Positions 1 to 64,000 of a DNA stretch of 64,000 nucleotides are shown in pieces. The DNA is from Ascoidea asiatica JCM 7603 (lineage: Eukaryota > Fungi > Ascomycota), in NCBI GenBank assembly GCA_001600695.1, contig BCKQ01000002.1:1075184-1139183 (forward strand), read 5' to 3'. Numbering within the stretch: position 1 is the stretch's first letter; every line of letters begins with the position of its first letter. A program made the position numbers and the translations under genes. The notes below the pieces were generated by a model. It ran no database searches. It was given only the letters and a program-made list of their open reading frames with translations, and was not told the origin of the DNA.

Positions 1-494
1 CTTTCTTGAGCATCACATTTTGATTTTTGTTGTCTACATTCAACACAAGCCATTCTTTTATTTTTTTGAGATTTTTTTTGAATATTATTATTTTCATTAT
101 TATTATTGATATTATTATTATCATTGATATTATTTAAATTTTGAGAATTTAATAGAGTAGAATTATATTGAGATATTGATTTTGAACTTAAATTTAAATT
201 TGAATTTTGATTTATAATTGAATTAGAATTAGAATTTTGAATTGGAAAATAATTTGAATTGGGTATATTTTGAATTGAATTTGAATTTAAATTTGAATTA
301 ATTGGTGAATTTATATTTGATCTCATTGGAGAATTAATTGAAGAATTAAAAGAATGATCATTTTGATTAGAATAATTAAAATTATTTATATTTTTTTGAT
401 TTAAAATTGGAGTTTTTATATTTCTTTTATTAGAATTATTTATTAATTTATTTTTATTATCATTTTGATTTAAATTAACTATTTTTTTATTCAT
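1..494 (-). CDS. LEU3: Zn2Cys6 transcription factor Leu3, 5' part (runs off the window)
   Basis: Hand translation from ATG 494 is open to position 1. An N-rich leader is followed by KRMACVECRQQKSKCDAQE, the start of the Leu3 zinc cluster. Absent from the ORF track. Confidence 0.9.
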   Translation of the reverse strand, partial: MNKKIVNLNQNDNKNKLINNSNKRNIKTPILNQKNINNFNYSNQNDHSFNSSINSPMRSNINSPINSNLNSNSIQNIPNSNYFPIQNSNSNSIINQNSNLNLSSKSISQYNSTLLNSQNLNNINDNNNINNNNENNNIQKKSQKNKRMACVECRQQKSKCDAQE

Positions 495-1315
495 TTTTCA
501 TAAGTGTATGAATAATATAAAATTATTAAATAATTGAGTAAATTAAGTAATTGAAAGAAAAAGGGAATGATTTATATTGAATGATTAAAAGAATATTGAT
601 ATTGAAAGATTAGATCAAATTCCCTTTTTTGTTGATTGGGTATAATAAAGAAATAAGGAAAGTAATCGAATTCAATCAATTATTTAAAATATGGGGATAG
701 ATATTATTAAATTTAATGAAGTGAGTATTTTTGAATTTGATAAAGAACTGAGACTGGATAATATATCTTAAATGACCTAATTTTGAGATTGTCTTATGGT
801 CCTTGATTTAGTTTATTTTAGTTTTTCTTTGACTAGGAAAATTGTGGAGTGTAAAAGTAATTAATAATAATAATAATTATAATAATAGTTATCAAGTATA
901 TTTGGAAATGGAAAAGGATATCTATATCCAATTAAATACAATTTTTTGCAAATCTTTTCTGTCAAACATATGTTTATTATTCAGATATCTGTATTTGTAT
1001 ATGACTAAATTACAATCTTTAATTCATCCTCATTCTCACCATAATACATACATACATAGGTATATATATTCAATATTGCTATGATTCACACCCAAATTCA
1101 GTATCACCTCCACCTCCACCTCCTCCAGCACTTGCTTCAACTCCAGCGCCAGTTCTTTCTGGTCCCAGCCCTGGCTCTTTTGGCTCTTTTTACTCTTTTG
1201 GCCCTTTTGGCCCTCGGATCCGCAGACGTGAAAACGAGAGGAGTGAGTGCATGCAATTGGTAACATGTGACTGCATGTTGCCAATTACCAGTTAAACGGA
1301 TCTATATTTTTACAT

Positions 1316-1323
1316 GTCACGTG
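1316..1323. promoter_or_regulatory. Cbf1/bHLH site GTCACGTG in the LEU3-MRPL27 divergent promoter
   Basis: Exact RTCACGTG match about 180 bp upstream of MRPL27. Confidence 0.5.
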
Positions 1324-1502
1324 ATTTTTTTTATATTTTTGACTGGAAAACTATTTGAAATACTTAGAATTTGTAGAACTTGAGATTAAAGCATATTAAT
1401 TAAGTAATTTAGTAATTGAGTAATTCATAATCAACTATTTATTGATCATCAGTAAAGTATATAAGGAAGATTTAATTCAATCAAATAAAATAATATTTAA
1501 TA

Positions 1503-1955
1503 ATGAGAGCAACTCAGTTAAATAATTTCCAACAAACTTTATCAGTATCTGTTAAAAGACCATGGAAAGTACATAGAGATGGAACTTTATTTTATGGTTT
1601 AAAAAAATCAGGTTCAAAAAGACATGCATTAACAACAAAACAAGGTAATAAAACTTTTTATAAAGGTACAAGATCTTCAGGTATTGGTAATCATACTTCA
1701 AAAGGTGGTTATGTATTAAATTGGAAAAAAGTAAGAACTTATATTTATCCATCTATTGAAAATTTTAATAATGATTTAAAACCATTAGTACCAAAATATA
1801 ATTTTACAAAAATTGAAAAAAATTCTTTCAAAGGTTATCAATTAGGTGCAATTGATCCAAATTTATATTTTAAAAAATTAAATGATTATATTATTTATGG
1901 TGAAAAGGGTAATCCAAATGATGAATCTGATAAAGAATGGATTCAAAAAGGTTAA
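1503..1955 (+). CDS. MRPL27: Mitochondrial ribosomal protein mL41
   Basis: [40 protein letters not shown] motif. Confidence 0.9.
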
Positions 1956-2160
1956 TAATATTTACCAATTATAATTAATTTTCAATTTATCATGTAAATA
2001 TACAATATATATATATATATATACAAATACGTTCTTTCTCTCATCCCATTTCTTTTCTTTCTTCTCTCTTTAATAAAATGTCTTAGATAAAATTTATATA
2101 ATCAAACTTTTATATATTCTTTTAAACATACTGTCATCATAATTATCATTGTCATTATCA

Positions 2161-3549
2161 TTATTCCTCTTCATCATCATCATCATCATCTTCTATATCA
2201 ATTACTTCTACTTGATCATTAATCGTATTCATATTTGCATTCATATTCATCTGATCTCTTCTACTTTTACTTTTATTTTTACTTTCTCTATGATTCACTT
2301 TATTATATTCATCATTATTTAACATATTTTGAATTGTATTTCTTTTCTCTTTAATATTTTCTTCTTCTGGTTTATTAACCATATCTAAAATACTTATTTT
2401 TTTGAAATTTGCATTATTATTTGAAATATTCTGATTACTATTATCATTATTAGCTTTGTTTTCATTATTATTGACACTATTAATATTAATCTCAGTATTT
2501 ATTATACTATTATTTTCATTATTATTCACTATATCTAAATTATTTCCATTCATAGGATTTAGATTAAGATTTAAATTAAAATTAGTATTAGGAGTCATAG
2601 TATTAGAATCAATAGAATTACTTGGTATATTATTTGTTGAAGCTAAAATATTTTGATATTCTTTTTCCTCTTCTGGATTATCACTATTTTCTTCAGCATC
2701 TGATTCAACTAAAGATTCAATAATATTTTGTTCATTTGCTGTAGAATTTTTACTTAAAAAAAAATTTAATGTCTTTTGATTTTTTGGTAATTCATTATCT
2801 AGTTTTAATTTTTCATCAAATATTGTTATTTTTTTTTTCCTACCTCTTTTACTAATACCATTAGTATTAGTATTAGTATTATTAATTGAATTTCCATTTG
2901 AATTTTCTGAAATTAAATTTTTTCTTGCTTTTGAATATTTAATTTTATCAGAAATAACTAATTTTCTTACAGTTTCTGTTCTTGGTACAATACTTGAAAG
3001 AAATTTTAAATTTGATAAATTTGAAACTGATGTTGCAAAATCTTTATATTGAATTTTTTTCCTTTTATCAATTCTTGACATTGCAGAAACTTGTTGTGCT
3101 AAATATTGAATAAATAATTCAATTGAAATTGCTGTTGCAAAAACTGCAGATTGTTTAACTGCAACAAATTCTGGATCTGATTTAAATATTTTTTTAATTT
3201 TAGATAATGGTAAAACTGATCTACCCATTTCTTCTTCCAGATCTTCAACTAATTCTTCTATATTATCATTTTTATTATCATTATTATTATTATCATTATT
3301 TTTATTATCCTTTTCTTGACTACTTATATTATCTATAGTTTCTGGATTACTTCCTGATATACTTTCAGTAGCAGTTACATCATCCATTTCAACATCTTCT
3401 TGAACAGAATTTGTATCACCATTTTCATAATTTTCTAATCGAATATGAGTTTTTAAAGTTGTTGAAGAATTATGAATAGGACTATTAGTATTAGTTTCAT
3501 TTGATCTATTTGAATCATCTAAATTTTCAGGAAGTATAGCTTCATTCAT
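2161..3549 (-). CDS. DPB3: Histone-fold protein, DNA polymerase epsilon subunit C (Dpb3/Dls1 family), with long low-complexity tails
   Basis: LPLSKIKKIFKSDPE..SAVFATAISIELFIQYL..KRKKIQYKDFATSV..LKFLSSIVP (NF-YC-like fold); MCB site upstream. Confidence 0.75.
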   Translation of the reverse strand: MNEAILPENLDDSNRSNETNTNSPIHNSSTTLKTHIRLENYENGDTNSVQEDVEMDDVTATESISGSNPETIDNISSQEKDNKNNDNNNNDNKNDNIEELVEDLEEEMGRSVLPLSKIKKIFKSDPEFVAVKQSAVFATAISIELFIQYLAQQVSAMSRIDKRKKIQYKDFATSVSNLSNLKFLSSIVPRTETVRKLVISDKIKYSKARKNLISENSNGNSINNTNTNTNGISKRGRKKKITIFDEKLKLDNELPKNQKTLNFFLSKNSTANEQNIIESLVESDAEENSDNPEEEKEYQNILASTNNIPSNSIDSNTMTPNTNFNLNLNLNPMNGNNLDIVNNNENNSIINTEININSVNNNENKANNDNSNQNISNNNANFKKISILDMVNKPEEENIKEKRNTIQNMLNNDEYNKVNHRESKNKSKSRRDQMNMNANMNTINDQVEVIDIEDDDDDDEEE

Positions 3550-3691
3550 TTTGTAATTGAGTAGAAATAATAATATGATTCTTGTATCTGAACTAGTTAA
3601 ATAATAAAAAAACAGTAAATTGAAAATATTCTAATTCACATTAATAATTGAAAATAAATAATTTTGCCAGATTTGAGTGTGAATTTAAAAA

Positions 3692-3697
3692 ACGCGT
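3692..3697. promoter_or_regulatory. MCB element ACGCGT upstream of DPB3
   Basis: Exact ACGCGT about 143 bp upstream of a replication gene, in an otherwise CG-poor context. Confidence 0.55.
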
Positions 3698-3907
3698 ATT
3701 TCATATAACTTATTTATTTAATCAATTGAATAATTATTTATTTATTTATTTATTTCACGTGGAGTGTGAAGAAGAGAAGAAGTTCCTCAAAACTGGCGAC
3801 AAATTGGACTTTAAATTAAAATTTGATTTGAAAAATTGAAATTTCCGAGTTTTCGTAACTTTTGCTACTAAATTCAATTTCGATAAAATGTTCGTTAATA
3901 ATCTCAG

Positions 3908-3914
3908 TGAGTCA
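3908..3914. promoter_or_regulatory. Gcn4 site TGAGTCA upstream of PRO1
   Basis: Perfect TGASTCA about 170 bp before an amino-acid biosynthesis gene. Confidence 0.6.
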
Positions 3915-4079
3915 CTAGGCTAAAGCTAACAAGATTGAATTTATTTTGGGAAATAAATATTGATCTGGAATTAGTTGTAGTTTTAAGATTTCATTTATAT
4001 TATTTGGAAGTATAATTTGAACAATTATCATATTCGAGAATCGAAAATAAATCACTATACAAAAATACAAAAGTACAAA

Positions 4080-5405
4080 ATGGGGAAATTTAAAAAACCA
4101 AAAACATACACTATAGTCGTTAAAATAGGTAGTTCAACAGTAGTTGATGGTCAAACTAGAGAACCAAGACTTGCAAATATGGCCTTGATTGTAGAAACAT
4201 TAGTTAAATTAAGAAGACAAGGTCATAGAATTGTAATTGTATCATCTGGTGCTATTGCAGTTGGTATTAAAAGAGTTGGATTAACTTCAAAACCTAAGAA
4301 ATTAGCAAAAGTTCAAGCTTTAGCTTCAATTGGTCAAGGTAGATTAATTGCTTTATATGATGATTTATTTGGACATTTAGATCAACCAATTGGACAAATA
4401 TTATTAACAAGAAATGATATTATAGATTGGACTCAATTTCAAAATGCAAGAAAAACAATAAATGCATTATTAGATATGAATATAATTCCAATAGTTAATG
4501 AAAATGATACATTATCTGTACAAGAAATTAGATTTGGTGATAATGATACTTTATCTGCAATAACTTCTGGAATGATAAATGCAGATTATTTATTTTTATT
4601 AACTGATGTTGATTGTTTATATACTTCAAATCCAAGAAGTGATCCAAATGCAAAACCAATATTAATAGTTGATGATTTAAATGAATTAAAAGTTGATGTT
4701 TCTGGTGGAACAGGTAGTGATGTTGGAACTGGAGGTATGACAACTAAATTAATTGCAGCTGAATTAGCTACAAGTGCAGGTGTTGAAACAATTATTTCAA
4801 ATTCTTCAACTCCACAAAATATTATGAAAATTGTTCATCATATTCAATCACTGGCTTTATTAAAAGATGATGATAATATTAATAGTAATAATGATTCTGA
4901 TACTGATATAATTGATAAAGATGAAAAACAAGAAGAAAATGATTTAAATATTCAACAACAGATAAAAATGTTAAAAGAATTAAAAATCCATGATGTTCCT
5001 TTACATACTAGATTCACAGCTCAAAAACATTCAATAAAAAATAAAGAATTTTGGTTATTACATGGTTTAAAATCTCATGGTTCTGTAATTATAGATAAAG
5101 GTGCATATACTGCATTAACAAGACAAAATAAAGCAGGTTTATTACCTGTTGGAGTTATTGATGTTGAAGGAGAATTTCATGATGCTGAATGTATAACTTT
5201 AAAACTTGGTTCAAGAGATCCAAAAACTGGAAATTTAGATAAATCAATAGATTTAATAGAAGTTGGTAAAGCTAGAGTTAATTATAATTCAAGTGAAATT
5301 TTTAAAATTAGAGGATTACAAAGTACTGAAATTGAACATGTTTTAGGCTATGCAGATTCTGAATATATAGCTCACAGAGATAATTTAGCATTTCCACCAC
5401 ATTAG
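4080..5405 (+). CDS. PRO1: Gamma-glutamyl kinase with C-terminal PUA domain
   Basis: [30 protein letters not shown] and GTGGM.TK motifs. First ATG is at 4080 (the track starts at TTG 4017). Confidence 0.96.
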
Positions 5406-5841
5406 AAACTTTTATAGAACTTTTTTTTTTCTTTTTTTTTTTTCCTTTTTCAACATTTTTTTTTTTCCAATTCAATCTTATTTGATTTCATCTTCTTTTT
5501 TATTAAAAGCATATTAAAATTTGAAATAATTTTTTATTGGTTAAGGTTTCTTTGTTATCGAATTCGAATACGGTAATGGCGGTATTGAATGTAGATGCTA
5601 GATTAACATTGGAGAACTTCCACGAATCTGGATTCGATTCCAACGCCACTTTTAACTTCAAGAGCCTTTTTTATTGAATTTATTGAATTTATTGAATTTG
5701 ATTTATTTGAATTATTCTGAAAAAGGTAAAAATGGAAGAAGAGAAGAGAAGAGAATGAATGAAAATATTATATAGAAGACCAACAAAATTTGATTAAAGT
5801 CAATAAACCATTAAAGATAACATTTTCAAAGGTTGGATGCA

Positions 5842-6942
5842 ATGTTTAGAGGTGTTCATTCAGTTTTTAAATTCTTTAAATCATCTGGTTTAAATAATGG
5901 AATAATTAAAAATCCTTTTATATTTCAAAGAAATTATGCAGTTTATAAAAAATTTCATAATCAAACTTCTAAGACTTTTTTAGATAATTTAAAAGATAAA
6001 AAAACTCAGAAGAAAATAATAATTGGTGTTGGAATATTTGGTGGAATTTATTTTTATAATTTACAACCTGCACCAATTTCAAATAGATATAGATTTATTT
6101 GGTTACCAAAAAAAATTGAAATTTTACTTGGTGAAAGAACTTATAATGAATTAATTAATTCAAATAAAGGTAAAATTTTACCACAAAATCATGCATATAC
6201 AAGAAAAGTTAAATCAATAATGAAAAGAATAATAAAAGTAACTGAGAAAAATATTGAATCAAAAGATAATAATATTCAAGAAGGATCATTTTATTCATCA
6301 TCATCATTAACATCAAGATTTGATTCAGCTGTTGAAATTATTGAAAATGAAGAAATTGAAGATGAAATTGATTGGGAAGTTAATGTAATTCATGATCCAA
6401 GAGCACCACCAAATGCATTTGTTTTACCAGGAGGTAAAATTTTTGTTTATACAACAATTTTTTCAATATGTAAAAATGATGATGGATTAGCAACAGTTTT
6501 AAGTCATGAAACTGCACATCAATTAGCACGTCATACAGCTGAGAATTTATCAAAACAACCATTTTATATGTTTTTATTATTACCATTAAGTTCAATATTT
6601 GGTAATCAATTTTCAAATTTAATTTTAAATTTTGGATTATTAATGCCATCATCCAGAGAAATGGAATCAGAAGCAGATTATATTGGATTAATGTTAATGT
6701 CAGAAGCATGTTTTAATCCAGAAGAAGCACCAAGATTATGGGAAAGATTTAAATTATTTGAAGAAAGATCTGGAGTTAAAAATTTTGAATTTTTATCAAC
6801 TCATCCTGCAAGTGAAAAAAGACAAGAAAATATGATAAAATGGTTACCTGAAGCTAAACAAAGAAGAGAACAAGCTGGTTGTTTATCTAATCAATATTTT
6901 AATTTTTCATCATTAAATCGTCGTTTTGATAATTTTTTTTAA
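5842..6942 (+). CDS. OMA1: Mitochondrial M48 metalloprotease
   Basis: PNAFVLPGGKIFV, HETAH (HExxH), SREMESEADYIG and EFLSTHP motifs; ATG at 5842. Confidence 0.95.
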   Translation: MFRGVHSVFKFFKSSGLNNGIIKNPFIFQRNYAVYKKFHNQTSKTFLDNLKDKKTQKKIIIGVGIFGGIYFYNLQPAPISNRYRFIWLPKKIEILLGERTYNELINSNKGKILPQNHAYTRKVKSIMKRIIKVTEKNIESKDNNIQEGSFYSSSSLTSRFDSAVEIIENEEIEDEIDWEVNVIHDPRAPPNAFVLPGGKIFVYTTIFSICKNDDGLATVLSHETAHQLARHTAENLSKQPFYMFLLLPLSSIFGNQFSNLILNFGLLMPSSREMESEADYIGLMLMSEACFNPEEAPRLWERFKLFEERSGVKNFEFLSTHPASEKRQENMIKWLPEAKQRREQAGCLSNQYFNFSSLNRRFDNFF

Positions 6943-7097
6943 GAAAAAACAAAGAGAAAGAGAAAGAGAATGAGAATGAGATGATATTATTTTCTAGAAA
7001 AAAAGATAAATTTTCTTGTATATATATATTTATTTATTTATAAAAAAAATATTCAAAATAAAAATTAAAATTATTTAATATTTTTTTTTTTTTAATT

Positions 7098-8009
7098 TTA
7101 AGTACAAATTCCAGGAAAAGTATCTGGTTTGTAATAACAAATTAAAAATTTTAAAAAACTAGTGAGTAAAGCAATTTGTCCAGAATATATTAAAAAGGAT
7201 ATAGTTAAAATTAATAAAAGTGAAATTGTACCATAATAAGCATAAGTCCAAAAAGATGGAGTTTGAAAAAAAGTTAAAGGTGGCATTAAAGGTAAAAATC
7301 CAATATTTGGAGGATTTAATGGATTAATAATAATATCTGAATTATTATAATTATTATTATTATTTTGATTAATTGGTTCAGAAGTTAATTGTATAGATTG
7401 AGAAATTGGAATTGGTTCTTCTTGTAATAAAGGTTGTTGATTTTCTTCATCAATTGAAATTGGAATTATAGATTTTCTTTTATTTGATGGTAAAATATTA
7501 TTTAATCTATCTTTTAAAGATCTATATCTTGAATTAGAATTAGAATTAGAATTAGAATTAGAATTAGAATTAAAATAAGAATAAGAATAAGAACTTGAAT
7601 TTTTATTATTTTTAAAATTGGAGTTTGAATTTAAATTTGAATTTGAATTTGAATTTGAATTTGAATTTGAATTTGAATTTGAATTTGAATTTGAATTTGA
7701 ATTTGAATTTGAATTTGAATTTGAATTTGGATTTGGATTTGGATTTGGATTAATATTATCAGAATCAAAATCTCCAATTGATTGATATTTAAAAGGTGAA
7801 GTTAATGAAATATTTGGAATTTCTGAAGAATTATTTAAAAGACTTGATCTTTCAGTTGGATTGAAATTAAAATTACTTGAATTAATAACTTTTGAAGTAT
7901 TTAATTCATCATCTAAAGATTTATTTAAGATCTGATTTTTATTAATATTTTGAATTAATAATGAAGAATCTGAATAAATTTCTTTTTTTTTTAAAGATTC
8001 TACACTCAT
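7098..8009 (-). CDS. Orphan protein with a low-complexity N-terminus (NS/NP repeats) and a C-terminal transmembrane segment
   Basis: 303-aa ORF with host-like codon use and a hydrophobic segment YYGTISLLLILTISFLIY; ERSSLL dileucine-type motif. Confidence 0.7.
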   Translation of the reverse strand: MSVESLKKKEIYSDSSLLIQNINKNQILNKSLDDELNTSKVINSSNFNFNPTERSSLLNNSSEIPNISLTSPFKYQSIGDFDSDNINPNPNPNPNSNSNSNSNSNSNSNSNSNSNSNSNSNSNSNLNSNSNFKNNKNSSSYSYSYFNSNSNSNSNSNSNSRYRSLKDRLNNILPSNKRKSIIPISIDEENQQPLLQEEPIPISQSIQLTSEPINQNNNNNYNNSDIIINPLNPPNIGFLPLMPPLTFFQTPSFWTYAYYGTISLLLILTISFLIYSGQIALLTSFLKFLICYYKPDTFPGICT

Positions 8010-8310
8010 TCTTGATGATTTTATTAATAATTGATAATTTTTCTCTTAAGCGCCGAAACTAATTATAAATATTAATTATCAAAATTATTAATAAAAAGAT
8101 GATAATAAATAAGTAATTATGTTAAATCTATGCTGACATACAGAAATAAGAAAAGAAAAGAGATTTAGATTTAGATTTAGATTGAGATTGAGATTGAGAA
8201 GTCTTAGAGACAGATTGCTTTGGATATATGTGAATTGTGAAACATGATGGAAAGAAACAAAATGCTCAGTTTTATATCCCTGACAATCTTCTTCTGCTTC
8301 TGCTTCTTCT

Positions 8311-8368
8311 TCTGCTGCTTCTGCTGCTTCTGCTGCTTCTGCTGCTTCTGCTGCTTCTGCTGCTTCTG
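8311..8368. repeat. 9-bp tandem repeat (TCTGCTGCT) x~6
   Basis: Visible directly in the intergenic region; it creates the spurious ORFs at 8088-8564 and 8204-8479. Confidence 0.9.
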
Positions 8369-8834
8369 AATCTCTCGGCTCTGCTCGGCTCTGCTCTGCT
8401 CGGCGCTTAATCCCAGCCCTGTCGCGTCTCGGCCCGAAGAGGGTGGTGGCACTGCTTCCGCAGTCATGGTCTCGTGCAAGCCACGTGTCTGCCAGCCTAT
8501 CAGTGGGCCAATATAACTCTAATTTTTCTCTCCTCGAAAGCTGTGATACACTCGGCAATAACAATACTACAATACTACAATACTACAATACTACGCTTTA
8601 TTACTATTATTATTATATTCATCGATAGCAATGAAGTTCCCCATTTACAGTAAGTAACGCTACTAAAAAGAAGGTCTAAATTTACACTGAATTATTATCC
8701 ATTTTATAGATTATATCATATTTTTAAGTATTTTCTTCATATATTATAATATATTAACTTCAATTAAAAGTTCAATTCTTTTTATTACCTTGTATTAAAT
8801 TGATTAAAGTAATCCAAATTAGAAAAATTTGAAA

Positions 8835-10658
8835 ATGTCTAAAGAATTGGTATGTTTTGATTAATTTCACTTTTAATAATGATTGAATGAAATACAAATA
8901 ACTAACAAAATTTTTTTTATTATTTTAGATTTCAAATGAATTACAAACTAAAGAAGATGTAATTGTATGTTTAATTTAATTTAATTATATTTTATTTTTC
9001 TTTTCTTTTCTTTTCTCAATTTATAAATAATCTCATTTACTAACTAATTTTATTTTCCCTTTTTTTATCTGCATATATATTTATATTTCTTTCTAATTAA
9101 ATAGTTAAATCATTCAAATACTCAACCAATTTATATTTCAAAAGTTGAAATAAATGGTGCAAATGATTTCTCAAATAGATATTTAAAAAGAGTTTTAAAT
9201 CCATTATTAAAAACTTCTGATACAACTTTAAATAATCTTAAAAATTCATTAATTTCTATAGAAAATAAATTTCTTGAATCTGGTATTATTTATGATACTA
9301 AAATTTCAATAGATAATGATGAAAATTCTTTATTACCAAAAAATTATAAATATCCATATTCTAATCAATTATTAATTCCAACAAAAATTAAAATTAATAT
9401 TTTAAAAATTGAAACAATTAATAAAAATTTTAATTTTTTAACTTCTTCAAATTTTAATCAAAAAGGTATTGAATTAAATTTTTTAAATAAAAATTTTTCT
9501 GGTATTGCAGATAATTTATTTTTAAATTTAAAAATTTCTCCAATTTCTAATAAAAAATTATTTAAAAATTTCTCAAATTTAAATTTAATTTATTCTCTTC
9601 CAATTTCTGATTCAATTAAAGAAAAATTTATTATTGAAAGTAATTTTGAAAATATAATTAAAAAAAATTTAAATTTAAATTTAAATTTAAATTCAAATTA
9701 TTTATTTATTGGAATTTTAAAAACTACAAATTCAGGTTTAATTTCAAAAAATGGTTTTCAAATTTCAAAAAATATTATTACTAATGATTATGATTATGAT
9801 TATGATAATGATAATGATAATGATAAGATTAATGATAAGATTAATGATAAGATTAATGATTTATCTGAAAATATTTCTGAAGCTAATGTTTCTTTAATAA
9901 ATAATTTTATTTATGATAAAACTAAATATATTTCAAATTTAGGTTATGAATCAATTCCATATAATGGTTTTTCATTTATTTTTAATTCTAATTTTACTGG
10001 TTTAAATATTAAACAATCAATTTTAAATTCAAATTCAAATTCAAATTCTTCAAATTTTTTAAAATTTACTTTAGATTCTAATTTTTTTAAATCTTTTTTT
10101 AATAATAATTTTTTAACTTTTCATTATCATTCATTTATTGGTCAAATATTTCCATTTATTGATTCAAATTTAAAAACTTCAATAATTGATAGATTTAATA
10201 TTAATGATTTATTAAAAAATAATTTTCAAGGTTTTCAAAAAAATTCAATTGGTTTTAATAAAAATGGTAATTATATTGGTGGAAATTCAATAATTTCAAA
10301 TATTTTTACAATTTATTCAAAATTTCCTTCATTTTTATTAAAAAATTCTATAAATGAAAATTTTATAAAAGATCCTTTAAGATTAAAATTTTATTTTAAT
10401 TCTGGTGATATATATTTAAATCAAGAAGAAATGAAAAATAAAATTTATAATAATTTTAAAATTTTAAAAAATTCAAATAATTTTTATAAATTTTCAAATA
10501 ATTTATTTAATAGTTTTGCAAGTAATTGTGGTATTGGTTTAAATTATAAAACAAGTTTAATTCAATTTGATTTTTCATATAATTTTCCATTAAGTAATAG
10601 ATCAACAGATATTTCAAAACCTGGTTTTAATTTTTTTGCATCTATATCAGCTGCTTAA
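8835..10658 (+). CDS. SAM50: Divergent Omp85/Sam50-family outer-membrane beta-barrel; exons 8835-8849, 8929-8964, 9105-10658 (~534 aa)
   Basis: Two phase-0 introns: GTATGT..AACTAAC..TAG (8850-8928) and GTATGT..TACTAAC..TAG (8965-9104). Exon 3 is in frame with the track ORF at 10431 and contains TQPIYISKVEING (POTRA), NKNFSGIAD, DRF..QGF..SIG..IGG and GIGL..FDFSYNFPL..KPGF. Confidence 0.8.
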
Positions 10659-11053
10659 TTAAATTAATTCATTAAATTCTTAAATTCTTTATTATTCTTT
10701 TATTTTATAACTAATTCTTTTAATATACAGTAAAATATCATTTTTTAATGTAATGTAATAAGTCAGTTTATTACTGAATTTATAATACATGATAATAGTA
10801 TAATCTATTTTGAAGTGTGATTTTTATTATTGAGCTAAAAATTGAAAAATTAAAAAATTAAAAAATTAACTTAAAAATTTTAAAAAAAATGAAATTTTAA
10901 TAAAACATTTAAAGAATTGAAGCAAATTTTAAAGAAAACATATATAGATATAATACAAAGTTTTTTTTTTTTTTTTTTTTCATAAAACATTAAAAAAGAA
11001 AAGAAACAAAAACAGAAAGGAATATAATCATAAAATTTACAATTATTACATTA

Positions 11054-11627
11054 TTAATTTTTTAATTTAGTATCATTAATACTTACTAATTCAAGTGACA
11101 GATCAGGATCTTCATTTTCATTATCTTCTTTTGCAGCTTTTAATTTTAAAACAAAAGAATTTTTTAATTCATTTTTTTCAGATTTTAATTTTAAAGCAGA
11201 TTTTGATCTTGTTATTCTTTTACTTGTTCTAATTGTTCTTGGTGTTGGTAATGATTTTGAAATTGATTTACTTGGAGGTTTTAAAATTATTTTTTTAATA
11301 GTTGGAGATTTATTATTTTTTTTACCATTCATAGATTTTTTAATATTTGAATTATTTGAGATATTATTTGAAATATTATTTGGAATATTATTTTTAATAT
11401 CACGTAAATATCTTTGTCTTTTCTTTGGAGATTTATTATTGTTATTATTAATATTATTATTTTTATCAACATCTTCTTCAAGTTTTCTTTTATTATTAAC
11501 TTTTATCTGTTGATAAATTTCAGGTGGGGATAGTATTGAACCTTTATAATTTGTTAAAAGAAACTTTTCTGGAGTTGTTGGAGGAGAAGGTAATAAAGAA
11601 ATTTTAAGTTTTTTATTATTATTAAAG

Positions 11628-11668
<41 letters not shown>

Positions 11669-12267
11669 ATTTAATTCTTGTAATTGTTTTTGAGATAAGA
11701 ATAAATCTGGAATTTGTTTTTTTAAATATTCTATAAAATTATCACAATCAGATTGAATAAAATAATCAATTGTATTATCCCAAGTTGTATTTGAAATTGA
11801 AGTTTTATTAATAAAAATAATTTTACCATTTCTTTCATGAATATTTTTTGAAAAAGTTTTAACTAATTTTTTAATACCATCAACTTTTAAAGAAGTACCA
11901 AAAATTAATAATAAATCTGGTTTTGATTTTAAATCAATATTTAAACCATTAGTGATATATTCAGAATTTGGATGATTTTCACCATATAAAACAATATTTG
12001 GTCTTAATATTCCAATATTACCTGTAGATCTTTTACCTTGTAAAATTCTTTTATTATATTTATTTAAACACATTGGACATTCAGGAGTTTCACCATTTGA
12101 TAAAATTAATTTATAATTATTTGTCCAATTAAAAGATTTAAAACATGAAGTACATGATAAAGTATTTAAATCTCCATGAAGTTGAATAACATCATAATTT
12201 TTCCAAAGTTTTCTAAAATTTAAACAATTATTAATATTATTAATATTATTAGTATCATTTTTATCAA

Positions 12268-12303
<36 letters not shown>

Positions 12304-12899
12304 CTGTATTATCATTGATTCCAATATTAAGACCAATTTTATTTTCAAGTCCATCAATATTTTGTGTATAACATCTTAATAATTTATTATGTTTTTTTAA
12401 AGAATTTAAAAATTTATGAGTTTCAGTTGGATGAGCATTAAGTGTAGATGAATATAAAGATTCCATAAAAGTACAAAATACTTTAAGTGTTTCTTCACTT
12501 CTAAATAAAGAAATATCAAATAAATCTTTTCCTTTAACTACAGCATTTGGATGTTTTTCTTTAACCATATTATAAAGTCCATCAGTTGAACGAAAATCCT
12601 ATTTGAAAATTAAAAAGAAAAAAAAAAAGAATATTAATTAGTAAATCATTTTCATTAAAATCTAGTATGAGAAGTACAGTTTTTGTAATTTTTTTTTTTT
12701 AAAAAACTAAAAAATTTTCTCATACAATGTAATGTGTATATTAAAAACCAATTGAAAAACTTACAGGTATGCCAGCATTACAAGATATTCCAGCCCCAGT
12801 TAAAACAGCAATTTTTTTACTTCTAGCTATAGCTTTTATAACTTCAGTAAGCTTAAGTTTAGTCTTTTGATCCGTTGAATCAAGTTTTATTTCAAACAT
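11054..12899 (-). CDS. HST3: Sirtuin (H3K56 deacetylase); exons 12899-12765 and 12598-11054
   Basis: Splicing GTAAGT..TACTAAT..TAG (12764-12599) restores LTGAGISCNAGIP|DFRSTDGLYNMVK. Also YTQNIDGLE, QLHGDL, two CxxC pairs and LRPNIVLYGE. Confidence 0.93.
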
Positions 12900-13215
12900 T
12901 TTTTTCTTCTCCTTTAAAATTATCTTTTCAATTATCTATTATCTATCAATAGTCAGTAGTAACCTTAAGAAATTTTCTAAAATTTTAAAGGGGAAACTTC
13001 CTCTTTTTGAAAAGATATATATGAAGTTTTCAAGAAAAAAAGTAAATCAGCTAAATATCTGATATAAAAGCTGTATAAGAATTCTATTGTCTTTATAGTC
13101 TAATCTATGTTATATTTGATTTTGTTTCTGATGAAAAGAGTAGTAATGGTTAAAGAAGAGTTGGAAGGAAGTAGGGAATTCGTTTTTATATATACTTTTG
13201 GGTAGCAGTGGTTTG

Positions 13216-13239
13216 TTGTTTACCTGTTTCCGCATTGGG
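13216..13239 (-). promoter_or_regulatory. Composite Mcm1-Fkh (CLB2-cluster type) element upstream of HST3
   Basis: Minus strand reads CC-CAATGC-GG-AAA-CAG-GTAAACAA. Confidence 0.65.
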
Positions 13240-13775
13240 CGCTGTCTGCCAGAGCTCCAAACACGCCTGCCATCCGACATCCTCACACCAACTCCCAAAC
13301 ACCCAAACACCCAGGCAGTTCGTGCTTTTTTGTGACCAGATACAAGAAACGCCAAAAAAAACACTGTTTTTTCTGTTTTCTGATCAGTCTGAAAACAAAA
13401 ACAGTCAGTGTCAGTGTCAGTGTCAGTGTCAGAGATTGTTTTAGAACTTGGGTAATTGATCATCACAATGTAGTTTATTTGTCTAGAAAAAGTTGAAGAG
13501 GAAAAGTGATCAGTAGGATCAAGTTAAATAGAACCAAATGAAGAATGGTAATAGGAATAATAAAAGTAAAAGTAATAATAATAAAATGACAAATAAAATT
13601 AAATTCAAAAAAATTCACGAAGGTAAAAAAAAAAACAAAGAAGGTAGATAGATAGATAGATTTATAGAGAAAAAATTATTTAAAAAAATAGTTTTACAAA
13701 AAAATTGAACTGAAATATAAAAAAAAATGGGAAAAAAGGAAAGAAAGTAAATAGAGCATTATTTAGTTAGTTTAG

Positions 13776-15736
13776 TTAGTTACCTTGACTATTTACAGCT
13801 AATTCCATTATTAATCTAGTTGCAAGATGAAGAAAAGGGTATGCAGAAAAACTTGAAACTTCATCATCTAAACTTAATTTTAAATTTTTATTTGTACTTG
13901 ATTCCCATCCATCAAATTTAAAATCAACTAAATAATTATTTGGTTCTAATTGAAATAATTGAATTTGCATTTTCATTAAATCTGGAATTAATTTATCTGA
14001 TGCTGTTGTTGTAGTTGATGCTGATACTGATGCTGATGTTGATTCATTACTTTGATTTGATGATGGTTCATATTTCCATCTTACTCTTATAGTCCATAAT
14101 TCATCTTCATTAGGTTTTGCCCATTCTGCACCTAAATTTTTTAAAGCTCTATATATTTCACCCATAACATCTAATGGATAAGATTTTGACCTTATACCAA
14201 AATGCCAACGTGTTGGTCTACTTTTTTTTGAACTAACTTTTCCAGCTATATTTGGATCTGTTGAATTTGCCATCATCATTCTATGATTTCTTGGTATTGA
14301 TGTTGGTAAAATTTTTACACTTGAAGGTCGCAGAGAAATTTCATTTGGTGCATCAAGATTATCTTGAGTTTCATCTTGAGGTTTATTTTTTAAATTATTT
14401 AAAGGATTTGAACCTATTGATAAATTATTTGCATTATTTGATGTCCATGATGATAAAGATTGTATATTTGGATCTAAATCATTATTTGAATCATTTGATT
14501 TTTTAAAATCATCAACTAAACTTCTATTTTCTTTCATTAATTCATATGCATCTTTAATTTCATTTTTACCAGGTAAATTACTTTTTAAAACATCATAAAC
14601 TTCATTCATATCATATCCCATAGTTTTTGCTAAAGCTTTAACAATATCATCATCAATTTCACCTCTTGAATGAGAATCTGAATCATTAATTTTTAAATAT
14701 TCTGGTAAATTAACTTTAAACCATTCATGTTCCATAATTTCTTGAGTTGTAATTCTATTAAGTGGATCAACAACTAACATTTTATGTAATAAATCTTTTG
14801 CTCCATCACTTAAAAATGGTGGTACTGTAAATATACCACTACTAATTTTTTTAAATAATGCAGGTATAAATTCATCATCAAATGGTAATCTACCACATAA
14901 CATAACATATAATATTACACCACAACTCCAAACATCAACTTCAGGTCCTGCATATAATTTTCCAGATATAACTTCAGGTGCTGCATAATTTGGTGAACCA
15001 CAACTTGTTTTTAAAAAATTTCCATCTGTCATAATATTACTTAAACCAAAATCTGCAATTTTAACATATAATTTACTATCTAATAATAAATTTTCTGGTT
15101 TTAAATCTCTATGAACAATTTTATGTCTATGACAATATTGAACAGCAGCAATAATTTGTTGAAAAAATCTTCTTGCTTCATTTTCTGGCATTTTACCTCT
15201 TTGAACAATATATTCAAATAATTCTTTACCTGCATAATCTATAACCATAATAATTTCATCTTTTGATTTAATTACATCAAATAATTTTATTATATGAGGA
15301 TGAGTTAATAATCTTAAATAACTAATTTCTCTTTCAACTCTACCTTGCATATCAGCTTTTGCTAAAGTTTTTCTATTTATAATTTTTAAAGCAACTCTTT
15401 GACCAGTTTTTAAATGATAAGCTAATTTTACTTTACCAAAAGATCCTTCACCAAGAGTTGTTAATATTTGATATTTACCAATTCTTAAAACTGGATTACC
15501 AATTAATTGTAATTGTAAAGGATCTAAAGATTCTGGACATGATGATGGATCTTTAGCTATCTGTTCAAATTGTCTTTGTAAATGAATAATAAATTGTTGT
15601 TGATCAGTAGAAAATGGAATTTTTTGAATCAATTGTTGTTGAAGCTGTCTTAATTGTAAGTGAAGTTGTTGTTGTTGTTGCTGCTGTTGCTGCTGTTGCT
15701 GCTGTTGCTGCTGTTGCTGCTGTAATTGCTGTTGTA

Positions 15737-15769
<33 letters not shown>

Positions 15770-15812
15770 GCTGTTGATTAGCTAATGCGGCTTGATCATA
15801 TTGACTTGACAT
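13776..15812 (-). CDS. SNF1: AMP-activated protein kinase catalytic subunit
   Basis: LGEGSFGKVK, HRDLKPEN, DFGLSNIMTDGNFLKTSCGSPNYAAPE, WHFGIRS and the C-terminal FSAYPFLHLATRLIMELAVNS. Confidence 0.98.
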
Positions 15813-17560
15813 CTTTACTTGTATTATTGTATTCGAGAATTATTGAGCGTTAAAATATTAAGACTTTTCTTAATCTTTGAAATGATATTTAAGGGAATAT
15901 ATAAATAAATTTTATTATGATCTTAAATTTTTAATGAATTAAAAATCTTTTTGTTTTTTTGCCTGATAGAAAATTATGGAAGTTTTTTAAATTAATGATT
16001 TTTAAGAAATAGAAATGATAAGAAAATCTTTAAATAAGGAACGATTGAAACCTGTTAAAAACAAAAAAAGAGTTAAGAGTCAAAGTTTTACTTCTATGGG
16101 GTTAATAAAGAATATGAATATAATTGGAGTTGATTGTTTGGATTTTATTTCAATTGAAATAATGTATTTTATTATCCTATTAATTTATTTTATCCTTTTT
16201 ATTATCTATCTTATTAACCTTCTTTTAATCCTCAAGGTGTTTCTGTTTTTGCCCTTTTGCTCTTTTGCCTGCTGTGCTTCTTTGTTTCAATTCCATAAGT
16301 AATCTTAGATTGTCACATGAAGAACCGTGGAAATGGCACCGGATTCAAATCCGCTTGATTCATTTCAGTCCACAATTATTTCAAGTTTTGAAGGATTCGC
16401 CTCCGTTGCAAAAGTGCGTGTCTTTTTTTAAGTAACTTTTGTACGCACAACGCATCAGAATATGTTTCCCCGGGTTGCTTTGGCGTAACATGCTTTGGCG
16501 CAACAATATTGCAGCGTGCAAATTGCGTACTGCGAGAGTTCATGCATTTCTTAATTTCGTTTTTGTGGCTGGTGAAAAATGCGCGCAAATTTTAGACTTT
16601 ATCTGGATCTCAAAAGGACCTCCCTAGCGCTACAAGAATTGCATTGTTAATAATCTTCTGATTTACGGGTTTTTTTTCCAAATTTAAGGGTTTTAATGAT
16701 TTTTCAAACTGGACATAAACAAACCCCTAGGTTTTTGTAAAAAAACTTAACATTTTTCGTTAATTAAAAGATTATCTATATATTCATCATAACAGTTTTA
16801 TAAAATATTGAGCGAATATCAGCTTGGTAAATCTGGAACGATATTAAAAAGCTGATTTTTTATAATGCAACTGATGAAGAAAAGGTTTAATAAAGACAGT
16901 AGTGAATGAAAATAAAAGAATGAAAAATTATAAATGTCTCTAAACTTTTTTCACAAAATAACTCAATTATTTTGCTGATGATAGGTAAAGAAACAAATAT
17001 AAATAAATAAAACAAAAAAGAAAAATAACAGAAAGTTGAAATGAAAACAGAAACAGAAACAGAATGTTGAAAAACTAAGGTAAAATAATAAATGCAATTT
17101 ATAATTTTCATTGAATAACTTCAATTAAATTATCTGAGTGAATTTTGAAGATTGAAACTTTTTGAAAGAAAAAAAATTTAAAAAGTAAAATAAAAAGTAG
17201 AGATTCTTATAATAATTTGTTGATCTTTTTTTTTTTTTGAGATTTTAAAAATTTTTTATATTTTTTTTTTTCATTAAATAAATTTCAAGAATATCTAGCA
17301 ATAAATTTCAAAAAAATTGGTCTAAGCGATTGAAAATAAAAAAAGAAGAAAAAAAAAGTAATAAGAAAAAAAGAGAATTAGAAGCAAAAAAAAATTTTTT
17401 TTTTTAAATAATTTTAACAGATTTGAAGAAATGAAAACTAAAGTAAATCAAGTATTAAGAAAATAAGAAAATATTAGTAAAATAGAGAAAAAACATTAAA
17501 GTGATTGAAAAAAGAATTAAATGAGCAAAAGAAGAATTAAAAATAGAATAAAGAATTATT

Positions 17561-19678
17561 TTAAACTAAATATTGTAAAAAACTAGTATTTGAATCAGTG
17601 TACTTGAATAATTCCACCATTTTAAAACCAACTTCAAAAGGAACTTCTTGAGTGTCTCTTGAATTTGTAATAGATTTATTGAAATTATTAATTAATTTCA
17701 AATTTTTAAAATATTTAAAACCTAAATCTTTGATAAATATGAAATTAATTTTGAAAATTCCTTTATATTTATGAGATTCATACCAAATATTTTCTTTTGA
17801 ATTATTATCATTTTGATCATAAATAACATTTGATAACATTTGTGCAATACCACAAAATTTACCAGAAGCATTAACAGAAAATAATAAAAAAACTGGACAT
17901 CCAGTAATAAAAGCATTATTTAATCTTTTATTACCAAGATCAGTTGAAGACCAAACATTATTAATAAAAGCTTGTTGAACATCATATAAATTGAAAGATT
18001 TAATAACAAAGAACTTAGCATTAGATTGAATTTGAAAGGAATATGGTGAAAGAATCCAATTAGAAAAGTTATTTGTAGATGTAGTAGAATTATTTGTTGA
18101 AATCTTTAAAGTGGTATCATTGATAGCATTAGTTTTATTATAATTGATATTAGCATTCATATTCAAATTTGTATTTGTATTCATAATTTGATTAGAGTAA
18201 CCATTATTGATACTAATATTATTCAAATTAGAGGTTGAATTAATTCCATTATAACCTTGAATAGGTGAATAAACAGGAGAAGATTCACCATTAGGATTAA
18301 GATTATTAACAAGATAAGTTGTAGTTAAATTATTAGAATTAGTTACATTATTAAATTGAGAAGATGTTGAATAATTATTAGTATCAGATTGACCACTATT
18401 TACTGAATTCAAAGAAGAAATTGAAATATTTGGATTTTGAAAAACTGAATTTTGATTTTGAGAATACGTTGGATTATTTAAAGAATAGAAATTTGAAGAG
18501 TTTGAGTTTGAGTTTGAGTTTAAGTTAAAATTAGAATTTGATTGAAAAGTTGGACTTGGGACTGAATCATTGATTGGATTAAAAGAAGATGTAGTTGTGT
18601 TGAAAGTTTGGGCGGCGGTTGAGTTATTTGAACTATTAACGTTATTAAAATAATCTGGACTTAAATTAGACTTTCTGTTGATATTATTGTTGTTATTATT
18701 ATTGGTAGTAGTTGTATTGAAACTAGAATTGATACTCAGAGAAGAGCTATTATAAGAAAGGAATTGAGATGGATTAGAAGAAATTGGAGTTAATAAAGAA
18801 GTAGATGAATTTGAAGCAGAAGTATTAGAAACTGGGGTCCAGATTAACCTTTTTAAACTGATTGGATTTAAAGATAAAGAAGAAGAATTATCATTTAACA
18901 TTGTTGAAAATTGAGAATTATTAAAACTAATAGCACTTGTAATTGAATTTATTGAAGAAAAATCATCAATTGGCAGTTTATCCATTTGATTAGAAAATGG
19001 TTGATTATTATCAAATTGATCAAAAGTGATGTTAGATAAAGATTGGGAATGTGGTTGAGGTTGAGATTGAGATTGAAGAGTCGATGAAGAACCAAATGAA
19101 TTGAGAGATTGATTTTGAATTTGGTTTTGATTATTTAAAGAGTTGTTAATATTACCAGAATAATTACAATTAATTTTTAAATTTTGGGCGCTTGAATTAT
19201 TTAATGCACAATCATTTGAATACTGAAAGTTATTAGTATTATTGTTATTGTTATTAACAATGCTGGTATTGATATTATTATTAGCGATGGTATTGTTATT
19301 ATTAAGATTATTATTATTATTACTATTATTGAAAGAGTTTGCATCAATTTCATTAATTTGAGATTGGGCGGTTGAAGTTGGTTTAACAGAACCATTTGAG
19401 AAAGATTTTGCAGAATTAGTTAAGAAATTAGTTCTATTTTTAATCATTGTATTTGTTAATTGATTTAAAGATAATAATTGAAGTAAAGGTTGTCTTTGTT
19501 GAATGATTGAAATTTGAGTTAATATACTAGCTCTTGAAGAATCATCTTTAAGTTTTGAATCTTTGGATTTTGATGAAATATTACAAGTTGGTTGAGAATT
19601 TAAAATGTTTTTCAAGTTAATTGAATTATAATAGCCTGTTGAATTATTACTAGATTGATAATTTTGATTTAAACTCAT
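17561..19678 (-). CDS. PHO92: YTH-domain m6A reader with a long N/S-rich N-terminus
   Basis: KFFVIKS..VWSSTDLGNKRL..FSVNASGKFCGIAQM..IW....Y.G.F..NSRDTQEV; aromatic cage W/W/Y intact. Confidence 0.88.
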   Translation of the reverse strand: MSLNQNYQSSNNSTGYYNSINLKNILNSQPTCNISSKSKDSKLKDDSSRASILTQISIIQQRQPLLQLLSLNQLTNTMIKNRTNFLTNSAKSFSNGSVKPTSTAQSQINEIDANSFNNSNNNNNLNNNNTIANNNINTSIVNNNNNNTNNFQYSNDCALNNSSAQNLKINCNYSGNINNSLNNQNQIQNQSLNSFGSSSTLQSQSQPQPHSQSLSNITFDQFDNNQPFSNQMDKLPIDDFSSINSITSAISFNNSQFSTMLNDNSSSLSLNPISLKRLIWTPVSNTSASNSSTSLLTPISSNPSQFLSYNSSSLSINSSFNTTTTNNNNNNNINRKSNLSPDYFNNVNSSNNSTAAQTFNTTTSSFNPINDSVPSPTFQSNSNFNLNSNSNSNSSNFYSLNNPTYSQNQNSVFQNPNISISSLNSVNSGQSDTNNYSTSSQFNNVTNSNNLTTTYLVNNLNPNGESSPVYSPIQGYNGINSTSNLNNISINNGYSNQIMNTNTNLNMNANINYNKTNAINDTTLKISTNNSTTSTNNFSNWILSPYSFQIQSNAKFFVIKSFNLYDVQQAFINNVWSSTDLGNKRLNNAFITGCPVFLLFSVNASGKFCGIAQMLSNVIYDQNDNNSKENIWYESHKYKGIFKINFIFIKDLGFKYFKNLKLINNFNKSITNSRDTQEVPFEVGFKMVELFKYTDSNTSFLQYLV

Positions 19679-21062
19679 ATTTCTTATTTGATTGAAAAGA
19701 AATTAAAAGTTAATGAAATAAGTTAAAATGAAATGAATTGAAATGAATAGATATGAAATATGGTTATATGATACGATATAATATAGTATAAAAAATTAGA
19801 AATAATATAAATTAATATATTTTGATAATGATTGAAAAATTCTGAATTAAATTTTCAGTTTCTTTCTCTTTTATTGGAATCGAGAGTATATAAATCTATT
19901 CATGAATGAAATGAAAAGAATGCGAATAGAGTAATAGATAAATAATAGATGATTACTGGATAATAATTGATACAAAGAATTGGTATCAATTGAATTAATT
20001 AATTGATAAAAAGAATAATTAAATAAAAGAAAAGGAAGAAAGAATTAAATAAAAAAGAATAAAAGAAGTAAAGAAATGAAAAAGAAGAAGAATAACAACG
20101 TATAAATATTTCACAAAATACTTGTACCGTAAGTGATTTTGAAGTGACACTGGCAAAAGGTAAACAGTGCCGGACTTGGAAGCGGGAGGACCACTGCTGC
20201 GGGTCGGGGTCGGTGCATTCTCCAATGTTGGCTGAGATTAACCTGCTGCTAGTCATAATATTATTATTATTATCAACTTTCTTTAGGATTCTCTTATGGG
20301 CGAAGATGATCTAGGCTTATTAATACTGCTATTGTTATTAAAGCTGCACTATTTTGGTTTTATCATAAGTTTCACACGCTTTTCATACTTTTCTTTCTGT
20401 AGAATTTCTTTTGCTGTGCCTGGAAATATTTTTTTTTGGATTTTGAATACTGAAAAACTGCCCTGATTTATTAATCTGGGGCCCCGCAAGAGCAGAAACA
20501 CCGGGAATTTGTTGGTGTAAGAACATGAAAAATTGTTTTAAACGGAAATGTTCCGATTATTTGAGGGTTATTTGTTGAAGTTAATTGCAATTTTGGAGAT
20601 TTATCAAATAATTGTTTTCTGTTCCAAAGGGAATATTCCAAATGCTTTTGTGGTTGCATTGTTAAGTTTTCAAACTTCTAACAAAATTTCAAACAGAATT
20701 TCGAATTGTTTGAACTTCAAACCTTTGAGAAACCATCTTTGATAGAAATATTCTTGAAACCATATGAAGGAAATGAAAATTTCAAGCAATGTTTCCCAGT
20801 CCAATAACGTTTCATTATGAATTTGAAATAAAAATCAAATATTCCCAGTTTCTTAATAAAATAAAAATTATATATTAAAAAGTCATCTCTCATTTAAAAG
20901 AATTTAGATAGCAAAAAAAGTTTAACAAAAAGAAAAACTAAAAGAAAGACTTAAATATTTAAACAAACACTCACTGAAAAAAAAGATAAGTAAAAATAAT
21001 AATTGAAAACAAAAAAAACTATAAATTATTAATTTTAGTTACTAATTATAATAATCAGATAA

Positions 21063-22468
21063 TTAAGCTGTTTGTTCAGTTAAAACAGGTTCATTATTAA
21101 TTTGTTTAACAGACATAGGACATGATTCAGATTTTGATTCTAATAATTCAGCTTTAGATTCAATTCTAGTTTCTAATCTAGTTTCAGTTACTTCTGGTTC
21201 TTCGGTTTGAACTTGAATTAAATCATCGTCATTTTCTTCTTGATCATTTGAATTATTATTTGGTTTAACTTCAACTTGTTCAGCATCTACTTCTTGTACT
21301 TCAGTAACAGTAGTTTGTTCTTTGAGAGATTTTTCATGAGCAATGATAGCTTCTCTAACTTCTTTTATTTTTGAAACAAAAGCTGGAGCTAATTTAACAG
21401 TTTTATTATTCAATTTTTTTTTAGCTAAAGCAATAAGAGCTTTTTCTTGAATTTCTTTATTTTCAACTTTAACTAAAGCTGAAACATAACTATTAAAATG
21501 AAAAGCACGTCTTCTATTATATCTACCTCTGAAAATATAAATTTCAGTTGGTTCAAATTCACCGAAAAATTCTCTAATATCAACATCTGTAGTTTTTGGA
21601 TTTAAGCGCCCAACAAAAATTGTATCTTCAGAAATTTCTTCAATATTTTCAACATTTTCAGTATTTCCAGAGTTTTCTTCTTGAGCAGGGCTATTTTCAA
21701 TTACTTCATCAATATTACCACTTCTACTTTCATTTGCACTTGCACTTGCACTTGCAGTTCCAGTTCCACTTACTGCATTTGAAGAAGGATCAGCTGAAAC
21801 TTCTTCTCTTGGTGTTTCTGAAGGAGCACTTGTTTCAGAAGGGGAAGTTTCTGGAGAAATTGGAGTACCTTTTAACTGAACATAGATAACAAATTCAAGT
21901 TAGTAAGAAAGATTTTTAAAGTTATAAAATCATAGATAAAATTTATAATAAATTCAAAAGGTAAAAATCGCACCTTATGAAATCTTGAATGTTTTTTTTT
22001 TGGTTTATAAGGAACATAAAATTTTATTCTTAATTTTCTACCATTGAATTCTTTTCCATTCATTTCTAAACAAGCTTTACTTGCATCCTCAACAGAGTTA
22101 AATTCAACATAAGCAATTCCTAATGGTCTATGTTGATGACTTTTGAAACCTCTTACAGTATGACTTGGTACTAATACAAATTTTCTTTATCAAAAACAAG
22201 CGCCGAAAAAAAAAAATTTAAAACCCATCGATTTGTTAATATAAATGTTTTTCTATTTTTTAGAATAAGTAAAAAATAAACATATTACTTACACATTATA
22301 ATCTTTGAAGTAATCCATTAAATCATCTTCGGTTGTTTTGAAATTGATATTTGTAATATAAACACGACTTGAAGGAAGTTGAGATTCAACATTATTTTCT
22401 AATGGTTCATCAATCAGAGGAGAAGGAACTTGAGGAACTTCTTTTGGAGAAACAGGTGAGTTAGACAT
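21063..22468 (-). CDS. RRT5: Two-RRM RNA-binding protein (Rrt5 family); exons 22468-22293, 22184-21974, 21875-21063
   Basis: RVYITNINFKTTEDDL..V|KFVLVPSHTVRGF..RPLGIAYVEF, then a second RRM ISEDTIFVGRL..EIYIFR..SALV. Introns 22292-22185 and 21973-21876 join three track fragments in frame. Confidence 0.8.
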
Positions 22469-22834
22469 TTTGATTTCTTTTTTTTTTTTTATAACAAAAA
22501 TATAAATAAAAACTATTACAGTTATTCTAGAATAATATAATTTTCTATATGAAAGTGATAATGAGATTCTAAAAACAAATAAAAAACAGAAAGGTATTAA
22601 GATAGAAAGAAAATAAATAAATTTAATATATCTATATTTCAATTGTTTTTGGGAGTTATCAATGGGCTTACAAGAATAAAGGGGAATCAATGAACAAATA
22701 AACAAATAAATCAAAGTGTCAAATAACAATCTTCAGTTTTGTTGGCGGTTAAAAAAACAGCGCTTAAAGACAGAAAAGAAGAAAAGAATGAGGAAAGAAC
22801 TGAGCGGACTGTGAGAAAAGGCGTGGTTTGCCAC

Positions 22835-22843
22835 TTTTGTGTC
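22835..22843 (-). promoter_or_regulatory. Ndt80 middle sporulation element (MSE) GACACAAAA upstream of RRT5
   Basis: Matches gNCRCAAAW; a second CACAAAA lies at 22955-22961. Confidence 0.6.
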
Positions 22844-23281
22844 ACTAGGAAAAACCACTTCAAATACTTCAAGATTTTATTGTTATTATTATTGTTATTG
22901 TTATTGTTGCTATTTTCTTCTTTTTTTTCCCATTAAAACCAGCTCAGTCAGTAACACAAAATCAACAGTTCATAACAGAACTTATAAATCAATCAGTAAT
23001 TTCAGGTTTTGTTGCAATTGGTCATTATATCATTTGTGGAAAATGGAAGGCTTGAAGTTCCAAGTATCGACAAACTTGGAAGATTTGGGACATTGAAATT
23101 CAATAACTGAGGATAAGATAATAATTTTTTGAGATTTATATTGGAAAAAAACACCAATGTATGAATTGGAAAATAATAAGTTTTGATAATTTATCGTATT
23201 ATATTATACATGCTTAATTGAAAATCTAAATTTAACCAAGTTTTATTATTATTATGATTATTATAAAAGATTAAACTAAAC

Positions 23282-23710
23282 TTATTTGGCAGCAGCAGCA
23301 GGTTTTTCTTTACGAGCAGCAGCTAAAGCTTTGGCAGTACCATGAAGAGCATGTTTATGATTACGTTTGAATTTAGCATCAACTCCTCTTAATGAAGGAT
23401 ATCTGTGAGTTTTGGTTTTTTTAATACCATTCTAAAAAATTTATAATAAATATATATACAAAATTATGTTAGTTTCATTTTCTTTCTTCTTTATTTTAAT
23501 AAAATTCCATTTCATTGAGTTTCCATTTCTTATTTAAAATATCTAATTTCAAAATGAATTGAAATTTCAATATTTTATTTAGAGATTTTTCTATTTCTCT
23601 CTCTTTATTTTTATCTTTCTCTTTTTCTTTTAGGAATTATTCAAATTCACACATACACGATGGGCCTTGAAGGTTTGATTATGAGCTGTATGATTCTTTG
23701 ATTTAGCCAT
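23282..23710 (-). CDS. RPL29: 60S ribosomal protein eL29; exons 23710-23657 and 23431-23282 (67 aa)
   Basis: MAKSKNHTAHNQTFKAHR|NGIKKTKTHRYPSLRGVDAKFKRNHKHALHG; intron GTATGT..AACTAAC..TAG. Absent from the ORF track. Confidence 0.97.
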
Positions 23711-23906
23711 TTTTGTTTATTGTTATTATTATTATTTATTTTATGATTAACAGTAATCTTATTAGTCCTTACTTAATAGCAATGTCTAAATTTCACTCAC
23801 TGTCTTTTCAATATATTCAATTACTTAATTCTTCGTTACTTGCAGCGTTACGTCTAATAATCAATCTTCACTAAAAATCCAAATATAATAGGTCACGTTT
23901 ATACAC

Positions 23907-24004
23907 TAAGGGCTTTATTAAGACTTTTCCTAAAAATTATTAAAAAAAAAAGCATTTACTCAACACGTGCTTTATTAAATGACTGCTTTTTTACAAAGCC
24001 CTAA
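23907..24004. promoter_or_regulatory. Tbf1 (TAAGGGCT 23907, AGCCCTAA 23997) and Cbf1 (CACGTG 23964) sites in the ribosomal-protein promoter
   Basis: Two inverted Tbf1-like motifs flank a CACGTG upstream of RPL29. Confidence 0.6.
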
Positions 24005-24330
24005 AGAGTAGTAGTTTTTTTTAAATATTATGTAATCTCTTACACATATTAGGTCTACTGAAAAGTAATATAGAATTTAGTACCGTACCACTGGAGCTAA
24101 ATTAAAATCCTAATTTTAGGATTCAGCCAATCACAGAAGGTTAATGTAATGTAAGAACCTAAATTGAAATTTTATATTGCAAACATCTAAATAATTATTT
24201 GCGATTTTAGTCATCCAAGTTCTGATAACTTACATAACGTAAAATAAAAAATTATCAGTACACATCGTATTTAATAATCGTTTAAAAATCCCTTATACTC
24301 TTACAGCTTTTAAAAAAAATCTCAACTTTT

Positions 24331-27300
24331 TCATTTTAATTTGAACAAGGCTTCTTGACATCTTGTACTTATATCACTGATTTTATTTTCTTTGTTTATT
24401 TCTAAACCTTTGCATATACCTGATTTAGTTATCTTAGATATTCTATCTTTGATATCTTTATCACTATTTTCTTGAAAATAAATATCTAGATCTGTTAAAT
24501 TTTTATCAAAATTTAGATCAATATTAAAATTTTTACTTCTAGTATCTTTAAATTCTGAAGGTAATTCTATATCCCCATCTTTATCAACATTTAAATTATT
24601 TAAATTCTCTAAGTTATCTAATTTATTTAAATTACTTGTATTATTTGAATTATTTTTATTGTTTGTATTATTTGAGTTATTTGTATTGTTTTCATTTTTA
24701 TCTTCATCTAAATCCATATCAGCTCCTATAATATTTGAAAGTAAATCTGAATGTTCAATATCAGCTTTACTATCAATTAAAGTTGAAATTAGCCAAATAC
24801 ATCCCTTTTTAATATTCAAAAAATTTGAAGTTATATCTCTTTCAGTAAATGTATTTTGAAATATCTCATATAATTTGAATAAATCACTCGATGAATTCAA
24901 ATTAAACTTTTCTGATTTACCTTTAATTAAAGCATTTAAAGCTGAAAAATTATGCATCAAATAAATCTTAAATTCATTAACAATTTCATAAAATAATTCC
25001 GAATCTTCTTTTTTTTCTTTCAAAAAAGTTGTTTGGTCATTATTACTAGAATTTTGAGAACTTATATTTTTTTCTTCATTGCTTAACTCATCATTTGATC
25101 TTACTTCAAGTTTTACAAGACTTAACATTAATAATATTTTTATTTCAGGTAATAAACAATCAGGATCCTTAAGCAATAAATTTCTAAAATAATTATTTAA
25201 TGTTGATAAATTGATTAAAACATAAATAATATTTTCAATAATTTCACTATGTTCAATAATATTGTAATATTTTAATTTATATGATAAAACTTTTATAAAC
25301 TGTAGATGATCATCATTTTCATAATTTGGCCTATAGAAAATTCTGTTTTTATTATTTAACTCGAATTCTTGATTGAATTTTTTAAATTCATTATTATAGC
25401 TAACAATTAAATTATTTGCGATAATTTGATTATTTTCAATTAAATTTGGAATAAGTTTCAAACATTTACTTTCTAAAGTAACAAATTTCATCAAATTTTT
25501 ATTATTTAAATTGTTAATATTTCCTTCATTGACAAGAATGATTTTTAATAAATCTATAAGTCCAAAATTCTCAGTTAATAAATTGATTTTTGATTCAAAT
25601 TCACTTTGAAAAGTGAAATTTTGTAAAAAAATCAACGAAGCTCTATTCAATTCATAAATTTCATTAGAATTGATAATTCCATCAAACAAATCAACTTTTA
25701 TAAAACCTTGTTCGAAATTAATGATATCTTCATTATTTGAAATATTATCACTAGTATCCATTTTTTCATAAATAAGATTTTTTAAAAAGGCAAAATTATT
25801 AATTATATTGCTAACATCGGAAAGTAACCCCTTTTCAATCAAATATTTTTTTAGATGAAGAGCATCGATAATTAAGTTACAAAATAATTTTAAAATTTCA
25901 TTTTTTAATTTGAACAATGAATTTATAAATAATTTGAAATTAATAAAAATATCGTCAACAGTTTCTTTATTACTATAACTTGATTTATTAAAATTTAAAG
26001 TGATTTTTGTTTTTTCAGTTAATGAATGATTATTATCATTATTTAAATTTAATAAAAAATCATCAATTGGAAATTTAAAAATTTTATATAAACTTTTTAA
26101 AAGTTCAAGTTTAAATTGATTTATAAATTTATTTCTTAATATAGATTTATTTTTAGACATTGATTTAATGAAATAAACAGCATTTGTTGCCAATTGAAGT
26201 AGTTTACAATATTTCTTACAATAATTTTTTGAAATAAAATTCACAATTTCAAAAGAATTTGAATTTTTATTAGGTATTAATTTTTTTTCGATATTAGTTA
26301 ATTTATTTAAAACTTGAGAATTTAATAAATTAAATATATTAAGTAAAATTAAATTAAAATCAATTTTATTATTCAAATCATCTCTATTGTTATTATTTTT
26401 ATTGAAAAAGAAGGTATCATTGCCAGCATTATCAAATGAATCTAAAAGAATTTTTTCTTTTTCTGGTAAAAAACTGAAATATATGAAATCTAAAATTTGT
26501 GATTGATGATCTGGACCGATTGTAGTAAAATAATTCAAGATAATGAAAGAATCATTTAATTGATCTAAAATATCTAATTTTGAATGTTTTAATAAATTAT
26601 TATTAATATGAGAAGGATTGTTGATATTTATACTATTATTGGATAATTTTTTTACTAAAGAGTTTGAATGTGAATGTGAATGTGAATGTGAATGTGAATG
26701 CGATTTTGAATAAAAATTAGCTTGACTATTAAACTGAATGTCAAGCTTGGTAAGTAATAACTTTTGATTAATTGATAGTTTTAAAAAAATTTGAATTAAA
26801 TTATTTGAAATTGATTTTATAATATCATTATTATTTAAAACTTCAAAAATTGATTTTTTTATCAATTGAAAATTTTTTATATCGATTTTTGAAGTATTAC
26901 TTGAATTAATAATTGAATTACTAATTTTATTATTAAATTCTGATAAAGCAGCTAATAATTTTAAAGAATTAATTTCCAGATGATAAGTTAATAAATTTTT
27001 TTTTAATGAAGGAATAAAATTGAAATGAATTAAATTTTTATTATTATAACTTAAAGATATTTTTTTTTTTTTACTATTAGATTTATTAGATTTTGAAAAG
27101 TGAATATTATTAATATTATCATTATTATAATTATAATCAATACTTGTCCTTTTATTTAAATCTAAATCAATTATATAATCTAAAAATGGAATTAAAAATG
27201 AAATAATATTTAAATAAAACAGATTATCAATATTATTAATTTCATTAATATTAAAATTTAATAAAGAATTATAAAAGAGAAAATTTAAACTTGATAATCT

Positions 27301-28488
27301 TAGACTTAAATTCCTAGATTTTAAAAGTGGCATTAAGTTTTTATATAATAATTTTAAAGATTTATTATTATTATTTATATCATTAATATTATTTATGTTA
27401 TAAGATTGTTTTGAAGTAAATAATTTATCGAAATTTGATAAAATTGTTGATAAATTTAGTAAAATTGGTAAAGAAGAATAAAATGAAGTAGGATATAATA
27501 ATGAATTTAGGTTTGAATTTGAATTTAAATTTGAACTATTAGAAATTGAAGGAATTGAAAAATTTAATAAAATTGAATTAGTTAGAATATTATAAATATT
27601 TAATAATTTATTAAATAAACTAAAAGAATTGAATGAATTTATGATATTATTATAATTTAAGGACAATAAATTAATTAATAAATATGATAAATTTCTGATT
27701 AAATTATTTAAATGGAATGGATAGTTTTGAAAATAACTTTTGAAAGATTTATCAATGAAATTAAATAGATTTTCAGATATATTTAATAATTCAGATAAAT
27801 CATCATTAGAAAATTTAACATTATGATTATTATGATTATTATTACTATTGACAAGAGATGATTTAATTTTTGATAATTGTGATAATAAAAAATTTAAATT
27901 AATTAAATTTAAAGAAACTAAATCGAATAAATCCTCAATATTAGAATTATGATTTTCATAAATATTTTTAATAAATTCACTTAAATCTTTTAAATTATGT
28001 AATAAAATTTCTAAAATATCATAACCTTGTTTATTATTATAATTTGATAAAATTTGATTAAGAATTGAAAAATTTTTATTATTTATTGATAAATTGAATA
28101 AAGAATTTAAAATTATATGAATATCAATTTGAATTTTAAGTATAGTTATACTTTTTGAATCAATATGTGTAGATAAACTAAGATATAAATGATTAATTAT
28201 TGGCGTTAAATAAATTGAATTTATAAAAGTATATTTTAAATTATCATTACATAATAAAGATAATTTTAAATCATGAATTTTATATGATTTTTTAATTAAA
28301 GTCTTACTTATATAAGATATAAATGTAGTATTTGAAGTTTTTGAAGTATTTAATAGAATTGGAGTATCAAGGTCAGGCTTAAATAAAAAATTTAATAAAT
28401 CATCTAAAAATTTTTGATCTTCTGAAGTAATTAACACATCTGTAGAAGCTGAATTAAAAGAATTTTTAGAAAACAGAGATGCAAGCAT
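24331..28488 (-). CDS. Large ARM-repeat-like protein, probable GID complex subunit Vid28/Gid5 (ARMC8 family)
   Basis: 1385-aa L/N-rich helical ORF. AVYFIKSMSKNKSILR and ILKLFCNLIID resemble the ARMC8 'LRSLSRS..LR' and 'NLxLDFS' segments; highly diverged. Confidence 0.55.
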   Translation of the reverse strand: MLASLFSKNSFNSASTDVLITSEDQKFLDDLLNFLFKPDLDTPILLNTSKTSNTTFISYISKTLIKKSYKIHDLKLSLLCNDNLKYTFINSIYLTPIINHLYLSLSTHIDSKSITILKIQIDIHIILNSLFNLSINNKNFSILNQILSNYNNKQGYDILEILLHNLKDLSEFIKNIYENHNSNIEDLFDLVSLNLINLNFLLSQLSKIKSSLVNSNNNHNNHNVKFSNDDLSELLNISENLFNFIDKSFKSYFQNYPFHLNNLIRNLSYLLINLLSLNYNNIINSFNSFSLFNKLLNIYNILTNSILLNFSIPSISNSSNLNSNSNLNSLLYPTSFYSSLPILLNLSTILSNFDKLFTSKQSYNINNINDINNNNKSLKLLYKNLMPLLKSRNLSLRLSSLNFLFYNSLLNFNINEINNIDNLFYLNIISFLIPFLDYIIDLDLNKRTSIDYNYNNDNINNIHFSKSNKSNSKKKKISLSYNNKNLIHFNFIPSLKKNLLTYHLEINSLKLLAALSEFNNKISNSIINSSNTSKIDIKNFQLIKKSIFEVLNNNDIIKSISNNLIQIFLKLSINQKLLLTKLDIQFNSQANFYSKSHSHSHSHSHSHSNSLVKKLSNNSININNPSHINNNLLKHSKLDILDQLNDSFIILNYFTTIGPDHQSQILDFIYFSFLPEKEKILLDSFDNAGNDTFFFNKNNNNRDDLNNKIDFNLILLNIFNLLNSQVLNKLTNIEKKLIPNKNSNSFEIVNFISKNYCKKYCKLLQLATNAVYFIKSMSKNKSILRNKFINQFKLELLKSLYKIFKFPIDDFLLNLNNDNNHSLTEKTKITLNFNKSSYSNKETVDDIFINFKLFINSLFKLKNEILKLFCNLIIDALHLKKYLIEKGLLSDVSNIINNFAFLKNLIYEKMDTSDNISNNEDIINFEQGFIKVDLFDGIINSNEIYELNRASLIFLQNFTFQSEFESKINLLTENFGLIDLLKIILVNEGNINNLNNKNLMKFVTLESKCLKLIPNLIENNQIIANNLIVSYNNEFKKFNQEFELNNKNRIFYRPNYENDDHLQFIKVLSYKLKYYNIIEHSEIIENIIYVLINLSTLNNYFRNLLLKDPDCLLPEIKILLMLSLVKLEVRSNDELSNEEKNISSQNSSNNDQTTFLKEKKEDSELFYEIVNEFKIYLMHNFSALNALIKGKSEKFNLNSSSDLFKLYEIFQNTFTERDITSNFLNIKKGCIWLISTLIDSKADIEHSDLLSNIIGADMDLDEDKNENNTNNSNNTNNKNNSNNTSNLNKLDNLENLNNLNVDKDGDIELPSEFKDTRSKNFNIDLNFDKNLTDLDIYFQENSDKDIKDRISKITKSGICKGLEINKENKISDISTRCQEALFKLK

Positions 28489-29251
28489 TTATATATGATG
28501 GAATAATTGAATAATTGATTAGTCTATCGATTAACTTATAATTGAATGATTGATGAAGGTATTGATAAATGTATTGATGAAATGATTTATTTTCAGTAAT
28601 GATCTTATGAGTGATATATGAATTGATATATGAATTGATTGATCAACTGAATGATCAATTGGAATGAATATTGAATAACAACCTAATGATCTATTGATTG
28701 ATTGATTGATTATTGATTGATATATTAACCTGTTGTTTGATCAATCGTTGATTAATGATTAATGATTAATGATTAATGATTAATGAAGATGTTAAGATAG
28801 ATATAAACAAAGGAGAAGATCATTCAAGTCACTAAAACCACCAAAAACACCTTCTTTTTATTTTCTGGTTTTGTTTCGCTTTTGCTCTTATCGCCGCCCG
28901 CGGATCATGTTGCGGATTGTAACACGGATTGAAAACAAAGAGACCCACAAACTTGGTGTTGAGGTTTTTATTAATTTTTATTAAAAACTAATTGAGACCA
29001 GTTCTGTGGGTGTTTTCTGTTTTCTTATCAGTTTTCCTCGGACTTCTCCGCCGCTGCAGCCATTTCACTTAGATTCAGACTCATCTGATTCAACTGATGA
29101 AACGAGGTGAAAAGTGTGAGACATTTGAAAAAAAAGGGAGAAGACAAGAGAATTTTTCATTTCTATTACTTATTACTTATTAAACATATTTATTTATATA
29201 TTAACTTATATATATATTAAAAAAAATCAATTATATTCATTATATTATAAA

Positions 29252-30199
29252 ATGATGAATAAAACATTATCTGAGATCTCAGGATCAGTTTCATTAGCAT
29301 GTTGGTTTGTATTATTATTACCACAATTAATTGAACAATATAAAATTAAATCAGCTCAAGGTATTTCAATAAATTTTTTAATAATTTGGTTTATTGGAGA
29401 TTTAGCAAATTTAATTGGTTCAATTTATGCAAATTTATTATTTCAAGTTATTTTATTAGCTTTATGGTTTTGTTTTGCAGATTTTTTAATAATTTTATCA
29501 TATTATTATTATACTTTTATTTATCCAAAATATCATAAGAAGAAAATTATTTCAATTCCAGATGAAATTGATGAAATTGATGATATTAATACTACTATAA
29601 TTATTAATGAATCAAGTTCTTTATTAAATACAAGAAGAAAATCAAGAAGAGAATCATTAACTAGAATTGTTAAATTTAAAAAACATTTATCAATTTTTAC
29701 AAAATATTTCTTACCAATATCATTTGTAATATTTGCAGGTATATTATCTTATCTTCTATCAAATAATAATCAAAATCAACCAGATATACCAGATATACCA
29801 GATAGACCTGATATACCAGATAAACCAGATGATAAAATTAAAATTGGACCACAAATTCTTGGTTATATATCTGCAATTTGTTATTTAAGTGCAAGATTAC
29901 CACAAATTTATCAAAATTATAAAAAAAAATCAGTTTATGGTTTAAGTTTATTATTTTTCATTTTTTCAACATTTGGTAATTTAACTTATTCATTACAAAT
30001 TTTATTTTTTAGAAGTGATTTAAATTATATAATCTTAAATTTATCTTGGTTATTAGGTTCTTTAGGTACTATTTTTGAAGATTCAATTATTTTCATTCAA
30101 TTTTATATTTATAATAGTTCTAAAGTTAATGAAAATTCTCAAGTTATTATCAATGAATCTGATGAATCTGATTCTGAAGTCTCTCAATCTGTTGTATAA
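29252..30199 (+). CDS. PQ-loop vacuolar cationic amino acid transporter (Ypq1/Ypq2/Rtc2 family)
   Basis: CWFVLLLPQL and SARLPQIYQNY PQ motifs, 7-TM pattern, ESSSLL dileucine in the central loop. Confidence 0.92.
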   Translation: MMNKTLSEISGSVSLACWFVLLLPQLIEQYKIKSAQGISINFLIIWFIGDLANLIGSIYANLLFQVILLALWFCFADFLIILSYYYYTFIYPKYHKKKIISIPDEIDEIDDINTTIIINESSSLLNTRRKSRRESLTRIVKFKKHLSIFTKYFLPISFVIFAGILSYLLSNNNQNQPDIPDIPDRPDIPDKPDDKIKIGPQILGYISAICYLSARLPQIYQNYKKKSVYGLSLLFFIFSTFGNLTYSLQILFFRSDLNYIILNLSWLLGSLGTIFEDSIIFIQFYIYNSSKVNENSQVIINESDESDSEVSQSVV

Positions 30200-30313
30200 T
30201 AGTCTCTCTCTCTCTCTCTCTCTTTATATTCTTTTTATAACATCTCTTCTGAATAATAATCTACTTGCAATCCAATAATTGTGTCATAACTTCACTTAAG
30301 CCTCAATTGCAAC

Positions 30314-30482
30314 TGACTCATCTTCTAAATGCTTTAAATACAAACAGCAGCAATACCAGTACTACTACCAGTACTACTACCAGTACTACTACCAGTACTA
30401 CTACCAGTACTACTACCAGTACTACTGCTACTGCTACTGCTGTCAGTACAAAAACGGCTGTGAGTCACGCGGTTGCTGACTA
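30314..30482. promoter_or_regulatory. Gcn4 sites (TGACTCA 30314, TGAGTCA 30461, TGACTAA 30476) upstream of GLY1
   Basis: Two perfect and one near-perfect TGASTCA. Confidence 0.65.
30355..30426. repeat. 12-bp minisatellite (ACCAGTACTACT) x6
   Basis: Six exact tandem copies. Confidence 0.95.
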
Positions 30483-30865
30483 ATCCGGTTCAACTCTTCT
30501 CCGTTAAATCCCACAGCAAAAATTAAAGCTTTATTTCATTACTCGATTCAACTCGACTTTACTCGACTTTTACTCATTTATTCAATTACAAAATGAAAAC
30601 TATTCAATTATCAATATTCTGCAATTATTCATTTCATTTCATTACATTACAACTCATCTCAATTCAATTGAATTTAATTCACTTAATATCTTCATTCAGA
30701 TATAAATATATTCATATTCCTCTTTTTCTTTTTCTTTTTCTTTCGTTTATTCTTCTCTCTTTTCTTCAGTCAACTATTCAATCAATCAATCAATCAATCA
30801 ATTAATCAATTAATTAATTAATTAACTAAGTAACTAATACGTATCTTTAATAATTTTTATCAAAA

Positions 30866-31963
30866 ATGTCTGAAGCTCAATTATATCCAAAAACTCATAA
30901 GGAATTTAGAAGTGATACTTTCACAGTTCCAACTAAATCTGTACTTAATTCTGCTTTTATTTCAACTCTTGGTGATAGCGTTTATAATGAAGATGATTCA
31001 ACTATAATGTTAGAAAATTATGTTGCAAATTTAGCTGGTAAAGAAAAAGGTTTATTTTGTGTTTCTGGTACTTTATCAAATCAAATTGCTGTAAGAACAA
31101 ATTTACATCAACCTCCTCATTCAATATTATGTGATTATAGATCTCATATTTATATTGATGAAGCTGGTGGTTTAGCAACTTTATCTCAAGCTATGGTAAC
31201 TCCAGTAATACCTTCAAATGGTTTATATTTAACTTTAAATGATATTAAAAAAAATGCAATTTTAGAAGATGATATTCATTATGCTTCAACTAAATTAATT
31301 AGTCTTGAAAATACAATTAATGGTATAATAATTCCAATTGAAGAAATTAAAAAAATTAGTCAATTTTGTAAAGAAAATAATTTAAATTTACATTTAGATG
31401 GTGCAAGATTATGGAATGCTTCTATAGAAACTGGAATTTCAATTAAAGATTATTGTAAATATTTTGATTCAGTTTCTTTATGTCTTTCAAAATCTTTAGG
31501 TGCTCCAATTGGTTCTGTATTAGTTTCAAATAAAAAATTTATTTTAAAAGCAAATCATTTTAAAAAACAAAATGGTGGTGGTATAAGACAATCTGGAATA
31601 ATAGCTTCAATGGCTTTAACTGCTTTAAAAGAAAATTTATCAAAAATTAAAAAATCTCATATTAATGCAAAAAATTTTGAAAAATTTTGTTTAAAAAAAA
31701 ATATTTTTTTACAATTTCCAACTTTTACAAATTTTGTTTTTATAGATTTATTAAAAAATAAAATTAAATTATCAAATTTAATTGAAACTGGTAAAAAAAA
31801 TAATGTTAATTTAATGGGTAATAGAATTGCTTTTCATTTTCAAATTTCTGATGAAGCAATAGAAAATTTAGAAAAAACTTTACTTGAATGTAAAGAATAT
31901 GCTATTCAAAATCCTTTTGATATTGAAGAACCAACAAGAACATATTTAATTGAAACTGAATAA
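30866..31963 (+). CDS. GLY1: Low-specificity L-threonine aldolase
   Basis: EFRSDTFT, GDSVYNED, SGTLSNQIA, HLDGARLWNA and SLCLSKSLGAP (PLP lysine). Confidence 0.96.
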   Translation: MSEAQLYPKTHKEFRSDTFTVPTKSVLNSAFISTLGDSVYNEDDSTIMLENYVANLAGKEKGLFCVSGTLSNQIAVRTNLHQPPHSILCDYRSHIYIDEAGGLATLSQAMVTPVIPSNGLYLTLNDIKKNAILEDDIHYASTKLISLENTINGIIIPIEEIKKISQFCKENNLNLHLDGARLWNASIETGISIKDYCKYFDSVSLCLSKSLGAPIGSVLVSNKKFILKANHFKKQNGGGIRQSGIIASMALTALKENLSKIKKSHINAKNFEKFCLKKNIFLQFPTFTNFVFIDLLKNKIKLSNLIETGKKNNVNLMGNRIAFHFQISDEAIENLEKTLLECKEYAIQNPFDIEEPTRTYLIETE

Positions 31964-32157
31964 TTCTTTTATTTTTATTCATCACCTTTTTATTTACTTT
32001 CTTTTTTATTTTTATATAACTTATTAGATTTTTCAATTATTAGATTTTCCAATTATTAGATTTTCAATTTTTTTTTTTTTTTTCCGTATTTTTTTCTTTC
32101 AATATAACTTGTACATAAGTCAAATTAATATAATCTCTTAATTATTTATTCAATTAT

Positions 32158-35016
32158 CTATTGTATATTTAAATTATCTAAAACATCATTTGTCTGTTCA
32201 AGTAAAAGGTTTTGTAATTTATCATCTTTTTCAATTTCATTGGTTTCAATACCTTTATTATCTATAAAATCTATTTTTGAAATGTTCATTTTTTTATCGT
32301 TGGAATTTTCATTTTTATTTTCATTTTCATTTTCATTTTCATTTCCACTTCGATTTTGTTTGTTTATTTCATCATTCAAATATTCTAAACTTTTTGTTCT
32401 ATCTGGTAATGGAGGTGTTAATGCAAAAATATTATTTGAACTATTACTTTTATTACCTAATTTTAAAAATTCTTTTGAATTAGAGTCTTGAAATACATCA
32501 TTCTCTTCATTTCCTATTACTTTTTCATTCTGTTTCATTTCATCTTCTTCTTTTAAATTCTGTCTATTATTATCTTTATTATTATTAACATCATTCTCAG
32601 AAGTTTTTTTTTCAATCTCTTTTTCTTTTTCTATAGTATTTGAATTATTTATTGTATTTGAATTTGAAATTGAAGTTGAATTATTTAAATTTTCTAATTC
32701 ATTATTTGATAAATTATTACTACTTGCATTTTTTTTAAAATTATTATTATTTACTTCATTTTTATTTTTTTTTAATTTTGGTGGTAATCCTATTGTTTTT
32801 TTTAATAATTTTTGTTTATCATATTCACTATTCATTTCTTCATAACTTCTACCAAATACATTATTCCACCATCTAATTTCATCTAAATTTGGTATAATTA
32901 TATCATCATCATTAATTTCATTAAAATTTATTGGTTTAATATATTCAAAATTTGTAAATTCAGGTATTCTTGAAAAAAAATAATCCCAAACAGATCTTGT
33001 ATTTTCATAAATATTATTTTCAATTCTTTCTTGTTCATTATCACATAAAAAATTACCATATTGACATGAATAAAGATGATATAATAATCTTCTTAAAAAT
33101 CTTTCATTAAATTCAAATTTTTTTGGATTTTGTCTTAATAATTGAAAAGTACAATCTAAAAATTGATGAAATACAGGACTTGTAAATTTTAAATGTTTTT
33201 GTTTTTTAAAATGATTTGAAACTGATTGAATTGCATTTGCAGCATGATTAATTGAATCTGAATTTGCTATAGCTTCAAAATTAAAATTAAAACCAGAGTT
33301 ATTGTTATTGTTATTATTGTTAATATTATTATTTCCATTTGAATTTGAAACTAGATTTGAAGATGAACTTGAATTTGAATTAGGATCAGAATTATTTATA
33401 ATACTACTATAATGAGTATCTGAATTTTGATTATTATTATTATTATTATTATTGGTGGTGTTATTATTTATATTATTTATATTTATATTATTGTTATTAG
33501 TATTAAAGTTATTTAAGTTTGAATTTAAATTTGAATTTGAAATTCTACCATTATTTACAAATTTTGTTTCAGAAGATAAATGACCAGATCTTTCATTAAA
33601 TCTATGACCAGCAGCTAACCAATCTTTTTCAATTAAAATTGCAAAACCTTTAATAGTTCTAAAATAAGGATCTAAACAAATTTGAGCTAAAGAACAAATT
33701 TGAGAAGTTCTATCCCAACCATCAGAACAATGAATTAAAGTATGAACATTATTAAAATGAATTGATTTAACAATTAAATCAGTACCATTTAAAATTGTTG
33801 AAATATGTTTTAACCAATTTGTTTTATCTAAAGAATCTTTTGATAAATTTAAATTTGATAAAATATTTGAATATTTTAATAAATTATTAACTTTATTTAA
33901 AGAATCTCTAATGACATGAATATTATCAATACCTAAGAAATATTTTTTTGAATTTTTATAATTATCAATAATTTCAGTACCACCACCTAAAGCAGTTTGA
34001 GCCATAGCATTAGTTTGTGGTCTTGCATCAATAATTAAATTTTTTTTTAATTTTTTTTTACTTTTATTATTATTATTATTATTATTATTGTTATTGTTAT
34101 TGTTATTGTTGAAGCTTGTATTATTATTATTATTTGATAAATTAATTTGTTGATTTGAATTAAAAATTTCTTCAATTAATTTTTCATCTTGAATTGATCT
34201 TGATTGTTTTAAACTTGTTAAAGGTTGAGAAGATCTTGTAATTGTACAACCATTTTTTTTATGATAATAAGATAATATTGGAATTCTATTTTTTGATCTA
34301 AAATTAGAAGAATATTTAAGTAAATTATCTGAGATTGAAATTGGAATTATGAAATTTTTTGAATAAGTTTTACAAAATTTATAATTTAAATTAATATTTG
34401 AAATTCTCCAATTTTTATTTAAATTTTGTCTTTTAAATTCATTAATTAAATTAAATAAATTATAATTTATTAATGAATTTTTAAAAAAATTTAATTCAAT
34501 TGAAATTGGATTATATAAAAAAGCATATAAATTTTTAATTTTTTTAAGACAAGTTAATTTAATTATTGATTCAAATACATTTTGACAAATTAATTCATTT
34601 TTAAAATCAAATGAAAAATTTTGAAAATCTTTACAAATTAATTTTATTGAAGAACCTTTATATAAATTTGAAATATTTAAATTTTTTAAAATTTTATCTA
34701 AATTATTATTTTTTAATAAATTTTTAGGTAAAGTGAATAAATCAATTAATGAAGAACCAAGATTTTTTTCAAGAAAGTTAATCATTGGATAACATATCCA
34801 AATTTCTTTTCTTTTTAAAATTACATTTTTATTTTTATTTGTATTTTTATTTGTATTTGTATTTGTATTTGTATCTGATTGTGATTGAGATTGAGATTGA
34901 GATTGTGATTGAACGAATATTAAATGATGAGTTGTTAAATGAAGATCACCAATGATTGAATAACCTCTTTTATGTAAGGTAACATTTGAAACATGAGTTA
35001 CTTTTAAATATTCCAT
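32158..35016 (-). CDS. YMR1: Myotubularin PI3P phosphatase
   Basis: HCSDGWDRT active site, PH-GRAM N-terminus, IIDARP and SPVFHQFLDC. Confidence 0.96.
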   Translation of the reverse strand: MEYLKVTHVSNVTLHKRGYSIIGDLHLTTHHLIFVQSQSQSQSQSQSDTNTNTNTNKNTNKNKNVILKRKEIWICYPMINFLEKNLGSSLIDLFTLPKNLLKNNNLDKILKNLNISNLYKGSSIKLICKDFQNFSFDFKNELICQNVFESIIKLTCLKKIKNLYAFLYNPISIELNFFKNSLINYNLFNLINEFKRQNLNKNWRISNINLNYKFCKTYSKNFIIPISISDNLLKYSSNFRSKNRIPILSYYHKKNGCTITRSSQPLTSLKQSRSIQDEKLIEEIFNSNQQINLSNNNNNTSFNNNNNNNNNNNNNNNKSKKKLKKNLIIDARPQTNAMAQTALGGGTEIIDNYKNSKKYFLGIDNIHVIRDSLNKVNNLLKYSNILSNLNLSKDSLDKTNWLKHISTILNGTDLIVKSIHFNNVHTLIHCSDGWDRTSQICSLAQICLDPYFRTIKGFAILIEKDWLAAGHRFNERSGHLSSETKFVNNGRISNSNLNSNLNNFNTNNNNININNINNNTTNNNNNNNNQNSDTHYSSIINNSDPNSNSSSSSNLVSNSNGNNNINNNNNNNNSGFNFNFEAIANSDSINHAANAIQSVSNHFKKQKHLKFTSPVFHQFLDCTFQLLRQNPKKFEFNERFLRRLLYHLYSCQYGNFLCDNEQERIENNIYENTRSVWDYFFSRIPEFTNFEYIKPINFNEINDDDIIIPNLDEIRWWNNVFGRSYEEMNSEYDKQKLLKKTIGLPPKLKKNKNEVNNNNFKKNASSNNLSNNELENLNNSTSISNSNTINNSNTIEKEKEIEKKTSENDVNNNKDNNRQNLKEEDEMKQNEKVIGNEENDVFQDSNSKEFLKLGNKSNSSNNIFALTPPLPDRTKSLEYLNDEINKQNRSGNENENENENKNENSNDKKMNISKIDFIDNKGIETNEIEKDDKLQNLLLEQTNDVLDNLNIQ

Positions 35017-35522
35017 TATTAACTATTTACTTAATTAGTTTATTAATTGATTAAGTGATTAGTTGTTAAAGATTGAATGAATTGAGGAATGATTATTAGA
35101 TTACTATATTGGTATATGTATATTCATTCTATTGATTATAATCATTATATTAAGTAAGAATACTGAATGATTATAATTCTTATTGATATTCTTTTGATTG
35201 ATTATTGATTGATTGTTGATTGATTATTGGATGAATATGATTGATTATTGATTAAATATTTATATCTCTTTATTTATTATTTATTATTTATTATTTATTT
35301 ATTGATTTGAATACGAAATGGAAAAGAAAAGAAAAGAAAAGGAGTGGAGACGGAGAAGGTCTTGTAGCAGAGTGTCTAGTGCAAGAAGAGATTATTTACA
35401 GGACATAGTCACCTGACTACTTGTCCTTGATCTGAGTCTCGGAAGGTGAGAAAAGAGAAAGAAGAAAAGAGAAGAGAAGAGAAGAAGATGAGATTAGATA
35501 AGAACAGTCGATAATGGTAATA

Positions 35523-35566
35523 GATAAGGATGGGATAAGGATGGGATAAGGATGGGATAAGGATGG
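35523..35566. repeat. 11-bp tandem repeat (GATAAGGATGG) x4, each unit containing GATAAG
   Basis: GATAAG at 35523, 35534, 35545 and 35556, plus one at 35497. Confidence 0.9.
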
Positions 35567-35711
35567 TTGTTTTGCTTCTTGTGGGTATTGTAAAGGGTAT
35601 TAATATTATATATATATAAGTTATATATATTATATATATATAAGTTATATATATTATATGTTATATATATTATATGTAATATATATTATATGTAATATAA
35701 ATGGTGATTTA

Positions 35712-36065
35712 TTACATATAAGATTGAATAAAATTTAATCTATTAACTTCTAAAACATATTTACCAATTTTAAAACTTTGATCTTTTTGATCACAATCTA
35801 AATATTTCCAACCAATTCTTTTTTTACATTGATGACAATTTATATCACAAATTAAATAATCACCAGTTATCATTTTTTTTTTTGATTTTTTACCTTCAAT
35901 AATATTTACAACATTATTAATTAAATAAGCTTTACCAGTTGAAGATATATAATTTTTTGAAGATAATAAATTTGAAATTGATAAATGAGTTTGACATTTT
36001 CTACAAACATAAGTTTTTGTTTTTTTATTAATTGGTTCAAGAAATGTAGAATAACGTAATCCCAT
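35712..36065 (-). CDS. MOH1: Yippee-family zinc-binding protein
   Basis: MGLRYS start, two CxxC pairs, G.AYL..VVN, MITG.Y..CDI and IGWKY. Confidence 0.92.
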   Translation of the reverse strand: MGLRYSTFLEPINKKTKTYVCRKCQTHLSISNLLSSKNYISSTGKAYLINNVVNIIEGKKSKKKMITGDYLICDINCHQCKKRIGWKYLDCDQKDQSFKIGKYVLEVNRLNFIQSYM

Positions 36066-37049
36066 TATTTTTATAATTATAATATTAGTAATAAATGTAT
36101 ATATATTGTATATAGAAAAATAGATGAATAATTAAGTGATAATTTAATAAGTTGTAATATAATATAATATAATATAATATAATATAATATAAAATAGATA
36201 ATTAAAAAGATAGGAAATTGAATGAATTTATAAGATTTGAATAATATGAATAATATGAAATGAAATGATACAATACAATAGATATAATAGTTATTGTAGT
36301 TATGCAGTAGTGTAACACAGTCCAGTAGTTAAGCAGTTAAGTAGTTACTTAGTTACTTAGTTACTTAAGTAGTTAATGACTTCATGATTATTTGCGACAA
36401 TAACTTTACCGATTGGGATTAAGTGATAGTGATAGTGATAGTGATAGTGATTGATTGTTAGTGGTTAAGTACAGATAATTTCTTTTTAACTCGAGTTGCT
36501 TGACTCAAGTAGGTTCAAGAGCACTTTAAATGGAGACTGTCGAAGAAGAGTAAAACAATAAATAAATAAATAATACAAAACCAAAGCAAGGAACTTGAAG
36601 ATAAAGCTCGTGCAGTGAAATGAGATGCGTGTGAAGAGAGAAGAGAAGAGAAGAGAAAGAAAGTGAAGGTGAAAGTGAAGGTGAACTGGAACTGGAACTG
36701 GAACTGCGTCGCACACGCAAACTTCTTATTAACCTCTCATTGACCTCTTCTTAATTACTGCTCTGCTGCTCTCGTCCGCTTTAGGAAACTTTATAAAGTC
36801 TGCACTCTGCTCATTTGCATTCCATTCGCTTTCTTGTTTCTTGTTACCCTCGCCACTCGCCACTCGCCACCTTCCACTCAGACCCTCTTTTCCTTACCCT
36901 GCCAGACCCCTTCTTGATCTCCCTCTCCATCTCCATCTCAGGATCAGGATCAGTATTTGAATATTCAGGTGCAATTTAATGATCTTTATTATAATTACAA
37001 TCAAACTCAATTTACAATAACCACAATCACAATCACAATCACAATCACA

Positions 37050-37793
37050 ATGTTCAAGAAATTATTCAAAGTTCCAGAAACAAAATCAATTGAAACTGTA
37101 TTAGATTTCTCAAGAGAAAATGAAATTTCAAAAATTTTAACAAGATCTGATCAAGAAATTGGTGGTTTCTCAACAGTAAATTTTGATATAATAAATAACA
37201 CCAACAAAACCAAAACCAAAACCAATAATGAAATTAAAAAAATTGCTCATTTTCATGGTTATTTAAACTTAGATACTCCTGAAAATAATCCTGAAGTAAT
37301 TCAATCTGGTTATGCAATGTTTAGAACAAAAGATTTAAAATCAAATTTTTTTAAAAATCAAAATTATTTAAATTGGTCAACTTTTAATCAATTAGCTATA
37401 AAATTAAAAGGTGATTCAAGAAAATATTTTTTAAATATTCAAGCTGATTCTTCAATGATTACTGATATTTATCAACATAGAATTTATTTAAATAATATTA
37501 ATAATTGGGAAATAATTTTTATACCTTTAAATCAATTTGTTTTAACTAATTGGGGTATAATTAAAGATCAAGATTCTTTAGATACTTCTAAAATTAAATC
37601 AATTGGTATTGGAATCTTAGATAGACAATTTGGTCCTTTTAATTTATATATAGATTGGATTAAAGTTATGTCTGGTACTAATGTTATAGATACTGCAATA
37701 AATTCAAGACTTCATAATAATAATAATAATCAAAATGATAATGATAATGATAATGATAATAAAGATGATGAACTACCAAATCCAATAATCTAA
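37050..37793 (+). CDS. CIA30: Complex I intermediate-associated protein 30 (NDUFAF1 family)
   Basis: RSDQEIGGFS, SGYAMFRT, KGDSRKYFLNIQ..DIYQHR and GPFNLYIDWIK; first ATG at 37050. Confidence 0.9.
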   Translation: MFKKLFKVPETKSIETVLDFSRENEISKILTRSDQEIGGFSTVNFDIINNTNKTKTKTNNEIKKIAHFHGYLNLDTPENNPEVIQSGYAMFRTKDLKSNFFKNQNYLNWSTFNQLAIKLKGDSRKYFLNIQADSSMITDIYQHRIYLNNINNWEIIFIPLNQFVLTNWGIIKDQDSLDTSKIKSIGIGILDRQFGPFNLYIDWIKVMSGTNVIDTAINSRLHNNNNNQNDNDNDNDNKDDELPNPII

Positions 37794-37931
37794 TAATTTA
37801 ATAATTTAATAATTTAATAACCTAATAATCTATTCAATAATATTCAATAAATAATACTTATAAATAATACTTATAAATAATACTTCATAATAATAATAAA
37901 ATTGTAATATATATTAAAATTATACCAATAA

Positions 37932-37948
37932 TTACGTAACGTCACGTG
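37932..37948. promoter_or_regulatory. Adjacent bZIP/Yap-type TTACGTAA and Cbf1 GTCACGTG sites upstream of the BAG-domain gene
   Basis: Two palindromic cores back to back, about 220 bp upstream of ATG 38169. Confidence 0.45.
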
Positions 37949-38168
37949 TCTTTTTTTTTTCTTAAATATATTGAAATTTCATTTGAAACTAGCTTTAAAC
38001 TGAACAAAATGAAAATAACAACAATAACAAAAATAATCAAAAGGGAAACATTAAATCAGTGTAAATGAATTAAAATTTACATATAAATCATTTTATAATA
38101 ACTTTTTTCTTTTATTATTCTTCATAATCTTATCAATTCTTTAATATTTCTCAATTTCTTTTAAAAAA

Positions 38169-38918
38169 ATGAATGTTGTTGAACCTTTACTTATAAAATA
38201 TCAATCAAAAATTGAATCTTATCTTCTTCAAAATTTTAATAATTTATTATTAAATACTTTAAATTTAACTCCAAAATTTATACATAATTTATCAAATCCA
38301 ATTATTCCAACTACTTTAATGTTAATCATGGCTTCAACAACTTTTAAATTTTTTAAAAATATTTTAAATTCTTCTACAAAAAATTCTTATTCATATAAAA
38401 TTAGTAAAAATTCATTAAAAAATAAAAAAAGAAAAAAAAATAAGAAAAAATTATCTCCTTTAAATCAATCAAAATTAGATTTATCTAATTTAAATGAAAA
38501 TTTTAGAAATAAAATTTTCCCAGAAATTACTAAATTTCTTTTAGATTTACATAGTGCTTATAATTATTTTAATAATAAAAAATTTAATAAAGATATTAAT
38601 TCAGATATTGATTCAGAAAATGATTTTGAAAATGATTTTGAAAATAATTTAGATAATAAATTAGATAATAATTTAGATAATTTTAATCAAGAAAATTCAA
38701 ATGATGAAACAATTAAAAATATTTTAGATAAAGCTTATTATAATTATTTATATTATGATGATATTCTTTTAAAAGAATTATTAAAATTAGATTCTATTCA
38801 AACTTTTAATAATGATGAATTAAGATCTCAAAGAAAATCTCAAATTAAATCTTTACAATCTTTATCTGATCAATTAGATATTATTAAAAAAGAATATAAT
38901 CTTCATGAATCTGATTAA
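38169..38918 (+). CDS. SNL1: BAG-domain Hsp70 nucleotide exchange factor (Snl1-like)
   Basis: Hydrophobic segment, K-rich linker, C-terminal YLYYDDILLKELLKLDSI..ELRSQRKSQIK.LQ...QLD. Confidence 0.78.
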   Translation: MNVVEPLLIKYQSKIESYLLQNFNNLLLNTLNLTPKFIHNLSNPIIPTTLMLIMASTTFKFFKNILNSSTKNSYSYKISKNSLKNKKRKKNKKKLSPLNQSKLDLSNLNENFRNKIFPEITKFLLDLHSAYNYFNNKKFNKDINSDIDSENDFENDFENNLDNKLDNNLDNFNQENSNDETIKNILDKAYYNYLYYDDILLKELLKLDSIQTFNNDELRSQRKSQIKSLQSLSDQLDIIKKEYNLHESD

Positions 38919-39170
38919 TTCTCTTAATTGTATTTTATATCAAATTCTTTTTTTTTTTCTCTCTCTCTTTCTACTTATATATATATATATATATATACAA
39001 TATAATCTTAATATAATCTTAATATTATTAAAAATATAAATAAAAATTTATTATAAAAATTTATTATAAAACTTTCCCAAATTAACCCAATAATTAACTA
39101 CCACTATATTAAACCTCTAGAATTATTTATATATTTATATCATTATCTATATATATAAATTGTATATAAT

Positions 39171-41349
39171 TTATCGAAATCCAGATGATCTCTTTCTAAA
39201 AAGAAAATTTGATAAACTCTTCTTTCTAGAAAGTGAATTTTTACTCTTAAGTTTCTTCTTATCTTTACCACTATCCTTATTATTAATTGAATCTGTATTT
39301 ATAACTGTAAAATTGGTATTATGAACTGTAATATTTGTAGTTTTATTAACTTTCTTTTTATCTTGCTTATCTTCTTTGTTGTCGTTAATATAATCTTCTT
39401 TAATATCATTATAATCATCTTTACTTGAAAAATTTATTTCATCAAAATCATTTTTTTTATTAAAATTACTTATTATCTTATCTGAATTAGCTATTATTTC
39501 ATTAATTTGTTCATTTCTATCTTTTTCTTCTTCCCAATGAGTTTTAGTTTTATGAAGTAAATTACCTGTTGTATTTTGAATAATATTACCACTTATTGTT
39601 CTTCTATTCTTAACTTTTTTTTCATTAATATTACTAATATTATTAATATTATTTTTAATACTACTTTTATTATTCTTGGAATAACTATCAAAACTTTTAA
39701 CATAATGAATATTTTCTAAATTTCCATTTGAAATAATATTATTAGTTTTATCTGTATTGATTCCATTAATTTCAAAAAAAAATTGATCTGAACGTTGAGA
39801 ATTAGGTATAAATTTTGAATTTAAAATTGATTCATTTCCAATTTCAAATGAAATTTTACTATCAAAATTATCTTGATCATCAAAACTAAATCTTTCATTA
39901 TCAAAAAAATTAATATTTTTATCAAAATTAGAATTAAATTCTGAATTTTTTATTGATGTATTTGGAAATTTCTTATTTTTTTCATCAATTTTATCATCAA
40001 TTTTATCATCGATTGTATTTTCTTTATTTTTGTTTAATTTATCAGAACTTAAAATTATTGAAAAATCATTTAAATCAAAACTATTATCTGATAATTGACT
40101 ATTTAATGGTGGTTTTGTTAAATGAATTTTATCTATTTCTATCTCATTTTCCTTTTCTTCATCACTAAATATTGAAGAAGCATATGGAACAGAAATCTTT
40201 GTAACATTATTAAGACCATCAAATGGACTTGGTAATGTACTGGTTGTAAGATTATCATCAAATCTACTATGACCACTAAAATAACTTTTATTGTTATTTT
40301 TATCTTTTCTTACATCATAGTTTTTTATATCACAATCATCATTACGTTCATGATCATCGATATCATTATCATTATCATCATCATCATCACCAAAAGATCT
40401 GTAATTGAAATTGGTAGTATTGATTTTCAATTTTTGCATATATTTCATACTTTCAATTGCGTGAAGATTATTATTATTATTACTAAGTTCTTCAATATAA
40501 CTATCATCCATGATTGTAGTTGTAGGATATGTAGTTTTTTTTTGTTTACTGAAAATTGGAGATAAATTATTATCATCTACTTTTTCTTTTATGGTATCAG
40601 GAATTGAATCTAAAGTACTAACACTATTGTTGTCTGGAATTGAAGATTTACGAGAAGTAAAAGAATATCCAAGAGAACTACTATTTGAAAATTTTCTATT
40701 ACGATTTTGAATATTTTGTTTATGTTTATTGTAAATTTTAGTTTTAATATTATTGGAATTATTATTTTTATTAAGATCATTGTTATTATTATTATTATTA
40801 TTATTCTTGTTGTTGTTTTTGTTGCTATGATTACTATTCATACTGGCCTTATAACCAAGTTTTAAAATAGTTTTACCTCTTTTGAGATTAGTTGAAAAAA
40901 ATCCATTATAATTATTTGAATTTTTATTTGAATTAAACATTGAATTAGAATTTGAATTAATATTTGATTGAATATTGTCATTTGAGGGTGAATTGAAGTT
41001 TGAATTGGAATTTAAATTGGATTTTGAATTTGAATTTGAATTGTAATCAAATTCTATATTTTGGTTTGATTTGGGACTAAAACTAGTATCATTTAATATT
41101 GAATTTTCATTTAAAAAATGATTGAAATTTTCAATATTGATATTATCATCAAGAGTTTGAATACTGAAACGATTGAAAGTTCTATGAAAACAAACAGAAA
41201 AAGAAAATTAGAAGTAATTATAATGTGTTAGTTGATTGTTTATATAAATCAAGAAAACGAATTGATTATTATTTTTTTACTTACCGATCAATTAAATTTT
41301 TGAAACTTGCATCATCTATTTCTAGATCACTTTTTATTTCTTGTGTCAT
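39171..41349 (-). CDS. Orphan N/S/D-rich protein; exons 41349-41285 and 41181-39171 (~691 aa)
   Basis: A phase-2 intron GTAAGT..AACTAAC..TAG (41284-41182) joins MTQEIKSDLEIDDASFKNLIDR in frame to the track ORF; no recognisable domain. Confidence 0.7.
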
Positions 41350-42229
41350 TTGGAATATGGAATTGCTTTTTGTTTTGAAATGTGTAATGAATGAATTTTT
41401 TTGAGAAAAAAGTTATGTTTATTTATAATTCTGTTTTTTTTTCTCAAAATTTAAAAAGTAAAGGAATGAATAAAGCAAAAAAACAATGATTGATAAAAGA
41501 AAAGATAAAAAGATAAGAAAAGAACAATAATTAAAATCAGGTTTAAAAACAAGATAATCAATTATATTAATTGAGAATCAATTGATGAAAGTATGTGATT
41601 TATATTTGTTTATCAAAGGTATGTGATTCAATAAAGGTAGTTTAATAAATAAAAATGTAACGGAAAAGCTACACCAATGCTTCTTTTAAGCTACAATACG
41701 TATATCAAATTATTATTAAAAGCCTCTTCCCATACATAGACTCTTACCCAAAAATGAAATTATGAGAATTCAGGCAACATTTCAAGAAAACATTTAACTT
41801 TAGAAGGAGGATTTAAAACAAATAAAGTTGATTGTTATGGTTGCCCTGGTATGTTACAGTTTAGAATCACACTCAACTTCACTTTTGAATACTTTTTAAA
41901 AAAATTAGTATTAAATCGAATATTAATGCTGTATAATTTCAATTCGGAATCAAAATCAACTTTTCTTTAGAATATTCATATTCCTGAAAGTTGATAAATA
42001 ACGAATAACATAAAAGTCATTTGAATTCATCATTGAATAAACAATGATTATATCAATTTAAGAACAATAGCCCATCCCAAACTGTTCATTAAGTTCTCAT
42101 AATTTTCATTATTAAATAAATCTCTATTTTAGATCTGAAGCACTCCATTTCCACATTCCCAAACTATGCAGCTGAGATTCAACTTCCTTCTCCAGGGTTC
42201 AATCTCAAATCCAGGATCTTGGTCTCAAC

Positions 42230-42246
42230 CGGAGGACATAAATCCG
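42230..42246. promoter_or_regulatory. Gal4-type CGG-N11-CCG site
   Basis: CGGAGGACATAAATCCG, with a CCAAT box about 15 bp downstream. Confidence 0.55.
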
Positions 42247-42893
42247 GAGAAATTCACAAGCCAATCAAATGAGCACGGAATTTGTTAAAGGTTATATCAA
42301 ATAATTGCGGCTATGACGGCAGTGTGATAGTTATTTGAAAGTGTCTTTAATTCGGATGTTCGTTAACGATTCCACGGTCGTTAATTATCTCCGAGTGTTC
42401 TTGATAACTTCTTTTATACGTTCGTCAACAAATTGCTAGAAACACCCCAACTTTAATTTTTTTCCGACGCGTTTTCCTGCCAAAATTGTAGCATTTGCAG
42501 ATAAATGCATTGATCCCGTTAGAATGGTTATTATGAAACTATGTTTATCGATAACCTGCATATTTATATTTTCAAACCTCGTTACAGTATGTTTAGAATT
42601 TTTAAAATTTGATAAATTTAATAGGTTTATCAGGTTTTGATCATTAACTTCAATTATGCAATATTCAATTCTTTATGTTATTAAAAATAACCGAGACATC
42701 ATAAACAAAGAGAATTTAGTAAGAATATAACTTTTACTTTTGTTATTTTCTTTAAATTCAATTATTAAAATTCATATATTTTTCCTCTTTAAAACTTAAG
42801 AATCTACGAATAATTATGATAAATTACACTTAAAAACTTTTGATTTTTTATTAATTCTGATAAAAAATGATTTCTTTTTGTTATTCAAATTAC

Positions 42894-43111
42894 TTATTTT
42901 TGCAATTTTTCTTCTTCCATTTTTTTAATTCTCATTTCCGCAGCTCTTGCTCTTTTTTCTCTCATTATTCTTCTTTTTTGTTCATCACTTAAAGAATTTA
43001 AATTATCATCAAATTTTTTTGTTTTTGTTAAATAATGATCCACTGGATTATTGTTATTGTTATTATTATTACTTTTTAAATTTTTCTTTTTATTTTTATT
43101 TTTATTTTTAA

Positions 43112-43145
<34 letters not shown>

Positions 43146-43903
43146 TTTTTTCTCAATTTCTAAATTTTTTAAATTTTTTAAATTTTCAGCTTCTTCAGAA
43201 ATTATTTTTTTTAATTCATTTTGATTTTTTAATTCTTCTTGTTCTTTAGAAATTTTAGAATTATTAATTAAAATTTTAATTTCATTTTCATTTAATGGTG
43301 GACCAATATTAGTTTTTTTCCAATTAAAAAAATTTTCACCTAAATTTTTTCTTGCTAATTGAAAAGAATATCTTGTTTCATTTGAATTTTTATTTTTTGG
43401 TATTAAATCCCATGAATTTTTATTAAATTTATTTTTTAAAGTTGGATCACAATGTAAATTATTAATTAAAATATATGAAATATGTGATAAATTATTTAAA
43501 GCAGAATAATGTAATAAAGTTGGAGTTTTATTTAAATTTAAAGAATTTGAGAAAATGAATTTATTTGCAATTAAATTATTATTTTTTAAATATAATAAAA
43601 GATTTGAAGATTTTGATTTTTTTAATAATTTTATTAATTCAATTGAATGATCTTCAAGTATTGATTCTTCATTATCAGATTCATCATCATCAGAGTTAAT
43701 TTCATTTTTATTTTCATTTTTATTTTCATTTTCAATTAAATTTAATGAATTTTTTTTAATTAATTTTGGTAAATTATTAATTTGAAGAAAATTTAATTTT
43801 ATAAAAGATTTTTTAATTTCAGATAAACTTGGTTTACCAGTTGTAAAAGGTAAAGTTTTAATTCTTTTATCATTTTTATCAAATAAATAATTATTTTGTT
43901 GAC

Positions 43904-43942
<39 letters not shown>

Positions 43943-44357
43943 CTTTAAAGAATATTTTTAAATTATTTGAATTTGATCTAATAAAAATATTTTTACAATT
44001 TTTATTTGAAGATAAATATGGTTTCCAAATTTTTAATAAATTTTTAATATCATTAATTAAAGATAATTCATTTGCTCTTCTTAAATTTGAACCAACACTT
44101 TTTGCATTACCATTTGAATTATCAAAATTAGATTGAGAAGAACCTTGTTTTTTTCTTGTAGTATATTTATGAATTGTTTTATGATTTAAAAGATTTATTA
44201 AAGGTAAATAAATTGATTGTAAATTTGAATTGAGATTAAAATTTTTAATTAAATTAGTATCTAAATTTGTGTTTAAATTTAAATTATCTGAGATTATTGC
44301 ACTTGCAAAATGTCCACCACCAATCATAAAATAAGCAGAATATGATTCAGATTTTAA

Positions 44358-44390
<33 letters not shown>

Positions 44391-44849
44391 ATTTGATAAA
44401 TGATTTTGTTTTAATAATTTTAAAGAATTTATTGGATCTTTTAATTGATTATCATTTAATAAATTTTTATAAATTGTAAAAAATTTTAAATCTTCTTGTT
44501 GTTTTATATTATTTTTATTATTTTTATTTAAAAAATCTAATAAATTTGAATTGAAATAAATAAATGGACTTCTTGAATTTAAATGATTTAAATTTGATTG
44601 ATTTTCAATAAATTTTTCATTTTTTAAATTTTTTAAATTTTGTAAATTTTGTAAAATTATATAATCTTTTAATTCTTCTTTATTATTAAAATTTTTTGCT
44701 TCATTTGATAAATAATCAAAATATGTTAAATTTAATGAATTTATTATAGAATCTGATAAATTATTTATATATAAATCTAATGGAGAAAATGGAAATGGTT
44801 GATTATTTATTGATAAAGAATTTGAAAATTTATTTGAATTTGTAGTCAT
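42894..44849 (-). CDS. VMS1: Vms1/ANKZF1 ribosome quality-control factor and Cdc48 cofactor
   Basis: FMIGGGHFASAI, HKTIHKYTTRKKQGSSQS..AKSVGSNLRRANE (vLRF1), ankyrin-like PTLLHYSA..CDPT and C-terminal VIM REKRARAAEMR. Confidence 0.92.
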
Positions 44850-44962
44850 TTTGTAATAAAGTGAATGATTAATGAATGGATTTGGTTCTTTGAGTAATGA
44901 AGACCTCTTTGTCTAGTTTCTTAATGGATTACTATTACTTTCATATATTAACAGTATTCAAG

Positions 44963-44964
<2 letters not shown>

Positions 44965-44994
<30 letters not shown>

Positions 44995-45016
44995 CTTCTT
45001 CTTCTTCTTCTTCTTC
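44965..45016. repeat. (CTT)n microsatellite, ~17 copies, upstream of VMS1
   Basis: Visible directly. Confidence 0.95.
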
Positions 45017-45588
45017 AATTCAATTAATTCAAATCATTTCAAATCATTTCAGTTTCTGGAGGTGAATGAAATTAAATTTATCAACAAAATAAAAAAACGT
45101 GAGGAAATTACCGCATTGGGAACGCAAGCCACCACAGCCACACTTATACTAATACGGCAACCGTGGCCAGTGCATTTCAAACCAAAACCACAAGAAAAAG
45201 AAAGAGAAACTGCTGTGGGTGGGTGAGTTCCGTGGCTGTTTTCTCGCCTGTTCAAACTGCTCCAATCAGACACTTTCTGCTGGCAAAGACCAATGAAAGA
45301 CCAGGGCTGGTTCTGGCTGGTTCTGGCTGGGTTCCTTTCAAGGGATTTCAGCTGTATTCAACACCCTCAAAACACTGGCAATAACAAGAATATTGATTAT
45401 ATCTCTTCAAATATACATATAATACAGTATATATAATATATATATATTATATATATATATTACCCATTGATACTCTTTGATACTTTCTAATAATGAGATA
45501 ATTCAATCAAATATTTGTATTAATCAAGTGATAAACAAGTGATAAACAAGTGATAAATTAGTGATAGAAACTAAGAAACTTATAAATA

Positions 45589-46356
45589 ATGTCATCGGAA
45601 ACTTCAATTCCTACAGAAACTGAAGATATTATAAAATTTTTATCAAATTATACTCCATGTGATATTTCTGATGCTTTATCAAAATATGGTGATAATAATG
45701 GTGGTTTTTTTCCAAATTTAATTCAAAGATCTGGTTTTTTAAATAATTCAAATGCAAATCAAAATTTAAATCAAAATTTAAATCAAAATTCAATTGTTGG
45801 TACTGCATATACTGTATTATATGCATCAATAAATGATCCAAGACCTTCAATAAAAGAAAATTATATAGATTCAATACCAATAAATTCAATTTTAATTATA
45901 TCTTTAGATAAATCTTTACAATTACCTTATTCACCATTTATTAAAATAAATAATGCTTTATATGGAGGTTTAATGTCAACAAGAGCAAAATTTCAAAAAA
46001 TTAATGGTTCAATAATTTTTGGTAGAATTAGAGATATTAATGAACATAAAATTTTAAATTTTCCAGTATTTTCATATTCTTTAGGTACAACATCTCCAAA
46101 AAATTTATTAAAAGTTGTTGAAATTCAAAAATCAATTGAAATTTTAAATAATAATAGCTATCAAATTATTAATCCTGGTGATTTTATAATTGCTGATGAA
46201 AATGGTATGGTTAGATTACATAAAAATGATCCAAATTTAATAAAAATTTTAAATTATATTCCAAAAAGAGTTAAAGCTGATGAATTAATTAATAAAGATA
46301 TTAATAATGGTATTACAGTTTCTAAATCTCAAAAATTTCGTCGTAAAGATTTATAA
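45589..46356 (+). CDS. RraA-like HMG aldolase/oxaloacetate decarboxylase (YER010C family)
   Basis: TPCDISDAL, GTAYTV, NALYGGLMSTRA..G..IFGRIRD and INPGDFIIADENG.V. Confidence 0.9.
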   Translation: MSSETSIPTETEDIIKFLSNYTPCDISDALSKYGDNNGGFFPNLIQRSGFLNNSNANQNLNQNLNQNSIVGTAYTVLYASINDPRPSIKENYIDSIPINSILIISLDKSLQLPYSPFIKINNALYGGLMSTRAKFQKINGSIIFGRIRDINEHKILNFPVFSYSLGTTSPKNLLKVVEIQKSIEILNNNSYQIINPGDFIIADENGMVRLHKNDPNLIKILNYIPKRVKADELINKDINNGITVSKSQKFRRKDL

Positions 46357-46500
46357 ATTACATACTTTTTACTTAACTTTATTAAAATTAATATTATAAA
46401 ACATAAGAATATTATAGATTAAATTATATAAAAAAACATGTAAACAAATAAACAAATAAACAAATAAAAACCAACGTACATTAACACTATATGAACTTAT

Positions 46501-47685
46501 TCATTTGATTGAACCTTCTTCATCATCTTCATCATTATCATCTTCTTCAGATTCTTCAGATTCTTCTTCATCATCATCCTCTTCATCATCCTCTTCTTCT
46601 AATGGCATTTCATTGATTTCTTTAAGAGATTTTTCTAAATTAAAAATTACAGCTTTATGAAAATTTATTTGAATTGTCATAAATATTTTAATTAAATTTA
46701 TTGCTTCTAAAGAATTTGTAATATTTTTCATTAATTTAACTGAATTTGATAAATCATTAATTAATTTATCTTCTGCAATTTCTAATTTATTATTTAATTC
46801 TTCTAATCTTTTCTTATTATTATTATTATTATTATTATTACTACTACTACTACTACCAATATCATTACTATTATCACTTTTATTTTCATTAAAATTATTT
46901 AAAACTTTAATTTCATGTCTTAATAAATCTAAAATTGTTTTAGAATTTGATACTTTATTTCTTGATTCAGAAATTTTTTTAAAATTATTATTTAAAATAA
47001 ATGTAATTTTATCATTAAAATTCTCACAAATTAATTTATCTTGTTCTAATCTATTATTACCAATTTTATTACATGTTTCTCCCCATTTAAATAAAATTTT
47101 TGCTAATGAATCTTCCTCTTCTTCTTCTTCTTCATCTTCGCCCTCATCTTCTTCTCTATTCTGTTTATTTTCTTTTCTTTCTTTTTCAATAATCTTTAAA
47201 AGATTATCTCTTGATGTAAAACAAACTCTTGATAATGCATGTGCTAAAGTTTGTGGATATTGTTGTGTATTACTTGGACTTGATAATATATTTTCAGCTT
47301 CTTCTGTAGTTGTAGCAGTTGCTAAACCTTGAACTTTTTCTGAAAATGTTTTTGAAAAATCAAGAAATGATTCTGTTAAATTTGGTGGATAATCATATGA
47401 TTCAATTTCATAAGTTTGAGTAATTGTTAAAATTTTTTTATAAATTGTTTTTAATTGATCACATTTTTTTTCTAATAAAAGATAATCATTTGGTAATTTA
47501 CTAACTTCTTCAATTGGTAATGTTAATTTCTCTTGAACTAATTTTATTGTTCTTTGTGTTAAAGGTTGTAAATTATCATTTAAAGCTTTATTTACATCTT
47601 TAGAAATTTCTTTAAAACTTCCTTGTAATGAAGATGAAATATTTTGTAAATTAACATTAAAACTTTTTGGAAATGTAAATGACAT
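46501..47685 (-). CDS. GVP36: BAR-domain Golgi vesicle protein
   Basis: QEKL..VSKLPNDY..LEKK.D, YEIESYDYPPNL.ES and PQTLAHALSR. Confidence 0.9.
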   Translation of the reverse strand: MSFTFPKSFNVNLQNISSSLQGSFKEISKDVNKALNDNLQPLTQRTIKLVQEKLTLPIEEVSKLPNDYLLLEKKCDQLKTIYKKILTITQTYEIESYDYPPNLTESFLDFSKTFSEKVQGLATATTTEEAENILSSPSNTQQYPQTLAHALSRVCFTSRDNLLKIIEKERKENKQNREEDEGEDEEEEEEEDSLAKILFKWGETCNKIGNNRLEQDKLICENFNDKITFILNNNFKKISESRNKVSNSKTILDLLRHEIKVLNNFNENKSDNSNDIGSSSSSNNNNNNNNKKRLEELNNKLEIAEDKLINDLSNSVKLMKNITNSLEAINLIKIFMTIQINFHKAVIFNLEKSLKEINEMPLEEEDDEEDDDEEESEESEEDDNDEDDEEGSIK

Positions 47686-48278
47686 TTTGTTTATATCTTA
47701 TAATAGATTTATATATATACAGTATATAATATAACACACAATTGATAAAATATATATATTAATTTAAGTATGTTTCTTATCTCTTTAAGACTCAAGATAC
47801 AGATAAATATATAGCAAATAAACATCAAAAATTGATTAAAATCAGTCCTGTTTCACGTCAGGCTCAAGCTGTACGGGTGTTAAAGGTTTGCCCCAGGGAA
47901 GAGTTGCTGCCTGTGGGAATAGAATACATTTTATCCTCCCATTTAAACAGGTATTTACACACTTAACATAAACTCTACAATATTATAAAAAATATAATAA
48001 ATACTATTTTAATCAGGGAATAGATAATAGAATAATAAAATAAATAAATAAATTACAGTAAATTACAATACAATACAGTAAAAATAATATTAAAGAATAG
48101 GTCAACAACAAAAACAGAATTAAAAATAGAAATAAATATTGAAATAAAAAATAAGTAAAAGAGATAATCACTCTCGAAACAAAGATGATAGAGTCAAGAA
48201 CAAATCACAAACAAAGCAGGCTAGGTTCAGAGTTTAAGAAAGAATTAATTAAGAAAATATAATAATAGATTGAAAAGT

Positions 48279-51200
48279 CTATTTAGGAACAACTGGTTGA
48301 ACAGATATATCATCAACTACTTTGTTTGATGATAAAGCGTCAGATCTCATGTCAAAATCTGAATGTGATTCAGGAGAAGGAATTTCTGGATTTTTAAATT
48401 TTGCAATCAAATTTGCTCTCTTTTCATCTTCAAGAGCTTTAGCCTTCATGATTTCTTCTTCTTTGATTTTCTCAATTTCAGCTAATTTTTCTTTTTGTTT
48501 TAAAGCTTCTTTTTCCTCAGCTAATTCAGCTTCATGTAATTTAGCTTGTTCTTGTTCTAATATTTGCTTTTGCTCTTTTTGAGCTGACAAATTCAATTGC
48601 ATTTCTTCTTGCTCTTTTTCAAGTCTTAAACGTTCTTCTTCTTCTTTTTGTAATATTAAACGATTTTCTTCACGTTTTGCCTCTTCAAGTTTTGCCATTT
48701 CAAGTGTTTCTTTTGCACGTTTTTCTTCTGCAATTCTCTCTTGCTCAAGCCTTTCTTCTTCAAACTTTTCCTTTTCAAGTCTTTCTTTCTCAAGTTTCTC
48801 TTCTTGAAGTTTCTCTTCTTCAATTCTTTCTTTTTCTAAACGTTCTTCTTCTGCAAGTCTCTCTTTTTCAATACGTTCTTCTTCTGCAATTTTTTCCTTT
48901 TCCAAACGTTCTTCTTCTGCAATTCTTTCTCGTTCTATTCTTTGTTCTTCTTCAATTCTTAACTTTTCCAATCTTTCTTCTTCTGCAATTCTTTCTCTTT
49001 CCAACCTTTCTTCTTCTTCAATTCTTATTTTTTCTAATCTTTCTTCTTCATTTTTCTTTAAAAGTAAAATTTCTTTTTCATTTTGATCAATTAATTTTTC
49101 ATTTTCAAATTTTTCTTCATTTAATAAATTAATTTTATCTTCATAAGAAATTTCTTTTGATTCAGGTTCTTCAATTTGTGGTTCTTCATTAATTTTTTCC
49201 AAAGGTTCAGTTTTATTTGCTGAAATTATTGGAATTATAATATTATTATTATCAATATTTGTATCATTAATTTCAGAAGTATTTAAAATATTTGAATTAT
49301 TTGAAAATTTATCAATTTCTTTTTGATTTTCTTCAATTTGATTAGAATCTAAAATACTATCAATTTGTTTATTTGAATTAGGATCTAAAGTAATTACATC
49401 ATCAGTTTTAGCATCAGCATCAGTATTAGTATTTGAAACTGAAATATTTTTTTCAGCTTCTAAAGTTCTAAGTTTTTCTAATTCTAAAATTTCATTATCA
49501 ATTTCAATATTTCTTTTATTTAAAGAATTGATTTTATCTTTTAAATTATTTGTATCATAAATAAATAAATTTTCTGGAGTCATTTTTGATCTCTTTTCAG
49601 ATTCTAGTTTATTTTTTAAATTAATTGAATCAATTCTAATTTTTTCTTTATTTAATTTAAATTGATTTAAAATTTCATTAATTTTATCATCATGAATTTT
49701 TTTTTTATCAATTTTAAAAAATTCATGATTTTCTTTTAATGAAATTATTGAATTTTTTAAAAATTTAATTTCATTTTCAATATTTAAAATTTTTAAATTA
49801 TAATTTTTTTCTAATTTAATAAATTTTTTATCTTTTTTATTTGTAATTTTTTCTAATTTATTTTGATGTTTAATTAATTTTAATTGTTTTTTATCATTTA
49901 AAATTTCAGATTGTTGAGATTTTGATAATTTTGAATTAATTTCTAATTTATTAAAAACTGGTAATAATCTTAATTTTGCAATTGAATAAATATTACCTTT
50001 TGATTGAATTAAACCACCACCTAAATCAATTTTTTCATCATTATTATTTTGTAAATTATCTAATTCATTTATAGTCTTTGATTTTTCAATAGTTATATTA
50101 TTATTATTATTATTATTATCACTAGTTAAAGGAACTTCATTTGTAATAATAGTTGATTGATCATTTACAGGATTATTCAGTGGTTTTTCAAATTGACTTT
50201 CATTTTCTTTTTCATTTTCAATGTTAGTTTCATTTTCAATTTCATTTTCATTTTCAATTTTAGGTTGTCTTGGATTTGTTGTTTTAAGTAAATTATCAGT
50301 TACAGCATGAATTATTGTAGTTGGAACAGTTTTTGAAGAAGAAGTTGTATTATTAGTTGCCATTGAAGTATTCACGATATCATTATTGGTAGAATTATTG
50401 ATTACTTGAGAATCATTGATAATTTGATCATCATCAAATTCCGAATCTTCTTCCTCTTCATCTTCGTCGTCGTCGTCGTCATCATCGTCGTCATTTTCTT
50501 CTTCTTCTTCTTCTTCTTCTAGATCATTTTCATCTAGAACATCTTTTTCTTTTAAATCATTTTGTACATCACTTTGATTGATAATTTTATCAATATTATT
50601 AGGTTCAATAATTGAATTGATTGTTTTATCATTTTTTGAATCAAGAGAAGTATCTGGATTAGTATTTGTATTTGGATTAGTATTAGTATTAGTATTAACT
50701 GGAGAAATAATTGTACCATTATTTTGATCAATTGATGGAATTAAAACTAAATGATCTTTTTCATTACCTAAAGATTTTTGAATTTCAGATTCAGATTCTT
50801 TACCAGTTAAATCATTTTGATTAATACTTTTTTCATTATTTAAGTCATTATTAATAGAAGTTGAAGTTGGAGTTGGAGTTATAGCAATAGCTGGATGTAA
50901 AGATTTATTTTTTGATTTTGTTAAAGAAGATAAAGTTCTTTTAACACTACTAAAATTTTTTTGATTATTTGATTTTGATTTCAAAACTGGAGGTACATAA
51001 ATTTCACTTATTGTTTGAGAAGATCTTTTTGAATTTGATCTTGATGCAGAATTTATATTTGAATTTCTAAAATTTGATTTGAAATGTTTTGCATCTTTTG
51101 GAGTATTTGAATTAATTGAATTATTTGAGATTGAAGTTGAAGTTTTAGAAATTGAATCTTTAGAATTTAAAGAAGTTGGAGATGTTGTTTTTTCTTTAGA

Positions 51201-51290
51201 AGTTGAATCATTTGTAACAAGTTGAGATAAGTAAGTTAATTTCTTTGGAGGTTCTGGATTTAAAGCTGCAAATGGATCGTGTTTTGGCAT
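48279..51290 (-). CDS. Eisosome1-domain coiled-coil protein (Eis1/Ykl050c family), divergent
   Basis: KIDLGGGL....IYSIAK.RL.PVF resembles the Eisosome1 core; long E/K coiled coil with ~11-aa EEERLEKERIA repeats. Confidence 0.6.
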   Translation of the reverse strand: MPKHDPFAALNPEPPKKLTYLSQLVTNDSTSKEKTTSPTSLNSKDSISKTSTSISNNSINSNTPKDAKHFKSNFRNSNINSASRSNSKRSSQTISEIYVPPVLKSKSNNQKNFSSVKRTLSSLTKSKNKSLHPAIAITPTPTSTSINNDLNNEKSINQNDLTGKESESEIQKSLGNEKDHLVLIPSIDQNNGTIISPVNTNTNTNPNTNTNPDTSLDSKNDKTINSIIEPNNIDKIINQSDVQNDLKEKDVLDENDLEEEEEEEENDDDDDDDDDEDEEEEDSEFDDDQIINDSQVINNSTNNDIVNTSMATNNTTSSSKTVPTTIIHAVTDNLLKTTNPRQPKIENENEIENETNIENEKENESQFEKPLNNPVNDQSTIITNEVPLTSDNNNNNNNITIEKSKTINELDNLQNNNDEKIDLGGGLIQSKGNIYSIAKLRLLPVFNKLEINSKLSKSQQSEILNDKKQLKLIKHQNKLEKITNKKDKKFIKLEKNYNLKILNIENEIKFLKNSIISLKENHEFFKIDKKKIHDDKINEILNQFKLNKEKIRIDSINLKNKLESEKRSKMTPENLFIYDTNNLKDKINSLNKRNIEIDNEILELEKLRTLEAEKNISVSNTNTDADAKTDDVITLDPNSNKQIDSILDSNQIEENQKEIDKFSNNSNILNTSEINDTNIDNNNIIIPIISANKTEPLEKINEEPQIEEPESKEISYEDKINLLNEEKFENEKLIDQNEKEILLLKKNEEERLEKIRIEEEERLERERIAEEERLEKLRIEEEQRIERERIAEEERLEKEKIAEEERIEKERLAEEERLEKERIEEEKLQEEKLEKERLEKEKFEEERLEQERIAEEKRAKETLEMAKLEEAKREENRLILQKEEEERLRLEKEQEEMQLNLSAQKEQKQILEQEQAKLHEAELAEEKEALKQKEKLAEIEKIKEEEIMKAKALEDEKRANLIAKFKNPEIPSPESHSDFDMRSDALSSNKVVDDISVQPVVPK

Positions 51291-51997
51291 TTTTTAAATT
51301 TGAATAGCAATTATTTTATGTTACAGTTTGATAATAAGAATAAGAATAAAAATTAAAAAGAATTGAAATGAATTGAAATGAAATGAATTGAATTGAATTG
51401 AATTGAATGTTTTATAAATTATACCTTTATTTTTTTATATTTACTTCTGTATTTACTTCTTTGCTTGTTGTGGATGTATCGGTATTTGAGCTTGTTGATA
51501 AAGATGCCATAAAGATGCCATACAAAGATGTCATAGGGGTCGTGCAAGAGGGCGTGGAAGTGGTCATCGAAGGCAATGTCGACAGACACAACTGCCGCTG
51601 CTGCGTAGAAGTAGCGCTGCTTCCACCGGACGGCAATTCCACCTGGAACTCGGGCCCATTTCAGCTGTTTCAGCTATTTCACCTGCCTTCCCAGCCCCGG
51701 TTGCTTGCTTGCTTGAGGCTTGAGGCTTGCTCCCTTTCTCGGATCCAGGTGGCTGGCTCAATAGATAAAACAATAAATCCATAGGCCTGGTAGTACCGCT
51801 TAACTGGTAGATCCATGCTGCTGGCTTAATGCATAACTACTTCAATTAACATCACAGTACATTTTTATACATTTTATAATTTCCGCCTTATTTCACCACG
51901 TGCCGCTAATTTCCATACTCCGGCCCTGCTCTTCCGGCTCTTCCGGCTCTTTTTCGCTGTTTCTGGCGCTGGTGTCGATTAAAAGCACTCTCCAACG

Positions 51998-52005
51998 TTA
52001 CCCGG
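51998..52005. promoter_or_regulatory. Reb1 site TTACCCGG
   Basis: Exact consensus about 200 bp upstream of ATG 52206, followed by a TATA-like sequence. Confidence 0.5.
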
Positions 52006-52205
52006 GGCCCTAATATATCTTATCAAAAGTGAATATTAATCAATATATTATTTTTATTATTATTTTGTTTATATTTCATTCAATTTCCTTAAATAATATC
52101 GAATAATTATTCATTTATTATTCAATCAATAATCAATAATTTATAATAGATACTTTAATAGCTATAATAATCAACTCATAAAGAAAAGAAATTAATTTTA
52201 TCAAA

Positions 52206-53159
52206 ATGGAATCAATTCAATCTCTATTTGACAATTTAAAACCTTTTACTCATTATTTATTTGAGAAACCAAGTGAATTTAATGAAATTGAAAATAATTT
52301 TTTCTTAGATATTGGAAATTATATATTTGGTGAAACTTGTTTTAATGATTTATTTATAAATTTAAATTGGTTAAAAGATTCAGAAATTTCTTCAATTTGT
52401 AAAAATCAATTCAATCAAATTTTTTTAAAATTTTTTATATCTTTATTATTTGGAATTTCAAAATTTCCAATAATTTTAAATATTTTAAAAATTAGTTCAA
52501 TTGAGAATATTTCAATTTTTGAAAATTTATTTGAATTTTTCTCAATTTTATTTTTATCTTCTTTTAATTTTAGATATTCTTCAATTTCAAATTATAATTA
52601 TGAATTAATTTTTTTAATAATTCAAATTTTAATTATAATTATTTTAATTATAATTTATAAAAAATATTTTCATTTAATTAATTTAATTTTAAGTTCTTTT
52701 GCATTTATTTTATATTCCTTTTATTCTGATCCAATTGGTAATTTAAATAATCCATTTCCAATAATTTTATCTGAAAATTTTTCTTTTTTCGCAATTTCTT
52801 ATTTATCATTTTCTTTTAATTTAATTAGTAAATTTTTTAATTATTTAAATTTAATTAAAATTATTAATAATAATAAAAAAATTTATTTAAATAATATTCC
52901 AAATGAAAATTATAAAAATTATAAAAATTTAGATTTTATTCATAATTCAAATTTAATAACTTTATATGCTTCTTTAATTCAAATCTTTCATCAATATAAT
53001 TATTTAAATATTTTTAATTCAAAAGATTTTTATCAATTAATGTTATTTGCTTTAAATATTTCTAATTTCATAAATTCAATAATCTCAATTATTTTTTGTG
53101 TTTATAATGAAAAAAAAATTAAATCTTATTCTCAATCTCAAAAGAAAAAAGATATTTAA
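52206..53159 (+). CDS. Multi-TM protein resembling MPDU1/Mpu1 (PQ-loop family), degenerate
   Basis: GETCFNDLF..IC..ISKFPIILNILKISSIENIS parallels the MPDU1 N-terminal Cys pair and KVPQI.K...KS..GLS; the PQ motif reads PI. Confidence 0.55.
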   Translation: MESIQSLFDNLKPFTHYLFEKPSEFNEIENNFFLDIGNYIFGETCFNDLFINLNWLKDSEISSICKNQFNQIFLKFFISLLFGISKFPIILNILKISSIENISIFENLFEFFSILFLSSFNFRYSSISNYNYELIFLIIQILIIIILIIIYKKYFHLINLILSSFAFILYSFYSDPIGNLNNPFPIILSENFSFFAISYLSFSFNLISKFFNYLNLIKIINNNKKIYLNNIPNENYKNYKNLDFIHNSNLITLYASLIQIFHQYNYLNIFNSKDFYQLMLFALNISNFINSIISIIFCVYNEKKIKSYSQSQKKKDI

Positions 53160-53443
53160 TTTAAAAATTTTCATCATTAATATATACTGTATATAAAAAT
53201 AAGCAAAAAAAAAAAACTAATACAATATAAACAACAATCAATAAATAAATATCTATTAATATTCTCTATAATCTACAAGCTATATTTCTCATTCTACAAT
53301 TTGTAAGTAAATTTAAATTATTATTTAGTTAATTAATTTATTATAAAAATATTTATATATATATATATATATATATACTAAAAAGGTAAGTTAAAAAAAA
53401 GGTGATAAAAAGGAAATAAAAAGGAAAATATATTTTAATATGA

Positions 53444-55015
53444 TCATTTTGGAGCTTCAACATCTGTAAAACTTTCATCATCGGAATTATTTCTGGAAAT
53501 TGGTTTTGTTTTATCTAAATTATTTTCTTTTTCACTTTCTTCTAAATCATCATCTTTATCATCATCACTATTATAATCACATTCTGAACCACAATTTGAA
53601 TCACATTCTGAATGAATTTCTAAATCCATTTCTGATTCACTTTCTGAATCTGAAGTAAATTCTTCATCTAAATAACCTTTTTCTTTAAAATTATCAAAAT
53701 CTTTTCTTGATCCAAAATAATAAAGATTTTGAACATTAATTGTTGGCATAAATGATTCATCAAAATCTTTTGAATTGAACATATGTGGTGGATGAGAATG
53801 TGGACCATGAAAGTTAGGATGAGGGCCATTATGATGTTTAAATGGTGAAGGAGGTGGATGTGGAGGATGTGAAAAATCATCAGATTTTGATCTTGGACCA
53901 AATCTACCACCAAATTTAGGTCTTGGACCACATCTTGGTCTTCTTTCATTTTCCTTTTCAAATCTATGAAAATGATGATTATGAGGTGGTGGTGGTGGTG
54001 GTGAATGTGATCTTAAATGAGGACGTCTATAATGTCTGGATCTTGATTCAAATTTGGGAGCATGTTTAAAGCCAAATCTTGGTCTTCTTTCTTCTTCTTC
54101 TTCTCTTTCAAATGAATGAAAAGGTGGTGGACGAATATGACCATGTGGAGATGGAGGTGGATGTGGTCTTGATGCTGGATGATGTGGGGGTGGAGGAGGA
54201 TGATCATATAAATCATCTGAATAATTCTCATGTCTTGGTCTTGGTCTTGGTCTTGAATGATAATTTGAATGTCTTTCTTCATTTAAATCGAAAAAAGGAG
54301 GTGGGCCTGGGGGGCCTGGAGGTGGTGGTGGAAAAAAAGCATCTAATTGATTTTCAAAGCCAAATTCGGTTTCATAATCTGAATCACGTCCTGGTCTAAA
54401 TCTAGGATGAAATCTTGGTTGGAATCTTGGTCTTCTTTCATAGTGTTCACCGAATGAATGGAAACCTGAAGCTGGTGGAGGAGGAGGATGAAAAAAATCA
54501 GAGTTACCAAATCTATCATGACCTCTATCATGAAATCTATCATGAAATTCACTATGAAAATCATCATAAGATTTGCCATGAAATCCACCATGATGTTTAT
54601 CATGAAATCTACCATGATGGTCACCATGATGTCTTGGACCACTAAAAAATTGATATGATCTTGGAGGGAAATCATCAAAATCATGAAATCTAAAATCTTT
54701 AAAACGATCAGGAGTAAAACGGGGACCAAAATTTCTTTCAAAGTGATGATGTGGTGGATGATTTCCGTGATGACCTTTATGATGTTTACCTGAGGATTCT
54801 CTATGTTTATCTCTTTTTTGCTTTGAGTGTTTTAAATCATCTTTGTTAACCTTTTCATTTGAAACCATCTCTTCTTCTTTATCATTTGCATTTTCAGTTG
54901 GTTTTTCAGTGGCTTGTTCTTTTGATTTTTCAGACTTTTTAGATAAATTTGAAGAAGTTGAAGAGTTTAAATCTTTTGAACTTAAATGTTTTTCTATTTC
55001 GGAAATTGAAACCAT
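53444..55015 (-). CDS. Orphan His/Pro/Arg/Phe-rich low-complexity protein with an acidic Cys-containing tail
   Basis: 523-aa uninterrupted ORF with A-rich start context; FHD/FHG repeats, poly-Pro runs, RP repeats and CDSNCGSEC. Confidence 0.8.
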   Translation of the reverse strand: MVSISEIEKHLSSKDLNSSTSSNLSKKSEKSKEQATEKPTENANDKEEEMVSNEKVNKDDLKHSKQKRDKHRESSGKHHKGHHGNHPPHHHFERNFGPRFTPDRFKDFRFHDFDDFPPRSYQFFSGPRHHGDHHGRFHDKHHGGFHGKSYDDFHSEFHDRFHDRGHDRFGNSDFFHPPPPPASGFHSFGEHYERRPRFQPRFHPRFRPGRDSDYETEFGFENQLDAFFPPPPPGPPGPPPFFDLNEERHSNYHSRPRPRPRHENYSDDLYDHPPPPPHHPASRPHPPPSPHGHIRPPPFHSFEREEEEERRPRFGFKHAPKFESRSRHYRRPHLRSHSPPPPPPHNHHFHRFEKENERRPRCGPRPKFGGRFGPRSKSDDFSHPPHPPPSPFKHHNGPHPNFHGPHSHPPHMFNSKDFDESFMPTINVQNLYYFGSRKDFDNFKEKGYLDEEFTSDSESESEMDLEIHSECDSNCGSECDYNSDDDKDDDLEESEKENNLDKTKPISRNNSDDESFTDVEAPK

Positions 55016-55955
55016 TTTTAAATTAAAATTATTTGATTTGATTTGTTTTTTTGTTTTGTTGTATGATTATTAATATTGAAGTTGATATTAATTTATTAAA
55101 TGTGGAAACAGCAGGGAATAATTAAAGCAGCTATTAATTTCTTTGAGTATAATAATAAGTAATATATTATTTAAATTAAACTCTTTTGAATAAAATAAAT
55201 TGTTAGATATAATTTAAATGAAAATAAAAATAAAAACAAAAATGTAAAACAGGGGATTACTTCTCTCTTTTATATTATTTTACAGTTCCAATCAATCACC
55301 GAAGAGATTACGTTTTCCCCTACAAAATTTATTGTTTTTCTCTCAAACAAGGCTAAATGACCGAAACTTAAACAAAGCCTGCTGCGTGACCACTTTCCTG
55401 GCGGCGTCATCAAATGCCGGAAGGCTTCTATTCGCTGAAATTTTGATTGCCAAAGTTACAAAGCCAATAGAAACTTGTACCGGCATCTAATTTGCAGGCC
55501 TTAAACAAGGCTTGGACTGGAATGCCGGATGACACACCGTCGGCATTTCAATTTCAACTCTTTTCCGCAAACTCAAATTTCATGAAAAGAAAAGAATCGA
55601 AAATTTATTTCGCAAAATTGATTTCAAAACCCATTTCAATACTCAAAGATATTAATCAAAACTTGGTGATATTGCTTTAAGAAATGGCATTTTGAGATCA
55701 GCTCTGCTTTCAATTTCATATTGGAAGCTGAATTAGATATTTATTGTATCATAGTTATATTTGTCTCAGGAAAGTTAGGATGATCGTAGTTATCAAAAAT
55801 GCGATTTAAAAATATTAAAAGATTTCATACACTTTTTGGTTTTTGTTTGAACTACTTTATATAAAACTACAAAACTTTTCAAATTCTCATTATATCGTCA
55901 TTATATTGTTCTTACTTATATATATATATATATATATATATTTTATATAGATTTA

Positions 55956-58232
55956 TCAATAACTAAAGCATTCTTCATGAAAATTAAATCCACAATCTTC
56001 TGCCCAGATTCTAGTTTTTTCAACTAAACCTTTTGGTCCAACACCAATTACCCAAACATTATCTAAATTAGTTGAATTATTATAATTATTACTTTCTCTA
56101 CAACAAACAGTACCATTTGAATTAAATATTGGTCCAGCACAAGTATTTTGTATACACCAATTATATTGTGTAATACCTAAATTTGGTCTACCTTCATAAA
56201 TTTTAATTTTTTTAATAATTTCCAGCATACTCATTCCAACTTTTGTTAAATTTAAATTTGGATCAATTTTGAAAAAAGAAGTTTTTTGCCTTAATTCTTG
56301 ATTTTTATAATTATTATTATTATTATTGTTATTACTTAATAATGATGAACATTCTCTTGAATTTTCATAATTTTGATTTTCTTCAATATTAATATTAACA
56401 TTATCTGCATTAGTTCCTTCAATATTAGAACTATCGTCATCATCATCATCTTCATCATATTCATTAAATTCAAATTGTTTCTTACTTATCAGACTATGCA
56501 AACTTGGTTTTACATTGAGGAAATTTATTTTGCTATTGATATTATTCTTATTATTATTATTATTATCTTGGTTGTTAATAGGATATGATCTTGGTATATT
56601 TCCAGAATTAAAAGTTGAATTATAATTTGTATTAAAACTTGAGATTGTTGAATAATTAATTTGATTAGTTTGAACAATTGAACCATAATTATTAAAATCA
56701 ATTTCTTGAATAGAATTATCATTATAATTTTCATCTAAATGAAAATCACAATGTTCAATAATTGGATCATTAAAATCTTCATTATCATTAAATTCTTCAT
56801 TGTTTTGATCATTATCAATATCATTAAATGCTTCAGGATTAAAATTATTTAAATTTTTTATTGAAGTTACATAAACTTCAATTGAATCTAAATCAATTAA
56901 ATTAAAAAATCTAAAAATTCTTAAATCATTTTTATCTTTTATTACATAAATAATTTTTGTTTCAATACCTTTTATACTTAGAACTCTTAATAAAGGTAAA
57001 GCAAATGAAATTCCAGAACCTCCAACAACCATTAAAACTCTTGAAGCAGTACATTTATAATCTTCACAAAATGAGATTATATTTTTCTTTTTCTTTGATT
57101 GAATATTTATATTTAAAGGATTTTTTTTATAAGATAAAAATTTCAATTTTGGATCATATAAACCAGTTATATAATAATTTGAATTATTTATAAATTTAAA
57201 ATTTGAAATTCTTGTAATTAAAATTATTGAATTATCAGCAGGTAAAGAAGCAATTGTATATGGATGAGCTAAAGGACAAATAAATCTATAAAAAAAATTT
57301 TTTATTGGATTTTTATAAAATTTCATAATTCTTAAATGAGAACCAGGTAAAAAATTATTTAAATGATTAAGATTATTTAAATTTAATTGATTTATTGGAA
57401 TTTTAATAATATTTAAATTTGAAGAAATTTTTTTTGAAAATAAATTAATTTTAATTGTTGAACTTAATCTTAAAAAAATTTGATAAGATAATATAAGTAA
57501 ATTTAAAATAGTTAAAATATTTACATTTGGTTTTGAATGTAAGAAAATTGAAATTATTGAGATCCAATTGAATAAATAATGTAAAAAATAAAAAATTTTA
57601 AAATTTTTTTTTCTAAAAAATTGTAAAGAAGATATAATTATAATTATAAATGAAATAAATGCTAACCAACCGAAGATATTAGTATAATTGAATATTTTTT
57701 TTAATTTATTTGAAATTAAATATAATTTAAGATATAATAAAATATGTAAAAAAGATTGTAAAAAAATTAATCTTGCTAACCATTTATGAATTGGAATTAA
57801 ATTTAAATATAAAATATTTGGTAATGGAGATGGTCTTAAAGTTAATAATAATAAAGTTGGTAATAAAGAAGCTGAGACTCTACCTAATCTTTTTGCTAAA
57901 AATGATAAATCATTTTCAGTTTTTATTAAAGATAAATAAGATATATAAATTAACCAAAATAAAATAATTTTAAATATATTAAAAGGTAAAAATTGAACTT
58001 TTAAAATTGATAGCAGTTTATTTAAAAATTTATTTAATTTTTTTAAAGGTTTATTAAATATTTTTAAATTTAATAGATATTTTAATATTGGATAAATAAA
58101 TATTATTAAAAGTAAAGTGAGATATAAAGTTATATAACCATATTTTTGAGTTATACATCTTCTATAATTTTTATAATTTGAAGTTATATTATAATTTGAA
58201 CAGTCAAGAACTGGTATAAAGGAATAACTCAT
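55956..58232 (-). CDS. FRE8: Ferric reductase-like transmembrane oxidoreductase (Fre8 type)
   Basis: KRLGRVS..LTLRPSPLP..YL.LIPIHKW (heme His), HPYTIAS (FAD), GGSGISFALP (NADPH) and C-terminal FHEECF. Confidence 0.82.
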   Translation of the reverse strand: MSYSFIPVLDCSNYNITSNYKNYRRCITQKYGYITLYLTLLLIIFIYPILKYLLNLKIFNKPLKKLNKFLNKLLSILKVQFLPFNIFKIILFWLIYISYLSLIKTENDLSFLAKRLGRVSASLLPTLLLLTLRPSPLPNILYLNLIPIHKWLARLIFLQSFLHILLYLKLYLISNKLKKIFNYTNIFGWLAFISFIIIIISSLQFFRKKNFKIFYFLHYLFNWISIISIFLHSKPNVNILTILNLLILSYQIFLRLSSTIKINLFSKKISSNLNIIKIPINQLNLNNLNHLNNFLPGSHLRIMKFYKNPIKNFFYRFICPLAHPYTIASLPADNSIILITRISNFKFINNSNYYITGLYDPKLKFLSYKKNPLNINIQSKKKKNIISFCEDYKCTASRVLMVVGGSGISFALPLLRVLSIKGIETKIIYVIKDKNDLRIFRFFNLIDLDSIEVYVTSIKNLNNFNPEAFNDIDNDQNNEEFNDNEDFNDPIIEHCDFHLDENYNDNSIQEIDFNNYGSIVQTNQINYSTISSFNTNYNSTFNSGNIPRSYPINNQDNNNNNKNNINSKINFLNVKPSLHSLISKKQFEFNEYDEDDDDDDSSNIEGTNADNVNINIEENQNYENSRECSSLLSNNNNNNNNYKNQELRQKTSFFKIDPNLNLTKVGMSMLEIIKKIKIYEGRPNLGITQYNWCIQNTCAGPIFNSNGTVCCRESNNYNNSTNLDNVWVIGVGPKGLVEKTRIWAEDCGFNFHEECFSY

Positions 58233-58929
58233 TTTTGAGTATTATAAATAAGAATATGGATTAAGAAATATTGAATTTAAGAATATTGAATAGAATATGT
58301 TATAGAATTTTGAGTGCTTGATACTCGTAATATATATATATTATAAATTAATGATTAATAATTAATAATTGAATAGTTTTATTCGGTTTTAGAACCAGAT
58401 TGAATCAGGAATAAACACCATTTGGAAGCGAATACGAAGCAATAGATTGATTAGATAAAATGGATGATCTTGTCTTAGACTTGTGGATACTAGTGCAGTA
58501 GAAGTTATGTGTTCTTGGTCTAGTTTTATCTCTATGATCTATCTGATTTCTCTGATCTCTCTGATATATTCTGATCTATTTATTCTGAAATACACCTTTC
58601 TTGAGTTTTGTATGGGCCTGTCGAGATTCGAGGAGGTGCGAATTACGAGAGAAGAAACCGGGGCTGCTCCGCGTGCTCGGCCGCTGCCACCGCCGCCGCA
58701 GATGCTTTAGATAAGGCTCGGAGACTGCTTCCTACGGGCAGTTGCCGGATTAGGCAATAATCTATCAAAAGGTATAAGCACCAGACACAGACACAGAGAC
58801 AATTACAAGAAATAAAGAATGAAATAAAGAATGAAATAAAGAATGAACTATGGAATGAGAGACTGATACAGTTTATAAGGAGAAGAAGTACTAAAATGAC
58901 ATAATGAAGATAAATAACCTAGACCTGGA

Positions 58930-61900
58930 TCACAAGACCACTCCTGTTCCAATGGTGTATCCATCTTTTCTGAGAATAACCCTTCCAAGTCTTTCATCAT
59001 CTTCAAATTTTACCATCAGAAATTCTCTATTACCAATAATTTCAATCTCAACAATAGCACTTTGATATGAACTTAAATGTTTTATTTTCTTCTTCTTCTT
59101 TTTATTTTCTTCACTTTTATTATCTTTTGTTTTACTTATAATTTCTTTAATTTTATGAACTCTACATGGTACATTTCCTGATCCTCTAAATAAAATAAAT
59201 GAAGTACCAATTAATAATGGCATATCTTTTAAATCAAATAAAATTAATTTAATTTTATAAAATTTATTAATTAATATAATCTCATTCAATTTTTTATTTT
59301 CTTTATAATTTAAAATTAATTTTTCATTTATCTTACTTAAGAAATCTCCAGGTTTAATAATTTCATTTCCATTTCCATTACCATTACTATTTCCATTTGA
59401 AAGTAAAGCTTTTAATTCTTTATTCTTAAATATTAATGAAATATTATTATCTCTTTTTATACAATAATCTCTATTTTCAATTAAACTTGAATTTAATTCA
59501 TCTTTATTATTTCTATTATCTTTAAAAATTTTAATATTTTCAATTCTTAAACATATTTTACTTGGTAATATAATTATACTTTCTCCATTTTCAATCATTC
59601 CAGAATTAACTCTACCTGTTAAAATAATTTCATCTCCGGAATAATTCTCATTTCCATCTCCAATATTTATATCATTAATTGTAAAAATAAATTCTTCTTT
59701 TAAAAGTTTTTCTCTCTCATTTTTATTTTCATTATTAATAATTTTTGATTCTTCTTCTAATAATTCTAATAATGTTGGTAATTCATTTGAATACCATTTT
59801 AATAAATTTTTATCTTTTGATTTATTTATAACATTATCTCCATTTAATCCACTTATTGGTATAAATTTAATATTTTCTTTTTTAAAACCAATATTCTTAA
59901 TTAAATATTCATTAAATTCTTTTTTAATTAATAAATATCTTTCTTTATCAAAATTTACTGTATCTAATTTATTTATAATAACTATTAATCTTTTAATACC
60001 TAAACACTTAGCTAAAATTGTATGTTCTTTAGTTTGTCCATCAAATTTAAATCCACTTTCATATGATCCAATTGATCCATCAATTATTATTAATCCAATA
60101 TCTGCTTGTGATAATCCATTAATTAAATTTGGTACAAAATCTTTATGTCCAGGTGAATCAATCATAATAAATTTTGTTAAATTTGTTTCAAAATTTGTTT
60201 TACATATATCAACTGTCACACCTCTATTTCTTTCTTCTTCTGTTTGATCCATAATCCATGCTAATGCAAATGATCCTTTACCAATATTTGAACTTTCTTT
60301 ACTTAATTTATAAAGTAATTTTTTCTCAATAAATCCACAATCATATAAAATTCTACCCATTAATGTTGATTTACCTGAATCTATATGTCCAATAACTGTG
60401 AATGATAAATTTTTTTTAAAATTTCCATATTTAAAATTTTTAAATGGTTTAGTTATTTTTAAATTACTTTTTAAATTTGATAAATTTGAAGTAATTACTA
60501 AATCTTTTAAATTTTTTGTAAGATTTAAAGTTTCATTTATCTTTTCATTTTCATTATTTAAATTATTTGAATTTTTTCTATTATTAATTATAATATCATC
60601 TGGACTTGGTTTTGAAAAATTTTCTTTAATTTTATTTAATTTTTCATCTCTTTTAATTGTTTCTAAAAAAAAATTATTATTAGTAAAATTGTTTTTATTA
60701 AAATTTGAATTATAATCTATTGGTAAATAAATGGAATTTAAATATAATGAATTATTACTTATATTATTAATTAAATCATTTGAGGATATAACTTTTTGAA
60801 AAAAAATTGAAGAAAATGAACTTTTATCTTTCAATAAAAGTTTTTCATTTTCTTTATTATTATTTTTAAAAAAATCAATTAAACTTATACAAAAATTATC
60901 TCTATCATTATTTTTATCATTATTAAAATTAATATTTTGAAAAATTTTTGGCTCAGAATCATCTAATTTCTTTTGTAAATTATTTAAAACTAATTCTTTT
61001 TCCTTTTCTAATTCAATTTCCTTTTTCTTTTCTAGTTCTTTTGTTTTTTCTTTTTCTAATTCAATCTCTTTCAACTTGTTTGATTGCAAATCAATTTGTT
61101 CTTTATGTTTATCTTTCAGATAATTATTTAATCTATTAATTTTATTTATATCTGAGTCGTTTGGTTTTAGATTATTATTTTTACTTCTTGATAACCTAAG
61201 TGAAGCTAATTTTGATAATTTTTTTGTTGGAATAATTTCTTTTTTTGAATCATTTTGTAAATTATCAATTGATTTAGGTTGTAATTTTGAAACAGAATTG
61301 GAACTTGAATTTAAAGTATTATTAGATAAAGATAAATTATCAAGGATTGAGATGGATTTCGAATTATCAGAAGATCTAAATTTAGAGAAATTTGATAATC
61401 TATTAGATGGATTATTACTGCTATTAGATGAAATCTTAGAAGAAGAAACATTCAGTAAACTTTTCTCTTTTGAATTTCTTGATCTTGCCAATGCAACAAG
61501 TTTAGAAGGATCTTAAAACTGTTAGAATTAGCTTTTTTTTTTGTTATATAATGATAGAAATAATGATAAAAATAATAATAAAAATAAAAAAAATAAGAAT
61601 ATTAATAAGATTATAAGAATATAATTAAATTAGGTAAACTAAAGATTAAAAAATTAACATACTTTTTTTCAATTGAATTGAAGGAACTTGTTTCTTTTTA
61701 TATTTAGATTTTAATTCTAAAATTGTTTTATTTATATCTAAATAATTATACCATAAAGATTCTTTAATAATTTGATCATTTATACCAATATAATCAACTA
61801 ATTTTGGTTTCACTTTTGGTAATAGTTGAATAACTTCTTCTTCTTGATCAGAACTTATATCATCATAATCTATAAAATCATCATTTTCTTCAATTATTTC

Positions 61901-61957
61901 ATCATCATAATAATCATCATCTTGATAATCATTATTATTTTGATTAAATTTTCCCAT
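58930..61957 (-). CDS. HBS1: Hbs1/Ski7 translational GTPase; exon 1 61957-61663 is spliced to 61511 (long form, ~958 aa) or to 60662 (short form, ~675 aa)
   Basis: Exon 1 encodes the HBS1_N domain (IKESLWYNYLDI.KT..EL). Downstream: F.KPSPDD, GHIDSGKSTLMG, ERNRGVT, DSPGH, NKLD. GTATGT donor at 61662. Confidence 0.93.
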
Positions 61958-62571
61958 TTTGAGAACGTTATATATTTATTATAGTGGCTCCAATGACTAT
62001 TACTTTTGGTAAAACTATTTCTATAGATTTTTCATTTACAAGAGGATGCAAATGATTAATAATTGACCTTAACGATGTTATTTACTGGTCTTTGAATATA
62101 ATAGAAAGCCTTAAATGAAATCAGCTCAAAACTTTACCAAAAACCTTTTTATATTTGAGGTAAATGAAATAACAAATCATAACGGAAACAATATTCCATA
62201 GCCAGGATTGTTAAAAATTTATGGAATTGAATCCTGAGCATGGAAATATGGACACGGAAATATGGAATTTCAGCGTGGCTGAGTATTTCCTATTTAATTT
62301 GTACATGGCTTATACCGAGGCTCAGCCACTCCTGGAAAACAGACTCGTCGACAACAAACTTTGTGGAAGTTGAATCTGAGAAAGTGAGACTTCTTTTATG
62401 AAAACAGTTGCCAATCAATTATATGTTTATAATCAGCTTTAATTCAATCAATTCAATCAATTCCATTCAAATAGATTCTATTCTGTCAGTTCAATTTATT
62501 CATAAATTTTGATAAAATTCAATTCATTTTATCCATTTCAATTCAAATCAGATCAAATCAAGCTATGAAAA

Positions 62572-63306
62572 ATGTATGATTTTGATGAAGATGCTAATAT
62601 TATAGACAATATATGTTTTTCATGTAATAATGTAAAAGCATATACAGTACCAGCTCCAGAAGAACCTTCAGATCCAAATTCTGTATTTACTCAAGATCAA
62701 GATTTTGGTCTTTGGAATTTAGAAAATCCAATTTGGAGAGGTAGATTAGAATTACATGAAATTGAAGAAATAATTTCTCAAAATCAAGAAAATGTTAAAA
62801 AAAATCCAATTGAATTAATGAAATTAATTTTAACTTTATATAATTATGATGGTTCAATTTTTGCAAAAGTTAATTACATCATTGATGATATTAATTTAAC
62901 TAGAAATTATAATATTAAAAATACTTATTCAACTAAATTTTATTTAATTTTTGCTTATACTAAAAATATTAAAAAAATAGCTCTTGGTATACGTTTACCA
63001 ACTTTTGAAGATGTTAATGATTTTACTTCCTCATTATCTTCTTTTAGGAGGCGTTTAAAAGTTTTTGTTGATTCTTATAATGAACAACATGATTCTAAGT
63101 CAAGTAATCAAGATACTAATAGTAGCTCCAATGATAATGATAATCCTAATGATAGCTTTAATGATCTCTCTAGTGATCAGCCTAAGAGTACTTCTCTTAA
63201 AAGGCTAATAGATGATGTTACTCATGATGACAATGAACATAACAATGAAAATGAAGATGATGAAGATGATGATTTTGGAGATTTTGTTAAAAGTTCAAGT
63301 CAGTGA
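62572..63306 (+). CDS. NECAP/adaptin-ear-binding PHear-domain protein
   Basis: V.AY.VP, WNLENPIWRGRL, FA, S.KFY, ALGI..F..SL, and C-terminal DDDFGDFV gamma-ear-binding motif. Confidence 0.72.
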   Translation: MYDFDEDANIIDNICFSCNNVKAYTVPAPEEPSDPNSVFTQDQDFGLWNLENPIWRGRLELHEIEEIISQNQENVKKNPIELMKLILTLYNYDGSIFAKVNYIIDDINLTRNYNIKNTYSTKFYLIFAYTKNIKKIALGIRLPTFEDVNDFTSSLSSFRRRLKVFVDSYNEQHDSKSSNQDTNSSSNDNDNPNDSFNDLSSDQPKSTSLKRLIDDVTHDDNEHNNENEDDEDDDFGDFVKSSSQ

Positions 63307-63458
63307 TTTCAATGAGTAATTCTAATATATTCAATTCTACAATTTACCTTTAATAATTAAAATTTATTATTGTTCATACATATATCTACTTGTGTAATAT
63401 GCTTCTATACAATATTTGATATAAAATAATTATTATATAACATTTAGTATATAATATT

Positions 63459-64000
63459 TTAACTATTAAGAATATGCTTCTCATAAAATGTTTCCCATAA
63501 TTCAATACTTTCTTTTTGATTTTCAATCATACCTTCAAGATATGTTTCAACTGCATTTCTAAAATCTTCTGTTTTATTTTTCTCAAAATTTTTTAATTGT
63601 CCTTTGATAATATTTGAAATATTATCAAATTTTAATTTTATATTAATTAATTTATTTTCTGAATTATTTAATTCATTTTTAATCAAATTTAATTTATCAA
63701 TTTGATTTTTATGATTTTTATAAAATTTATCTAAACTTAATTGTTTTTTATTAACTTCAATTTCAATAATTTTTAATTGTTGTAAAATTTTAATTCTTTG
63801 ATTAAATATAACTCTAATTGATCTAATTTCTCTAATATATTCTTCAATTAAATATCCTAATGTTATCATATCTGAACTTGAATTTCTATTTAATAATTCT
63901 TTAATTCTATTTTCAATTTTACTAAATTCAAAAATTAAATTTGATGAATTTTTATTAATTTCTAGATTTGATAAATTTATTAGACTTATAGAAAATTCTT
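63459..64000 (-). CDS. VPS5: Retromer sorting nexin, C-terminal BAR domain (gene begins beyond the window)
   Basis: Frame open to the window end; TLG..IEEYIR.I.SI..F.QR and DFRNAVETYLE..IE.QKE.IELWETFY. Confidence 0.88.
   Translation of the reverse strand, partial: EFSISLINLSNLEINKNSSNLIFEFSKIENRIKELLNRNSSSDMITLGYLIEEYIREIRSIRVIFNQRIKILQQLKIIEIEVNKKQLSLDKFYKNHKNQIDKLNLIKNELNNSENKLINIKLKFDNISNIIKGQLKNFEKNKTEDFRNAVETYLEGMIENQKESIELWETFYEKHILNS

What the first reader, a model, noticed from the sequence alone, without database searches (positions are those of the whole stretch)
60662..61662. One gene, two proteins: a hidden in-frame distal 3' splice site in HBS1/SKI7
Seen: the phase-1 donor GTATGT (61662) can join a proximal AAG acceptor (61512) or a distal acceptor inside the coding exon. 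The distal site has branch TACTAAT (60685-60679), a T-rich tract and TAG (60663), and that DNA also encodes ..FTNNNFFLE.. in the long form. Both joins are in frame. They differ by 849 nt (283 aa), which carry two SKL.AL-type helices (SKLVALARSR, SKLASLRLSR) and S/F-rich patches; PSPDD and the GTPase domain are in both forms. Known: pre-WGD yeasts such as Lachancea kluyveri make Ski7-like (long, exosome-binding) and Hbs1-like (short) isoforms from one gene through alternative 3' splice sites. Inference: that switch is intact here.
Basis: partly seen in the sequence, partly recalled or inferred. Interest (0 to 1): 0.8.

Follow-up and report, generated by a model that had tools for sequence, protein, structure and literature searches.

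The report
Alternatively spliced HBS1/SKI7 gene, Ascoidea yeast
This yeast gene very likely makes two mRNA-quality-control proteins (ribosome-rescuing Hbs1 and RNA-decay adaptor Ski7) by choosing between two splice acceptors, an arrangement already described in many fungi, so this is a new example of a known switch.

Summary
Exon 1 (HBS1_N) ends at a phase-1 GTATGT donor. It joins in frame to a proximal AAG (958 aa) or to a distal TACTAAT…T9-AG 849 nt further on (675 aa). The genome (probably Ascoidea asiatica, inferred) has one HBS1/SKI7 locus and no separate SKI7 was found; Dom34-like, Ski2 and Csl4 genes are present. The distal branch point plus TAG, in phase 1 and just upstream of PSPDD or the equivalent place, occurs in all 7 comparable relatives. 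The long-only stretch is stop-free and keeps Ski7 motifs. This is the switch published by Marshall et al. 2013, so it is a new member of a known kind. One correction: the SKL helices align to Ski7's Ski3-binding helices, not its exosome patches. No RNA run was listed, so use of either junction here is inferred. One lineage quirk: motif S3 is eroded here and absent in A. rubescens. The scan had not noted this switch on other DNA of this genome.

The parts
61663..61957 (-). Exon 1 CDS (ATG at 61957), HBS1 N-terminal domain, 295 nt, phase 1
   Evidence: Pfam HBS1_N E 5.6e-13; only HBS1_N match in the genome
61657..61662 (-). 5' splice site GTATGT, shared by both isoforms
   Evidence: equivalent donors in relatives
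61521..61533 (-). Two overlapping proximal branch-point candidates, AGCTAAT and TTCTAAC
   Evidence: GCTAAC at the same place in two Saccharomycopsis-type loci
61519..61521 (-). Competing out-of-frame CAG; its use gives a stop after 103 aa
61512..61514 (-). Proximal 3' splice site AAG (151-nt intron; long, Ski7-like form, 958 aa)
   Evidence: AAG|AATC at the same site in L009 and L010, and the public S. crataegensis model P0002 uses it
60663..61511 (-). Long-only segment, 849 nt / 283 codons: exon in the long form, intron in the short form; no in-frame ATG
   Evidence: leave-one-out profile score 43 bits vs best of 300 shuffles -11
61477..61506 (-). SKLVALARSR = motif S1 / Ski7 helix H1 equivalent (Ski3-binding in yeast)
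61333..61356 (-).
61186..61215 (-). SKLASLRLSR = Ski7 helix H3 equivalent
60799..60822 (-). SSFSSIFF, weakly conserved hydrophobic patch; possible exosome patch-2 equivalent (uncertain)
   Evidence: assignment is inference
60721..60744 (-). YLNSIYLP = hydrophobic half of motif S2 / exosome patch 3 (yeast LLGIFVP)
60679..60685 (-). Distal branch point TACTAAT, also read as codons for F-T-N in the long form
60663..60673 (-). T9 tract and distal 3' splice site TAG (1000-nt intron; short, Hbs1-like form, 675 aa)
60586..60624 (-). ENFSKPSPDDIII = motif S3 / patch 4, in both forms; lacks the usual downstream AQ
58930..60662 (-). Shared downstream exon: S3, linker and translational GTPase (G1 GHIDSGKST, G3 DSPGH with the catalytic His, G4 NKLD), stop at 58930
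   Evidence: Pfam GTP_EFTU E 5.7e-47, GTP-eEF1A_C E 2.3e-12; motifs

Best explanation
A single unduplicated HBS1/SKI7 gene is spliced from one donor to either of two acceptors. SHOWN in sequence: both joins are in frame, the segment between them is coding and carries Ski7-type motifs, and the distal signals are conserved. [quoted passage not shown] A weak proximal site (non-consensus branch point, AAG, a competing out-of-frame CAG) probably lets the spliceosome pass on to the distal site part of the time; that last step is inference.
For: In-frame joins. Distal RCTAAY + TAG, phase 1, 9-17 codons before PSPDD (or at the equivalent place in A. rubescens) in 7 of 7 comparable relatives, with identical spacing in A. 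rubescens. A TN/AN dipeptide, the protein imprint of the branch point, lies 8-26 aa before SPDD in 87 of 87 distinct long forms vs 40 of 435 control windows; all 7 DNA loci use the CT-AAY codons a branch point needs (product of codon frequencies 5e-4, species not independent). A profile of the long-only segment plus S3 finds only S. cerevisiae Ski7 in the PDB (E 7.9e-11 for full length), colinear over residues 1-225. One locus in the genome; Ski2, Csl4, Dom34-like genes present. A Debaryomyces-type short form joined at the equivalent distal site exists as a contiguous ORF on a Logan contig. Both acceptors RT-PCR-confirmed and isoforms functionally separated in L. kluyveri (PMC3597508).
Against: No RNA run for this gene was listed, so neither junction was seen. 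The distal branch point is TACTAAT, while this genome's donors are enriched for a downstream TRCTAAC (37 vs 17 control) and not TRCTAAT (26 vs 37); the pattern TACTAAY…T6AG is not enriched genome-wide (16 vs 38). Profiles without S3 (A2, A3) and the window segment alone did not find Ski7, so the H1-H3 match leans on the S3 anchor and on the published alignment. S3 is eroded here. Ski3 and Ski8 genes were not searched.
Confidence: 0.9

Rival explanations
1. Only the proximal acceptor is used; the distal site is decaying (C-to-T drift in the branch point) and one long protein does both jobs.
For: TACTAAT is not the enriched branch-point class here; public models of A. rubescens and S. crataegensis show only the long form.
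Against: The T9-AG tract and spacing match A. rubescens, which has perfect TACTAAC; UACUAAU is the listed distal branch point in C. dubliniensis and TGCTAAT in W. ciferrii; the L. kluyveri long form cannot do Hbs1's job; gene models usually list one isoform.
Confidence: 0.05
2. Only the distal acceptor is used; the long-only segment is plain intron, or a Ski7-like protein comes from an internal promoter as in Candida albicans.
For: The proximal site is weak (TTCTAAC, AAG, competing CAG); C. albicans uses an internal start.
Against: 283 stop-free codons in 81% A+T DNA (0 of 20,000 shuffles) with conserved motifs; no in-frame ATG anywhere in the segment, whereas the Candida mechanism needs a Met at S1; the AAG acceptor is conserved in two Saccharomycopsis-type loci.
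Confidence: 0.03
3. Both forms are made, but the long form has lost the exosome link in Ascoidea and keeps only Ski3 binding.
For: The window has NR where 83 of 89 distinct homologous S3 motifs have AQ and all 89 have Q or R second with a different first residue; A. rubescens has no SPDD in any frame; the basic KRK half of S2 is absent in the four Ascoideales-type sequences.
Against: F-x-x-PSPDD and LNSIYLP are intact in the window; single-patch mutants of yeast Ski7 still bind the exosome (PMC4942675); Csl4 and Ski2 are present.
Confidence: 0.08

Closest known systems
Lachancea kluyveri SKI7/HBS1 alternative 3' splice sites (Marshall et al. 2013, PMC3597508; confirmed by RNA-seq in early-diverging Saccharomycotina, PMC7491326)
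   Same: Single gene; exon 1 = Hbs1 N-domain; GUAUGU donor; two in-frame acceptors; S1 and S2 between them; distal site just upstream of S3; weak proximal and stronger distal branch point; GTPase with the G3 His.
   Different: Longer alternative segment with a K/E-rich insert (849 nt vs 591-705 nt in four relatives; 1005 nt in A. rubescens); proximal acceptor is AAG, not YAG; distal branch point TACTAAT; S2 lacks its basic half; S3 lacks AQ; not yet shown by RNA in this species.
Saccharomyces cerevisiae Ski7 (PDB 5JEA, 5G06, 8QCA, 8QCF) and Hbs1, separate post-WGD genes
   Same: Order of H1, H2, H3, patch 3 and patch 4 motifs is colinear with Ski7 1-225.
   Different: There two intronless paralogues; here one gene, and the long form keeps the Hbs1 N-domain and an Hbs1-type GTPase.
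Candida albicans-type HBS1/SKI7 (internal transcription start)
   Same: Same distal acceptor position.
   Different: C. albicans has no proximal acceptor and starts Ski7 at a Met in S1; here there is no such Met and a proximal acceptor exists.

Membership tests
Alternatively spliced ascomycete SKI7/HBS1 gene | Single locus, no separate SKI7 paralogue | tested here: met
   GTPase search finds only this locus plus two eEF1A, eRF3-like and three mitochondrial-type GTPases; one HBS1_N; Ski7-N profile one match. A very divergent copy could be missed.
Alternatively spliced ascomycete SKI7/HBS1 gene | Exon 1 encodes the Hbs1 N-terminal domain and is shared | tested here: met
Alternatively spliced ascomycete SKI7/HBS1 gene | Two in-frame 3' splice sites, each with a branch point, the distal one just upstream of motif S3 | tested here: met
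Alternatively spliced ascomycete SKI7/HBS1 gene | Motifs S1 and S2 encoded between the two acceptors | tested here: met
   S1 clear; S2 keeps its hydrophobic half only
Alternatively spliced ascomycete SKI7/HBS1 gene | Hbs1-type GTPase with G1-G4 and the G3 His | tested here: met
Alternatively spliced ascomycete SKI7/HBS1 gene | Both junctions present in mRNA | not testable with these tools
   no RNA run listed, so read laying had no run to use
Alternatively spliced ascomycete SKI7/HBS1 gene | Long form complements ski7-delta, short form complements hbs1-delta | not testable with these tools
   bench experiment
Ski7 N-terminal adaptor region | Sequence similarity to S. cerevisiae Ski7 1-225 independent of the shared S3 motif | tested here: inconclusive
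   hit with S3 included (46 bits for 1-225 vs 33 bits for the fragment lacking H1-H3); no hit without S3
Candida albicans-type internal-start HBS1/SKI7 | Met at the start of motif S1 and no proximal acceptor | tested here: not met
   no in-frame ATG in the long-only segment; proximal acceptor present

The most novel reading that the evidence does not exclude
In Ascoidea the splice switch is kept while motif S3 (patch 4 / helix H7, which contacts Csl4 and Ski2 and is described as universal in Ski7 proteins) is decaying: AQ is lost here and the whole PSPDD is missing in A. rubescens. The long isoform may therefore couple Ski complex and exosome without that anchor, a natural deletion test of the motif.
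Probability: 0.2. Interest if true: 0.45.

Novelty: new member of a known kind. Interest (0 to 1): 0.2.

Why it matters
It corrects the gene model (two products instead of one) and extends a published, very old splicing switch to the Ascoideales, for which two full-text searches found no paper mentioning it. It is a neat case of a branch point and acceptor written inside coding DNA. It does not open a new mechanism. The only part a specialist might follow up is the erosion of motif S3 in Ascoidea.

Tried and rejected
The look-up of sequencing runs (rna) listed no run, so no reads were laid. The PNAS 2018 paper PMC6055164 is not held. The window's segment alone found no Ski7 in the PDB; profiles without S3 found none either. 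Genome-wide enrichment of the distal-site pattern gave no support. The AlphaFold model is low-confidence (pLDDT 63, pTM 0.30) and is used only as consistent with short helices in disorder. Nadsonia (L015) has extra introns and was left out of the 7-locus count; no proximal acceptor was assigned for Babjeviella or C. boidinii. Cluster listings showed no Ascoidea or Saccharomycopsis short isoform. Rejected: internal-promoter mechanism (no Met), intron retention or the CAG at 61519 as sources of a full protein (both stop after 103 aa), chance ORF. The large protein search was not used.

Full report
Setting. The window is C2:1075184-1139183 of a 20.3-Mb, 71-contig, very A+T-rich genome. The best homologue of the gene is from Ascoidea rubescens (57% identity), then Saccharomycopsis crataegensis; the neighbours (NECAP/DUF1681 divergent, then Vps5) are syntenic with A. 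rubescens. The A. asiatica assembly has 71 records (PMC6041473), so the source is probably A. asiatica. That is an inference, not a tool identification.

Observation. On the minus strand, exon 1 runs from ATG 61957 to 61663 (295 nt, phase 1) and matches Pfam HBS1_N. GTATGT at 61662 is the only consensus donor in the gene. Joining to 61511 (after TTCTAAC…AAG) gives 958 aa; joining to 60662 (after TACTAAT, nine T, AG) gives 675 aa; the difference is 849 nt. Thirty AGs in the region allow an in-frame join, but only the proximal and distal ones sit directly behind a branch-point-like sequence. The 849 nt are coding: open in one frame, 22 and 63 stops in the other two, never open in 20,000 shuffles, and a profile made from 19 relatives without the window scores it 43 bits against -11 for the best shuffle (13 vs -5 with the three closest relatives also removed). 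A distal-type site appeared once in 138 kb of other coding DNA. Against that, the pattern is not enriched genome-wide and the genome's favoured branch point is TACTAAC, not TACTAAT, so the site's local sequence is suggestive, not sufficient.

Conservation decides it. In A. rubescens, S. crataegensis, a Saccharomycopsis-like Logan contig, Babjeviella, Wickerhamomyces ciferrii, Candida boidinii and Clavispora, a branch point RCTAAY followed by TAG lies in the coding frame, in phase 1, shortly before PSPDD or its equivalent position. In A. rubescens it is a perfect TACTAAC with the same 23-nt spacing to a T-rich TAG. The branch point leaves a TN/AN imprint on the protein: 87 of 87 distinct long forms have it 8-26 residues before SPDD, against 9% of control windows (relatives share ancestry, so this is not 87 independent events). 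The proximal AAG acceptor is shared with both Saccharomycopsis-type loci, and the public S. crataegensis model uses it. A 600-aa Debaryomyces-type short form joined at the equivalent distal site is encoded without intron on a 1,930-nt Logan contig, probably a cDNA contig (run type not checked). An earlier scan note says about one intron in four in this genome ends in AAG (s1-616483); AAG ends are visible among the intron-like matches.

What the long-only segment is. A profile of this segment plus S3 from 20 yeasts retrieves only S. cerevisiae Ski7 from the PDB, colinear over residues 1-225. SKLVALARSR aligns with Ski7 1-12, SISILDNL with 29-34 and SKLASLRLSR with 76-87, the helices H1, H2 and H3 that bind Ski3 (PMC10659929). 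YLNSIYLP aligns with ELLGIFVP, exosome patch 3; ENFSKPSPDD with patch 4 (PMC4942675). These are motifs S1, S2 and S3 of Marshall et al.. Without S3 the profiles do not reach Ski7 on their own, so the H1-H3 assignment rests on colinearity and the published alignment. A low-confidence model shows helices at H1, H3, S2 and S3 and a long K/E-rich helix specific to this sequence.

Genome context. The locus is the only HBS1-like gene and the only match to the Ski7-N profile. Ski2, Csl4 and a Dom34-like eRF1_1 protein without NIKS/GGQ are present, so both predicted products have partners. Ski3 and Ski8 were not searched.

Mechanism. Shown: two in-frame acceptors, coding alternative segment, Ski7 motifs in it, intact Hbs1-type GTPase. 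Inferred from L. kluyveri, where RT-PCR, western blot and complementation showed long = Ski7 and short = Hbs1 (PMC3597508): the same division here. Inferred further: a weak proximal site allows use of the distal one, as the published table shows non-consensus proximal and consensus distal branch points. The CAG at 61519 and intron retention both stop after 103 aa and would be unproductive. The C. albicans route (internal start at a Met in S1) is excluded by the lack of any in-frame ATG.

Known versus new. The switch is reported across Ascomycota and dated to over 590 million years. No held paper names Ascoidea or Saccharomycopsis with Ski7, so this is an unreported member. The one departure is motif S3: the window reads PSPDDIIINNR where 83 of 89 distinct homologous motifs have AQ, and A. 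rubescens has no SPDD in any frame; two other proteins in the list also lack it (P0086, and Nadsonia P0112, possibly a gene-model problem). Patch 4 is described as universally conserved in SKI7 orthologues but not needed for exosome recruitment in human cells (PMC6143672).

Limits. No RNA run was listed, so junction use in this species is unobserved. Spliced models were searched exon by exon by reference; the joined step was left out of all searches.

Verdict.

Noticed in passing
L008:5514-5700 (Ascoidea rubescens HBS1/SKI7): Keeps a perfect distal branch point and TAG but has no PSPDD (S3/patch 4) in any frame; one of only 3 of 120 homologues without it.
   Followed up: partly
window 61455, 61119, 59019 (first base of codon, minus strand): Three CTG codons in the gene's second exon, two in the long-only segment, none in a conserved motif; in A. 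asiatica CUG is read as Ser or Leu (PMC6041473).
   Followed up: partly
window 60960-61160, minus strand: K/E-rich stretch with short internal repeats (EIELEKEK twice), absent from relatives; predicted as one long helix.
   Followed up: no
window 53444-55015, minus strand: 523-aa His/Pro/Arg/Phe-rich ORF with no Pfam match, much higher in G+C codons than its neighbours.
   Followed up: partly
window 55956-58232, minus strand: Ferric-reductase-like membrane protein (Ferric_reduct, weak FAD_binding_8) directly downstream of HBS1.
   Followed up: partly
window 58600-58800: G+C-rich island (55% in a 20% background) between the HBS1 stop and the reductase start; a 12-nt unit (TTCATTCTTTAT) is repeated three times just upstream at about 58810-58850.
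   Followed up: no
window 62572-64000; L008; L013: HBS1 and NECAP/DUF1681 are a divergent pair here, in A. rubescens and in W. ciferrii; the 3' end of a Vps5 gene follows, as in A. rubescens.
   Followed up: partly
L009:3221-3335, L010:2673-2783, L013:1714-1809, L016:2149-2233: Several relatives appear to have an extra short intron and mini-exon upstream of the alternative intron, which the window and A. rubescens lack.
   Followed up: no
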